Of a DNA stretch of 64,000 nucleotides, positions 1 to 64,000 are shown piece by piece. The stretch is from Selaginella moellendorffii (Eukaryota > Plantae > Lycopodiophyta), in contig NW_003314301.1 in NCBI RefSeq assembly GCF_000143415.4, positions 1,542,981 to 1,606,980 of the forward strand, written 5' to 3'. The position numbers and the translations under genes were made by a program. The first letter of the stretch is position 1, and each line of letters starts with the position of its first letter. The notes beneath the pieces were generated by a model, which was given only the letters and a program-made list of their open reading frames with translations, had not been told where the DNA came from and made no database searches.

Positions 1-2900
1 TGAAGAGGAAATGCAACCTATCAGAAATATCAACAAGAAAAAATTGTAAGAGATAATACAAGAATGCAATATATTATTTACTATCCAAACCAGTAGGTTC
101 TTGAAATTTTAAAATGTCTACCACTATTATCTAAAATAGCCTTCATAACTTATTTGTGATGTCTCTATTTAGTCAAAGATGCCTATATTTAAAACTATCC
201 ACTAAGACAAAAACTCTAATTCTTAATGCTTTTCCAAGTATTAGCATCTTATAGTCTTTATGATAGTGTAGGCATTTAGATCATATAAATTCTCCACCAT
301 AGTATTGGTAGTTCCATCATGTTTATATTCAGCCTCCACAATACCTATTTAATCGAGAATGCATTGCCACTGATAAACAAAAAAGTCAGACGGAAGGAAT
401 ATTTGGCAGCACAATTTCATACATCAAAATGCTGCTAAGTCCCAAACAGTTGGACTCAAGGTCCAACTGCCCAAGTTCCAACCCAATGACCAACTTCAGT
501 TTCTTAGCAATCTCGGTTCAACACTCTACAGCAGCAACTCTACAACAGACTCGAACACCGGACGGGTACAAATGACCCGAAAGCGGTTACCAGGAGCGGT
601 TGCCAGATGATGACATCTGTACTGCAGACATAAACCCGAAAGGACCATGGCAACAAGCATGGACATGGTTGCCCAGGACTTAGTATAAATAGGCTAGCTG
701 TGAGAGTGATAATTTTATCCCATCTCTACTCTACACAAAGAAAAGCTTTGTAAAAATTTTCTTTATCAACTGCTTGTGAGATTTGACTTCCTACTCTGTG
801 TTCTGGGATTGACACTGAGATGCATTTAGTTTTCACTCAGTTTTCCTTTCTATTGTATCAGTGCATTCACTTGTTCTGGGTTTTTGTTGATTTTGTGGCC
901 TGCGCCATCCTTGCCTACCTTCAGTTCTATTGACAGCCAAGTTCTTAGTGTGGATCAAGGAGTTGTACGACCGGCCAATCATGTAGCCTCTCTTTCTATT
1001 CTCGTCAGACTTGTAATCCGACTGGCAACCAAATACTCAACTGAGCCAACCATTTCATGATTTCACCATTCCAACCCCTTTTCCATTTTCCCCTTTGTTT
1101 CCTTCTTTTCTCCATAACACTTGTTTTTCCATGATAACAGCCACTCCTGCCAATATGGCATTGCATTTTTATTAAAAACTCAACATAGAAAAGAGCTTCT
1201 TATAAGCTAAGGGATTCTATTACTATTTCCACTATGTCCTTATCCTCTATATTTGCTATCTCATATTGCTTAAAAACCTTAGTCTTCAACCATGTTACTA
1301 TGACTATCATATTGTTATTACAAGATTCTAAAGTAGCGATCTTTATTACTCCTATTGTATGCTTAAAAACACCAATCTTCTTTATTTGTAACACTTGGAA
1401 TTTCACATTCTTTTGCAAGGTTATATGAACTTTTCATGCATACTACTCACATGCTCGGGACCAATATATTCAAACCTACATGTGCAATTGTTACAAAGAT
1501 GTCAACAAAACTAATGAAAAGCTTACTTTAGTATTTCTCCAATTTCAAGATCTTTTAAACACATAGGTGATTGCATGTTGCTCCCATTAGAATTTGAACT
1601 AGGAATGATGAATCTTCTTTTATTAGTCATCCTCATTATCGGAAATGACAAATAGCCACCTTATAAAGAAGTGTCAAGGATAGAGGCAATAGAAAATAAC
1701 TTATTTTACCTAAACTACAAATGATGAGAGTTCTAGTGCATTTTTTATTTCTTCAAGTTCTTCTTCTAAATACTAATTATCTTATTTATCATTTATATCA
1801 TCCCCACCAGCATTAACAATTATGTCCTCATTGCACTATTTTTATAGAATTGCAAGCAAATTTCTTCTTCTCATTAGATTTCCATCTAGGAAATAGAGGA
1901 TATCAATCTAAGAATTGCTAACAATGTTGATATATGTGGCTTCATCACATGCTTAGTAGCAAATATTGCAGCCATGACCACATCCTCGTCATTGTTTTGA
2001 ATATGAGCAATAATAACATTAACTTCCATCATAATAGAATCATTTCCTATAGAAAGTGAAACTAAAACATGTGCAACTATAAGCGGGAGAAATGATGTTT
2101 CATAGCATTGTGTTAATTGAAAAGTGTTGTTAAAGGTGGCTAGGGCAAGTGCATGCAAAATCTCCATATGATTTTGACAAAGTGTTTGCCATAAATGCCT
2201 AACTTGATTCACTCTAATATATTTGGCTCCATGTGAAGTCGAAATAAATACTAAACTGCATAATTGAATTAGATAGCTCATGAAAGAAATGATATAATTG
2301 CTAAAATATGTCATCTAATATGCATTTGAAGACATTTTAGGAAACAGCTCCAATCTATATAAGTGGTTATGCTCAGACCATTATACCATTGTAACAATAT
2401 CCTTTGAAAATATGTGAGAAATTTATGCAAACACTAGGCATCATCCCAAGTGCTATAAAGTGTTTAAACCAACAGTACACATCATCTTCAAAATTCTTGC
2501 AGAAAAAATTTAAGAATCAATGGCAAGAGTAGGATAGAGTTACACCATGTATCATGAATGTTATCACTATCAATTAAGCCTGATTATTCAATTACAACCA
2601 TATAACATTAAGCAATTGCATCAATTATTACTCCAAAGTCAAATGAGGAGGAGAAAGCTACTGCAAAAGAGGAATATGCTACTTTGTTATGAATGTATAT
2701 AAAAAGAAGAGGTGAAATAAAAGAATAGTATTGGAAAAACTTACAAGAATAAAAAAAATTTAGATGATGTAAAAGCTAGATTTAAACAAAAAAACACAAA
2801 TCCAAACAATTATAAGAGTTAGTACCAATTTGATAGCTACCAAAATTTCACTACACTAATAATAGTTTACAATATTGTATCCATACACTTGGACCTCACA
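1..2900 (-). mobile_element. Decayed Ty3/gypsy LTR retrotransposon (same family as 58265-63918), running off the left edge of the window
   Basis: The reverse complement from 2900 reads TGTGAGGTCCAAGTGTAT...TTTTGGTAGCTATC, matching the LTR start at 63743. The 3' half of the LTR and the PBS are deleted (~2822). The leader matches 58480-58740. The gag remnant at 1886-2314 (HALALATFNNTFQLTQCYE...MMEVN) aligns with 59043-59345 (HAFALATFDNALHLAQHYE...PMEVD). Confidence 0.8.
371..1139 (+). mobile_element. Solo LTR (769 bp) nested in the left gypsy element
   Basis: TG...CA termini (TGATAAAC...GATAACA), perfect 5-bp TSD GCCAC at 366-370 and 1140-1144, internal TATAAATAGG near 684, and higher GC than the flanks. 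Confidence 0.8.
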
Positions 2901-2939
2901 AGGTTTAGAAAAATCACTAATATGCTCATTTTGTTAATT

Positions 2940-3011
2940 CAATAGTTTATCCTATCTTTTAATTAAATTTTAATAATTATTTTACCCAAGGAAAGCTGGG
3001 ACTTTTCCTAG
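2940..3011 (+). mobile_element. Possible Helitron 3' terminus
   Basis: Imperfect hairpin CCCAAGGAAAGCTGGG (2985-3000), then a 7-nt spacer, CTAG and a flanking T; the upstream sequence is AT-rich. Confidence 0.35.
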
Positions 3012-3500
3012 TTTGAATATATATCAACTATTACCTTAAAAAATTATAGAACACTAATACATACTTTGTCAATAGAATTTGCATAATAGGTATGTTTTTG
3101 GTTTGCTTTAGATTAATCTTGTATTTATACTTTATAAACATATTGTAATTTATAAACTTTAGTGAACACTTCCTAGTATATTCTAGTTTATTCTTAGATT
3201 TCTAAGTTATAATTCGGATTAATAAATAATACTAGAAAAGAATAACACAGCAAAACAAATGTTGTTAGATGCAAAACTAATAAATTGTCTCTAGCTTCTC
3301 CTTGATTTCCAGTAATTAGTCTGAAATGGTAAATCAATAAAAAATTGAGAGTTTAATTTTATTTAATTTTATATATAACCAATAAAATTAAACCAATTCT
3401 TTTATAAAAAATTGCTACAACACACAGAAAAATTGATTAAAAATGTAATCATAGTATTTAATCTCGAGATATAAAAAGAAGCATTGGAAAGCTAGGGCTT

Positions 3501-5717
3501 ATGTTCCGTGGGTGGATTCCGTTCTTGGACGAGCCAGTGAATCTCACTTTTGAGGTAAGCGATATAGTCTTTGCGCTGCGGGCGTGCGGCGTCACGAAGG
3601 ATTTAGAATGCGGCCGGAGAGTTCACTGCAGCTCACTAATCCAGGGCTTCTGCGGGATCGATATTTCAAATTCTCTGGTGAGGATGTATGGCCGATGTGG
3701 GAGCGTGGCCAATGCGCTAGTAATTTTCGAGAGAATGCCGAGCCACAGCACCGTCTCGTGGAACGCGTTAATACTAGCATACGTCGAGAACGGGCAAGCT
3801 GGTTTAGCTCTGGAGATTTTTTTCTCTCGTATGGAAGAAGAGTGGTGCTCGTCCAACACTTACGTTGCTGTGCTTATGGCTTGCTCTAGCTTGGTGGAAG
3901 AGAAAGAAGACGATTGCCACAAAACTAGGTGCTTGGAGGCAGCAAAGTCCATTCACTTGCAAGCTACGCAGAAATTTGAAGGGAAACTCTCGCAGGAGAT
4001 CTTCGTGGCGAACGCTTTGATGGAAACGTACGCGAAGTGTGGAAGCATGGCTGATGCTTGGGAAGTTTTCCGGGGGATGGATTCCAGGGACGTTGTGTCA
4101 TGGACGACGGTGATGCGGGGATATGTCAGGAACGGGGAAGCTCAGGTGGCTCTCGAGCTCTTCCAGAGAATGAAAGCTTGCAAGTGTGAGCCGGATTCCC
4201 GGGCTTATGTCGTGGTGCTTTCGGCTTGTGCGAGCTTGGCGGACCGAGAAGAAGGGGCTCAAGTTGGCGGTAAAACTGTGAAGCTTAAGAGCTTAGAGAA
4301 GGGGATGGAGATTCACTCGCAGCTGGAAACTGGGAACAGGGTCAAGAAGATGGAAGGCTTTGGTGGTGACTTGTTAGATTCTAGAAACCAAGAACAGGTT
4401 TTCTTATCGGGTAGCCTGGTGGATATGTACTGCAGATGCGGAGCTCTAGTGGATGCTCAGCGGGTTTTTGATAGAACTAGTCACGAGCAGCGAAACGTGG
4501 TTCTTTGGACGGCTCTCATTCAGGGATATGCCGAGAATGGTGAAAACGAGGTGGCTTTAAGATTGTTTTCGAGCATGGATGGTGTGAGAAGCTCGAGAAC
4601 TTTTCTTGCGGCTTTGACGGCTTGCGCTGGTTTAGGAGCAAAAGAGCAAGGCAGACTTGTGTCCGGCAAGGTTGTCAAGCTTTCGAGTTTGGAGAACGGG
4701 ATGGAAGTTCACGCTCGAGCTGTGGAGGCTGGAGTTTCTTCCGACTTGTTCGTGGCCAACACCTTGGTCGACATGTACTTCAAGTGTGGGAGCGTGCTGG
4801 ATGCTCGTCGCTGCTTCGACAGGTTGGTTTCTCACAGCATTGTTTCGTGGACTGCTTTAATCCTTGGCTGTGCAGAGAATGGCGAGAACGAGCTGGCCTT
4901 GGACCTGTTTAGACGTGTGAGCTGCCGAGCCAACTCTCTAACTTATGCCGCCGCTCTCACCGCCTGTGCAAACATGGGAGCACTCCAATCCGGAAGGAAG
5001 ATCCACGCGGAAGCCGAGGCTTTGGGATTCAACACCGCCGAGCTGTCCCTGGCAAACTCTCTGGTAAATCTCTACAGCAAGTGTGGCAGCATGGCTGACG
5101 CTGAGAAGATCTTTAGATCCATGACCAGAAAGGATCTAGTGACTTGGAGCTCGCTCATATCGGGATACAGCAGCAAAGGAGCAACACAAGAGGTATTTAC
5201 CTGGTTTCACAGCTTGCTGCTCGAAGGCCTAGAGCCGGATAACATCACGTATCTTTCCGTGCTTGCAGCGTGTAGCCACGCCGGGCTTGTCACCAAAGCC
5301 GGGGATTACTTCCAAGGGATGAGAGTCAAGCCAGAGATCCAGCACTATCACTGCATGATCGACGCTCTTGGACGAGCAAATCTTCTCGACGAGGCAGTAG
5401 AACTTGCCGAGAGGAGGATGCCTTGGCAAGCTACTGCGGTGACATGGACGACGATTCTAAGTTCCTGTCGAAAGTGGAAGAACGTAGCAGTGGCGAAGCT
5501 GGCTTTCAAAGCTGTGATGAGGCTGGACAGGAACGAAGGCGCGGCATACGTTCTCATGGCCAGTATGTTTGAAAGCTTGGAACTCTGGCAGGAGCAACGA
5601 AGCGTGCTGGCTATGGCTTCGGCCAGCCAAAACTTTGAAGGAAACAGGACAAAAGGTTATAAAAAATCGAAGAGCTTGATTTACTCTTCTTGTAGATTCT
5701 GTACAGCCATGGATTAA
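3501..5717 (+). CDS. PLS-class pentatricopeptide repeat protein with E domain (organellar RNA editing factor type)
   Basis: Intronless 738-aa ORF with repeated 'LVDMY.KCG...A..VF......VVSWTA.I.GY' motifs, 'VLAACSHAGLV', 'HYHCMIDALGRA' and 'AAYVLMASM'; no DYW domain. Confidence 0.95.
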   Translation: MFRGWIPFLDEPVNLTFEVSDIVFALRACGVTKDLECGRRVHCSSLIQGFCGIDISNSLVRMYGRCGSVANALVIFERMPSHSTVSWNALILAYVENGQAGLALEIFFSRMEEEWCSSNTYVAVLMACSSLVEEKEDDCHKTRCLEAAKSIHLQATQKFEGKLSQEIFVANALMETYAKCGSMADAWEVFRGMDSRDVVSWTTVMRGYVRNGEAQVALELFQRMKACKCEPDSRAYVVVLSACASLADREEGAQVGGKTVKLKSLEKGMEIHSQLETGNRVKKMEGFGGDLLDSRNQEQVFLSGSLVDMYCRCGALVDAQRVFDRTSHEQRNVVLWTALIQGYAENGENEVALRLFSSMDGVRSSRTFLAALTACAGLGAKEQGRLVSGKVVKLSSLENGMEVHARAVEAGVSSDLFVANTLVDMYFKCGSVLDARRCFDRLVSHSIVSWTALILGCAENGENELALDLFRRVSCRANSLTYAAALTACANMGALQSGRKIHAEAEALGFNTAELSLANSLVNLYSKCGSMADAEKIFRSMTRKDLVTWSSLISGYSSKGATQEVFTWFHSLLLEGLEPDNITYLSVLAACSHAGLVTKAGDYFQGMRVKPEIQHYHCMIDALGRANLLDEAVELAERRMPWQATAVTWTTILSSCRKWKNVAVAKLAFKAVMRLDRNEGAAYVLMASMFESLELWQEQRSVLAMASASQNFEGNRTKGYKKSKSLIYSSCRFCTAMD

Positions 5718-5730
5718 CAGTTGTCCATTT

Positions 5731-6782
5731 CTACTCAACATTCTCTTCTAGTTGCTTGGCGTTGAAATTCTGGCCGTAGAGACTAATGCTGCTTACAGAA
5801 GTTCTATATCTGTGTTTTAAAAACAGAAACCGTTAAATCTAGAAAATACAAAGCTTTAAGAAAAACAAAAAGATAGAAACCTGCTATTTGGCTCCGACAT
5901 ATCTTGGCTGACTCTCGTGCTGTAAGCTACGTAAACAAGCGCATTGTTGGCTTCATCATAAATCCTGCCAGGAAATAATCAACGAAAAGTAGAAAGTTTT
6001 AGAAAGTTTTAGGGGACAAAGCAAAAAGAGAAAAGCGCACCTCCGGACGTGCATTGTCTGAAACCAAACAGACCAGATTAGATTTACAGTAAAAGCAAGA
6101 AGCACAAAAATTTTACCTTGAAGAACAGGTTCCTCTTTGCACTGAACACCTCTTCCCCCTACATTGCCCGAGAAAGAAAAAAAAAACTCGAGAAAGAGTC
6201 ATGGAATTTTTTAATTTTTTTTAACCTTCAAACCGAGGGCGATTGGCGAAACCAGTCTCAGCGGGCCTGTCTGAGATGCAGAAACAGAAGCCTGTAAAAG
6301 TAATATCACTCATCGAACGAGTAGAAAAAAAACGTAGATTTTTTTTCACCTGGGAAGGATCTGTGAAGAAATCCCTTGAGAGACGCTCGGTCAGGGATCG
6401 CTTGACATTGGAGATGTGAATTGTAATGCCTTCAATCTATGGAGAAAACAAAAACAAAAAAAGCTAGGAAAGAGCGTCCCAGCCAAAGACCAAAAAGAGA
6501 AAACCTTTGGATCGGGAAGAGCAATGACTTCCACAATGTCATTGAAGAGCAATCCACTCGCCTTGAACTGCCCAATCTGCGAGAAAGCGCAAGCATCAAT
6601 CAAAACACACACACAAAAAGAGGAAAAGAGGAAAAATCCCTTGTTTCGATCCCAACCTTGGTCGCTGCCGCTGCTCCTCCCGATTCGGCGACAGCCGGTT
6701 GAAATCGATCGCCAAAAAACAAGAGAGCTGCCGCTGCTGCCCCTGCTGTTCCAACGCTCGCGAGAAACACCCTCCTTGCCAT
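5731..6782 (-). CDS. CreA-family protein (8 exons) with an RR-containing hydrophobic leader
   Basis: Exons joined by hand at GT-AG introns (~6782-6657, 6576-6505, 6436-6350, 6291-6226, 6158-6117, 6057-6041, ~5964-5881, 5809-5731) give ...DIVEVIALPDPKIEGITIHIS...DPSQASVSASQTGPL...GEEVFSAKRNLFFKTMHVRRIYDEANNALVYVAYSTR..., matching recalled bacterial CreA motifs (DPKV.GVTC, DPSDASIACRQTGP, GEEVF, RRIYD..N.LVY..YS). Confidence 0.85.
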
Positions 6783-6907
6783 AAACCCTTTCTAGGGCTT
6801 TAAACCCTTTAGAATATTCGCGAAAAACATTCGAGATTCCAGAAAATCTAACTTGTCCACTTGGCAGCATATATTTCTTACACGTGGTACTCCTTACGTG
6901 CCACTTC

Positions 6908-7423
6908 TCAGGCGGTTCCAAGAAGAATCTCACACCGCCATGGCGGTCTAAAGCCTTGATCCACTTCCAGAACGAGCAACTTATACAAGACGTAGTAGCG
7001 ATTCCATCGCATGAGCTTGCCATACGATAGCCCCTCGCAGCGCTTCTTCCACACGCAATCGTGCACAGCGCAGGTCCTCCAGCTCTTGGACACCGCCAGG
7101 CACTTGCCCACATCCACAGACGCGAGCATGGGGAAGATCTTCTCTTGCATTAGCACCGATCCTAGCGCCTGGAGTGGATCCAGGGGTCCCGGCGCTGGAA
7201 TTCTTCGCGGCCACGACCTGATCTTCTCCTCCTCGAGCGCCGCGATGTAGCGGGGACGAACGCACAGCCGCCGGCAAGGCCCACAATCGATGAGATTGCC
7301 GCTGTAGTAGAGAGTGCTCGGGCAATCGCGGGATTTCTTCTCGGAATCTAATCCAGAGCACATCGCCTTCGCAGTTGGGACTGACGATTTTCCAAAGAAT
7401 CCACAGCGCATCCCCATTTCCAT
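6908..7423 (-). CDS. Small F-box protein
   Basis: Single-exon 171-aa ORF with the F-box signature 'LMQEKIFPMLASVDVGKCLAVSKSWR......VWKKRC'. Confidence 0.75.
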   Translation of the reverse strand: MEMGMRCGFFGKSSVPTAKAMCSGLDSEKKSRDCPSTLYYSGNLIDCGPCRRLCVRPRYIAALEEEKIRSWPRRIPAPGPLDPLQALGSVLMQEKIFPMLASVDVGKCLAVSKSWRTCAVHDCVWKKRCEGLSYGKLMRWNRYYVLYKLLVLEVDQGFRPPWRCEILLGTA

Positions 7424-7535
7424 CTGAAAAACTATTTGGATGTGCGAGAAGTATGTACACTTGGCAGACCGACAACTCTGCCAGCTGGTAAGTCGGTCGT
7501 TTGTACACGTGATAGGGCTGACATGGCGCCTGTGA

Positions 7536-7590
7536 AGTCAATGTTTGACTTTTGGACAAAATGTCGTCGAATCATTGACTTAGTCAATGA
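7536..7590. promoter_or_regulatory. Cluster of four W-boxes (TTGACT) in the F-box / NB-ARC-ARM bidirectional promoter
   Basis: AGTCAA 7536-7541, TTGACT 7545-7550, TTGACT 7575-7580, AGTCAA 7582-7587. The last pair forms the palindrome TCATTGACT-T-AGTCAATGA. Confidence 0.6.
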
Positions 7591-7740
7591 AAGCACTGTT
7601 GGGAGTGTGTATAGGGTTCTTGCGATTGCGATGACCTCTCGCGCATCTCTCCCCCAATTCCAGGTAGGCCGGAATCCAGTGCCACTCCATTTTCAACGGC
7701 ATTGCACGATTGATCGCTAGCGCGCGCGCGGATCAATCAA

Positions 7741-10700
7741 ATGGAGGCGCTCCAGGCAGTGGCGTCGCTCATCCAGGGCGCCCAGGCGCTGCTCCAGGGC
7801 GTGGAGGCTCTCTCGCGGGCGTCCAGGGATCTCTCCGAGGCTCCTCAGAAGATCGCCCAGTTAGAGGAGACGCTGGGCGATCTGACCAAGCTCCACGCCA
7901 CGCTCCTCCACAACCACAGCTCCAAGCTCCACCATCCGGAGCTCCTCGCTCAGCTCCATAGCTTCGAAGCTCTCATCCGCGACGAGGACTTCCAGCTCGG
8001 CCGCGCCAAGAAATTGGTGCTCTTCCGTCGCCGCAAGGGACCGCTCAAGATGAAGATGTATCTCAACGTGGTGGTCACTGCGGTCACTGGCGACGAGCTC
8101 TCGGAGATCGTCAAGTCCATGAACTCCCAGCTCCTCGAGTGGATCAACAAGAACAGCATCAAGGCCACCATTGCCAAAGCTTTCGACAAGACGGCCGAGA
8201 AGCTCACGAGCTACCTCCGGGTCCAGGCCCAGCCGGGCTACCACCCGGTGGCGTCCAAGGCCCGGAAGATCCGAGCTCTCCTCGAGGACGAGACGAGCTC
8301 CTCGCGAAAGGTGGTGCTTATCCATGGACTGTCCGGGATGGGAAAGTCGTGCCTGGCTCGCTACGTCGCCGCGGATCCGCCCAAGCGATTCGTGCATGGA
8401 GCGGTGGATTTGCTGCTCGGGCAGGGGTGTAGCCGCCGGAGCGGAACTCCCCAATATCACTCGCGGCTAGCGGCAAAGCTGTGTCATTTGCTTCGAGTTC
8501 TCGGGAGGAAGAGAGGAGAGATAGATGGATTGGATTTGGAGGAGGCTTGCCAGGTTCTACAAGAGACGTTGCTCGGGAGGAGCATCCTGGTGGTGCTGGA
8601 CGACGTGTGGGAGCCGGATATCATCGCGAGGTTCACGCGGCTGTATGACAACGAATGCCGGTTCCTGGCCACGACGAGAAACCAGGCGGTGTATGAGACG
8701 ACGACCGAGGCTGAAAAGGTGGAGATTGGCACCGAGGATGTGTCAGAGCTCAGCCGGGGGATCTTGATGCAGCACAGCCAATTGTCCGAGGAGGAGCTAC
8801 CGGTAAGCTTTCCATCTCTTGCCTTTTTCGCATCGTTTGATCTTCTTCTTGCGTGCCTGATCCTTTTGTCGATCTTTGGGTAGTGTTCTTCATAGTGTCT
8901 TCCTTTTCATCCTTTTCTTTCCGCATTGTATCTCCTTTCGATTCATTCTTTTGGCGTGATCTTCGCCCTGATCATGCATTTCTATCTTCCAAAAACTCTC
9001 TTTTTCTAACACAAAACATAACAGGAGGCCACAACCGAGCTGCTAATCCAGAGATGCGGCCACCACCCTCTCACTCTCGCAGTCCTCGGCAAAGCTCTCT
9101 TCAAAGAGACCCGGCCCGAGCAGTGGGACAAAGCTCTGGACGATCTAAGCACCTACGCGGCCCAGGCCCCCGTCCCAGTCCACTACCTCAACGACAAAGA
9201 AGCCGAGAGCGCCGCCACCGTCTTTGGCTCCTTCGACTACAGCCTCCACGCCATGACCACTCACGCCAGAGATCTCTTCCTCTCTCTCGCAGCTCTCTGC
9301 TGGGCCACTCCAATCCCCGAGCCTTGCCTGGAAGCGATCTGGCAAGCTCTCCATCAAGACACCACCTTCCGGATCGTCTCTTCCAAGCTCTGCGACAGCT
9401 CCCTTCTCAAGCGATCCAGCTCCAGCGGCAGCGACACCTTCCTCCACTACACCGTCCACGACATGGTGGCGCTCTTCCTCGAGACCAAGACCGAGGAGTC
9501 CATCGCGCTGCTGCTCAAGGAGCACTCGCTCATCCACGCCGAGTCCCGTGCCGCGATCGTCCCGTGGCTCTACCGCTTTGGCAACCGGAGGATCGTCAAG
9601 CTCGCGGAGGACTCCCTGGTGGAGGTGTTCTGGTCCAACAGCGAGGAGCTCCCCGCGATCGTTCTGTGGAACGTGGTGGAGGTGCTCTCCACGAGCAGCA
9701 CGATGGCGGAGCTCGAGGCGGCGTCGATCGGATTTAGCCGGATCCTGGGGCCGGAGCTGGCGAGGCTGTTCTTGCTGGGATTCGAGGACTTGCATGCCGC
9801 GGTGGCGCGCTGCGTCGCGAATTGCTTCGCGCGATCCGACTACGAGCGTCACACTTTCGCTCTCGTCCAGGCGGGAGCTCCCGAGAAGCTGGCGGTGCTC
9901 GTGAGGAACCACGAGGAGTTCCATGTAAGGCGAGACGCGGCCATGGTTCTCGCCAGGCTCGCCGAGTTCCGCCACGACGCTTGCGAGGAGATCATGCGAG
10001 AGGTGCCGCTCAAGGAGGTGGTGGAGCTGCTGGATCCCCGCGCGGAGGAGACGCACAACCCGGTGATCGATTCGCTCATGACGCTGGCACGCGCCGGGGA
10101 GGAGGTGGCGGTGAGAGAGATCTTCCTGGCCGGCGCCGGGAAGAAGCTCGAGGAGATGCTGCTCAGTGGATCGGAGATCGCCCAGCAGCGAGCAATCGTG
10201 GCGCTCAAATCTTTCCACGAGCTCGGCGGCTCCTCCGTCCAGGGATTCTTGCGAGGCTCCGGGATCCTCCTCCGGCGGGAGCTTCCATGGCAGGCCAAGC
10301 TCAGCCTCGAGAGATTGACAGTGCTGGATCGAAAATCATCGTTTAACCAGCGGTCGTCGAGCAGCGCTCCTGCAAAGCGGCACTGGATCGCGCAAAAGGT
10401 GGCGGTGCTCCGGGATGGATCCGAGATCGAGCAGCTGCGAGCGATCCAGGAGCTGGCCCCGGCGATGGAGCGAGCCGAAGCCGGAGATCCACAGCTTCTC
10501 GACTCTATTCTCTCCACCAGTCTCATCGAAGTTCTAGCGGCAAAGCTGGATCAAGCCGCGAGCCCTTCTCCAGCGAGTTCTTCCTCTCGCCAGATCAAGC
10601 ACGCGAGCAACCGGATCAAGTCCGAGGCTTGCTTCGCGCTCGTCAAGCTCTCCGCGGGTGGAAGCCGGTGTATCAAGGTCATGATCAAGGCAAAGGTGGT

Positions 10701-11277
10701 GGACAACTTGGTCGTGGCCATGGCTTGCAGCGCCAGCTCCGCGCTCCAAGAGGCTGCATACTCAGCCCTCCACAACCTCGTCTTCACGGGGCGCCGGCTC
10801 GTCACCGATCAAATCCTCCGCGGAGGAGGAGGAAACCTGGTGGATCGAGTTCTCGGCCTCTTGGACGCTGGCTTCCAGATCGGGCTCTACTGCGTCCAGG
10901 ACCTGGTGGAGATTGGAGGCAAGGATTGCATCGAGAGGCTCCTGGCGGCGCGAGTGGTGGAGAGATTGGTGGCGCTGGAGGGAAACTCCAGCAGGATGAT
11001 CGGTGGTGGAAAGTTTCGAGACTCGGTGGTGGAGTTTGCCAAGCTTGTGGGGAAGTCGAGTGGATTGTCTGCTCAAGAACACCGGGTTCTCAACTCGCAG
11101 CTCGTGAGGCACGCGAGAGCGGCGGTGAAAGATCCCAAACAGATGGGGAAGATCACGAGTGTGCTGAAAACTAGCTACGAGCGTGGAGAGGGATCGGGAT
11201 CTGGATCGTCGGGATCTGGCTCCGGTAAACGGAGGAATTCTTTTGCTGGCTCACATTCCTCCGCTGTAAACTTCTAA
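7741..11277 (+). CDS. STAND/NLR-like protein: N-terminal helical (HeLo/RPW8-like) domain, NB-ARC, and ARM repeats (rice RLS1-like)
   Basis: Exons 7741-8802 and 9025-11277. P-loop GLSGMGKS, kinase-2 ILVVLDDVW, RNBS-B FLATTRN, GLPL-like CGHHPLTL and MHD-like VHD. The C-terminus has helical ARM-like repeats (QEAAYSALHNL, SEACFALVKLS) and no LRRs. Confidence 0.88.
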
Positions 11278-11349
11278 CAGATACGTAAGAGCGATTAGTT
11301 CCTTCTTCTTCTTCTTGCTCAAGAGAAAAAGAAAGAAACTTTTGTCTAC

Positions 11350-12653
11350 CTCACGCTTGTGTTTCGCATGATAGAAGCTCTATTTGATGCACCTTTCCAT
11401 CCATTTCGGGTTCTCTCCTAGACTGGTCCACCACCTTGAGCTTCGAAAGCACAACTTTGGTTAGAAAAACTCTAGAGCTCCATCGATGATAATTGATTTC
11501 TTACCTGTGTGGATTGAAGAAGCCTGAGAAACTCGTCTCGGTGGCCAGGGGTCCTCTCCACTGGATCCGTTAAGAGTAACCTCGCTTTTCCTCCCCTGCA
11601 ATGCAAAGAAAAAGAGATTTCTTTTTCTCTGAAGATGCACAATGTAAGTTAAGCTGTTTCTCACTTCTTTAGCAGCTGTGGAGCAATCTTTGCGAGACGA
11701 GCCGGCGAAGATTTCATGTAGAGTAAGTCGCAAGCTAAAACCTGGCGAGACAGAAAATGAAAAAAAAAAACAAACGGAGGAATTTCAGGAGATCATCGCA
11801 AGACTAAGCTCACCGTGTCGAATTCGTATCTCGAAAGATCCCTGTCCTCTGTCCAATCGAAGATCTCCGCAGTCACAAGCACGGGCGTTTTTGGAGCTTC
11901 TGGAGCTTCTGGACTGGCTTTCGCTAACAAACCATCCAAGGAAGAACCCAAGAGCTCTCCAAAGCTCGCCACATTCGTCGTGATTCCTGGGAAGTTTGCA
12001 TGGAAGCTCAAGAGAGAGCATACCAACGCCAGTGGCTCTTGATCCAGCAACACGACCTGAAAGCAACCGTATGAAACAAGAAAGAAGAGAAAAAAAATGG
12101 GTATAAAACTCACTTCTTTCGCACCAGCAAATGCCGCGGCAAGACCAGCCAAGCCTGGAACTTGAAAAACATGAGAGAGGGAGAGAGAGAGAAATAAAAA
12201 CTCTGGCACTCAAATTTTCACCTAGGCCAGCCCCGAGATCACAAACTTTGCGATGAGCCACGAGCTCTGGATGACAAAAAATCTATACAGAAAATGCCAA
12301 CTCCATAGAAAACTTGCTCGCAAACCTCTTCAGCGAGAGCCATAGACGATGGCCAGACTCGGCACCAGTAAGGATCCTTCTCTGCAAGAAAAGAATAAAA
12401 CCAAGTAGAAACAAGGAACGGTACAAGACAAGGAGAGATTTTAATACCCTGTCCAATGTACATATCCAAGACTTGATCCTCATCTTTGGGCTGCACAATG
12501 CTGAGCCTGCGATTCTTCACTGTGATCTGCCCAAAAACTCCATTTTCCTGTCAATCCCAAAGGAGATCTCTTTCTTACATTCGCCCTGGATAGTTCCAGC
12601 TGCAATGGCGCATACGTCCTGTTGGGCAAGGGAATGGAGGACGACATGCTCAT
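11350..12653 (-). CDS. Class I SAM-dependent methyltransferase, METTL21/Methyltransf_16 type (3' end approximate)
   Basis: Spliced motifs DPYWCRVWPSSMALAE, VCDLGAGLGLAGLAAA, VLLDQEP, FDW, VLACDLLY, LLLTDP. Confidence 0.85.
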
Positions 12654-14143
12654 GGCCTCACACCCTAAGTTTTGAAGATTTTAAAGTGGTTAAAGATACC
12701 TAAGGATTAAGATATCAGGATTATTCTTTATTTCCCTCTTTTAAAGGATGGATTTCTCAAGTGCCTCTCCTTGTCAATCCTGCTAGAAGGAGATGGTGTT
12801 CTTTTCAAAGAGCTTAAGTGTGTCCATACACTACAATTAACGACACGTTGAGAGCAAAGTGCCAACTGTGAAAGAGCATGCAGAGCATTGACAATTTCAG
12901 CGCGGCAGAGAAAAACAAGGGTGGCAGAATTCCAATCTCAACAGTCTACAGATACATTTTGACGACCTGGGTCACATTACTCATCCGTTAAGAGCCCTAA
13001 AATTCAAATTTTGTTTCGCTCAGCATGATTATTAATTTCCTCACACAAACTCCCATGGCACGTCCATAATATCTACTCTATACGGCAGCCCCATCTCTCA
13101 TCGGTAACCCTTTTCTGCAATAACGGCATTCTTTGTTGCTTTTGGGGTTTTTTTTTTTGGGACTGAATCCCTCTTGCATTTGCCTTGTGTGTCAGATGTG
13201 GAATTTCTTAAAGCACACGATTGCCACCTCCGCCATCAACGTGGTGACTGGTCCAGTTAAAACTGTTGTGGTTTGCAGAAAATCCAGATCTCCGAGCTGA
13301 TGCGGATGTGACACCAACAGCGCTGCTGAGAGTGGCAGCAGCGTGCTCGGCAAGCTCCTTCTCTTGCCTCTACTCCCGCCTCTACTATTGCTTGTCGCTG
13401 GTGCTGGTGCGAGCTACCAGCCACGGCAGGGAATGTCTTGCAAGGATTGCAAGACATCAACTCTGTAAATTCCTAGCTTCCATTTTTTTCATTAGTGTAA
13501 GTTCTCTCTTCTCCTTTCCCAGGTTGCCTATTGGGATCCTGATCAAGAACGAAAAACGAGTGTAGCAATCCCGCTCCAGGAATCAATTTGTCAGCTCTTT
13601 TCCAAGCAGTTGCAAGAATCGTTTCATTTTCATAGTCTTTTAACAATGAGGGGCTTTCACTGCCGAGAGGAAAAACCCTCTAGTGCCTCTTGGAAGGAAC
13701 AGCAACTCTTCTGTTCTCTGTGAAACCAAAACCTTATATTGATTGTAACAGTTGGTATCAAGGGCTGCCTTCCTTGACGAGCAACAAGACGCCCCCTTCA
13801 TCGCCACGGGAGATTCGCAGGTCCTCGTCCAATTAAGTGGTGAGCAGCCACGAGTGGGCTTTGTTGCCTGGTATCGAAAACTTAAGAGGTGGCTGACCTG
13901 AGAGTGTCCGCGCCACCGAGTTCGCAGCGTCTTGCAGGGGACGAAGAGCGTTTTGAGCTCGATTTTACGTCCCATGAAGTCGACGGTGTCGGAGAGTTCA
14001 ATGGAATAAGTGAGCTGCGGTGTCCTTCCTCGAATTTAATCTGTGTTAAAGAGGAAGAACTCGTTAGTTATGAAAAATGTAGAAGAAAACCAGTCTCCAA
14101 GTTTTCTAAGCCAGTTATAGCTTCTAAACACTACACTCTCTCT

Positions 14144-14743
14144 TTCGATCGGTTGGGCCGCCGCTTCTTCTTCTTGCAAGCTGGAGTCCAAATGCTCGTC
14201 TCCCAGGTAAGCAGCATGCTTCTCTAGATCGATCGAAGTTCACACTTTTCCATTCGAAATCCATAGGTGGTGGTGGCGGTGATCTTGGGCGTCAAGTTTG
14301 GAGGAACCAAAGAGCTGGACAAAGTTTACGCTGTGATCGTTGTGATCGTGATATGCTGCTACGTCTCTGCCTTTGCCTGGTCTTGGGGACCCTTGGGCTG
14401 GCTCGCTCCCAGCGAGATTTTCCCACTGGAGATGCGATCGGCCGGGCAAGCGATCACGGTGGCAGTTAATCTCTTCTTCACCTTCGTCATCGCGCAGGCG
14501 TTCCTCAGCATGATGTGCCACATGAAGTTCGGGATCTTCTTGTTCTTCGCGGCTTGGGTGGCGATCATGTTAGTCTTCGTCTACTGGTTCATACCCGAGA
14601 CCAAGAACGTTCCAAGCGAGGAGATGATGGATGTGTGGAGAAAGCACTGGTTTTGGAGGAGGATTGTCCCGGACCAAGATCCTCCGGTTATCCCATACAA
14701 GCAGGATGATGAAAGCAAGATGGGCGTAGAGATGACAAACTAA
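14144..14743 (+). pseudogene. 5'-truncated sugar transport protein (STP) fragment: end of the penultimate exon plus the last exon
   Basis: DRLGRR..FLQAGVQM, intron 14207-14266, then [26 protein letters not shown]...PETK...WRKHWFW; no upstream STP exons found. Confidence 0.8.
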
Positions 14744-14957
14744 AGATCGTTGAGAGAGAAAACTAAGCAGGATGTAGACGAAAAAATGTAAAAATATATC
14801 ACTGTCAACTTTAAGGCTAAGACCAACTCAAGAATTCGCCGCCACGGTCATGGTGAGACAAAGAAGCGTTCAATTCTATGCGAAGACTAGTGCCACGATC
14901 AAGCCACCAACCGAGCTGGGCATATAGCAAAGCTTCCAAGATTCCGAAGAAGAATCT

Positions 14958-16671
14958 ATGGCTGGAAGGAGAACTCGTGGAGTGGCGAATGGTGGCGGCT
15001 TGAGAGCCGAGCTCTACAAGGGACGGACAACGTCTTACGTGATCCTCGCTTGCATTGTGGCAGCGTGTGGAGGCTTGATCTATGGCTATGAAATTGGAAT
15101 CTCAGGCAAGGCCAGATTCTCATCGATCTATCGCGAATTTCCTTCGTCTTATCACAGGTGCTATGCCATCCATGCGGGCCACATTCTTGGAGAAATTCAG
15201 CTTCCCCAGAGACGACTGCTCGAATGGAGCTCAGCGACCCACCACCTTGACGTCCTCGTTCTATCTCGCGGGCATCGCGGCCAGCTTGCTGGCCTCTCAC
15301 GTCACGAAGATTTACGGGCGGCGGCTATCGATCCTCTGTGGAGGCCTCTGTTCCCTCGTCGGTGCCGTGCTCAGTGGTGCCGCTCAAAATCTAGCCATGA
15401 TCATCTTGGGACGAATCATGCATGGCATCGGCCATGGCTTTGGCAATCAGGTGATTGGATGATCGGTTCGCAAGAAAAAAGATTTGATTCCTCGAATGCT
15501 CTGTCCAGGCAGTGCCCCTCTATCTATCAGAGATGGCGCCGGCAAAGATCCGGGGAGCGCTCAACATCATGTTTCAGCTCGCCATCACTATCGGGATCCT
15601 CTGGGCGAATCTCATCAACTATGGCTCCCTCCAAATCCCGGATTGGGGCTGGCGCCTCTCCTTTGGTCTCGCCGGAGTACCAGCCATCCTCATGACCATG
15701 GGCGGATTTTTCTTGCCCGAGACTCCAAATAGTTTGATCGAGCGTGGGCGTTACGAGGAGGCTCGCCGCCTCCTCACGAAGGTCCGCGGGACCGAGGAGG
15801 TGGATGCCGAGTACGAAGATATCAAAGAGGCAAGCGAGCTCGCAGTGGCAAACCCTTTCAAGGCCATCTTCCAGAGAAAGAATCGCCCCCAGCTCGTCAT
15901 GGCGACCATGATCCCATTCTTCCAGCAGTTCACGGGGATCAATGCGACCATATTCTACGTCCCGGTGCTCTTCCAGAAGCTTGGATTTGGCACCGATGCG
16001 TCGCTCTACACAGCCGTGATCACTGGCGCTGTGAACGTCATGGCCACGCTCGTCGCCATCACCTTTGTTGATAAGTGGGGCCGCCGCGCGCTCTTCCTGG
16101 AAGCTGGAGTCCAAATGTTCGTCACTCAGGTGAGAAATGGATTGATTGCTTCTCAGTCTTGATCCATCAACTAAAACTCTTTGCACGATCATAGGTGGCG
16201 ATTGGGTTGATCCTTGCGATCATTACACCATTGACCAAATCTTCTGCCGTGATCGTCCTGATCGTCATTTGCATCTACGTTTCATCCTTTGCATGGTCAT
16301 ATGGGCCGCTGGGATGGCTCATTCCCAGCGAGATCTTCACGCTGGAGACACGGTCTGTCGCCCAGGGAATCAATGTGGCTGTCAACTTCCTCTTCACCTT
16401 CGTCAGTGCGCAAGCTTTCCCCGCAATGCTATGCCACATGACATATGGGATCTTCTTGTTCTTCGCAGCTTGGGTGTTGGCCATGTCCCTCTTCATCTAC
16501 TTCTTTCTTCCTGAGACCAAGAGTGTTCCCATTGAGAAGATGACTAGCGTTTGGAGGAGGCATTGGTATTGGAAGAGGTTTATTCCAGATGAGGATCCTC
16601 CAGCTCTTCCTTCCTATAGGCAAGATAGAAAGGACCCTACCTTATCTAACAATTTAAAATTCCAGGAATGA
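14958..16671 (+). CDS. Sugar transport protein (STP, MFS monosaccharide transporter), divergent
   Basis: Four exons (14958-15105, GC-AG intron, 15158-15450, 15510-16129, 16195-16671) with [41 protein letters not shown] and PETK motifs. Confidence 0.85.
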
Positions 16672-19600
16672 TAACAATTACAACACTTCACAATGAATAT
16701 TTTTAAATTGTCAACCTTAACAAACTTGATAAATACTAATTAATTGATACCAATTTTATCAAGGACGACTTAGGAAAAAGTAAAGATTACAACTTTAAAA
16801 TTTAAAAATCCAACACTAACGAAAATCATGAGTATAACACTTAACAATTCAAGAACTTACAACACAAAACTCAAGTCTTCAACAAAAAGATAAATCAACT
16901 TAAAAAAATCTCCATTCTTCCAATTCAAGAAATTAAGTTCAAGACTCAAATTCAAGAAATCAATTCAAAGAAGAACTCCAAAGATCAAACACAAGAAAAC
17001 AACTTCAAGGAGATTCTTGAAAATCAAACTCGAAAACTCAACCCATAAAAAAATTTTAAACTCTAAGTTCAAAAAATTAAGAAAAGATACCACTAAAATA
17101 GACAATCATCACAATTCACTAAGATTCATCAACAAATGGGAACAAGAAAATAAGAAAACAACAACAAAAAAAAGAAAATTCAAGCTAGAAATTTGAATCC
17201 AGATTATGCAACACTTAATTAAATTTAGAACAATCTTAGCACCTCTAAAGGAAATGAAATGGGAAAGTGGGGTACAAAAACCCATGGCATCACTAACGAG
17301 TTTATCTTTGATCCCAACACAATTAGGGTGAGTCTCTTCTCACCTTGCAATCCTACTTAGAAAAGGATTGAAAAGTTCAATACATGGTTACACAAAGTTG
17401 GACTTCATAAGTTCTTAAAGATCTTGAAGAAGCTATATAACATCAATATTGTCAGAAAACTTTTCCCAGCATAAAAAGATTTTGTCCACAGTACCAACTA
17501 TGAGTTTGTTATGAGTGTCAAGTACTTTGCATAAACATTCAAACTTCCCACTAGTAGAGAGCAAGTGAGACATAAAAGGGATTCCACCGAAGTGTATTAA
17601 GGTACTTGAGAACTATAATAGAAATTCTCTACAAATGAGCAATATAATCAACAAAACCAAGCCACAATTTAAGTTTTTGATCTCCACACTAGAAATGTGC
17701 AAGTCCACAACCAAGAACGTCCCAAACAAGAGTGATGCTGCAAGCCCAAGCTTCCACATTGGATCTTAAGATTAGCATTTCTCTAGTTTGTGGACGAAAT
17801 GTAGCATCTCCAACCATTGCCACATATGCCAATACCAGTAAATTTTGTGAGGATTTTTCACAACAAGCAAATGAGAGTTTTCATACAAGACAAAGTCCAG
17901 GCTGTGATCAATGCTGTTGTCTACCAGCCCCTTAACACAAAGCTCACAAAGATCCATAATGACATTCTTCATCTCAAGAGGAGCATTTGAGGTACGGCTT
18001 TCTAGGGATTTGTATGTGCAAAGACTCAATGCACAGCTTTGCAATGAGATCTGACAGCTCAAGGCAAAACAGCCATTGATTATCATGGATGATGACAACA
18101 AGAGTGATCATGACGACAATGATGATAAGTTCCAATAGAAGCTCGACAAGTTCAAGAACAAACTCATTGGAGTCACAACAGCAACAAAACAGTCTAATGC
18201 TATGGAGCAATAAGAGTTTGAAACAAAACCAAATTTAGTCGTGGGAGAAAAGTGGAGCACAAGAAATCAACCTTGCATTTAGAAGCATCATCTTGAGTCT
18301 CAAGACTCAAACTTTAAAACTCAGGAAAAAAAAATAAAAATAGAGCATTAGATAACAAGAAGGGTGTGGCCATGAATTCCAAGCTCAAGCATCAACAGAT
18401 TTAGATGCCCTGGTTACAGATTTAGAGGCACGGTCACAGTCTGGAAAGCATCAACTTCATGCACCTCCAAAGGCTATATCCTTTGGCATTCTCTTTTTTT
18501 GGGCCTGATTCCTTCTTGCATTTGTCTTCTGTCAGTCACCGGTGGTGATCACTCCAGTTAAAGAAGTTGTAGAAAGTTCTCAAAGGTGTCTGTTTTGGCA
18601 TACGCTGAGAAGGTGTTGTTCCAAGAGATCATCACTACTTTTATGCAAATTTACTGATTTCTACTCGCTATATCTAGTGAGGTTTAGAATATTTTATCCA
18701 AATTTCTATAAGCAACCTGTACATCTATTGGATTTGACAAGGAAGATTGTGTGATGTTTGCAGCTCCTCTATTTGCAGCTGGATCTAAAGACAATTAAGT
18801 CCGTTTTGATTCACTAGTCATGATAGCAAGGCTTATTGTTCTTATCTATATCATAGAATTATTCTTGCTTTGTTCGTATTGGAGACTTGAGATAAAGCTC
18901 TAGCTGGTATCATTTCCTTGAAATTTCTGCTAGAAGGAGATGTGGCAAGAGCTTAAGCGAGTGGGTTTTGGTCATACGCTACAATTAGCAAATTGTTCAT
19001 GTTGAGGCTTGTTCAAGTCCTAGCAAATGCTTTTCTTGGTTTAGGGTTTCAGTCGTTTGTATGAACGACCCAAAGCCTCTTCTATTCCATGCTCTAAAGA
19101 AAAGTTGTTTCAACAGGTGTACTGTGGATATGGATTGCAAAGTGTGGAACCTTTCTCATATCCATCACAGTTTGTGCAGTAGATGTGAGCAATGACAGTG
19201 CCAGCGCAGAAGAGAATAACCATGAATTCCAACTTCCTGCTCCTTCAGCGTCGTCTTCCGCTCGTTGTCTTGAAATTAGCATCTCGATACTTTTCTTACA
19301 GACAGATTTCTGAGTCTCAAAAGACGTCGAAATTGGCCGGCGCAAGCGTCGTGCTTGGAAGACGTGGTTTCAAACATTGTCCCGAGCGAAATAGCTGTTA
19401 AGATGTTCTTAATCGTGTCTTTGCCTTTCACAGATTATTCCAAGCCTACTCTTATTCTATTAGGTGATGATGAGGTTCCCATCAACGATCGCGACCACGC
19501 CAATGGTATATTGACGAGCTTATCACTGGGGCCATGCAAGATCATATCATATGGGAGGGGATTTCCTCTCTAGTGGGGAAATCTTTGCGTTCCTTTCTTT

Positions 19601-19676
19601 AACTGGGCCAATGAGAAAGCCGTTAGATCGTTGCTGCTTAATGGAAAACTTACAAAACAACTGTACAGCCAGATTT

Positions 19677-22600
19677 CTACTCGCTGTATCGAGTGAGGTC
19701 GAAAGTCAGTGTCTTGGAGCTGCAAAAACATCCCTTGTCAAATCCAAAAGACCACAAGAACACCAGCAGAGGTACCTCATGTCGGAGTCCCTGTACACTC
19801 CCACCAGCGCGTCGGCTTTGTCATAGAAAGTGTCCTTGAGCGAAATGACAACGCTCTGGAACCCAATCCCCTTCCCCGACGCGTCGCCCCCGCCAGCATC
19901 GTCGCGGGACTTTGCTCGGATGTAAGCAGCCACTTTCGCCACGTTCAGATTATCGAGCGCAGCATCCACTTCATCCAGCACAAAAAACGGTGATGGCCTG
20001 AAGCTGCGAGCAAACATCCGGATCACCATCTTAGAAAAATATGAAAACTAAACCACAAACCACCACGTACCTGTGGATTGCAAACAGCAAAGCAAGAGCG
20101 GCCACGGTCTTCTCACCCCCTGATAGTTGTTCCATGTCCCGAAACCTCTTTGTTGGGGGCATTGCTGTGTACTTTATCCCGTGTAGAAACGGTTCATCTT
20201 CGTTCTCAAGGCTCAGGTACGCCGTTCCGCCAAGCGGGTGTGTGCTACTTTGAGTCAGTTGCTTGTAAATCGTGTTAATGTTCGTCGAGATATGGTTGAA
20301 AGCATCCATGAACCTTTCATACCTGCATTCCATCCGGTTAGACACAAATTCGTTGCTATCAATCACACGTACCTCTTCTGCTTTACAGCGTTATACTTGT
20401 CGACTACGGTCTTGGCCTCCTTCCTGGCTTGTTCATACACTTCAGCGGCCTCTTTCTCCTTTTCCTTCAAGCTCTCGTACTGATCGAGAGCTTTCAAATT
20501 TGGTGCTGTTCTTTCCATCTCTGCTGTGATGGACTCCAGCTTGCTCTTGAATTCCGTCTCTAGCTTCTCCTTTTCAGCAGGTCTCAGATCCTAATGCACG
20601 GAGCAACAGGTATCACTGGCATAAAAAGAAAAGGAAGCGAACCTTCTGGTGCGATCTGGATAGCTGCGAATAATCGTAAGATGCAGCAGCCTGTTGGGAA
20701 GATCCCGCACCGTCAATATCCATGCCATCCGTTACCGGAAGCCTAATTTGATCCAGTTCACAGTTATCCAAAACTTCTTGCTTCCGTGACATTAGCTGTT
20801 CAATATGATTTTCCTGACAAGAGAACCAATAAACATTGCTTCAAACTTGAAGTAGTACTAGCTTACCTTAGCCGCGATCTGACGCTTTATTTTGCCAAGG
20901 TTTCCGGTGGCACCGCTGCTACCCTTCTTCATTTCTTGTATCTCGCTTTCAATGTCGTCCACCTTGGCCTTCAATTCTGATAAAATAAAAAGAAATGTCA
21001 GATGAAGCCTTGCTTCACATCTTTACCTTGGAGATCAGCTTTCATTGCTTCGAGCTGCTCAGCCTCGCGATCCATTGCTGCTTTCAAATCCGATTCTGCT
21101 TTTTGCACTCTCACAAGCTCGTCACGTAAAGAGGACAGCATGTTAGTTGACTTCTTCACAGGTCTTTCAGTGTCACGTCTTCGTTCATACTCGAGCCTGC
21201 ACCAAAAGAAACTTCAGAAAATCTCACATGAATCTAAGCGGTACTTACTGATTTTTCAGCTTTGATATTTGATTACTCAAGCTTAGCCTTCTTTCCGCTA
21301 GCTCTTGAGCATGCCGCAGCTGATTTTCCTCGTACTCTCGGATGTTTGCAACACCGACGGATTCGCTAAAACTTTTGTATATTTTATCGGTTATGTCATT
21401 TACTCGTTTCTCCAAATTGTCGATTGTCTTTGCCCTCTTTGAGATCCCATTTCGCAACTAGCATCAGGAAAAAGACGTAAGCTTCAATTGTAGGCAAGTT
21501 GTCAGCTGTACCTTCTCAAGTTCTGGCTTTATCCGATCAACCTCTTTACTGATCGTTTCACGTTCCTGGGCAATCTTTTTGATTTTGTCTTCCAAGTTTT
21601 TCTAGAAGGGCAAGACAAACCTCGGTTAATAGACAAACATAGAGACGAATTTCCCACCTTCTCTATATCCGCAAACTGAATTTTTTTTTCAAAACCAGTG
21701 ATCTTAGCGGTTGCTTCAGCTTCCTTGCTTTGCATTTCCCTTACTGAACCATGCTGAGCCATCTCGGCCTCATAGCGTTCTTTCTTCTCCTTCAGTCCTG
21801 ATAAACAGCACAGGTTTAAGATGCAAAGTAGGACTTTGTATACCCTCAATCGCGCGGTCATCCCATTTCTGAGACCTTGCCTCCATGCCACCCGTAATGC
21901 CGCCGGTCATTGTTCCCGCCTTTGAAAGCAAAATACCATCCAGCGTTACCACTAGACAGCAGAGTGAAATTAGAAAGGTTAAGTGTGAGCAAGATGCTAT
22001 TTACCTTTGTAGCGTTCTTGACCCCAAGAAAGAGCCTTAGCTTCATCTAGTTTGTCACAGACAAGGGTGTTCGCGACCGCATACAGAACAGCCTTCTCAA
22101 GTGACGAGTCAAATGTGTGCTTATTAAGGAAACCACGAGTATAAAAAAAATGCAAAAACAAAACACGATAAAGGATATTGGATGACATCGTAGATCAATT
22201 TCGCTGTCCCCCCAAGAGCGCGAAGCTTTTCATGAACTGGCTTTACCCGAATAGATTGCAGGGGAATGAAAGTCTGCGGTGGCAACCGTTGCTCCTTCAA
22301 ATACTGTCGAAGGTGCTTGTCAGAAATGGAACAGTATACAAATATCATACCTTGATGCATTCCTTTCCCGTGCTCTCATCTTCCACAACAACTGCGTCCA
22401 TAAATTTTCCCATCGCCACGGTCACAGCAAGATTGTACTTCTTCTGCGTAGGCCTGCAAAGGTCGGTCATTCGACCGCGCACACCAGCAAAGAGGCGCTT
22501 TAAACTGCTGACAGCCTCGGAAAGTTTGGCATCACGCTCGCTTTCGCGCTTATCGGCTTTCAACTCCCGTAGCTGCGCCTCAACTTCGTCAATTTTAACC

Positions 22601-24314
22601 TTGAGGTTGTCATACTTTGTCCTGCATGCAGCCAGGCTTTAGACACAGTAAGCAAACAAGGCAGTTACCTGGCTTTTCGATTTTTTTCCTGCATCTGGCT
22701 AAGTTCCTTCACAACCTGCGCATGCTCCTGTTTGTTCTTCTCAATGGAATCTATTAGCCGTTTCATGCGACCGTCCAAGACTTGTCCTTCAGAGGCAAGT
22801 TGCTGGTCACGACTTGAAAGTTGCTGAAGATTTTCTTCCCAGTTCTTTTGAGCCTCTAAATCTGCTTGTTGTTCCCTATCATGAACCTCCTTGTCAAGCT
22901 TCAGCTTCACTGTTTTTGTACCAGCTTCCTCCTTTCTGGACAAGAAAAAACGAAGAATTATGCAGTATACAAATAAACAAAACGGCCAGAAACTTACATT
23001 CGGTGATACTCCTCGATCTGGTTCTCAGCAAGTTGCAGTTTTCCAGAGCCTTCAGCACCCTGCTCGTTCAAGTCGTTCAAGGTTGCAGTAACATCCTCAA
23101 GGTCTTTATTCAGCTTGGCAATCTCTCTACCCTGCTTCTTCTGCTCGTCCTTCTTCCGCTCCAAGTCCTTCTCTGTCGACTTGATTTTCTGAGCGATCCT
23201 ATTCATTTCTTCCTTCAGTTTCAGGCGCTCTGGATGCTGAAAAATTGACAAATTTGGTCAGCACTGGAAGCATTACAAATTTGTTTTTCCAACTAGCCTT
23301 TTTGTCTAGTTCCGTCTTTTTCTTCGTCATTTTCTTCTCCAAGAGCAACGCTTCCTTGGTGAGCGTGGCCTGGGCCTTCTTTTTCTCCCTCACTCCGCTT
23401 TCTGCGTCTTCTTGATCCTTCAGTACTTCCTCTAGCTTCTCCTTCTCAGCATCAAGTTCCTCCTGGGTCCGTTCGACATCTTTCTCTATATTAAACATCT
23501 GCCAGAGGTAGTATTCCGTCTTCAACGTTTTCTGCATGAAACAGCATAAGCAAGAAAAAGTTTAGCGAAAGAGTTAAAACGTACCAATTCGGACTGCAAG
23601 CGAAGATGCTTCTCAGCTTCTTCTTTTTGTTCCTTCTTTTGCTTTCTTTCCGCTCCTACTGTCCGTTTCTTCTGGTAAGTGAACACCGATTTCTCCTCGG
23701 CCCGAGTCTTCTGCTCTTCCAATTCTTCGTAGTCTTTCTTGAGCTCCTCCGAGCCAGAGATTTGCTCGAAGAGAGACGTAAGTTCCTTGGGATTTTTAGA
23801 AGCGATGGATTCCACATCACCCTGTCAGAACAAGACCCAGTTAAGAAAAGAACGATTCTTAGAGCGGTGGGCTCACCTGAAAGACCAAGAAATTTCGAGC
23901 TTTGACAAGGATCCCCAGCGTCTTCATCTTGTTGTTATACTCTTCCCAAGTCACCACACTGTTGTCAATGCGGTACTCGCTACTCCCAGCAGCAGTGATC
24001 GCCCTTGTGAACTCGAGCTCTTCTCCATTTCCTTGCAAGTAAATAAGCTTCACAAAAGCTTTCCGGCCCCTCTGCTCTCGGTCCTTGTCATCAAAGGCGT
24101 AGATCAAATCCTTGAGCTGCGCTCCTCGCAGCTGCATTGATCGGACGCCCAGCACGAAGCTGATAGCGTCCATGAGATTCGACTTCCCAGCGCCATTGGG
24201 ACCGATAATCGCAGTGAAATTCTTGAACGGGCCGATCACCTGGTGTCCCTTGTAAGACTTGAAATTCTCAACCTCGATCCGGTGGATTTTCCCATTTGCG
24301 ACGAGCGACGGCAT
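19677..24314 (-). CDS. SMC1: Structural maintenance of chromosomes protein 1 (cohesin)
   Basis: N-terminal ENFKSY, Walker [20 protein letters not shown], hinge ([17 protein letters not shown]), signature LSGGEKT, Walker [14 protein letters not shown]-terminal VVISLKD...[10 protein letters not shown]; multi-exon. Confidence 0.97.
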
Positions 24315-24586
24315 CGAGATTCCCCCGCTGGAGCGCCACCGCAAGGGAGAGAGAGCTCCTCCTCAAGAACCCTAGCGTGACTCTAAAGCCCTAAAGCTAA
24401 AGCGAGGGAAAATTTTTGTCCCAAGTAAAAGAGATTTATATATACACACTTTTTAAGTACATGGTCCGGGAATCTTTTAAGCAAGTAGCAGATTATTCTA
24501 ACTTTAGCCTCCCCCGCCGCTCGCAAAGGCTGGCAATCGGCCCAAAGGAAGTAAAAGCTCCTTAAAACTTTCATACTCTGGATCAT

Positions 24587-26676
24587 TCATTCCAGAATCG
24601 ATGATAAGCTGCCAAGAACAATAGAGAAGATTTGAAGAACTCTTCGAAGAACTTGACAAAGATCATTAAGTACCTTTCGTAGAAGAGCTCGATTGTTGGT
24701 CATCTGACCACCCAAGCCGGGCAGTCTATGCACAGAGAGCGCGTCCAGGAAGAGCGCCGCGATCATCCGCCAGTGCTTGGTCGTGAACGCTGGAAGCGCC
24801 TGGGAGAAATGCATCGTCCCCAGCAAGCGTCCCTGGAATGGTGTGTTTACAGCAAACAAGCGTTAGTGAGCTCCATAAGGATCAAGCGAAAGAAAAATGG
24901 ACTGGAAAAACTCCATGACAACATACGAAAAACTTCAAGCACGTACTACAGCCCGTTCGATGACAGAGAGAGGTTCAGCGATCGCCAGAGCCTGGACAAC
25001 GTCAGGAAGCACCCTGCTCACACAGCTCGATATAGTTCTCAGTATGTCCGGTGATGAAGAACCATCACCATCCACGGGTACTCTACCGTTCACGTCACGA
25101 AACTCTTCGTCATCTCTTCCATAGATGTGAGCCAGCGTGCCGCTCGACACCCATTCATCTAGAGCCATCCAGAGCAGCCCAAAGGGCGACACCTGAAAAG
25201 CGACCAGTTAGAGATTGGATGAGGGAAAAGAAAAGAGGACGCGAGCATCTACACAAACCTCCGCTTTGTACGGTTTTGGAGGTGCACTATACCAAGAAGA
25301 CCGACTGATCAAATCCTCCCTTTCTTCTTCGTCTTCTTCTTCTTTGGCCTCCTTGGTTGCATCAAACTCAAACGTCTCGGGGACTTTCTCATAGGGGGAG
25401 ACGATCTCTAGCCCCGCAGTTGCAGCTGTAATGGTAGAACAAGCCACTGAGTAATCAGTCTATAATCTGGACGTACCAGCCTTGCAAGGCTCGACTTCCC
25501 CCAGCGATGAAACATTGGCGGCTTGAGCCAAGGCGTCAGCTACAACCTGTGCAGCTCCAAGTCGTTCTCCCTCGCTCGTCACCGTGACGGTTGTCGAGAA
25601 CGTAAAGCTATCGTCCACATCTGGCTGAGCCACCGCTGCCGGGATCTCATCGGCCCAAGTGATGCGCTGATTCTTTCGTGGCGACTGCTTCATAGCGGAC
25701 TTCAAAGGCTTGGATGAGTCGTTTATCTGAACTTGCGGCTTAGCCCGTGGAACATATCCTTCGATGGAGGCGGAACGAGAGAGCTGGAACTCGAGGTCAC
25801 CGGGCTCACAGTCGGTGCGTTCCCGGACCACCACTCCGTCGCTGTCTTGGGCCGAGGCACTCATCTTACCCGCACTAGCGGCGGCGGGCACCGTAGTGGT
25901 GGCGGTGGTGGCGGTGGTGGCTAAGCTGAGACCACGAACGCAAGCTATGATCTCCTCCAGCTTCTGGTGCTCCATGATCCCTTCATGGTTGGACGGAAGA
26001 CTCGCCGCATAAGTCTTGCTGCTCACGGCACACCCGGTGGAGCAAAACGCTCGGGTCTCTTCCAGGTCGTAGACTTTGTGCTCGCGAAGTGATATGTGGT
26101 ACCGCCCCTTTCTCGCCTTCTCCACCTTGAGCGAGTTTGGACACAGCGGGAATCCACATTGCTTGTCGTTGCTTCGCTCGGTAACCACGTCCGCGTACTC
26201 GCTCTGTGTGAGAAGGCAAGTCGCGGCTTTGAGCTGGAAATCGCTCCTCAGGCCATTGTAGAGGGCCATTTGGATCGCAAACACCGCCTTCTTCATAACC
26301 TTGACGGCCTCGGCCACCGCCTGGGCCTTGGCGACGCCCTCGCCGGCATCGCCACTGTCCGACACCACCGATTCTGCGAGAGGATGGCTATGGCCGCCCG
26401 ATCCCTCGCCGTGGCTCTTCACACCGCCCTGGGCGGCCTTGACATGCTTCTTCTTCTTCTCCGGGAGCTCCCGGCAGACTGTGGTGTGCTTCTTCAACAC
26501 GCTGCTACTGCTGCTGCAGTGCTGCTCGCCGCGGAAGACGATGGAGGAGCTCTCATTGGACGCTAGAGGAGGGATTTCCCCTGGAATCAAACCCTAAGCA
26601 CAGAATCACGAAGAATTTCTCGAGCCTTACCTTGAATCGGAACGTCGTAGGAGAGAATTGGCAGCAAAGAAGGCAT
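24587..26676 (-). CDS. RPAP2: RNA polymerase II CTD phosphatase RPAP2/Rtr1 homolog
   Basis: 'SEYADVVTERS...CGFPLC...YHISLREHKVYDL...FCSTGC' zinc-finger domain, 'LKSAMK...ITWAD', 'WYSAPPK' and 'LSPFGLLWMALDEWVS'. The start at 26676 was inferred from splicing. Confidence 0.9.
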
Positions 26677-26918
26677 GAGACAGCGATTCCCTGGGCGCGG
26701 ATCGATTTCTCCTCTACGGCAACAGCGCCTTCTCCGGATGAACACACAAACACCAATTAGGTAAAGTAGATTTCTTCGACGTGAAGGTATATTGGAATAC
26801 CCAGTAAAAGGATATCCTCCGGAAAAGGCGGTGACGTGGTGGCTATACTTTATTCCGTACTAAAGATACTTGATGTTGTACGAAATTGTACGGAGAGGTT
26901 CTAGGGCAAATATTTCTG

Positions 26919-28191
26919 ATGCGGAGATTGGTGCCGGCGATCGCGTTCTTCGCGACGCTGCTCGCGATCGCAACGGCTAGCTCGGGATTCCAGTGGGATG
27001 AGCTAGACGATGAAGAATGGGGATTTATGGGATCGTCGCCGGCGTCGTCGCCTCCTCCTGGTCCTCAATCTGACCTAGCCAGGAAGAAGCAAGCGGCGCC
27101 TGAGGCTTCTTCGTCGCCGGAATCCAACAAGTTACAATTTCCGCTAGAGCACGCATTTGGAGGATCGGAGTTTACTCGTGCTGGGGTTTTCACAGCTCGT
27201 CTGCGGCCTTCTTTACGTGGTGGTCAAGTGAGAAAATGTTTAAATTGTTTTTGCTTGCTGATTCTTTTTTTTATGATTCCAGGCTCTTGGCAAGCTTCGT
27301 CTCTCCAGGCTTCCTTTGTCGGGAGCTGAAAAACAAGCATTCGAGGTAATGGTTTTGTTTCCGGTTCTTGGCATGAGAAAGAAGTTTCTTTCTTTTGCTT
27401 GTAGGAACTCTTGAAGGAGGATGGTTTTTACACCATCCGTGTTCCCGCTAATCCTCTCAGTCCCGGGGCACCGTTTGTCATCTCTTCGATCAAAGCTGTA
27501 AGTTTTGATCTTATAAAACTTTCTTTTTTATTCTTACGAGTACAAGTTTATGGCAGAGGTGCCTGGCCATTGCAAACTTGAAGGAGCGTCTCGACATTCA
27601 CATGGTGAACAAAACTTTTTCTTTTTCTTCGCTTGTGCTTGAAACTGATGGAAGTTATCTCTCTCCAGGATCAAGGAAACATAATTGCCGTAGGCTACAG
27701 CGCCGGTGCCGATTGTCCTTACCCCAGGGAGCTCAAACACGTAAGTCATTGTCTAAAACTTTATCGAGAGTGGAGAAGTTTAAATGAGTTTGTCTTTTGG
27801 TCATTTTCCAGCCTGCGTCATGGACCTTTGACACTCACATCGTCTCCAAGGGTGGGGAGCAAGCCAAAACTGTTCTTTTCAACGATTTTGGCCTTGGCAG
27901 CACCGCGGACGACACTCTTGGCGACGAAGCCATGGCAGCAATAAAGAAACCACCACCTGAGAAATCATTCTGGGCGAAATACGTGAGTCTCCACCTTTGA
28001 TTGTGAGAGGCCACACTCTTGTCGAGATTCAGCTCACACTCTTTTGCTTGTGACAGTGGATGTACATCATTCCGCTCGGACTGATCGTGATGAATGCAAT
28101 CACCCAAGTAGCAAACATGCAAGAAGAACCCGGAGCTCCAGCCGGAGGAGGCCAGCAAGCCCGAGCTCCAGCCGCGGTTCGCAGGCGATAA
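26919..28191 (+). CDS. EMC10: ER membrane protein complex subunit 10
   Basis: Signal peptide, 'LEHAFG...F..AG.F', 'DGFYTIR', and C-terminal 'EKSFWAKYWMYIIPLGLIVMNA'. Confidence 0.9.
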
Positions 28192-28362
28192 ACAACGATT
28201 GAAAACTCGACGAACGATTTGCGATGGCTACGAAAAAATCCCGTAAGAGAAATCTCAAGCGATGTCTTTGTCTGCATTATATTTTCCAGGAAGAAAAACT
28301 GGTTTTTTCCTCTCCCAAGCGGCCTCTCTCTTTATTCGAGCAAACGTACCACCCGGGAGCTG

Positions 28363-28749
28363 CTAGTGGCGCTTGAGATCGTTCTCCAGCTTGTCCAGAA
28401 ACTCGGGCTCCACAAATCCCTCCTTGCGCATCCGGATAATCGCCTGCCTGCGCGCCCAGTGATCGATCCGAGTGTCGGGCTTGGAGCTAAGCCCAACCGT
28501 GAGCATGATAATCGCGATCGTCCAGGCGGTGTAATAGGGAAACTCCCAATCCTCCCATTTGCGCCGCTGCCCCGGCGGCGGCGGCGTCTCGTTGAAGAGC
28601 CGCCCACACGGCTCGCGATCCCCCGGCCCCCACCATTCCTTGATCGATTCCCATTCGCTCTTCTCGGCGTGAGCGGCGCCACCGCCGCGCAGCCGCGAGC
28701 TGCCTAGCGCTCTTCGCAGCGCGCCACCAGCGGCCATAGCCCTCCACAT
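28363..28749 (-). CDS. NDUFB11: Mitochondrial complex I ESSS subunit
   Basis: Arg-rich transit peptide, 'LFNETPPPPGQRRKWEDWEFPYY', one TM helix, 'KPDTRIDHWA'. Confidence 0.9.
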   Translation of the reverse strand: MWRAMAAGGALRRALGSSRLRGGGAAHAEKSEWESIKEWWGPGDREPCGRLFNETPPPPGQRRKWEDWEFPYYTAWTIAIIMLTVGLSSKPDTRIDHWARRQAIIRMRKEGFVEPEFLDKLENDLKRH

Positions 28750-28776
28750 CCCTGCTTCCTTCTGCCCTACCCAATT

Positions 28777-28980
28777 GGAATCTTTCCGAGATGCTTTCCA
28801 AGTAATTAGGTGCCACGTCTGCCCTAGCCTTATGGAATCTTTTCGGGATGCTTTTCAAGGAATGTAGGTGCCACGTCTCAGATTACTTTGCCCTTGTGGC
28901 ATAAATTACTTTGCCCTACTAGTGTTCTCGGCGATGAAGCTTCTGGCACAGATTACTTTCCCCTAGTGTTCTCGGCGATG
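28777..28980. repeat. Local tandem duplications in the NDUFB11/TraB bidirectional promoter
   Basis: GGAATCTTT.CG.GATGCTTT.CAAG...TAGGTGCCACGTCT occurs twice (~28777-28820, ~28835-28878). ATTACTTT.CCCT occurs three times and CTAGTGTTCTCGGCGATG twice. Confidence 0.8.
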
Positions 28981-30066
28981 GCGGGATGGGCCAGGCGCGC
29001 CGACGTGATCAAGCAATTTATCGCGATGGGAAGGATCGCGCATCTCAAGAATAGCAGCAATGGAGCGGAGATTTTCCTGGTGGGCACCGCACACGTTTCA
29101 GCCAAGAGCGCCGAGGAAGTGGAAGAGGTAGGGCTTTGTCCTTCCTCGAGAGGATTCTTACTTTTTCTTCGTAGGTGATTGGAATCGTCAAGCCTGACAT
29201 TGTCGCGGTAAATAATCTTTCGATGCTAGAGCTCTAGTTCTTTTTTTTTTTTGTTTTCTAGGTGGAACTGTGTGAAGAAAGAGCCAAGAAGCTACTAGCT
29301 GGGTACCATGATACTAGCTTGTTCCAGAAAGTCCAGGAATTCATGAAGTTTCCGGGAGGATTGAAGCAGAAAGTAGTCCATTTGGCATTGAGCGCATCTT
29401 ATCAGGCGATGCGCGAGGCCGGTCTAGAACCTGGCAAGGAGTTTAAGGTGATTCTCCTCCATTTTTTTTTTCTTGGTGGCTACAAGTTTGTAGCATTTGA
29501 TCTTAACATCAGGTAGCCATGGAGGAGGCTAAGGCGAGACGCGCTGGCATTTTGCTCATAGATCAAAGATATGATGTAAGACCTTTAAGATCATGCGCAT
29601 ACTGTAAGATATTGATTCTTCTTATATATTTTTGTTTCCTGTGATTTTGTCAAGCGGCTGACAAGGACCTTTCGCTTTGTTTCTGCAGGTGACTATTTCA
29701 AAGCTTACAAAGGCGATCAGGATACGGGACGTCATAAACTTGCTTGGGATTGCCGGGGCGGACATGGAGCAGATTGTGGAAGGACTGAGCAGCGGAAACC
29801 TGATCGAGAGCATTGAAAAGCTAAAGTGAAGAGATGCAGTTCGAAAACTGACGAGCTTCATGGACAAGACCTTTCCAAGTGCTGTAAGTTCGTCTCGAGT
29901 TTCATACTTCACGGTAATCTCTGGCTTTTTACAGGTTAGAGTCATGCTTCACGAGCGGGACGAATATATGACACGGCAACTTTTGACTTGCGAGGGGAAA
30001 GTTGTGGGCGTTGTGGGCATGGCTCATCTGGATGGCATCGAGCGGAGGTGGAAAAAGGCACAGTAG
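28978..30066 (+). CDS. TraB-domain (TRABD/TIKI-like) protein with an in-frame TGA at 29827-29829 (possible null allele)
   Basis: Motifs LVGTAHVS.KSA, KPD.V.VELC..R, PGKEFKVAM, LIDQ, LHERDEYM and VVGVVGMAHLDGI; one internal stop. Confidence 0.85.
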
Positions 30067-30224
30067 GTGCTTTTATTCCTCTAATGAGTGGCCACTCTGT
30101 GGACATCAAGGTTTGTTCGTCTGGTACTTCACATCCGGATTTGTAACTGCGCTTCTCTTACATAGTGGCGACATGTAGCAGAGCTTCTGGACGAGGACTA
30201 TGAATGGACTTGTCAACAGCAAAG

Positions 30225-31370
30225 TCAATGCCTGGTCTGTCCCGGCCTTTGAAGAAGACCTTGGATTATCACCTTCTTCCGGTATTCAGTAGACGAATAG
30301 TCGTGGAGCTCGCCGGTAGAGCTTGACCGAGACCTCGGGACGGTCTGGCCATGGGAACTACCAGCTTCGACCTCGGAAACGGGGGCAGAAGGACCCGGAG
30401 GATCCTCCACAACACCAGCGGCTGTCTCAGATTTCCGACGAATACTTATCCGGGGGAGCAGGAACCAAAAGCAGCTCGTGATGACTATAGCCTGGAGCTG
30501 TCCTGCCAAAAGAGCTGCCTGGACAACAAGAAGTACCGCAACAAGTATGGTCAAGTTGCAACCTTTTCCATCTCGTTCCAGCGCTGTCGCTTGGAGCCTC
30601 GTGTTGGTGGCTTGGACGGTCCCGATCACGGTGTGACACCTGAGAAGCTTCTTATTGTCGGGGCGATCTTCCGGAGAAAGGTTTCTTCTATTCCTGGAGG
30701 GACGGCTCGGGGAGGCAGGGGTGCTATAGGACTGATCTCCTGGCTCGAGAACTGGAGGAAGTGTACCGGGGCTCATTGACGACTTCGAAGTTAAAGGATC
30801 AGGGAGCTGAGAAGTCGAAGCGGAAGAATCTGCCGCGAGAACGAGTGAAGAAACAGGACCGAGTTGCTCGGTCTTCTTCCTCAATGATGCTGCCGATGAT
30901 GATGCTGTAGAGACTGCAGCCCACGTCAAGGAAGCAATGGACTTAACTGCAGCAGCCTTCCACAGGGCCACGGAGACAAGAAGCATCGTCGTGTTCCTGC
31001 TGCTGCTGCTGCTGCTGCTTGGCCTCCAGGATTCGATGAGAAAATCGTCGGCGAGAGCAGCTTGCTCGACAATGCTCAGATCAGATTCTGACTTGTCCGA
31101 GCTGATGAGGACTGGAACTGAAAATCTGGCCGAGGAGGACTTGGCTATGGGATTGTCTGCTGCAAAGGGAAGCGATCTCGCAGTGCTAGGGACTGTCACG
31201 CTCGCCTGCTCGGCTACGACGTCGAATTTCGATGCTGGAGCGTGTGCGAATTTATCCGAACCTTTACTCATCGTCGGCAGGCCGTTCCTGGACCGCTTCT
31301 TCTTCTTGCTGCTGCTGCTCCTGCTGCTACTGCTGCTGCTGCTGCTGAAGCACGACCAGATTGACGACAT
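30225..31370 (-). CDS. Uncharacterised Ser-rich membrane protein (At5g23160-like)
   Basis: N-terminal 'SCF', two C-terminal hydrophobic helices, terminal 'STEYRKKVIIQGLLQR' resembling a recalled 'EYKKRV.M.GLL.R' motif. Confidence 0.65.
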   Translation of the reverse strand: MSSIWSCFSSSSSSSSRSSSSKKKKRSRNGLPTMSKGSDKFAHAPASKFDVVAEQASVTVPSTARSLPFAADNPIAKSSSARFSVPVLISSDKSESDLSIVEQAALADDFLIESWRPSSSSSSSRNTTMLLVSVALWKAAAVKSIASLTWAAVSTASSSAASLRKKTEQLGPVSSLVLAADSSASTSQLPDPLTSKSSMSPGTLPPVLEPGDQSYSTPASPSRPSRNRRNLSPEDRPDNKKLLRCHTVIGTVQATNTRLQATALERDGKGCNLTILVAVLLVVQAALLAGQLQAIVITSCFWFLLPRISIRRKSETAAGVVEDPPGPSAPVSEVEAGSSHGQTVPRSRSSSTGELHDYSSTEYRKKVIIQGLLQRPGQTRH

Positions 31371-31935
31371 CCTCCTTCCAGTGTAAGCCTTTCCAGTTTT
31401 CTCAGGGATTTGCTGATATGCATACATGGCCTTTGCAACTTGGGCACAGCAAAAGAGAGGAAATGGAGTCCATCCAGCACAAGAAAGTTGCCATGCTCCT
31501 GACTTGTGAGAAGACACGGAGAAGAATGGACTGACTAGCTCAAGTCAAGGTACTATGCCTTTATATGTGCGCTAAACTAAAACAAAGCTTGAGTTTTCTT
31601 CTACTTCTTCCATTCTTCCAGGCACACATTAGCTACAGAATGGATGACATAGTCCATTGCTATAGTCGGTCCATGTTATAAAAGGCCGAGTTGTGCGCTC
31701 CACTCGACCTGGCTCACGGGTAGACTTCCACAAATATGTGAAGAACACTGTTAGCTAGAAAAGATTGATTCTTTCAGTGTTTATAAGTGTTATATTTCAC
31801 TTTCCACCTTGATCACAATATCTCAGCAGGAACAACATAATTCTAAATCTTGGAACGTTCAAATGGGAATATAATTTCCCCCCTCATTTTTGTTATGTTA
31901 AATGTAGATGTTCTCAGAAAGATAAATAATATTGT

Positions 31936-32108
31936 TGTGAAGTGTACAGATATTAGCATAATGTGATTTTGGTAGCTGTCAGATTAATTTCAATCAATAC
32001 CACTTGATATCCTTGGAAACTTTTATCTTGCAAGAGATTAAACTAATGTTTTTGAGTTTATTGATGTGCACATTTCTGCATTTCATTTCCATATTCCATG
32101 CACTCACA
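31936..32108 (+). mobile_element. Solo LTR of the short-LTR gypsy family
   Basis: TGTGA...ATATTAGCATAATG.GATTTTGGTAGC..TCAGATTAATTTCAATC...CCATATTCCATGCACTCACA matches the LTRs at 58265 and 63743; flanks TTGT/CTGT. Confidence 0.8.
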
Positions 32109-32306
32109 CTGTTAAAAATAAAATTTTCGATAACTTATTAATTTAAATTGATGCTTTTGAAAACAAACACATGTCATACTTTGAAAATGCATACGACTTA
32201 TATTAAATTTTGTGGTGCCATCTAGAAGAATAAAATCCCAACTCAATATATACTTTATCACAGGTAAGAGGTTCTTGTCCACAAAAGTAATAACAATATA
32301 TGTGAT

Positions 32307-34406
32307 CTAACTGTTGTTAATGGTATAGACATTGGAGAGCATCACATATGCCGTGTGATCGCTCGGCTCGATCACAGCCACCTCCCCAGCCGCCACTCCA
32401 GCAATCTCCACACCACTACTGTGAACTCTACACGCGCCCAGCAAGCTCCTCCAGGGCGCTGCGTTTGGGAAGAATGGCATTGCCTGGAGGAGCTCCTGGA
32501 CATCCCCAATCCTCCCAGATCGACCCAACAGATCCGCCACGCATTCGTAATGCTCGATCCCCGGCACCACTCTGCAATCGCCCACCACGAGAGCGAAGTA
32601 GCTGTGGAAGCTCTCGATCATCCCCGCGTGGCCGCACGCCGTGAGCACGGCCGTGAGTGTGATCCCGTTTGGATCGAAGCCGTGGAGGAGCATCTCGTGG
32701 AAGAGGTGGATCGAGAGGTTGCCGGCGCTGGAGCGAGCAGAGGCGACGATGATCGCGTTCCAGGTGATGGCGTCGATGGATCCACCGCCGCCGCGATCGC
32801 GATCTTGGAGTGCGCTCTGGAAGACGCGCATCGCATCGAGCAGGCTACCGCATTTGGAGTACATCCTCACCAGAGAATTCAGCAGCACGGTGTCGGATTC
32901 CATCCCTCGATCGATGATCGTGGCGTGGATCTCTCGCCCGCGATCCAGCGATTCCAAGCTCGCGCACGCGCCCAAGAGGATCGAGAGCGTGAAGGCCGTG
33001 GTCTCGATCGGGGGCGAGGTTTGACTCGCCATCGCGCGGTAGAGCTCGATCGCGTCTTGGGCGCGCTCGTGCTGGACGTAGCCAGCGATCATCGCGTTCC
33101 ACACCACCCCGGATCGCGATTGCTCCTCGGCGCGATCGAAGGCTTCTCTCGCCTCGTCCAGGGATCCACACTTGGAGTACATGCTGATGAGCGATCCGAG
33201 CACGGAGCTCTCCATCATCGATGATCCAGTGCGCTTCTTTCTCGCGATGATCCTCGCGTGGATAGCCCTGCCCTGATCGATTGCTCCGGTGTTAGCACAC
33301 GCCATGAGCACGATCGAGTAAGTGTAGCCATCGGGCTCGAGATCCTCGCGGCCGTGGCTATCGATCGAGAGGAGCAGCGATTGGAAGAGCTCCAGCGCTT
33401 CCTTGCAACGCCCGTGATGCGTGTAGGCCGCGATGATCGCCGTCCACGCGAAGATCGTGATGGAGCACCGCGGCGCTCGATCAAACACGAGCTTTGCTTC
33501 GTCCAGGCTCTGGCACCGCCCAAATGCCGCAATGAGGGAAGTGGTGGCATCGCTGGACTGGATCCCACTCTCAAGGAATCGCAAGTGGATGGATCGAACG
33601 AGAGAGAGGGAAGAACAAGCGCCAAGAACACTCACAAACGTCGCCTCGCTGGGATCTAGCCCTTGCGCGGTCATCTCCAGATAGAGCAAGATCGCCTCGC
33701 GCAAATGCCCATTCCGGGCAAATGCTGCGATCGTCGCGTTCCAGGCGATGGAATCTCTCTGGCGCATCGAATCAAAGACGATCTTTGCCTCTCCAACACA
33801 GCCACACTTGGCATACATGTTGATGATCGCGGTGTCAAGGATCACATCCCGGATCGATCGATCGTAGCAGCGCGCGTGGATTGCCCGCCCGCTGGCCAAA
33901 TCCCCCAAGCTCGAGCACGCCGCCAGCGCAATCGTGTAGACGAAAGCATCCGGCTCGATCGATCGATAGGAGGGCTCTTCTCTCTTCTCGAGGCAGTGAT
34001 AGAGATCCAGCGCGCGATCGAATCGCCCGCGCTGGACGTAGCCGCCCATCATCGTCGTCCACGAGAAGAGATTACGGTGGGCGAGGCCATCGAAGATCGA
34101 TCGCGCGCGATCGAGGTCGCCGCAGCGAGCGTAGAGCTGGAGGAGAAGATTGCCCAAGAAGGGCGCGGTGGGCGCGGCGCGAGGATCTTTCTCTTTGGCG
34201 GCGAGGATGTGAGCGTGGATTTGCCTGCCATGGCCAAGCGCCTTGCGAGCTATGCATTGCTTGAGCAAGGAAGCGTAAGTGGCAGCGCTCACTCTGGAAG
34301 ATCTCTCCAGTTCTTCCATAGCCATCGTTTGCTCGGTTCCATTTAGAACCACACGCTGTGCTCCCGACCGGCAATTCCTTAGTACTTGCGTCCATAGCTC
34401 CACCAT
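32307..34406 (-). CDS. PLS-class PPR protein with E domain
   Basis: Intronless; 'FLGNLLLQLYARCG', 'MYAKCG', 'LTACGHAG', 'EHYECVADLLGRSG', 'AYVMLSNVY'. Confidence 0.95.
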   Translation of the reverse strand: MVELWTQVLRNCRSGAQRVVLNGTEQTMAMEELERSSRVSAATYASLLKQCIARKALGHGRQIHAHILAAKEKDPRAAPTAPFLGNLLLQLYARCGDLDRARSIFDGLAHRNLFSWTTMMGGYVQRGRFDRALDLYHCLEKREEPSYRSIEPDAFVYTIALAACSSLGDLASGRAIHARCYDRSIRDVILDTAIINMYAKCGCVGEAKIVFDSMRQRDSIAWNATIAAFARNGHLREAILLYLEMTAQGLDPSEATFVSVLGACSSLSLVRSIHLRFLESGIQSSDATTSLIAAFGRCQSLDEAKLVFDRAPRCSITIFAWTAIIAAYTHHGRCKEALELFQSLLLSIDSHGREDLEPDGYTYSIVLMACANTGAIDQGRAIHARIIARKKRTGSSMMESSVLGSLISMYSKCGSLDEAREAFDRAEEQSRSGVVWNAMIAGYVQHERAQDAIELYRAMASQTSPPIETTAFTLSILLGACASLESLDRGREIHATIIDRGMESDTVLLNSLVRMYSKCGSLLDAMRVFQSALQDRDRGGGGSIDAITWNAIIVASARSSAGNLSIHLFHEMLLHGFDPNGITLTAVLTACGHAGMIESFHSYFALVVGDCRVVPGIEHYECVADLLGRSGRIGDVQELLQAMPFFPNAAPWRSLLGACRVHSSGVEIAGVAAGEVAVIEPSDHTAYVMLSNVYTINNS

Positions 34407-34613
34407 CACCCTCCTCCTTTCCTTCTCCTCCAAAACTCCATAGCTACAACCTCTTCAAGCTCCATTCTTCTTCTCTTTAAAACTTTTACGATCATCCAAA
34501 GTTCTTCGATCATTATACTTGTAGCCTACAACCGAGAGAAAACTTTGCAAGTTCTCGTAGTGGAACGAACTTCTTGCGAGTAAGGAAAGAGAGATCGATC
34601 TTAGAAGCTAAGT

Positions 34614-35965
34614 TCACGTAGAAACGCTAGAAGTACCCGATGTGTATTGCTCGAGAAAGAGCTGGATCACCCTCCAGTAGCGATCGCCGCCTCTCAACCA
34701 CGTATCCATATGCATTCCAGTTGGGAAGTCCACGAACACGCGCTTGTCGTTGTGACGAGCAGCGTCGAAGAGCTGCCTCATGTGTAGCGGCGGAACCATC
34801 TCGTCTCGCAAGCCGGACAAGAACAAGAGAGGCTCACGGATCTGGAAGAACCAAGTGAGCAAACAGAGAAAGATTTACGCGATAGAAAGAATAAACCAAC
34901 CTTGCTGACGAGCTCGTAAGTGTTCCATGGCGATCGCACCAGACAATTCATGAGCTTGATGCCCTTGGCTTCCGTGCCACCGATGACCCACTTGAGCGCT
35001 GGAAGTAGAATCCCGGCCATGTCCAGCACGGACGTGAAAGTGTTCTCGAGGACCAAGGCGGAGACCTGTCCAGAATCTCGGCTAAATCATCGAGGAAAAA
35101 AAGAAGCAACGCTTACTTTGCCGGGATTGTTCTTCACGAGTGCGGCACCGACGGCCCCTCCCAGCGATCTCCCAAACACGACGATTCTCGACGTATCAAT
35201 GTCTTTTCTCTGCGAAAGATGGTCCAGCGCTGCCTGGAAAAGAGAATGCCGCTTTTGTGTTGGAGTGAACTGTGCTTGGTGTTTGTTTACCTGAGCATCC
35301 AGCACGATTCCCTTTTGCGTTGGCCGTCCATCGCTTGCGCCATAGCTGATCATCACAAAAGCTTGTCAAAACCAACATCATAGAAACGAGAAAAAGAAAG
35401 AGAGGAAGAACTCACCCGCGATACGAGAGCATGAAAACGTTGCATTTCAGTCGAGCCATCATCACTTGGACGAACTCAAGCCTGTGAGCAATGTCTGCTT
35501 GCAAGAAAATTCCAAAGGCACCAAAACTAAGCACAAGGGGAAAAAAAAAAAACAACGAAGAACAAGGAAAGAACTCAAACGAAGGAGAAAGAAAATGCTT
35601 TCATACTTCCGGCATTCTCCTGGAAGAAGAGCACAGTCGGAGCTGCCAAGACAAAGAACATTAAAAATCCACCGAAATATCCAAATCTCTCCATTTCTCG
35701 ATCGATCGATCGATCTCCTACCTTTGAGGCTGAGAGATGGATTCGAGAGCTTGATGAACCAGCTGTGGAGGCGGATCCCATCCAGCGATGTGAGCCAGAC
35801 GTCCTCGTAGGCGAGATTGAGGCGCGCGGGAGTGATTGGATAGCCCTTGGACAGGCCGGGGATGACTGGGACGTAGACGAGCCTCTCCTGGAAGACGACG
35901 AGCAGCACGACGCAGGTACACACCACGCCCCCCGCGCCATACAGCAGCCCGCTTACCCAGTTCAT
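34614..35965 (-). CDS. WAV2: Alpha/beta hydrolase WAV2 (Bem46/ABHD13 family)
   Basis: 'FQERLVYVP', 'FFQENAG', 'SYRGYGASDG.P', nucleophile 'FGRSLGGAV', 'LENTFTS', 'SGLRDEMVPP.HM', 'GMHMDTW'. Confidence 0.93.
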
Positions 35966-36204
35966 CGCCCAGCCCAAGAACCCTAATTCTCCACCTCTTT
36001 CTCCCCTTCCATTCTGGAATCTTTCATGGCAAAAAGAAAGTATCAAATTTAGACCATCTCTCATCTTTACAAATGGAATTTTTTTGCTTGGAAGCCTTTA
36101 GAGTTTCCAAAGCATCAGAGCTCTTTCGTCTCGATCGAGCTCCATAGCTTCCTTGTCTGAGGGATCGAGAGGAAATCGCCCAAGAACGAGACGAGCTTGG
36201 ATTC

Positions 36205-37432
36205 TTAGAGATAGAGCTGGATGAGCTCGTCGCTTACAGCCGATGGCGTCAACACTCCCAGATCCGTGAAGAGCAGCGTCAAGTAGTGAGGAGGGGTGTA
36301 GTCTCTGGCCGGGTTACTCGATTCTTCCTGGCCCGTGGAGATTGATAGATCCTGTTGATCCAGAGGATAGAGCCGCGCAAACTGCAAGAAACTCACTCAG
36401 TGAAGGGAAAGAGAGCTTTGCTCTTTACCTTGAAGCTCTCGGCAGCGACGTAGAATGGACGTTTCATGCTGTGAGCGATCAAGGCGACTTGGAAAGTCCC
36501 GATGACGTTGATGATCCCACCGCTTTCCACCACGCCATCGGCTCCGACCAGCACCATGTCCACTCTGTCCATGGTGTAAGCCACCGCCGAGTCGACGATC
36601 ACGGTCACTGGGATCCCGGCGGCGCTAAGTTTCTTCGAGACCTCCATGCCAGTCTTCTTTGGCCCGCCTTCTACAACAAAAGCACAAAGAGCCCTTTAGA
36701 ATTCCTCCAACGTTCTCGGAAGAACACACTAACTGCAGAACTTCCAAAGCTTATGGAAGAACTATCCGAAAGATCTATAGTACTTATAGAATCTAAAGTA
36801 AGAACTAGGAACTCCTGGGAAGAAAAGACACAGTACCTGTGACGATGACTGTGAAGTTCTTGCCGTTGTTAGCAGCGAGCTTGAGGAGCGCGAGGACGAC
36901 GCGAGACGATCCATGGACGAGGATGCAGCAACCATCTTGGACGAAATCCTGGCCAAGAAGAGCGATCGTCTCTCGAGCCTGCATTGCAACTGTGAGCTCG
37001 CTTGATCGATCGTTCACAGCACAGATGCAACCAATGCACTGACAAACCTTGAGAGAAATGTCGCCAAATCTCTCGCCCCGCTCAATCAATCGCGACTTGC
37101 CGGCATTGATATCCTCGTACTCGAGCGCCGAGGTTCTCGTCACGTAGCGCATGAAGAGATCGCAGCCGGCGGACAAGGAGATCGAGCTCCTGTCCCACGC
37201 CTGGAGTGAAGATCCAGCTAAGTGAAGTGAGCTACGCGAGAGGAAGCAAGAAAACCTTGAGCATCTCGGAGGCGTTCTTGAGCTCGATCTCGAGGCCCAT
37301 CATGGTGCTGGCTTGGCTGCGCTGGATGACCGCCGTGAGCGCCTTGATCGCCGCCACCGCCTCCGCCAGCTCTGGCCGCTGCCGCCATCGATTGAAATCG
37401 CCAATCACTTGCTCCTCCTCCTCCATTCCCAT
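36205..37432 (-). CDS. Translation initiation factor eIF2B subunit alpha
   Basis: 'AVAAIKAL', '[15 protein letters not shown]', 'LVHGSSRVV', '[16 protein letters not shown]', 'FARLYPLDQ', '[32 protein letters not shown]'. Confidence 0.95.
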
Positions 37433-37470
37433 AAACCCTAAAACTCTAAACTAGAGATCCATTGAAAGAG

Positions 37471-37552
37471 CAAGTGAGTTACTTGCTTCGTTCTTAGAGC
37501 TATCGCGAAGAACAAGTGAGTTACTTGCTTCGTTCTTAGAGCTATCGCGAAG
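37471..37552. repeat. 42-bp tandem duplication with an internal hairpin
   Basis: CAAGTGAGTTACTTGCTTCGTTCTTAGAGCTATCGCGAAG occurs twice (37471 and 37513); the first copy includes the inverted pair AGCAAGT/ACTTGCT. Confidence 0.9.
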
Positions 37553-37568
37553 ATCTTTACTTTGGATC

Positions 37569-40500
37569 TCACGAGTCTTGTGTCCAGTAGCTTGAGAGAC
37601 AGGACGAAGCTGGGGTGTCCACGATCGACACCCATTCCCAGTTGGATCCATCTCCGTCTCGCTTGAGCTCTGCTAGCTGCAAAGATCACACAAACATCTC
37701 GATCATCTCCCCCAGAAAACTTCAAGAAAAACACGTACTCTGCCATCTCTCAAAACGAACGCTACCGTGTCTTTGCTCGAGGCCACCGGACGCACCGAAT
37801 CGATCTGCAAAAGAAAAGAACAAGGAATTCCTTGCAGAGTGAGCGAGATCGATCAGCTTACCGTAGTATCGCACTCGCCCTCAAACGAAACCAGCAAGTC
37901 AGCCGCATTCCCTGTCTTTGAATCTTCCACCACGAAGACATGCCTCTTCTCGTCACTTTCACCCGCAAGAGGATGCCCAAAGTCCCGCCATCTCCATTTT
38001 CCACCAAAAAGCTGCCTTGCGTGCACTCTTCCAGTCGAAGAAACCACGAAAACGCTGCCATCTTCGTCCATGCACGGGCCGGGTGAGGTTGCGACGTAGC
38101 TGTTTGGTGCTGGAGTGCCGTGATCTGACCAAAACCATCCATTTGCTGAATCCCAGCCGAACTCCACCAAGTTTCCATTCTCGGAGCGCATGAAGAGGGA
38201 TCCGGAGGTGCTGAGGAAGCTGGGCCTGTAAACCACGCCTGGAATCGGTGAAAGCCGGAGCTGTGTAGGCTGCTGCTGGTAAGTGTGCCAGAAGCTTGTG
38301 ACCCGATTGAACTGGTACAGCTTCCCGTTTGTGCCAATCACAAAAATGACTCGGTATCTGAAGACCTCCTGGTCGACAATTGCAGCAACCGGAGTATCTG
38401 GAGGGTGACCGCAATTCTTCCAGCTAAAAGCTCGAAACGCTACCTGGAAACAAACTGTTAACGCACGCACTAAAGCTTGAGAAATACGTGCTTACGATGA
38501 ATTCGAGCAAGTCTCCACCGGGAGAAATATAAAACTGCGCATCTGTTCTTACGTCGCCGAAATGGCCGTCCCAGGGACTACCAGAGATAACTGTCGAGCC
38601 CCCCACGAGAGCCGAGCAATTGAGCCACTGTAAAGCGTTGCCATTCCACTCTCGCATAAGCAAGCTTCCATGGAAGTCCGTCACAAAAACGCTGGCATTG
38701 TAAACTCCCAATACCGCACGAATCTGGAAGGCAAAGTCGTGCCGCAGCCACAGCCAGACCTTGCCGTTGAAGAACCGCTCTGCTGCCGCACCATCTCGTC
38801 CAACGAAAAAGATGGACTTTCCGAAAAGAAGTGCCCTTGCCCGGAAGAGGTCACCACCTTTTCCTATTCGAAACCATTCCTGTACCGTAGAACCACCATG
38901 AAAAATACCCTGCTGCTGCTCCCTGTGATCACCTGTGAAGTCACTACTTCTGTCCATAATGCCTTCCAAGCAGTTTGAAGGTCCAAGTGACGTCGAGCAG
39001 TAGTCGGAGTTCCCACCCTCACTCTCCGGGGCCTCAAACACCGACCATACGTAGTCTCCATCCCGTTTTTTCGCCAAGCTCGAACGGGATATCGGTCCTA
39101 CACTGGTACCTCCAAAGCCGTCTAGATGTAACTCACCAAGCCGTCCATCTTGAAGTGTAAAGAAGATCCTCTCCAGGCTCAAAGCTACGCCGGGAACTGA
39201 AACCATCACGGGTGCATCGGCTGGCCGACCGTGATCCGTCCATGTTCCGTTATGCAGAGCGACGGTGGTGCTTTTTATATTTCCTGCAATGTTCTTTCGA
39301 AGTTCAAAGCTCAAAGAATGAAATAAGAGTCCTGGAAAAGAACCTTGTACCGTGTAGAAACGGCAGGTTGTACTCGTAGACCACACCATGCTCCGACACT
39401 AAAAAGAACGAGAGATTCTTGGTGTTTCCATTCTTCACAGTAAACACAGGTCCTAGAGACAAGCTTAGGCGAGCATTCGGCGGCTTTGCATGCAGCACCC
39501 AGCGCCATTTTGCTTGAGCAAGTCGTCTTTCCACCAAAAGTCCGTTCTGCAAAAGAATGATCTCAGTTTTCAGCGAAATAATCGAGGTTTAGCATCTATA
39601 TACCTTTGTCAAGAGAAAAAGAGAGAAAGTGCGGCTCCCTGCAAAATCACGAGCTGAAAATCCACTTACGGGTGCCAACTCGTAGTCTTCAACAGATGAG
39701 CCGTCTCGAATGTGCTTTCTCCAAGCGGGCTTCGCGTTTGCATCGTATTCATAGAGGTCGCCATTTGTGCTGAAACGGAAAACCTGTTTCATCTGAAACC
39801 GACAAATATCTGGCTACCTGACAGTAAAAATTACCCCGGCTCTAAAACCTCCAGCATCGACTACATGGCCTACATCGCCCCCACGAGGATGACCATGGTT
39901 TGTCCACCTATATTGAAAGTTACAAAATCAAAAATCAAAAACGCAAATATCAGTCCTGGAAGCGTACCTCACAGGACTGAGGGACCATAATTCTGCTAGC
40001 CAACCATCTGCTGTAGTGAAGAACAGAGAGCTTCCATCACTAGACAAAAATGCAGACTTTTTTAGAAATATGCTGCTTGATTCCGTAGAGGGCGTTGAAG
40101 ACGGCCAGGGCCCCGAGCTTGCCCAGTGAAGATGTCCTTCTGCATCTATCTGAAGCTGCCAAGCACCGAACAAACTCTTAGAACATAGTAATTATAAAAA
40201 GCGTAGGACACGATCAAACCTGGTACAATCTTCCAGAATCGGAGAGAGTTAGCATAGTTCGGTTGACAGAGTAAACGCCAGTTCCATACCCTGCTGAGTC
40301 CGGTAAATCATGTGGAATGATCACCCACTGGACTCCATTCCATAGCCTCTCGTAAATAGACCCGCTGTGGCCACTGCTCCAGAGAGATACTTCAGTAAAT
40401 TTTATCAGGGAGACCCTTCCACTGTAAGGATGAATAAACTCAGTCTCAGTATCTGTTGCTGCCCTCTTGATTTCTCCGTTGTTGTCCCTTGGATTCTTTC

Positions 40501-40714
40501 TAGTAAACTTACTGATATCCACTTTCAACCAAGCGCCAGAAGCTCGATCGTAAGTCCAGAATTCAGTAGCGTGCTGCTCGAATTCAGAGTGGCCAGGGGT
40601 CAGCACTGAAGATACTTCGAAGTACTGTGGGGAAAATTTCTGAGAGCTGCAGGCAGATGTCTGGTATGCTATAAACAACAACCATATCAGCCTTAGACAT
40701 GAAAAAACTCCCAT
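37569..40714 (-). CDS. Large secreted beta-propeller protein of unknown function (lectin-like blades)
   Basis: Signal peptide (MGVFSCLRLIWLLFIAY...), Trp-rich repeats 'W.(D/N)HG.P', 'ERLWNGVQWVIIPHDLP', C-terminal 'WEWVSIVDTPASSCLSSYW'; multi-exon. Confidence 0.8.
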
Positions 40715-41164
40715 GATCAACCAAAGCGACTCATCAATCTGCGCCTTTCAGCTCATTTCAAAAAAGCAAGGACGAAAATAAAAAGGTTAAAAAAAAAGAA
40801 GAAAAATGAAAAGAACAAAACCACATAGACAACGAATAGTAAACTACTAACCAGTCGACTTGACAAAGACAAAGTCAGGAAGGATATACCCACAAAAAGC
40901 CAGTCACGTAAAGCTTTTGGAGACGGAAAGAGAAGAGCATTCGCTTAATCACGGAAAGAACCATAGACACATAAGGCCCGCCTAGAATCTCACTTTACCG
41001 GCTCAAATAAAAAAAATCTAAACTGCTGCAGTCACCTGCATTCATCAGCAAGCACAAATATCAAACAGGACCGAGTAAAGTGAATGGAAATTCTACCTTG
41101 TATGACGACATGCGCAAGAACTCAAAGACCCTACACCGGAAACATTAGTATATGCATAGTGATG

Positions 41165-41998
41165 TCATCGAACCACAAATATTGCCTCGAATCCGGTCTC
41201 TGAGTTTTCGACATCCTTTTCTTCTACATCGGCTGCAAAACCCGGAAAATCAAACTTCCTGAAGCACCAACTAACCACACTCTTACCAAAAACTACGTCG
41301 GGAACTTCTTCGTACGTATCCAGCTTGAGTTTTCCATCGCAATCGAAAGGCCCCTGCAACCACAACGGTGTAAGAAGAGGGTAGCAAAGTTACGAGACAA
41401 CTTTACATCAGCTTTTGGAGCAGGCCGAGGCCACACCGGAAAGATTTCTGTCCGGAAGGAGAGCACAGCCTTGACTCGTTTTTCCATTTCTACAAGCAGC
41501 ACAGCATTAAAACAGGGCACAAATTCCTCCTTAAAACGTTAACACACCTTGGTGTTCAAGCTTTTGCCGGAGAGCTTCCATATCATCCCCGGTGAAATGC
41601 ACCCTCTCGATTCCCTGTTTCGCCCACTCGTCCGCCTTGCTCTCCTGAGGAGCCGCCGCCGCCCCTGACCAGAGAAAGAGAATTCAAAGGCTAGAATTCC
41701 AACATCGCTTACCTCCAATTTTTGCTCGCACATTGGAAATATTCCTGAGAGGCGTTCTCCCAGCATCGATCTTGTTGCCCAGAGGAGCGATCTTAGGCTT
41801 GGGCGTCGCGGATGGGAGCTGCTGCTTGTTTGTGATGTTCGACAGCTTCGGCCGCTGGATCGTAGCTGGAGGAATCACGGATTTCCCTGCCGGCAGCGCA
41901 ACAGTCGGCGCCAGCGATCAAAAGGAAGAGATCTTACCGCTCATCGGAGCCGCATTCTCGTCTTGCGGATTGAATCGAGGAGCCACGCGCGTCGCCAT
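41165..41998 (-). CDS. Securin/PATRONUS-like APC/C substrate
   Basis: N-terminal QDEN (DEN box), two D-boxes (RPKLSNITN, RTPLRNISN), a 'WAKQGIERVHF' block and an acidic tail; short multi-exon gene. Confidence 0.6.
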
Positions 41999-42275
41999 AC
42001 CCTGAGATAGATCTTCCCGCCCAGGAGGAAAACCAAAACCTCTTTACTGCCCTAACATAAAGGAATATGCTAGCATCTTAACGGGTATTTTTTAGTAACT
42101 GTCCACGTCGACATTAATACCATACACGGTCGCAATGGCAGCTTTTTTTTCCTGAGCCAAACAAAAGGTCTGAAACACTGACCACGAGAACTCGATAAAG
42201 AGATGGATAGATAGGATAGATTTCTAGAAAAAAGAATGGAGGACTTGGAAATTACACGCTCTTTGCGAGTTTCTT

Positions 42276-43521
42276 TCACGACCTTCGCCTTCTTCTAGCG
42301 CTGTAAATTCGATCGCTTCGATCGCTACTGCTGCTGCTCGAAACAATCTTGCGGAGTTTGCAGCTGCGTTCTTCTCCCTCGGCATCACTATCACTTCTTA
42401 AAGGCACCACCTGATGATAGCAACAGTGTGTATGAATCTCCCCGCGAAACAGAGAGAAAGAAAAGACTCACTTGATCTATCGTTTCGATCGTTGAAACTC
42501 GAGGGTGGTGTTTTTGTTGAGAGCCGGACTTTGTGGAATCGGAGTTTGCATCTCTAGCTGAGCGCTTATCTGATCCACCAAGCCACGAGAACATCAGATC
42601 AGAGTTGAAAATCAGCAAATGAGCTATTTTTTTTCTCTCCTCTTGTTTACTTCTCTGGTGGTTTTGGGAGAGTGACCTGTGTCAGCCGTGGAATTCCCAG
42701 TGGACGACACTGTTGAGCGCTTGTTTATCCTCTCCAGCCACACCGATGCCCGGTTCTCGACGTCGGGAACCTCTGGAACATCGTCCTCGAGCTCGTAGGC
42801 AGTGGAAGTTCTGCAAATCAGTCTCTCCTTGGCCTTGGGAGGAGTAGCGGCAGTTGGATCAGACTGATCGTCCACAGCACCCGACTTGGATGATGTAAAG
42901 TGCCGCACCCAGGGGCTGGAAAATATGTTTGGAGATGGAAGCTCCCAAGAGTGGAGCCTTCGACATGGCAATGGTTGCCATCCACCACCTTGCATCACCT
43001 GTGAAGAAAGAAACGAAGAACAAACTGACTTGAGAGCTTGAAAAGTTTATAAACGAAGAACCAACCTTGAAGAAGCTAAGAGGCCTGGATTCCACACAGT
43101 CTTGATCACACGAAGAGGCAGCCTCGCCACAGATATCCACAGCACAGTACTCCCGGTCATACATATTTCTCACAAACATCTCCTCCATGCTGCTTAGATA
43201 CGAGGAGTGCCTGTCATCCGTCCAGGCCGTGTCCAAGGATTCTTCCTCCTTCTGTCAGAATCACAAGCGAAATCGCTCGAATTTCCAGAAAAAAAAAGCA
43301 AGCAAGAGATATTTCATCCATACCGTGTCATCGCCAGAGTAGTTCTTGGATTGATTGGAGGTCTCGGATGTTAGCGTCGACGATGGCGACGACGAAGCCC
43401 TGCTCCGCAATCTCGACTCGCCGCAAGATTCCCTGTCGTGCTCCCACGATTGAGCTGCATTCGGCGGCAATCTGTGGTGGATTGTGGCATTGGCGACTGC
43501 GATGTTCTTACTCCCAATCAT
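42276..43521 (-). CDS. Cold-regulated protein COR27/COR28-like
   Basis: 'WTDDRHSSYLSSMEEMFVRNMY', 'SPWVRHF' and 'DQVVP' motifs of the COR27/28 family. Confidence 0.85.
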
Positions 43522-43759
43522 CGTATTCGAGCGCAGAGGAGATATTTCGGCCAAGATTCGCAAGAAAGCTCACCTCCGGCAGCTCCAATCCAAAGCCCTA
43601 GCAAGCGCAACGCCAATCGATCTCCTCAAGATCCGCCAAGCATCACGCTCATCCGATCCAGACAATCACAAAACGCAAGGGTAGCATGGAGCCAAGGCGG
43701 TGGTGAAGCTACCAGGAATGAAAGCAAAGCTTATCGGCCTATGAGAAGTAGGCACCGAG

Positions 43760-43899
43760 GAATATGCCGCCGCCATGGGGCTAGACAACCACGTGGCAAG
43801 CGGTGGACGAAAAATATCGCGAAAAAGCGCGGGCCACGTGGAGTACTCTGGGATATTTATGTGATGCCAGATATTTTAACAGTGACAAATGAAAATATC
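43760..43899. promoter_or_regulatory. Evening element plus G-box/ABRE module upstream of COR27/28
   Basis: Evening element AAAATATCT on the minus strand (43869-43877), EE-like AAAATATC at 43811 and 43892, CACGTG at 43790 and 43835. Confidence 0.65.
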
Positions 43900-43905
43900 G
43901 GGAAA

Positions 43906-43976
43906 TGCACTGCCCGGGAATCGAACCCGGGTCTGTTCCGTGGCAGGGAACTATTCTACCACTAGACCAGCAGTGC
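43906..43976 (-). tRNA. tRNA-Gly (GCC)
   Basis: Reverse complement GCACTGCTGGTCTAGTGGTAGAATAGTTCCCTGCCACGGAACAGACCCGGGTTCGATTCCCGGGCAGTGCA: 7-bp acceptor stem, A box, GCC anticodon, TTCGA T-loop. Confidence 0.97.
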
Positions 43977-44014
43977 CTAACATATCAAATCGACGTTTAG
44001 CGGATAATTTTAAG

Positions 44015-45920
44015 CTAATTACCAGCTAGAAACGCTTCTATCTCCAGCCATCCAGAAGCTCGATACAAAACTCCTTCCTCTTTTCTCCACGCTGATCGAG
44101 AGCTTTGCTGGACGAGGCCGGAAAAGAGTGGCACGATCTTCACTCCAAAGGCTTTGGAGGCTCGATCGAGGCTGGAGCTCGTTCCTAGAACAATTCCAAT
44201 GTCAGCTCGGAGCAAGGCTAGCAGATCCGTGAGGCTGTCTCCAATGAAAATCACAAACTTGTCGTCCGGAGCGTGTAGGATCTCACGAAACATCGTCTCT
44301 TCCTTGTCAATCGGTGTCTCGACGCGTCTGATCAAGCTCCCGGTTGTAAAGTTCCCATCGTTTTCGAGTTCGTTGGAATGGACAGGAACATTGGTGATAT
44401 TCTCTGGCATTGCAAGAGTAAGAACAACGAAAAGGAACAAAACTCGTCTCACCTTTGGAGAAAGCTGCTTCAATGAAGGTCCGGCTCCAGCAAACCGAGA
44501 GGATTTGACAAGAGATTTTGGAACTTAGCCTGCAAAGCACACTGGCACAGCCAGCTTGAAGTGCCATGTTTTGTCCGGCTTGCTTGATATCATCGATCTT
44601 AATGCCTTGGAAAACGCGGGAGGCGTCGATTTTCGCGTTCCCTTGCTTCTCAAACTCGGAAAGAACTTGGAGAGCCTCTTTGATCGCATCGTAGTCGTAC
44701 TCTTCACACACAAAGAAAAACAATATGGTCAGTTCTTTCCAACATTTACGAAACAAAGTCTACCATTTTTCTCGCGACCACCACGAAGAACAACTTCTTC
44801 CAGGAGTTTGGAGTAGTCCCTGAAATACTCGTCCGAGAGGCTGCTCCATTTCCTCCTTACATCTGGATCGACCGCCATAGCCAGCTCCGCTAGAACTGGG
44901 GATGAATCAGAGACGGTGCAAGTAGAATCAAAATCAGAGATGAGCACGAAGTTGCGATCCTTGAGTGCTACACTCTCTAGCAGCGGTACAAAAGCGTTGC
45001 TGCCATGCACTTCCTGGGCATCGAAGAAGCTCACCTCGTACGCTATGGCACGGTGATACAAACTTTGCATACTCTGAAATTCCGCTGCCGTAGTCTCTTG
45101 AGCTTCCGAGAGTCTATCGAGAAGCTGCTCGAGTCGAGTAGCAGCAGTCTGCCAAGACAAGCTAGCTCAGAACTAGATTCAAACATAAACATCCAAGAAC
45201 AAACTGATTTTACCTCGAAACCAGGCGACGAGTAAGTCGAAATCCAGTCGCGATATGGATGATTTTCTCGAGAGAAAACTCTCGTCTCTTGGCCTAGGAA
45301 GGCGTAGAGACGCATGCACGGAGCCATTGCTGCCAGAGTGAGCATCGGCACCTTAGTTTTCTCGGATTCAATTTTCTTCCCAGCAGCCACTGCGAGGAGA
45401 AAATCTGTGTAGGCACAAGTTGCTGGCGATGGTGGTGTATGATCGAAGTTCCAAGCCTGCAAGAAGGCAAATTCTTACAAATCAAAAGACGAAAAAAAAC
45501 AGAAAAGAAAAGAAAAGCTTTGCAAGAGACCTTCATGAGGGAAGAATGGAGCTCAAGTTCCTCGTACACAGCCTGTTGGAGCTTGCAAATCTCAGATTTA
45601 ACTTCTCGATCATCGCTGCGCTCTATGGCCAAACCATAGCTAAAAGAAAAATGTGAACAACAACAGGAAAATTCTGTCGATTGAGCTTACGCTTTCGCGA
45701 ATGCCGTCAGGAAGAAGGAATCCTGCGCTATAAATCGCTGGAAGCTGTGAAGATCCAGCGTCCCAGCAGCGATGGACACCACAAATGGATGATACAGACA
45801 TACCATTGCCTCGCGCTTGGATTGCTGCCACAAGCGCTTTGAAATGGATGGCTCCATCGCCTGAGCGCTTGCCAAGCTCCTCAATCCTCTGGCCACTACA
45901 TTTCTAAGCAAACACGACAT
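44015..45920 (-). CDS. TH2: Bifunctional TenA + HAD thiamine monophosphate phosphatase
   Basis: TenA motifs (YHPFV, FIAQDSFFL.AF, AMAPCMRLYAFLG, WISTYS) followed by HAD motifs (SDFDSTCTVSDS, FIGDSLTDLLALLRADIGI). Confidence 0.93.
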
Positions 45921-45958
45921 TACCTAAAATCTATGGAATATTTCCCAACGAATAAAGA

Positions 45959-46012
45959 GAATATGCTAAAAATATACCTCAGAGAATATTCTATTCGAAA
46001 AACTGAATATGC
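45959..46012. promoter_or_regulatory. Three P1BS (GNATATNC) motifs upstream of TH2
   Basis: GAATATGC 45959-45966, GAATATTC 45984-45991, GAATATGC 46005-46012. Confidence 0.55.
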
Positions 46013-46035
46013 TAAAATTAGATTTTTAAAAAACC

Positions 46036-46931
46036 TTAGAGCTTGTCAATCATCTTGTTCAAGGAGGAGGTCATCTCTTGAATGGCGTGAACCATGGCCT
46101 CGAGGTGTGATTCGTGCTTCTCGCACATCCTCTCTTGCATCTGGATCACGATCTTGGTGTTCTTCTCCAAGATCGCCTCGAGCCTGTCCATGCTATCCTC
46201 CGCCGGCGCCGGCTTGGGCCGCTTCCTCTTCCCGGACGAAGAAATCCCCTGCTCGTCGTTGGACGATGGAGCTACAAGTTCGCGATCAATCACGAATCAA
46301 ACCAAGAGAAGAACTTGAGCTCACCGTTTGGGATCTGGAGCAATGGTGGACACAAATCCCCGGCCTGCAAGAACGCGGCAGCGGCGTGATCGTGAGCGCC
46401 ATCGTCCACCTGCGGCTGGCGCTTGAAGTGATGGTGCTGCTGGTGGACGATCCTCTCCGAATCATACACCGTGGGAGGCACTCCAGGCCTATTGGCGAGG
46501 AAGTGATCCAGCTCCTCGAAGATATCCTTGTCGAAAACCGGAGGAACGATGAGCTTGTTCTCGCGCTTCTCCTCCACGGACATGAGCCAGTAGGATTGCC
46601 GCGAGTTCCTGTTCTGCCAATCCTTGACTCTCTTGTAGTCTCGGACGATGTTCTGCCAGCGCTTGCGGCACTGCGATGCGTCGCGGACCACTCCAGCGTC
46701 CTCGCATTTCTTGGAGATCCTCTTCCACTTTTGCTCCTTGTTGACGATCTGGCCGCGGCTCGCCGCCTCGGCCACCTCCTGCTCGTAGACGCGCTTGGCC
46801 TGGACGAGCGTGATGGTCTCGTCCTTGAGCCAGCGCGAGGCGCGCGTGGATCGCAGCGCGACCTCGCCGCCCTCCATCGCGTCGTGGAGATGATCCTGGG
46901 GGATCGGCGTCGCGCAGGAATCGTCGTCCAT
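46036..46931 (-). CDS. Trihelix (Myb/SANT-like) transcription factor
   Basis: 'RWLKDETITLV...EQKWKRISKKC...RDASQCRKRWQNIVRDYKRVKDWQ...SYWLMSVEEKRE.KL...FD', one intron, C-terminal coiled coil. Confidence 0.9.
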
Positions 46932-47315
46932 GATCTGAGAAGCAAGAGAGAGGATTATCTGGAGCGAAATATTTCGAGAAGTGCTCGAGGAAATTTCTGG
47001 CTCCAGCGACGATGCAAATGCGCGAATTGTATAGCGAGAGAATGCTCCATCCAAGAATCTATGGATCTAAGCTAGGGTTCTTCCGGCGCTCGGCAGTGGC
47101 CATACCTCAAACACTCGCCCTAGAAACGGCCATGGGAGGCCATTGGCTCGCGGAGCTTGCCGAGAGACTGGTGTCCTCCACGCAGATTGCGCCTCGCTCC
47201 CTTTAGACCGAGACTTCCAGAATTAGGGCACGAAAGGGGGAGATTATTTCACATTATTCCATCAAAACGTTTTACAAAACAAAAATTTTTCCATCCAGTT
47301 CGTTGGTTTCTTCGT

Positions 47316-48642
47316 TTAGTTCACGACATCGAACACGAGTCTCCGCGCCTTCATGGGAGCGAACCTCCATCTCTTGGTGTAGGTAATTCCGAAGAACATT
47401 AGGACTATAGCGAACAACCACTTGGATCCACTCTAGAAAACCAAAGCCACGACATCAGTGACTTAAGATCGAAGAACGAGAAGAGTGAAAGATTAACTCA
47501 CCAGTTTGCGCTCGTCCATCTCTGGCTCTGCTGCCCAGGCGAGGAAACAAACCACATCTTTGGCCATCTGATAGATACGAGCAAGAGAAAATTAGCCAAG
47601 ATTTTTCGGAGAGATCATAGAAACCTGAGAGGCAGTCGCGGGAGTCCCGTCCTCGTACTCAACAGCCCCATCCATCAAAATCTGTGGCATTGCAATGGCA
47701 CCCCCGGGGAAGTATGGATTGTAGTGAAGTCCGTCTCTGATCTATCAAAAGGTGAAGAAAGAAAAAAGCTTCATTCCGGAAAAAAAATCTAGCTTACCTT
47801 GACTCCAGCGGGAGGCTCGCGATAGCCAGTGAGCAAAGAGAAAACGTAGTCATCACCACTGAACCTGGCCTGCAAGAAGAAATGCGCAAAACTTGAAGAA
47901 AGAAACAAAGAAAGCGTCTAGCGTGTACCTTCGTCATCAAGCTCAAGTCTGGAGGATACGCTCCTCCATTCGCTGCTCGAGCAGCTTGCTCATTCGGATA
48001 TGGAGCCGGCAGGAAATCGTTGGGTCTTCCGGGGCGAGTGAACATCTCCCCCTCATCGTTGGGCCCATCAGTCACCTCAATTTCGGCCGACATAGCCTTC
48101 ACCTCCTCCTCCGTGTAAGCCACACCGATAAGATGGCGGTATGAGATGTATTGCATGCTGTGGCACGCAGCACAGACTTGGGCATAGACTTGATGCCCGC
48201 GACGGATCCTATCAAAAAATGTAGGAAAGAAAAAGGTGAGCAAATCTTGAGATTAAAAAAAAAAAGAACTTACGATGCGTGATCCTGTGCCTCGAAAAAC
48301 CCATTGTAAGGCCACTTGTATGATGGCGGGGGCAAGCCATGATCCGCCTCGTCGGCATAGACGTAGCCAGCAGCAGCAAACACGCTCGTTGCCGCGGCTC
48401 CCAAGAGCGCGAGGCCATTGCGGAGATTATGCCCCCGTTCTTCGTCTTGGAGCTTGGATGATGCTGCTAAAACCCCAGCAGTCTGGAAATCCCCAAAAAG
48501 ATCGCATTGCATCAGATCCACTGCCATTGCCCGCCACTGGGATTACACCACAAACCTTGCTCGCAGCTGCGCCATCTTGAGCCAGTAGTGTCGCGCGCGC
48601 TCCAAGAATCCGATTGAAAAGAGAGCGCCGGGCCGCCGCCAT
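47316..48642 (-). CDS. CYC1: Mitochondrial cytochrome c1
   Basis: '[18 protein letters not shown]' heme motif, '[12 protein letters not shown]', '[12 protein letters not shown]', C-terminal TM helix. Confidence 0.97.
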
Positions 48643-48789
48643 GACCTCGCCCAATGCGAGTGAGAGCGTAGTTAGCCCTAAGAATGTGAGAACATATGCC
48701 GTTTAATGATCACATATTCTGCTTTAGAACCGCACATTCCGTTTAGAGAAGAATATGCGTTTCGTGTTCTAGGGTTTCGTCGTCGCGGG

Positions 48790-50558
48790 ATGCCGGTGCC
48801 CGAGGAGAGAGCTGCCGCCGCCATTGCTCAAGCATGCGTTGCCCTGCGGCGACGCAAGGCCGTCGAGGAAGGAGCTCATGCATCGCTGGTCGCGGCGCTT
48901 GATCGGGCGCTCACGAATCAGGTTCGATTTCGCGATTGTTTCTGTGGCATCTTAGCTCAAGAGGAGGCGCGGCATTGAAATTCAGGGCACGGAGATCCAG
49001 GAGAAGATGGAATCTCTTCAGCAGGAGCTGTCCCAGAGCTACAAAACCCAGGCTCATGTGTCGGAGCAGCTCGTCGTAGAGATGCAAACGGCGCAAGCTC
49101 TACGAGCGCAACTGGCCGAGAAGGACGCGCTTGTTTTGGAGATCCAACACGAGCTAAGCTCCGCGAGGTACTTGGTCACTCTTGAATCGATCATTTCTTA
49201 TGTAGCTCTAGCTATCTCCACCCATTCGCTCCACAAAAGCTTGACATGAGTTTTAACATCCTACAGGACATGGCAGGGCGCGTATAAGCCAATTGGAGAA
49301 GGACTTTGAAGCAAAGGAGAACGCTGTTCTTGTGCTCGTCGAGGAGCTCACACAGCTAAAGCTCCGAGTGAAAGAGCTCGAATCGAGCCTCCAAGCCATA
49401 GAGGCTGAGAACAATATGCTTGTTGATCGCTGGATGACGCAGAAAATGCAAGACGCTGATCGACTTAATGAGGTATGAACTTGCGTTTTTCTTCCAGCTT
49501 TTGCTAACTTGCTTCTCTCATTTTGCTTCAAGGCTAACGCCATGTATGCTGACATGATGGAACGCTGCAAGATCAACAGCCTTGCCGAGCTAGCGAAGCT
49601 CCAAGTCGACGGCATTGTAAGGCACTCGGAAGCTGGCGCCGAGAGCTACATGACGCTGGGCGCGCCGAGCAAAGTCCGCCACACACTTCGTGCTCACGAC
49701 AAGGGAGGCTGCGCCGCCATCATCTTCGAGCACAGCAGCGACACCCTCCTCACCGCCGGGCACGACGGCATCGTAAAGTTCTGGGACACTCAGCGCGGAG
49801 GAACTCCCACGAAAACTCTCACCGGCGCTCTCGGCTCAGTACTGGACTTGGCACTCACCCCGGAGAACAACATGGTTCTCGGCGGCTGCAGCGATCACAA
49901 GCTCTACCTCTGGGACTCCCGCTCCGGCCGAGTGAAGCACGTCCTCACAGGCCACACCGAGAAAGTCACCTCCGTGGACATCAGCAACGTGAGAGCCGCG
50001 AGCACGGCCTCGGACAGGACCATCAAGACTTGGGACCTCCAAACGGGCTACAGCCTCCACACGATGATCTTCCACAGCAACTGCAACTCTCTCTGCATCT
50101 CCTCCGACGGCGCAGCGATTTGCTCCGGCCACACGGACGGGATCTTGCGCTTCTGGGACACCCGAACAGGGAAGCTGGCCAAGGAGCTCACGGCTCACGA
50201 GCCACAGGCCATAACTTCGGTGTCGCTGTCCCGGAGTGGCTTGACGGTGCTCACCAGCGGCAAGGACAACGTCCTCAAGCTCTTCGACGTGAGGAGCTTG
50301 GAGCTCAAGGCGACTTTCAGGGGGCCGGGCTACACGGTGGCGACGAGCTTGAGCCGATCGTGCTTGAGCCGGGACGAGAACTATGTGGCGGCGGGCTCCG
50401 GCGATGGAAGCGTTTGTATCTGGAATCGCCGCTCCTGGGAGGTGGAGAGCGTGCTCAAAGGCGGGCATGGGAGCGCGGTGGTGGCGTGTGCTTGGAGCCC
50501 AGCCAGTAAGTCACTGGCCTCGGCCGATAGAAATGGTGTGGTGTGTGTGTGGGAGTGA
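48790..50558 (+). CDS. ATG16: Autophagy-related protein 16 (coiled coil + WD40)
   Basis: Coiled coil 'AENNMLVDRWMTQKMQDADRLNEAN', 'QVDGIVR' and seven WD40-like repeats. Confidence 0.92.
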
Positions 50559-50578
50559 AAGTGTGGTAGCCGGGAAGG

Positions 50579-50710
50579 GGATATTCCTGCGCCGCTGGTG
50601 GAATATGCGAATTCACGAGTCCTCCATTTCTAACTAGTAGGAATGCGTTAGCGGAGAGGGGAGTTAGGGTATTCGCAGGGAGGAGCAACGATGGATCAAT
50701 CCATAAGGTT
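50579..50710 (+). repeat. Degenerate duplicate of the copine promoter/5'UTR segment at 51460-51686
   Basis: Shared blocks GGATATTCCTG, CTGGTGGAATATGCGAATTCACGAG, TCCATTTCTAA, GGAGTTAGGG.ATTCGCAG.GAGGAGCA and GATC.ATCCAT.AGGT. Confidence 0.8.
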
Positions 50711-52069
50711 TGGCCTATGGTTCTCAGTCACACTGATTTTCTCTTTTTCTTGAAAAATGTAAGAACGGGAGATATGAACAAAAGCAAGCAGATTTTTTAG
50801 ACAAATGTAAGCAGATACAAAATTTGTTTGCTTTTTTCTCCCGTACTTCTATTTTTCAAAGAGTAAACGAAGTTCTTAACGTTGTCACGCTGATTTTGTA
50901 TTATCTATTCTGTCTCTTGCATGAACCAATGTATATTTGCTTCTCCATACAGAGATGCAAATTTACATTGGTTCATGCAGCAAAGATCTTCAAAACAACT
51001 ATCAGAAGAAGAAGAAGAAGAAAGAAAATGAAAGTCACTTGGGATAATGTATAGCCATGTTTGCTTGCATCCAAGTTGCAAGCAATTTCTGTTCTCATTG
51101 AGCTCAACTTGCGTGATCTTTTAACAAATGTGCCACCCCTAAGATCAACCGAGCTTACATCAAGTTCTGTGGTTAAAACCACTCAGAATACTGACGTTTT
51201 CCAGATTATTTGGAAAGATCTAACAATTAACTCCATTGGACAACAGAGAATTTAGAATACAAGTTTGTGAGAATCTTACATGTTTGCACTGAGGCGATGT
51301 GATGGAAAAGAACCTCTGGCATATCTTATGTCCATTCTAACAGTTCGATGTCACAGTTTTCTCGAACTTTCCAGCCAAGCAGATCGGCACAAAGCTTAGC
51401 TTTTAATCCGGGGTTTAACCGGGGTTTATGCCTGGCGGAATGTTCTTCCACCGTTAAACGGATATTCCTGCTGGTGGAATATGCGAATTCACGAGACACT
51501 GGGTTTTAGTAAAAGACTAGGTTCATATCGAGTCGTCCATTTCTAATCCCTCCCTCTCCTCGGCTTTGAATGTCGATGCGCGGCCAGGGCGAGCGAATGC
51601 GCAGCGGCGAGTGGAGTTAGGGCATTCGCAGCGAGGAGCAGCGGGCTATGAAGCTGGATTCGGCATCGATCGATCCATGAGGTGAGTGAGGCGGCTCTGT
51701 TTGGGGGGGGCGGGGAGATTTTGTTATTTCGAGTGGAATTCGTGGCTTCTCGGGAGGCGCGCTGTGGAAATATCGCCCTCTCAAGATCCAGCCGGGGCGC
51801 ATTGATCGTGAAATCAGGAAATTCGTTCATCAGTAGCATCTGGAAAGAGCTTTTCCGTATAGTTTTTTTTTTCTTTTTTTCGCTCTTACAGTGGGGGATG
51901 GGGACGTTTGCAATTTGCATGCTTTGTATGACGAGACAAGGGATTTTTTTTTTTATTATTCTCATGCTTTAGTCTGTGCTTGGTTTTGACTGGACTTCTT
52001 TATGGATTTCCTCTTGCAATGACAGATATGAGAGTTTAGTAGTGGAATGCACGAGTTGAGTTGTTGAGG

Positions 52070-54649
<2,580 letters not shown>

Positions 54650-56499
54650 CTATTGATTTTTGGGTATGATTCTTTTATCATCTTTTAAAATCTTTTAATG
54701 GCCTTCTAATATTTACCAACAAAAGTTGATTTTACTAATGTATATATGTGTTGTTTTTAAATCTTTACACACCAAAGCATCTATTCACATTACTGAACTC
54801 ATATTTTTTTTGTTGAGTTGTATGAAAACTATTATGCACACAATCACATTTAAATTACTTTTGTGTATAATATTTTTGTGATGGTTGTACAATGTATACA
54901 TGGGGCATGATAGTTCAGTTTATGACTTATGTCATTTGCAATTTCAAATGGACTTTTATAAAAATTTCACCATAGTGAGATATAATGATATTATAACATC
55001 ATTATATTTCTATGAATGTTTAATAGTCTCAAACTATTCTTTTTAATCACATTCTTTGGTTTCAATATTTTTTGTTGACTTTTTTGTTCTTCTTTATAAC
55101 CACATGCAACTAAAGGGCTAAAGAATAAGATGCAATTTAAGATGATAAATATTCTTGCAAATGCAATATTTATAATTATGAAGATCAATACAGAATTTCA
55201 AACTCTTGATAAAGTTTTGGCACCATGTAATTTGTCCACTTGATAAGTTTTGCTCAGATTAATATATTAATAAAAAATGTAACACATATAGTGTTTAAAG
55301 TTTTTAACTAAATCCACAAAATAATGTAGTTGGATATATAAGTTAAATTTATCAAATATAAATTTAAATAAATAATTAAAAAAATTAATCAGAAACATAT
55401 AAATAATTTATTTAATAGTAATAGTAAGTATATTCAGTAGTAACAAGAATATTATATAAATAAGAAATATGACTGATTTATCAAATTATAAGTTTAAATG
55501 GAACAAAATTAATTACATAAATCCAATTCAAACCAAAAATAATAATAAATAATAAATTTTAATTACAAAATAAAACTATTATAAAAAGTTTAAATAATAG
55601 GTATTTAATATTTTGCATTAACATAATGCTAGTGGGAAGTGGTAAAACATTATAACTTATTCATGTTAGAAATCTATAAATATATGTTTAATTTTAAATT
55701 TTATTTATTTATACTTTTAATATTTTATTCCATTTCGGTATAGAATATTTGCTATTATATAGTGCACATAAAAATATTTTTATAAAATTGCTAGTTAATA
55801 ATTATTTTTAATTAACTCGTTATCTTCTCTACTTGCTGAAAAACTTTAGGTAATTGCTATTATTTTAAAAATTCTCAAAACAATTTTTCATAAAATCAAT
55901 ACTAATGTATGATAATGTTTTTTAAAATTAATGTTTTTTTGTAAAACATATAAATCCCAAAAATTAAAATAACATAAATATTTAAAAGTAACTATGTTGA
56001 AACTTTTATAAGATAAACTGATAAAAACTTCCACTTTGAAACCTTGTGTTTTAAAACTTTAATCTTGATATTCCCACTTATCATAATAATCTATTAATCA
56101 TTATTTTATCTCTATACTTATTCCACAATTGCTTCTTTGAGAGTTCCATTCTTGCTCTCAACTTTTAAAATAAAAGTTTTAGTTTAAAGTATATTACAAT
56201 TGTTAGAATTTTAAAAGTTTTAGTTAAAAGTATGTTACAATTGTTGGATTTCCATTTCAGCCAGTACCACATAACACACCTTAAGCTCCATTTTTCAACT
56301 TGGGAATTTGTGTTTTATAGCCTTGAGTTGCTTTAATTTATAATTTGAGTAGAGACTTATACAAAAAAAACTAATTGTAAAGCACTGATGAGGAAGATGA
56401 AGTTGACAGTGGCAAAATTGGTGGTAAAAGTGGCACCCATATCCCACAAAAATTCTTATTCCAAATTCCACACATCAAATCACCTAAAACCCTAACTTT

Positions 56500-57050
56500 G
56501 TGTTGCCATTTCTCTCAATCCTTTTGCAAATTCATAGGGTGAGCAAGTTAAGAAGTCACTTTTTGTGTGCCAAAAATGTGAGCTTGTGACCATACTCTAT
56601 AGAATAGGCTTAGAATATTCCTTGTCACTTACACCTATCACATAGATTGCAGTACCTTCTATGCGCAAATATCAATCAACACACTTTGATTAATTATTTG
56701 GAATTGTGTCTAGCTCTTGCTTGTAAAGGAGCTGTCATTGCTACCAATGTCAATGTAGCTAGCAATCAAATACATCCATCCCACCAAATTCACCTCTAGT
56801 ATTTTGTCAAAGAAATCTTGTGCCTCCAGCATTTGCCCCCATCAGGCAAATGCCAGTAGCATTGTTGTCCAGATCAAAAGATTATCATGTTCCAGGAGAC
56901 TATGTTTTACAGTGGTATCAAATCAAACATTCCCTTGTTGATTGAAGATGTGGCATAGCCTGTGATCATGGCATTCCAGGATAACACATTCTTCATAGGC
57001 ATTGAATAAAACATTGCCTTTGCTTGGATTGGGTGTAGGCTGCCACCATT
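56500..57050 (-). pseudogene. Decayed PPR gene fragment
   Basis: The minus strand reads AKAMFYSMPMKNVLSWNAMITGYA...MFDLIPL*NIVSWNMII with stops. Confidence 0.65.
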
Positions 57051-57992
57051 ATGGTCTAGGAAACAGGGTTTTGATCAATCTTGCACTTTGAGTAAGTAAA
57101 TGCTGCAATTAAAATGTTTCACACTAGATTTTTTCAAATGCAACCATCGCTTTATTGGGACTGTCACACTTTCTAAGTGTTGTGTGCTATGAGATTGCTA
57201 TTACATACAAATGCATGGATTTATCTGCCTAATGCTAGCTTCCATTTTATTGCACATATTTGTAGCTCTATTGCAATATCCTATCACCATGGCACTTGGA
57301 GTGTATCTATACATATTTCTAATAGTAGGGATTATACTTTCTATGCTGTTTTAACTGTTTAAATTATAGGTTTTTAAATCTATATAGCTGTGATTTATAG
57401 TAACATCATGTAAAATATAGCATCAGAGTTAACTCTAAAAACATTTATATGTTGCTTTATTTCTTAAATGTTATGATGTGTACTATTTTAATTTTTGAAG
57501 TTTACCATATAAAATCATCGAATCATCCTCTTCTAATCAGTTATATATGTTTTCTTCTAGATGTTTTGCTTTTATCCAAACAACAAACCATAAAACATTT
57601 ACATATATATTTTCCACTCATTGATAGCTTCAAAACTTTTGATTGCTGAAAGGAAACATTTAAAAATAATAAAATCCTCTGAAAAAAAAAGATTTTAATA
57701 GCATAAGATATGCTTGTTGAGAGAATTGTTTTGAAAGACTATCAATCTAAAAGTGCATAGTTACAATCAACAATCAAAAGAACCAAAAATGGATCTATCC
57801 AAATTAGTGCTTGATTTAACTTCACTATTGGTTTATAAACTAATATAATCTTTTTTGTTATAATATGTAATTAACATTTTATTATTACCTAGAAATCCAT
57901 CAAGTGTCATATGAATAAAATATTTTAGAGATTGCCACTTGTTGTCTAGTATTAAGTATAAACAATCACTTCCAACATCTTGAATAGAGGAT

Positions 57993-58008
57993 TATATCTA
58001 TATATATA

Positions 58009-58063
<55 letters not shown>
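57993..58063. repeat. (TA)n microsatellite
   Basis: About 35 TA units with two interruptions. Confidence 0.98.
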
Positions 58064-58066
<3 letters not shown>

Positions 58067-59723
58067 TAATATGTTGAGGATCTTAGGTCTTTTGACCACT
58101 CTTGAGCTCACAAGCTGAGTTCAAATTTCAGTTGTAGTTTAAAGTTAACATTATAAACTTTATAATGTCTACAAAATTTGTAATTTAAAAATTAAGGTTT
58201 ATAGTGGATCTAGCTGTGTTCTATATTTTTAATATCTTTTTGCATATTATATAAATAAACATAGTGTGAGGTTGAAGTGTACAGCTACGATGCCATATAC
58301 TAATATTAGCATAATGGGATTTTGGTAGCCATCAGATTGATTTCAATCCAAACCACTTGCTCTTGTATATAAGCTAGAGTTTTTAGGCTAATTGATATGT
58401 ATATTTTTTGTATTCCCTTCCCATATTTTATACACTCATATTAGTGGAGGTGAGGGGTATTTCTGGTTTTCCCTAAGGAGTGCTTGGATTTGGGATTTTG
58501 GTTTAGATCTAACTTTTGCATTATCTAAATCTCCTTTTTGTCTAACTTCTTTTCTTTTACTATTTCCTTTTCATTCATCTTCATGGTAGAGTAACAATCT
58601 CCTCCTCCTTTGACTCTGGAACAACAGTTAGTGCAATTGTTTGATGCTATATAATTGTAGTAGAACAACCAAACTTGGTTGATAGTAACATTCACAGCAC
58701 GTGGTATAGCTTCTCTTGCTCTTAGTGCCAATCTTCGCGTTTGGCTGGAGTTCTTTCATGGGAATCCTAGGGATGATATGTATCATTGGTTCGATGGTTC
58801 ATAGTGATTTCTATATATCGTTCTTAGAATAATTCTTGACATTCGCATGAGTTTCCCACATGTTTCTAAGGGACGACACTGCAGTGATATAATGGTTTGA
58901 GTGCAGCCATTTGTGAGGATTAGAATATTCTCCCAGACGTATTCAAATGCACATTTGGACATGTTGATGATTGTGATGATGTCTTCCAACAATTGCATTG
59001 TCTTTGTCAATGGCTATCTGAGTTAGTGATGCAATTTGGCATTTGTTTCCAAAGCTTCTTGCTTTATGCAAAGCAAATATGTTGAAGCGGATCAAGCTAA
59101 AAATGTTATGGCTAAAATTTCATGAAGATCTTATAAGACTTATGCATGCATTTGCTCTAGCCACTTTTGACAATGCCCTTCATTTGGCACAACATTATGA
59201 GATGTCACCTCTTCTTTTAGCTGCACATCTTTCAGCTCCACTCCTTATGGGAGATAGTCATGTTCCAATGGAGGTTGATGATGCTACTGCTCAAGTTCAA
59301 GGACAAGGGCAAGGATGTAGTTGTGGTTGTACTGTTTGTTGCTAGGCGTGTGATGAAGTTGGTCATAATTATTAACATTATTGGCGTTTTTCGGATTAGC
59401 AACCTCCATTTCTTGGGTGGAGACTTTGGCATCAACAATGTTTTGTTAGTGCTACTACAGTGGAAAATCTGGACACTGAGATGCATCCATAAAACAAAGA
59501 GTCAAGTGAGTAATAGAGGGAATTTGCACAAATAAGTTAGTGACCCTCCATTTTTCTTTTAGAAGTATCATCAAGAAGTTCACTCGGCATTAGTTCATTC
59601 ATTGTTTACTTTCCAAACTTGTTTTTATAACAAAATGTCTTCTATTATTCTCTCCGTGTTGATTGATACAGGTTTGAGTTTATCTTCTATTGCTCAACTT
59701 GTTGCCATACATTGCCATCTACA

Positions 59724-61314
59724 TGTGAGACACAAAATCCCTAGGCCCCAAAGTGGAGCCAAAAGGGTGCCACATTTTAGTGGCCGAAGCGAAAGCCAAA
59801 CGAACGTAACACTTTTGGACCAAAAGCTTCGACTTGAAAGGTCAAGAGAGGGAATGGAACTCCCAAAGAAGTGCTCAAGGAACAAGCACAAAGCAAGAAA
59901 TAAGTGAGTCTCTAGAAAAGGGACACAAAAGGACCCGAGATGGAGTCCGAGATGGAGTCCGAGATAAACCTGACATAGAGTCCGAGATGGACCCAACATG
60001 GAGTTCGAGATGGAGTCCGAGATGGACCCGAGATGGAGTCCGAGATAGACTGAGATGGACCTGAGATGGAGTCCGAGATAGAGTCCGAGATGGACCTGAG
60101 ATGGAGTCTAAAATGGAGTCCAAGATGGAATCCGAGATGGAGTCCAAGGACCCGAGATGGAGTCTGAACTCGAGATCAAGACCAAGACCAAGACCGACAT
60201 CGAGACCAAGACCGGGACCGAGACCGAGGCCGAGGCCGAGGCCAAGACTGAGCCCAAGCCCAAGCCCGCGTCCGAGTCCAAGTCCGAGTCCGAGTCCAAG
60301 TTTGAGTCTAAGGGGGTGAAAGCCCAAAGCGTTCGTCTCCCAGACCCTGGGGGGTTTGGTGAGCTCCAAAAGTATAATAGGGGGAGGACTCTAGTGGAGC
60401 CAGTTTGGCCAGGAAAGGCCAGTTTGGCCCAGGAAGGCTATACCTAGGTGTTGGGTGATGGGATAACCACTGAGAAGTCCAAAGCTAGAGTGAATACGGA
60501 CCGATAAGTGGGGTAGTTTGGTGAAGTGTTCAAGAGCCGACTCTAGTTCCCCCGGAAGATCTAATGGTCGATGCTCCCAGTCCAAGTGTGGGTGGCACTA
60601 CCTACTTGGATACCTGGCATGGCTCAACGGAACGTCGCTCTAAGCCCATGGCTAGAGCACCCAAAGGTGAGGTGGAAGGCGGGGAGAGTACCCATGAGGC
60701 TCACATAGGGCCACGGTGTTCCAAAATGTTGTCCCAAAGGCCTAGACTGTGAAAAAGAAGAGGAGTAGTCCTTTGGTGTAGTGACCAAGGATACAATCGT
60801 GTGGTGAGGAAGTCCCAGAGGACCATGGGACTTAGTGGTCGGGCCTATGGGCCTCGATCCAGTGGCAATGTTGGCGAACACGGCCATGGGCAGAAAGGGA
60901 TTTGGTGGGGACCGGAAAAGGGTTATTGGGGAAGGTTATTCCCCATGTCTGTGGGCATCCTAAGGATGCTAAGGAGTGGATTTGGGATGACCACTCATGG
61001 ATGGATGGCCTAGTCTTTGAGAGACAGGATTGTGATGTAGGTGGTGTTAGACTATTGATATGACCAATGTGAATGGGCATGGCTTTAGCGTAACGGGCTG
61101 ATATGTCAGTGGTACCTTGGGGTATTGGCCATGGGATTGGACATGTGGAGCACTTGGACCAAGTGCAATGGTTAAGTGGCATGGATGCCCTTCTTGGGGC
61201 TAGCAAGTCCCTAAGTCCAAAATAGGACTTATAGAGGTTGTGAGTGAGACTCCTCCATTTTGTCAGAGGTGTGGTTAAGTGACTAAAGTAGATTGGAAAA
61301 TTTAGTCGTTTACA
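59724..61314. mobile_element. Solo LTR (1591 bp) nested in the gypsy protease, containing 11/12-bp and 6-bp minisatellites
   Basis: TG...CA termini and perfect TSD CTACA (59719-59723, 61315-61319); removing it rejoins the host protease frame. Confidence 0.88.
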
Positions 61315-61531
61315 CTACATTTGTGTCATGTGACAAAGCTAGTTTTTATTCTTTATGGCAATAGTTGTATACACATATGTGCATGAGATGAGGCAAACCT
61401 AGTTGTGTATGTGGGTGATCTCGAGCTTGGGTTATAATCATTATGGGTGGTGCTGAATCAAGCTTTTGACCTCATCCTTGGTATGGATTAGTTGCAACGC
61501 AATCATGCCAAATGTAACTTTGAAGCTTCTC

Positions 61532-62903
61532 TGTGAGACACAAAATCCCTAGGCCCCAAAGTGGAGCCGAAAGGGTGCCACGTGGTAGTGGCCAAAGCGA
61601 AAGCCAAACGAACGTAACACGTTTAGACTAAAAGCTCTGACTTGAAAAGGTCGAAAGTGGGAGTGGAACTCCCAATGAAGTGCTCGAGGAATGAGCACGA
61701 AGCGAGTAATAAGCGAGGCTCCAAAAGGGGACCCAAAAGGACCAACATATGACACGTGGAAGTGTCCGAGATGGACCCGAGTTGGAGTCTGAAGTGGAGT
61801 CCAAAGTGGAGTCCGAGAAGGACCCTGAGATGGAGTCCGAGGTGGAGTCCGAGGTGGACTCGAGATGGACCCGAGATGGAGTTCGATATGGAGTCTGAGA
61901 TGGAGTCCGAGGTGGAGTCTGAGGTGGACCCGAGATGGAGTCCGAGATGGACCCGAGATGGACCCGAGATGGAGTCCGAGATGGACCCGAGGTGGAGTCT
62001 GAGATGAGTCCGAGATGGAGTCCGAGATGGACCCGAGATGGAGTCCGAGATGGAGTCCGAGATGGACCCAAGATGGAGTCCGAGATGGACCCGAGATGGA
62101 GTCCGAAGTCGAGACCGAGACTGGGACCGAGACCGGAACCAAGACCAAGACTGAGATCAGGACCGAGACCGAGACCAAGGCCGAGGCCGAAACCGAGCCT
62201 GAGCCTGAGTCCGAGTCCGAGTCCGAGTCCGAGTCCGAGTCTGAGAGGGTGAAAGCCCAAAGCATTCGTCTCCCAGACCCTGGGGGGTTTGGTGAGCTCC
62301 AAAAGTATAATAGGGGGAGGACTGCAGTAGAGCCAGTTTGGCCAGGAAAGGCCAGTTTGGCCCAGCAAGGCCGGACCCAGTGTTGGGTGATGAGCTGCCC
62401 ACTGGGAAGTCCAAGACTAGAGTGAACACAAACTGACAAGCGGGGTAGCTTGGTGAAGTGTTCAAGAGCTGGCTTTAGTTCCCCCGGGAGATCGACTGGC
62501 CGATGCTCCCAGTCCAAGTGTGGGTGGCACTACCTACTTGGATACCTGTCATGGCTCAACGGAACCTCGCTCTATGCCCATGGCTAAAGCACCTAAAGGC
62601 GAAAGGCGGGGAGAGTACCTATGAGGCTTGCGTAAGGCCACGGTGTTCCGAAATGTTGTCCCAAAGTCCCAGACTATGGAAAGGAAGAGGAGTAGCCCTC
62701 TGGTGTGGTGACAAAGGACACGGTCACCCAGTGAGGAAGTCCCAGAGGACAGTTGGACTTAGAGGTCGGGCCTGCAAGCCTTGATCCAGTGGCAGTGTTG
62801 GTGAAAACAGCCATCGACAGAGAGGGACTTGGTGGGGACCGGAAAAGAGATATTGGGGAAGGTTATTCCCTAAGTCTGCGAGCATCCTAAGGATGCTAAG
62901 GAG
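61532..62903. mobile_element. Second, truncated copy of the same 1.6-kb LTR
   Basis: Starts with the identical TGTGAGACACAAAATCCCTAGGCCCCAAAGTGGAGCC and aligns to copy 1 up to GCATCCTAAGGATGCTAAGGAGT, then joins directly to mid-RT of the host element. Confidence 0.88.
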
Positions 62904-64000
62904 TATTTTTTGTATATTGTTTAGTTTGTACGAGTTCTTGGTGATATCATTCGGTTTGAATAATGGTCTAGCGACTTTCTAGTGAATGATAGATGAGGTT
63001 CTTTGTGATATGCCATAAGTGATTGCTAACTTCATTGATGATGTTTTGATCCACTCAGAGAGGATGTGGTAGGAACACGTTTATAATGTTCTTAAAGTGT
63101 TGGATCAGCTACAGAAAGTTGGTTTAAAGTTGAAACAGTCAAAGTGTGTGTTTAGGTCCAAAGACACGACTTATTTTGGGTACCATATTTCTCATGAGGG
63201 TTTGCAAGTTGATCTTGACAAATTTATGGCTATTCTAAAGTTCCCTACTCCAAAATATGTGAATGATGTGCAATGATGTTTCATTTGGTCTAAAGAGCTA
63301 TTAATGACTCTTTCAATTTTGGTGTATCCTAACTACACTTGACCTTTCATTTTGCGCGTGGATACTTTTGATATTTATCTTGGAAGTATATTGATACAAA
63401 AGAGCCCAAATGTGTTTGATCAACACTATCCTATTGCATATATAAACCATATATTATAACTAGTAGAGGCGAACTACTCCATGATAGAGAAAGAGTGTTT
63501 ATCAGTAGTCTGGGGTTTTGGGAAGTTGAACCGCAAGTTTATAAGGTTTGGCATGACATCTAGCAGGCCGATCCTCCAAATATTGTATATATGTAATGGT
63601 TGAAAAGATTCATACAAAAGGATCGGGAACAATTCGTACCACCTATAGATCCATCGATGCCTCCTCCTAATATTCCTCTAGATCCTGGCCCATCTATGAA
63701 AAAACTTTGATAGTCTTCTATCATTTTGAGAGGAGGAGATGATGTGAGGTCCAAATGTATAGCTATGATGTTGTATACTAATATTAGCATAATGAGATTT
63801 TAGTAGCCATCTGATTAATTTCAATCTAGACCACTCGCTCCTGTATATAAGATAGGGTTTTTAAACTAATTGATATGCATATTTTTTGTATTCCCTTTCT
63901 ATATTCCATGCACTCATAGTAGAGATTTCTTATCTATAATTTAAAGATTTATTGCATTCTAAGTTTGCTAGAACTTTAAATAAAATAAGAATTTTTTATA

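What the first reader, a model, noticed from the sequence alone, without database searches (positions are those of the whole stretch)
5731..6782. Intron-rich plant nuclear homolog of bacterial CreA with a twin-arginine-like leader, invisible in the ORF track
Seen: eight small exons splice into an uninterrupted ~185-aa protein with CreA motifs. Its N-terminus, MARRVFLASVGTAGAAAAALLFFGDRFQPAVA|ES, has RR, a hydrophobic core and an AxA cleavage site, but I found no in-frame upstream stromal transit peptide. The two Cys I recall from bacterial CreA (GVTC, SIAC) are absent here (GITI, SVSAS). Established: CreA (creABCD locus) is an exported bacterial protein of unknown function. Inference: this is an anciently acquired, fully domesticated gene for an uncharacterised exported or organellar-lumen protein; I do not recall it from model angiosperms.
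Basis: partly seen in the sequence, partly recalled or inferred. Interest (0 to 1): 0.75.

Follow-up and report, generated by a model that had tools for sequence, protein, structure and literature searches.

The report
Selaginella nuclear CreA-family gene, already annotated
This is a real, expressed, eight-exon gene of the lycophyte Selaginella moellendorffii for a small bacterial-type CreA protein with a signal-like leader; public databases already list it as an uncharacterised protein, so the find is ordinary, but it belongs to an unstudied plant and algal branch of the family.

Summary
On the minus strand, eight GT-AG exons (6782-5731, including a 17-nt micro-exon) encode 190 aa. Contigs from three probable RNA-seq runs show all seven junctions. 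Each exon translation matches the database protein SELMODRAFT_419062 / LOC9660691 of Selaginella moellendorffii (P0122). P0122 scores 128.6 bits on Pfam CreA PF05981 (cutoff 25).

The leader MARR + 20 uncharged residues + AVA|ES is as quoted. An in-frame stop lies three codons upstream and no upstream exon is seen. Both bacterial Cys are replaced (I72, A100).

The protein sits in a eukaryotic clade that is sister to alphaproteobacterial CreA:
- Long algal forms carry about 50 extra residues before the hydrophobic segment, some with RR, and a rewired Cys pair. They look thylakoid-lumenal.
- Short, Cys-free forms start directly with the hydrophobic leader. These include Selaginella, Psilotum and one Chlorokybus paralog.

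RR is not conserved among the closest relatives, so a working Tat signal is unlikely. ER entry or membrane anchoring is the default reading; the true location is untested. No fold relative is solved, no seed-plant ortholog was found, and there is no literature. The gene is already annotated. Its function is unknown.

The parts
6657..6782 (-). Exon 1 (42 codons, ATG at 6782-6780): the leader plus a short Gly/Ala-rich linker.
   Evidence: Junction 6657|6576 is seen in the contigs of X1, X2 and X5.
6687..6782 (-). Signal-like leader, residues 1-32. The n-region is MARR, the h-region is 20 uncharged Ala/Gly-rich residues (V5-G24), and the c-region is DRFQPAVA with an AxA site before E33.
   Evidence: Sequence. 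The best 15-residue Kyte-Doolittle window scores 1.75. pLDDT is about 51-62 with no secondary structure in the model.
6792..6794 (-). In-frame TAG three codons upstream of the ATG. It rules out an unspliced N-terminal extension.
   Evidence: The ORF list starts this frame at 6782.
6505..6576 (-). Exon 2 (24 codons), the start of the CreA domain (IGQF...DPK).
   Evidence: It was used by reference to find P0121-P0123.
6350..6436 (-). Exon 3 (29 codons). It contains GITIH, where bacteria have the first Cys.
   Evidence: Pfam CreA E 7.5e-4, profile 27-54.
6226..6291 (-). Exon 4 (22 codons). It contains SVSASQ, where bacteria have the second Cys. The annotated isoform X2 (P0121) lacks its first 7 residues, which would start the exon at 6270.
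   Evidence: The 6270 acceptor is inferred from the sequence and was not seen in the contigs.
6117..6158 (-). Exon 5 (14 codons, GEEVFSAKRNLFFK). It is 50% identical to the E. coli CreA segment GEVVFKKRTSLVFK.
6041..6057 (-). Exon 6, a 17-nt micro-exon (TMHVR plus 2 nt of a split Arg codon).
   Evidence: The contigs of X1, X2 and X5 carry these letters between 5966 and 6117 (table 5c). X5 has one synonymous difference.
5881..5964 (-). Exon 7 (84 nt): (R)IYDEANNALVYVAYSTR..., the most conserved block of the family.
   Evidence: Pfam CreA E 4e-4, profile 97-117.
5731..5809 (-). Exon 8 (79 nt), with stop TAG at 5733-5731.
6159..6225 (-). Intron 4. It is also present unspliced in short contigs of two runs, either as a retained-intron form or as pre-mRNA. 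Reading through would stop after four extra codons.
   Evidence: table 8 (records 2 and 10, 6140-6249).
5400..5730 (-). Probable 3' UTR. It runs antisense into the end of the convergent PPR gene, whose stop at 5717 lies 13 nt from the CreA stop.
   Evidence: The X1 and X5 contigs join 5400-5809 to exons 7, 6 and 5. Contigs cannot give the strand, so two overlapping transcripts may have been merged.

Best explanation
This is the nuclear gene LOC9660691 / SELMODRAFT_419062 of Selaginella moellendorffii. It is transcribed and spliced from eight small exons into a 190-aa protein.

Shown:
- Residues about 43-178 form a CreA-family (PF05981) all-beta domain.
- Residues 1-32 are a signal-peptide-like leader: MARR, then 20 uncharged residues, then AVA|ES. 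It occupies the same position as the Sec signal peptide of bacterial periplasmic CreA.
- The protein belongs to a eukaryotic clade whose nearest prokaryotic relatives are alphaproteobacterial CreA proteins.
- That clade has two forms. A long form in green and secondary algae carries a further presequence of about 50 residues ahead of the hydrophobic segment and a Cys100-Cys171 pair. A short, mostly Cys-free form begins directly with the hydrophobic leader. Selaginella, Psilotum and one Chlorokybus paralog are short forms.

Inferred:
- The leader is the retained bacterial-type export signal.
- With no transit peptide ahead of it, it most likely works in a plant cell as an ER signal peptide or N-terminal signal anchor. 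That would place the CreA domain on the non-cytosolic side of a membrane (secretory pathway or apoplast), topologically like the bacterial periplasm.
- The RR pair is only the positive n-region, not a working Tat motif.
- The domain probably acts as a small non-enzymatic binding or scaffold module, as no catalytic family resembles it. Its ligand and role are unknown, as they are for bacterial CreA.

The confidence given (0.55) is for the whole statement including the inferred ER or anchor route. The shown parts (gene model, expression, CreA membership, clade placement) I hold at about 0.95 or more.
For: Gene structure and expression:
- Exon model.
- All seven junctions appear in contigs of three probable RNA runs, against an unspliced DNA-like contig in a fourth.
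- Every exon translation matches P0122 residue for residue. P0122 was found with exon 2 by reference.

Family membership:
- Pfam CreA gives 128.6 bits, E 1.9e-37, profile 11-130 of 131.
- Exon-level hits are colinear.
- Exons 4, 5 and 7 are 40-50% identical to E. coli CreA.

Structure:
- The AF2 model has mean pLDDT 82, with an all-beta domain at 41-174 and a low-confidence leader.

Relatives:
- 746 representative relatives were found. The top ones are Psilotum, Myrmecia, Chlorokybus, Cymbomonas, Cyanophora, Botryococcus and a diatom.
- The eukaryote clade has SH-aLRT 96-97 and is sister to a group containing a Stellaceae (alphaproteobacterial) CreA.
- Selaginella groups with Psilotum and Chlorokybus-short.

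Presequences and Cys:
- The median number of residues ahead of the hydrophobic stretch is 4 in bacteria, 6 in short forms and 53 in long forms.
- Bacteria have C72+C100 in 11 of 11. Long forms have C100+C171 in 66 of 68. Short forms have neither.
- RR is not conserved in the nearest short forms.

N-terminus:
- There is an in-frame stop three codons upstream.
- One contig ends at 6791 followed by adapter sequence, and no contig splices exon 1 to anything upstream.
Against: - No localisation predictor or experiment was available, so ER entry is only the default for an N-terminal hydrophobic leader.
- The leader is Ala/Gly-rich and moderately hydrophobic, like Tat or organellar sorting signals. 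ARRVFLA resembles the Tat core RRxFL.
- The family is found almost only in photosynthetic lineages, and the long paralogs look plastid-lumenal. This hints at a plastid-related role.
- Loss of both Cys would be unexpected in the oxidising ER and could point to a reducing compartment.
- One X2 contig runs unspliced from exon 1 into the upstream F-box gene, so the 5' end is not fixed.
- The trees are quick searches on about 136-179 columns with many unresolved forks. The careful run did not finish.
Confidence: 0.55

Rival explanations
1. The leader is a genuine lumen-type (Tat or Sec) signal and the protein ends up in the plastid: thylakoid lumen, envelope or intermembrane space. It would get there by a non-canonical route or through an unnoticed short transit function of the Ala-rich N-terminus, keeping the role of its long algal paralogs.
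For: - ARRVFLA plus a 20-residue mildly hydrophobic segment plus AxA resembles Tat signals.
- Long homologs carry clear RR + hydrophobic + AxA domains behind plastid presequences. Examples are P0147 SRRGVL, P0146 DRRGFL and P0175 SRRLLL. RR occurs in 9 of 61 long forms.
- The family is distributed almost only in plastid-bearing lineages.
Against: - RR sits at residues 3-4 with only 'MA' ahead of it.
- An in-frame stop lies upstream and no upstream exon appears in the RNA contigs.
- RR is not conserved: Psilotum has KR, and Chlorokybus-short and Myrmecia have a single R.
- The short forms lack the Cys pair that the presumed lumenal long clade keeps.
- Chlorokybus has both forms, so the two are not interchangeable.
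Confidence: 0.2
2. The N-terminus is an uncleaved anchor or bipartite sorting signal of the mitochondrion, holding the CreA domain in the intermembrane space or on an outer membrane. This would reflect the alphaproteobacterial ancestry of the gene.
For: - The nearest prokaryotic relatives are Alphaproteobacteria.
- Many short forms start with a basic N-terminus and then a Gly/Ala-rich hydrophobic segment followed by aromatic and charged residues (P0144, P0186, P0214, P0165, P0211).
- One short form comes from the non-photosynthetic Ancoracysta.
- Being Cys-free is compatible with a non-oxidising side of a membrane.
Against: - There is no amphipathic presequence ahead of the hydrophobic segment.
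- No homologs were seen in animals, fungi or other well-sampled heterotrophs among the named hits.
- The Ancoracysta sequence comes from a transcriptome and could derive from prey.
- The genome scan used a pattern taken from alphaproteobacterial sequences, so it is biased towards them.
Confidence: 0.15
3. The locus is a bacterial contaminant, or a recent horizontal transfer of no functional importance.
For: The family is overwhelmingly bacterial: 8000 candidates were scored, and the 120 listed were all enterobacterial CreA.
Against: - The gene has seven spliceosomal GT-AG introns, including a micro-exon, and they are removed in RNA.
- It lies between an intronless PPR gene and an F-box-like gene.
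- A second allele or haplotype copy exists (P0123, 97% identical).
- Orthologs exist in a fern and a streptophyte alga.
- It is only about 45% identical to the nearest bacteria.
Confidence: 0.01

Closest known systems
Escherichia coli CreA (b4397, NP_418814; first gene of creABCD), Pfam PF05981
   Same: It is in the same Pfam family and is colinear over the whole domain. It also has an N-terminal export signal directly before the domain (MKYK...LAHA|EE against MARR...AVA|ES) and is a small protein.
   Different: Identity is only about 30%. E. coli has the Cys pair, which Selaginella replaces with I72 and A100. The E. coli gene is intronless and sits next to a two-component system, whereas this one is a spliced nuclear gene between PPR and F-box genes. 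Function is unknown in both.
Alphaproteobacterial CreA-family proteins (for example the Stellaceae bacterium MAG MGA8760301.1 cluster P0131; also Geminicoccaceae, Niveispirillum, Azospirillum, Paracoccus)
   Same: These are the nearest prokaryotic relatives, 39-49% identical over the domain. They share GEE(V/I)FS, VRRIYD and LVYVAYS blocks and form the sister group in the trees.
   Different: They have classic short Sec signal peptides, keep the C72/C100 pair, carry a 'NDWTGN' insertion near the domain start, and have a shorter C-terminal loop.
Long-form algal CreA-like proteins (Chlorokybus Chrsp17S02718 P0155, Botryococcus P0143, Cymbomonas P0283, diatom Helicotheca P0142, and others)
   Same: They share the CreA domain (40-46% identical). 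They also have a hydrophobic segment ending in AxA just before the domain, some with RR.
   Different: They carry a median of 53 further residues ahead of the hydrophobic segment. In green algae this is a transit peptide; in diatoms it is a signal peptide plus a transit peptide. They have a conserved C100/C171 pair and form a separate clade. Their thylakoid-lumen location is my inference from sequence, not a tested fact.
Psilotum nudum EP00249_P004353 (P0124) and Chlorokybus Chrsp51S06547 (P0127)
   Same: These are the closest relatives: 61% identity for Psilotum and 69% over the matched stretches for Chlorokybus. They have the same short leader architecture and the same Cys-free domain, and they group with Selaginella.
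   Different: They have KR or a single R instead of RR. The Psilotum ORF call includes about 61 residues of probable 5' UTR read-through. The Chlorokybus model lacks the exon-3 segment.

Membership tests
CreA family (Pfam PF05981) | Whole-protein HMM score above the curated gathering cutoff (25 bits) | tested here: met
   P0122 is identical exon by exon to the window's gene. It scores 128.6 bits, E 1.9e-37. Exons 3 and 7 alone score 19.9 and 20.8 bits.
CreA family (Pfam PF05981) | Match covers essentially the whole domain model | tested here: met
   Profile positions 11-130 of 131 match residues 51-177.
CreA family (Pfam PF05981) | N-terminal export signal directly preceding the domain (periplasmic in bacteria) | tested here: inconclusive
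   A leader with n, h and c regions and an AxA site is present. Cleavage and export were not tested, and no SignalP- or TargetP-type tool was available.
CreA family (Pfam PF05981) | Conserved Cys pair of the bacterial members | tested here: not met
   Bacteria have C at columns equivalent to residues 72 and 100 in 11 of 11. Selaginella has I72 and A100 and no Cys at all. This is a trait of the whole short eukaryotic group. It is not required by the Pfam definition.
CreA family (Pfam PF05981) | creABCD operon context | tested here: not met
   The neighbours are an intronless PPR gene and an F-box-like ORF. Operon context does not apply to a eukaryotic nuclear gene.
Thylakoid Tat (twin-arginine) substrate | RR in a (S/T)RRxFLK-like motif before a mildly hydrophobic segment and an AxA site | tested here: met
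   A-R-R-V-F-L-A, then 20 uncharged residues, then AVA|ES.
Thylakoid Tat (twin-arginine) substrate | Stromal transit peptide ahead of the RR domain (bipartite presequence) | tested here: not met
   RR occupies residues 3-4. An in-frame TAG lies three codons upstream. No upstream splice appears in the RNA contigs, and one contig ends at 6791 followed by adapter.
Thylakoid Tat (twin-arginine) substrate | RR conserved among orthologs | tested here: not met
   Psilotum has KR. Chlorokybus-short and Myrmecia have a single R. RR occurs in only 3 of 19 short forms.
Eukaryotic ER signal peptide / signal anchor | Basic n-region, hydrophobic h-region at the extreme N-terminus, small residues at -1 and -3 | tested here: met
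   MARR, V5-G24, AVA|E33. The mean Kyte-Doolittle value of the 20-mer is about 1.9 by my hand calculation; the best 15-residue window scores 1.75. Whether SRP engages it cannot be tested here.

The most novel reading that the evidence does not exclude
Eukaryotic CreA proteins descend from one alphaproteobacterial gene taken up early in the algal lineage, which then split into two forms. One is a thylakoid-lumen form with a rewired disulfide (C100-C171) and Sec- or Tat-type lumen signals. The other is a Cys-free form with only an N-terminal leader, working in a different compartment. Seed-free vascular plants (lycophyte, fern) kept only the second form and seed plants lost it. If so, the Selaginella gene is a handle on an uncharacterised, lineage-restricted compartment protein, and the family as a whole is an unrecognised conserved thylakoid-lumen component of algae.
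Probability: 0.35. Interest if true: 0.5.

Novelty: already known. Interest (0 to 1): 0.3.

Why it matters
For this locus, little changes. The gene model, its isoforms and its CreA domain are already in NCBI and UniProt, and I add only independent confirmation from RNA contigs.

The wider value is as a lead. PF05981 has no known function, no solved structure and, in the library I searched, no literature for eukaryotes. Yet hundreds of algal and some plant lineages keep it.

The contrast between long forms (plastid-type presequences, a conserved Cys pair) and short Cys-free forms gives a testable hypothesis about two compartments. It also offers a possible new conserved lumenal protein in algae. 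The apparent loss in seed plants explains why model-plant work never met the family.

Tried and rejected
1. Scaffold alignment search. I used an alignment of E. coli CreA plus exon peptides as the query for the word-index search. MAFFT misplaced exons 2 and 3, and the result list was filled with enterobacterial CreA.

2. Search that worked. Exon 2 was searched by reference inside the stop-free mechanical ORF 6394-7113(-) using the 'region' option.

3. Joined translation. Full-length analyses used the database protein P0122 after checking it exon by exon. The only joins made in a script were the two 3-nt split codons.

4. Literature. Searches for PF05981, CreA with thylakoid lumen, CreA protein with chloroplast, and CreA family/domain/-like/homolog found nothing relevant. 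The hits were the Italian institute CREA or the unrelated fungal zinc-finger CreA. The creBC search gave no function for CreA.

5. Fold searches. None found a relative outside the CreA family:
   - Foldseek against PDB: best E 0.02, TM about 0.2.
   - VIA-align wide: best Z 4.5, below the noise level the tool states.
   - Atlas: only CreA itself.
   - PDB by profile: nothing.

6. The 'Photosystem II Psb28' name on the diatom homologs was rejected. Pfam finds only CreA in P0142.

7. Taxon labels. The look-up of encoding contigs on four unnamed homologs gave only metagenome or run accessions.

8. Careful tree. It did not finish in two 300-s runs, so only quick trees are cited.

The scan that ran used a pattern taken from alphaproteobacterial sequences, so it cannot show absence from cyanobacteria.

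10. Contamination was rejected on the evidence of introns and spliced RNA.

Full report
**Observation**

The gene lies on the minus strand. Reading 6900-5650 gives eight exons:

| Exon | Coordinates | Content |
|---|---|---|
| 1 | 6782-6657 | 42 codons |
| 2 | 6576-6505 | 24 codons |
| 3 | 6436-6350 | 29 codons |
| 4 | 6291-6226 | 22 codons |
| 5 | 6158-6117 | 14 codons |
| 6 | 6057-6041 | 17-nt micro-exon |
| 7 | 5964-5881 | 84 nt |
| 8 | 5809-5731 | 79 nt, including TAG |

All seven introns are 58-80 nt long and GT..AG. The exons sum to 573 nt, which is 190 codons plus the stop. The largest mechanical ORF over the gene is 60 aa, so it is indeed not visible in an ORF list. An in-frame TAG sits three codons upstream of the ATG (6794-6792).

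**Expression and splicing**

Twenty public runs hold part of the stretch, and most hold about a third of its words, as expected for spliced RNA. I laid four of them on 5400-7600.
- Contigs of X1, X2 and X5 show every one of the seven junctions. These runs come from three studies and carry two organism labels; the tool marks 'RNA' as a guess.
- The micro-exon is included: its letters stand between 5966 and 6117. X5 has one synonymous difference there.
- X17 holds an unspliced, DNA-like contig (5863-6602).
- No contig joins exon 1 to anything upstream. One contig (X1) ends at 6791 followed by Illumina adapter. Another (X2) runs on unspliced into the upstream F-box-like gene. The 5' end is therefore not fixed, but no transit-peptide exon is in evidence.
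- A 110-nt contig in two runs retains intron 4.

**Identity**

- Pfam CreA (PF05981) hits exon 3 (E 7.5e-4, profile 27-54) and exon 7 (E 4e-4, profile 97-117), colinearly.
- Exons 4, 5 and 7 are 40-50% identical to E. coli CreA, fetched as L001.
- A first word-index search with an E. coli scaffold returned only enterobacteria.
- Searching exon 2 by reference inside a stop-free mechanical ORF returned three Selaginella moellendorffii proteins. These are SELMODRAFT_419062 (P0122, 190 aa), LOC9660691 isoform X2 (P0121, 183 aa) and LOC9630983 isoform X1 (P0123, 192 aa, 97% identical, on another scaffold).
- Every exon translation matches P0122 at successive positions, and the two split codons both give Arg.
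- P0122 scores 128.6 bits on Pfam CreA against a cutoff of 25, covering profile positions 11-130 of 131.

The window is therefore S. moellendorffii nuclear DNA, and the gene is already annotated with its CreA domain on record.

**Relatives**

An exhaustive HMMER search of 1.84 billion representatives found 746 relatives at E <= 1e-3. The best 150 are mostly 180-330 aa long, with the CreA domain at the C-terminal end.

Named members:
- Psilotum nudum (61% identical).
- Chlorokybus atmophyticus, with two paralogs.
- Myrmecia bisecta, Botryococcus, Cymbomonas, and a pedinophyte.
- Cyanophora.
- The diatom Helicotheca.
- Ancoracysta.

No seed plant, moss or liverwort appeared among the 15 significant hits of the 90%-cluster search. 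Orthologs as similar as the Psilotum one should share enough words to be scored, so this is reasonable but not conclusive evidence of absence.

The nearest prokaryotes are alphaproteobacterial. One cluster holds a Stellaceae MAG protein. A pattern-limited genome scan gave 71 loci, nearly all Alphaproteobacteria, at 39-49% identity. That scan is biased by its pattern.

Quick ML trees show:
- One eukaryotic clade (SH-aLRT 96-97), sister to that alphaproteobacterial group.
- Selaginella grouping with Psilotum and the short Chlorokybus paralog.
- The long Chlorokybus paralog at the base of a green-algal clade that joins a well-supported (99) clade holding the diatom sequences.
- Many unresolved forks. 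The careful run did not finish.

**Two forms**

I aligned 106 sequences and compared the part before the domain.
- Bacteria have a median of 4 residues ahead of the hydrophobic stretch. These are plain signal peptides.
- The short eukaryotic group, including Selaginella, has a median of 6.
- The long group has a median of 53. Green algae show Ser/Ala/Arg-rich transit-like sequences. Diatoms show a signal peptide with an ...AF| motif plus a transit-like part. In both, a hydrophobic segment ending in AxA follows.
- In 9 of 61 long forms, RR directly precedes that segment (for example SRRGVL, DRRGFL, SRRLLL).

This is the architecture of thylakoid-lumen proteins. That is my inference from general knowledge of bipartite and tripartite presequences, and it is not tested.

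The Cys pattern follows the same split:
- Bacteria have C72+C100 (Selaginella numbering) in 11 of 11.
- Long forms have C100+C171 in 66 of 68.
- Short forms mostly have neither. Selaginella has I72, A100 and S171 and no Cys at all.

**The leader**

MARRVFLASVGTAGAAAAALLFFGDRFQPAVA|ES has a basic n-region, a 20-residue uncharged Ala/Gly-rich h-region and an AxA c-region. It sits where the bacterial signal peptide sits. ARRVFLA resembles the Tat core.

Three things argue against a working Tat signal:
- Nothing precedes the motif that could carry the protein into the stroma.
- RR is not kept in the closest relatives. Psilotum has KR; Chlorokybus-short and Myrmecia have a single R.
- The short group lacks the Cys pair that the presumed lumenal clade keeps.

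I therefore read RR as ordinary n-region charge. The default fate of such a leader in a plant cell is ER entry, either as a cleaved signal peptide or as a signal anchor. That would put the domain on the non-cytosolic side of a membrane. I put this at roughly 0.5-0.6. Plastid (about 0.2) and mitochondrial or outer-membrane anchoring (about 0.15) are live rivals. The Ala/Gly-rich leader, the photosynthetic distribution of the family and the loss of Cys all leave room for them.

**Structure and function**

- The AlphaFold2 model built on the 106-row alignment is confident for the domain (mean pLDDT 82, blocks up to 97). It shows eight strands and one short helix between residues 41 and 174.
- Foldseek against PDB gave a best E of 0.02 at TM about 0.2.
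- VIA-align against 48,161 chains gave a best Z of 4.5, within the noise level the tool describes.
- The PDB profile search found nothing.
- The Atlas shape search returned only CreA itself.
- Invariant or near-invariant residues are D64, P65, G69, F90, P93, G118, K131, R137, D140 and Y148.
- No paper in the searched library treats eukaryotic PF05981 or gives bacterial CreA a function.

The most I can commit to is a small, non-enzymatic, exported or tethered beta domain acting as a binding or scaffold module.

**Verdict**

- It is overstated on the twin-arginine signal.
- It is mistaken in treating the gene as unrecorded.
- The locus is already known. The two-form picture of the eukaryotic CreA clade is a modest, testable lead.

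The only step left out was searching the typed, joined translation.

Noticed in passing
window 3501-5717 (+) and 5400-5809: An intronless 738-aa PPR gene (Pfam PPR/PPR_2, E about 1e-61) ends 13 nt from the CreA stop, on the opposite strand. RNA-type contigs join 5400-5809 to CreA exons 7, 6 and 5. The two convergent genes therefore probably have overlapping, mutually antisense 3' ends, unless the assembler merged two transcripts.
   Followed up: partly
window 6911-7423 (-): A 171-aa ORF with an F-box-like domain (PF12937, E 4.5e-6) ends only about 125 nt upstream of the CreA ATG on the same strand. One contig (X2) covers both genes without a gap, so the upstream gene's 3' UTR and the CreA promoter or 5' UTR overlap, or there is read-through.
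   Followed up: partly
window 6159-6225 and 6270-6291: Two splice variants. Intron 4 is present unspliced in 110-nt contigs of two runs and would truncate the protein after four extra codons. The annotated isoform X2 (P0121) drops the first 7 residues of exon 4 (ASVSASQ), implying an acceptor 21 nt downstream; this was not seen in the contigs.
   Followed up: partly
P0142 / P0286 (Helicotheca tamesis) and Atlas cluster: Diatom CreA-domain proteins carry the automatic name 'Photosystem II reaction center Psb28 protein' in UniRef and in an Atlas cluster of 63 members. Pfam finds only CreA in P0142, so the name looks like a propagated mis-annotation.
   Followed up: yes
P0159 (429 aa) and P0247 (469 aa): Two homologs are fusions: an N-terminal DUF2358 domain (PF10184), then a hydrophobic segment, then CreA. 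This points to a functional link between two uncharacterised families.
   Followed up: no
one search hit names: Several Salmonella records call bacterial CreA 'Carbon catabolite repressor CreA'. That name belongs to the unrelated fungal zinc-finger CreA. It appears to be a name transfer by gene symbol.
   Followed up: no
about 14.8 kb before the window start (earlier finding s1-402744): Another first-stage note reports a Helentron relic nearby in the same genome. I did not examine it.
   Followed up: no
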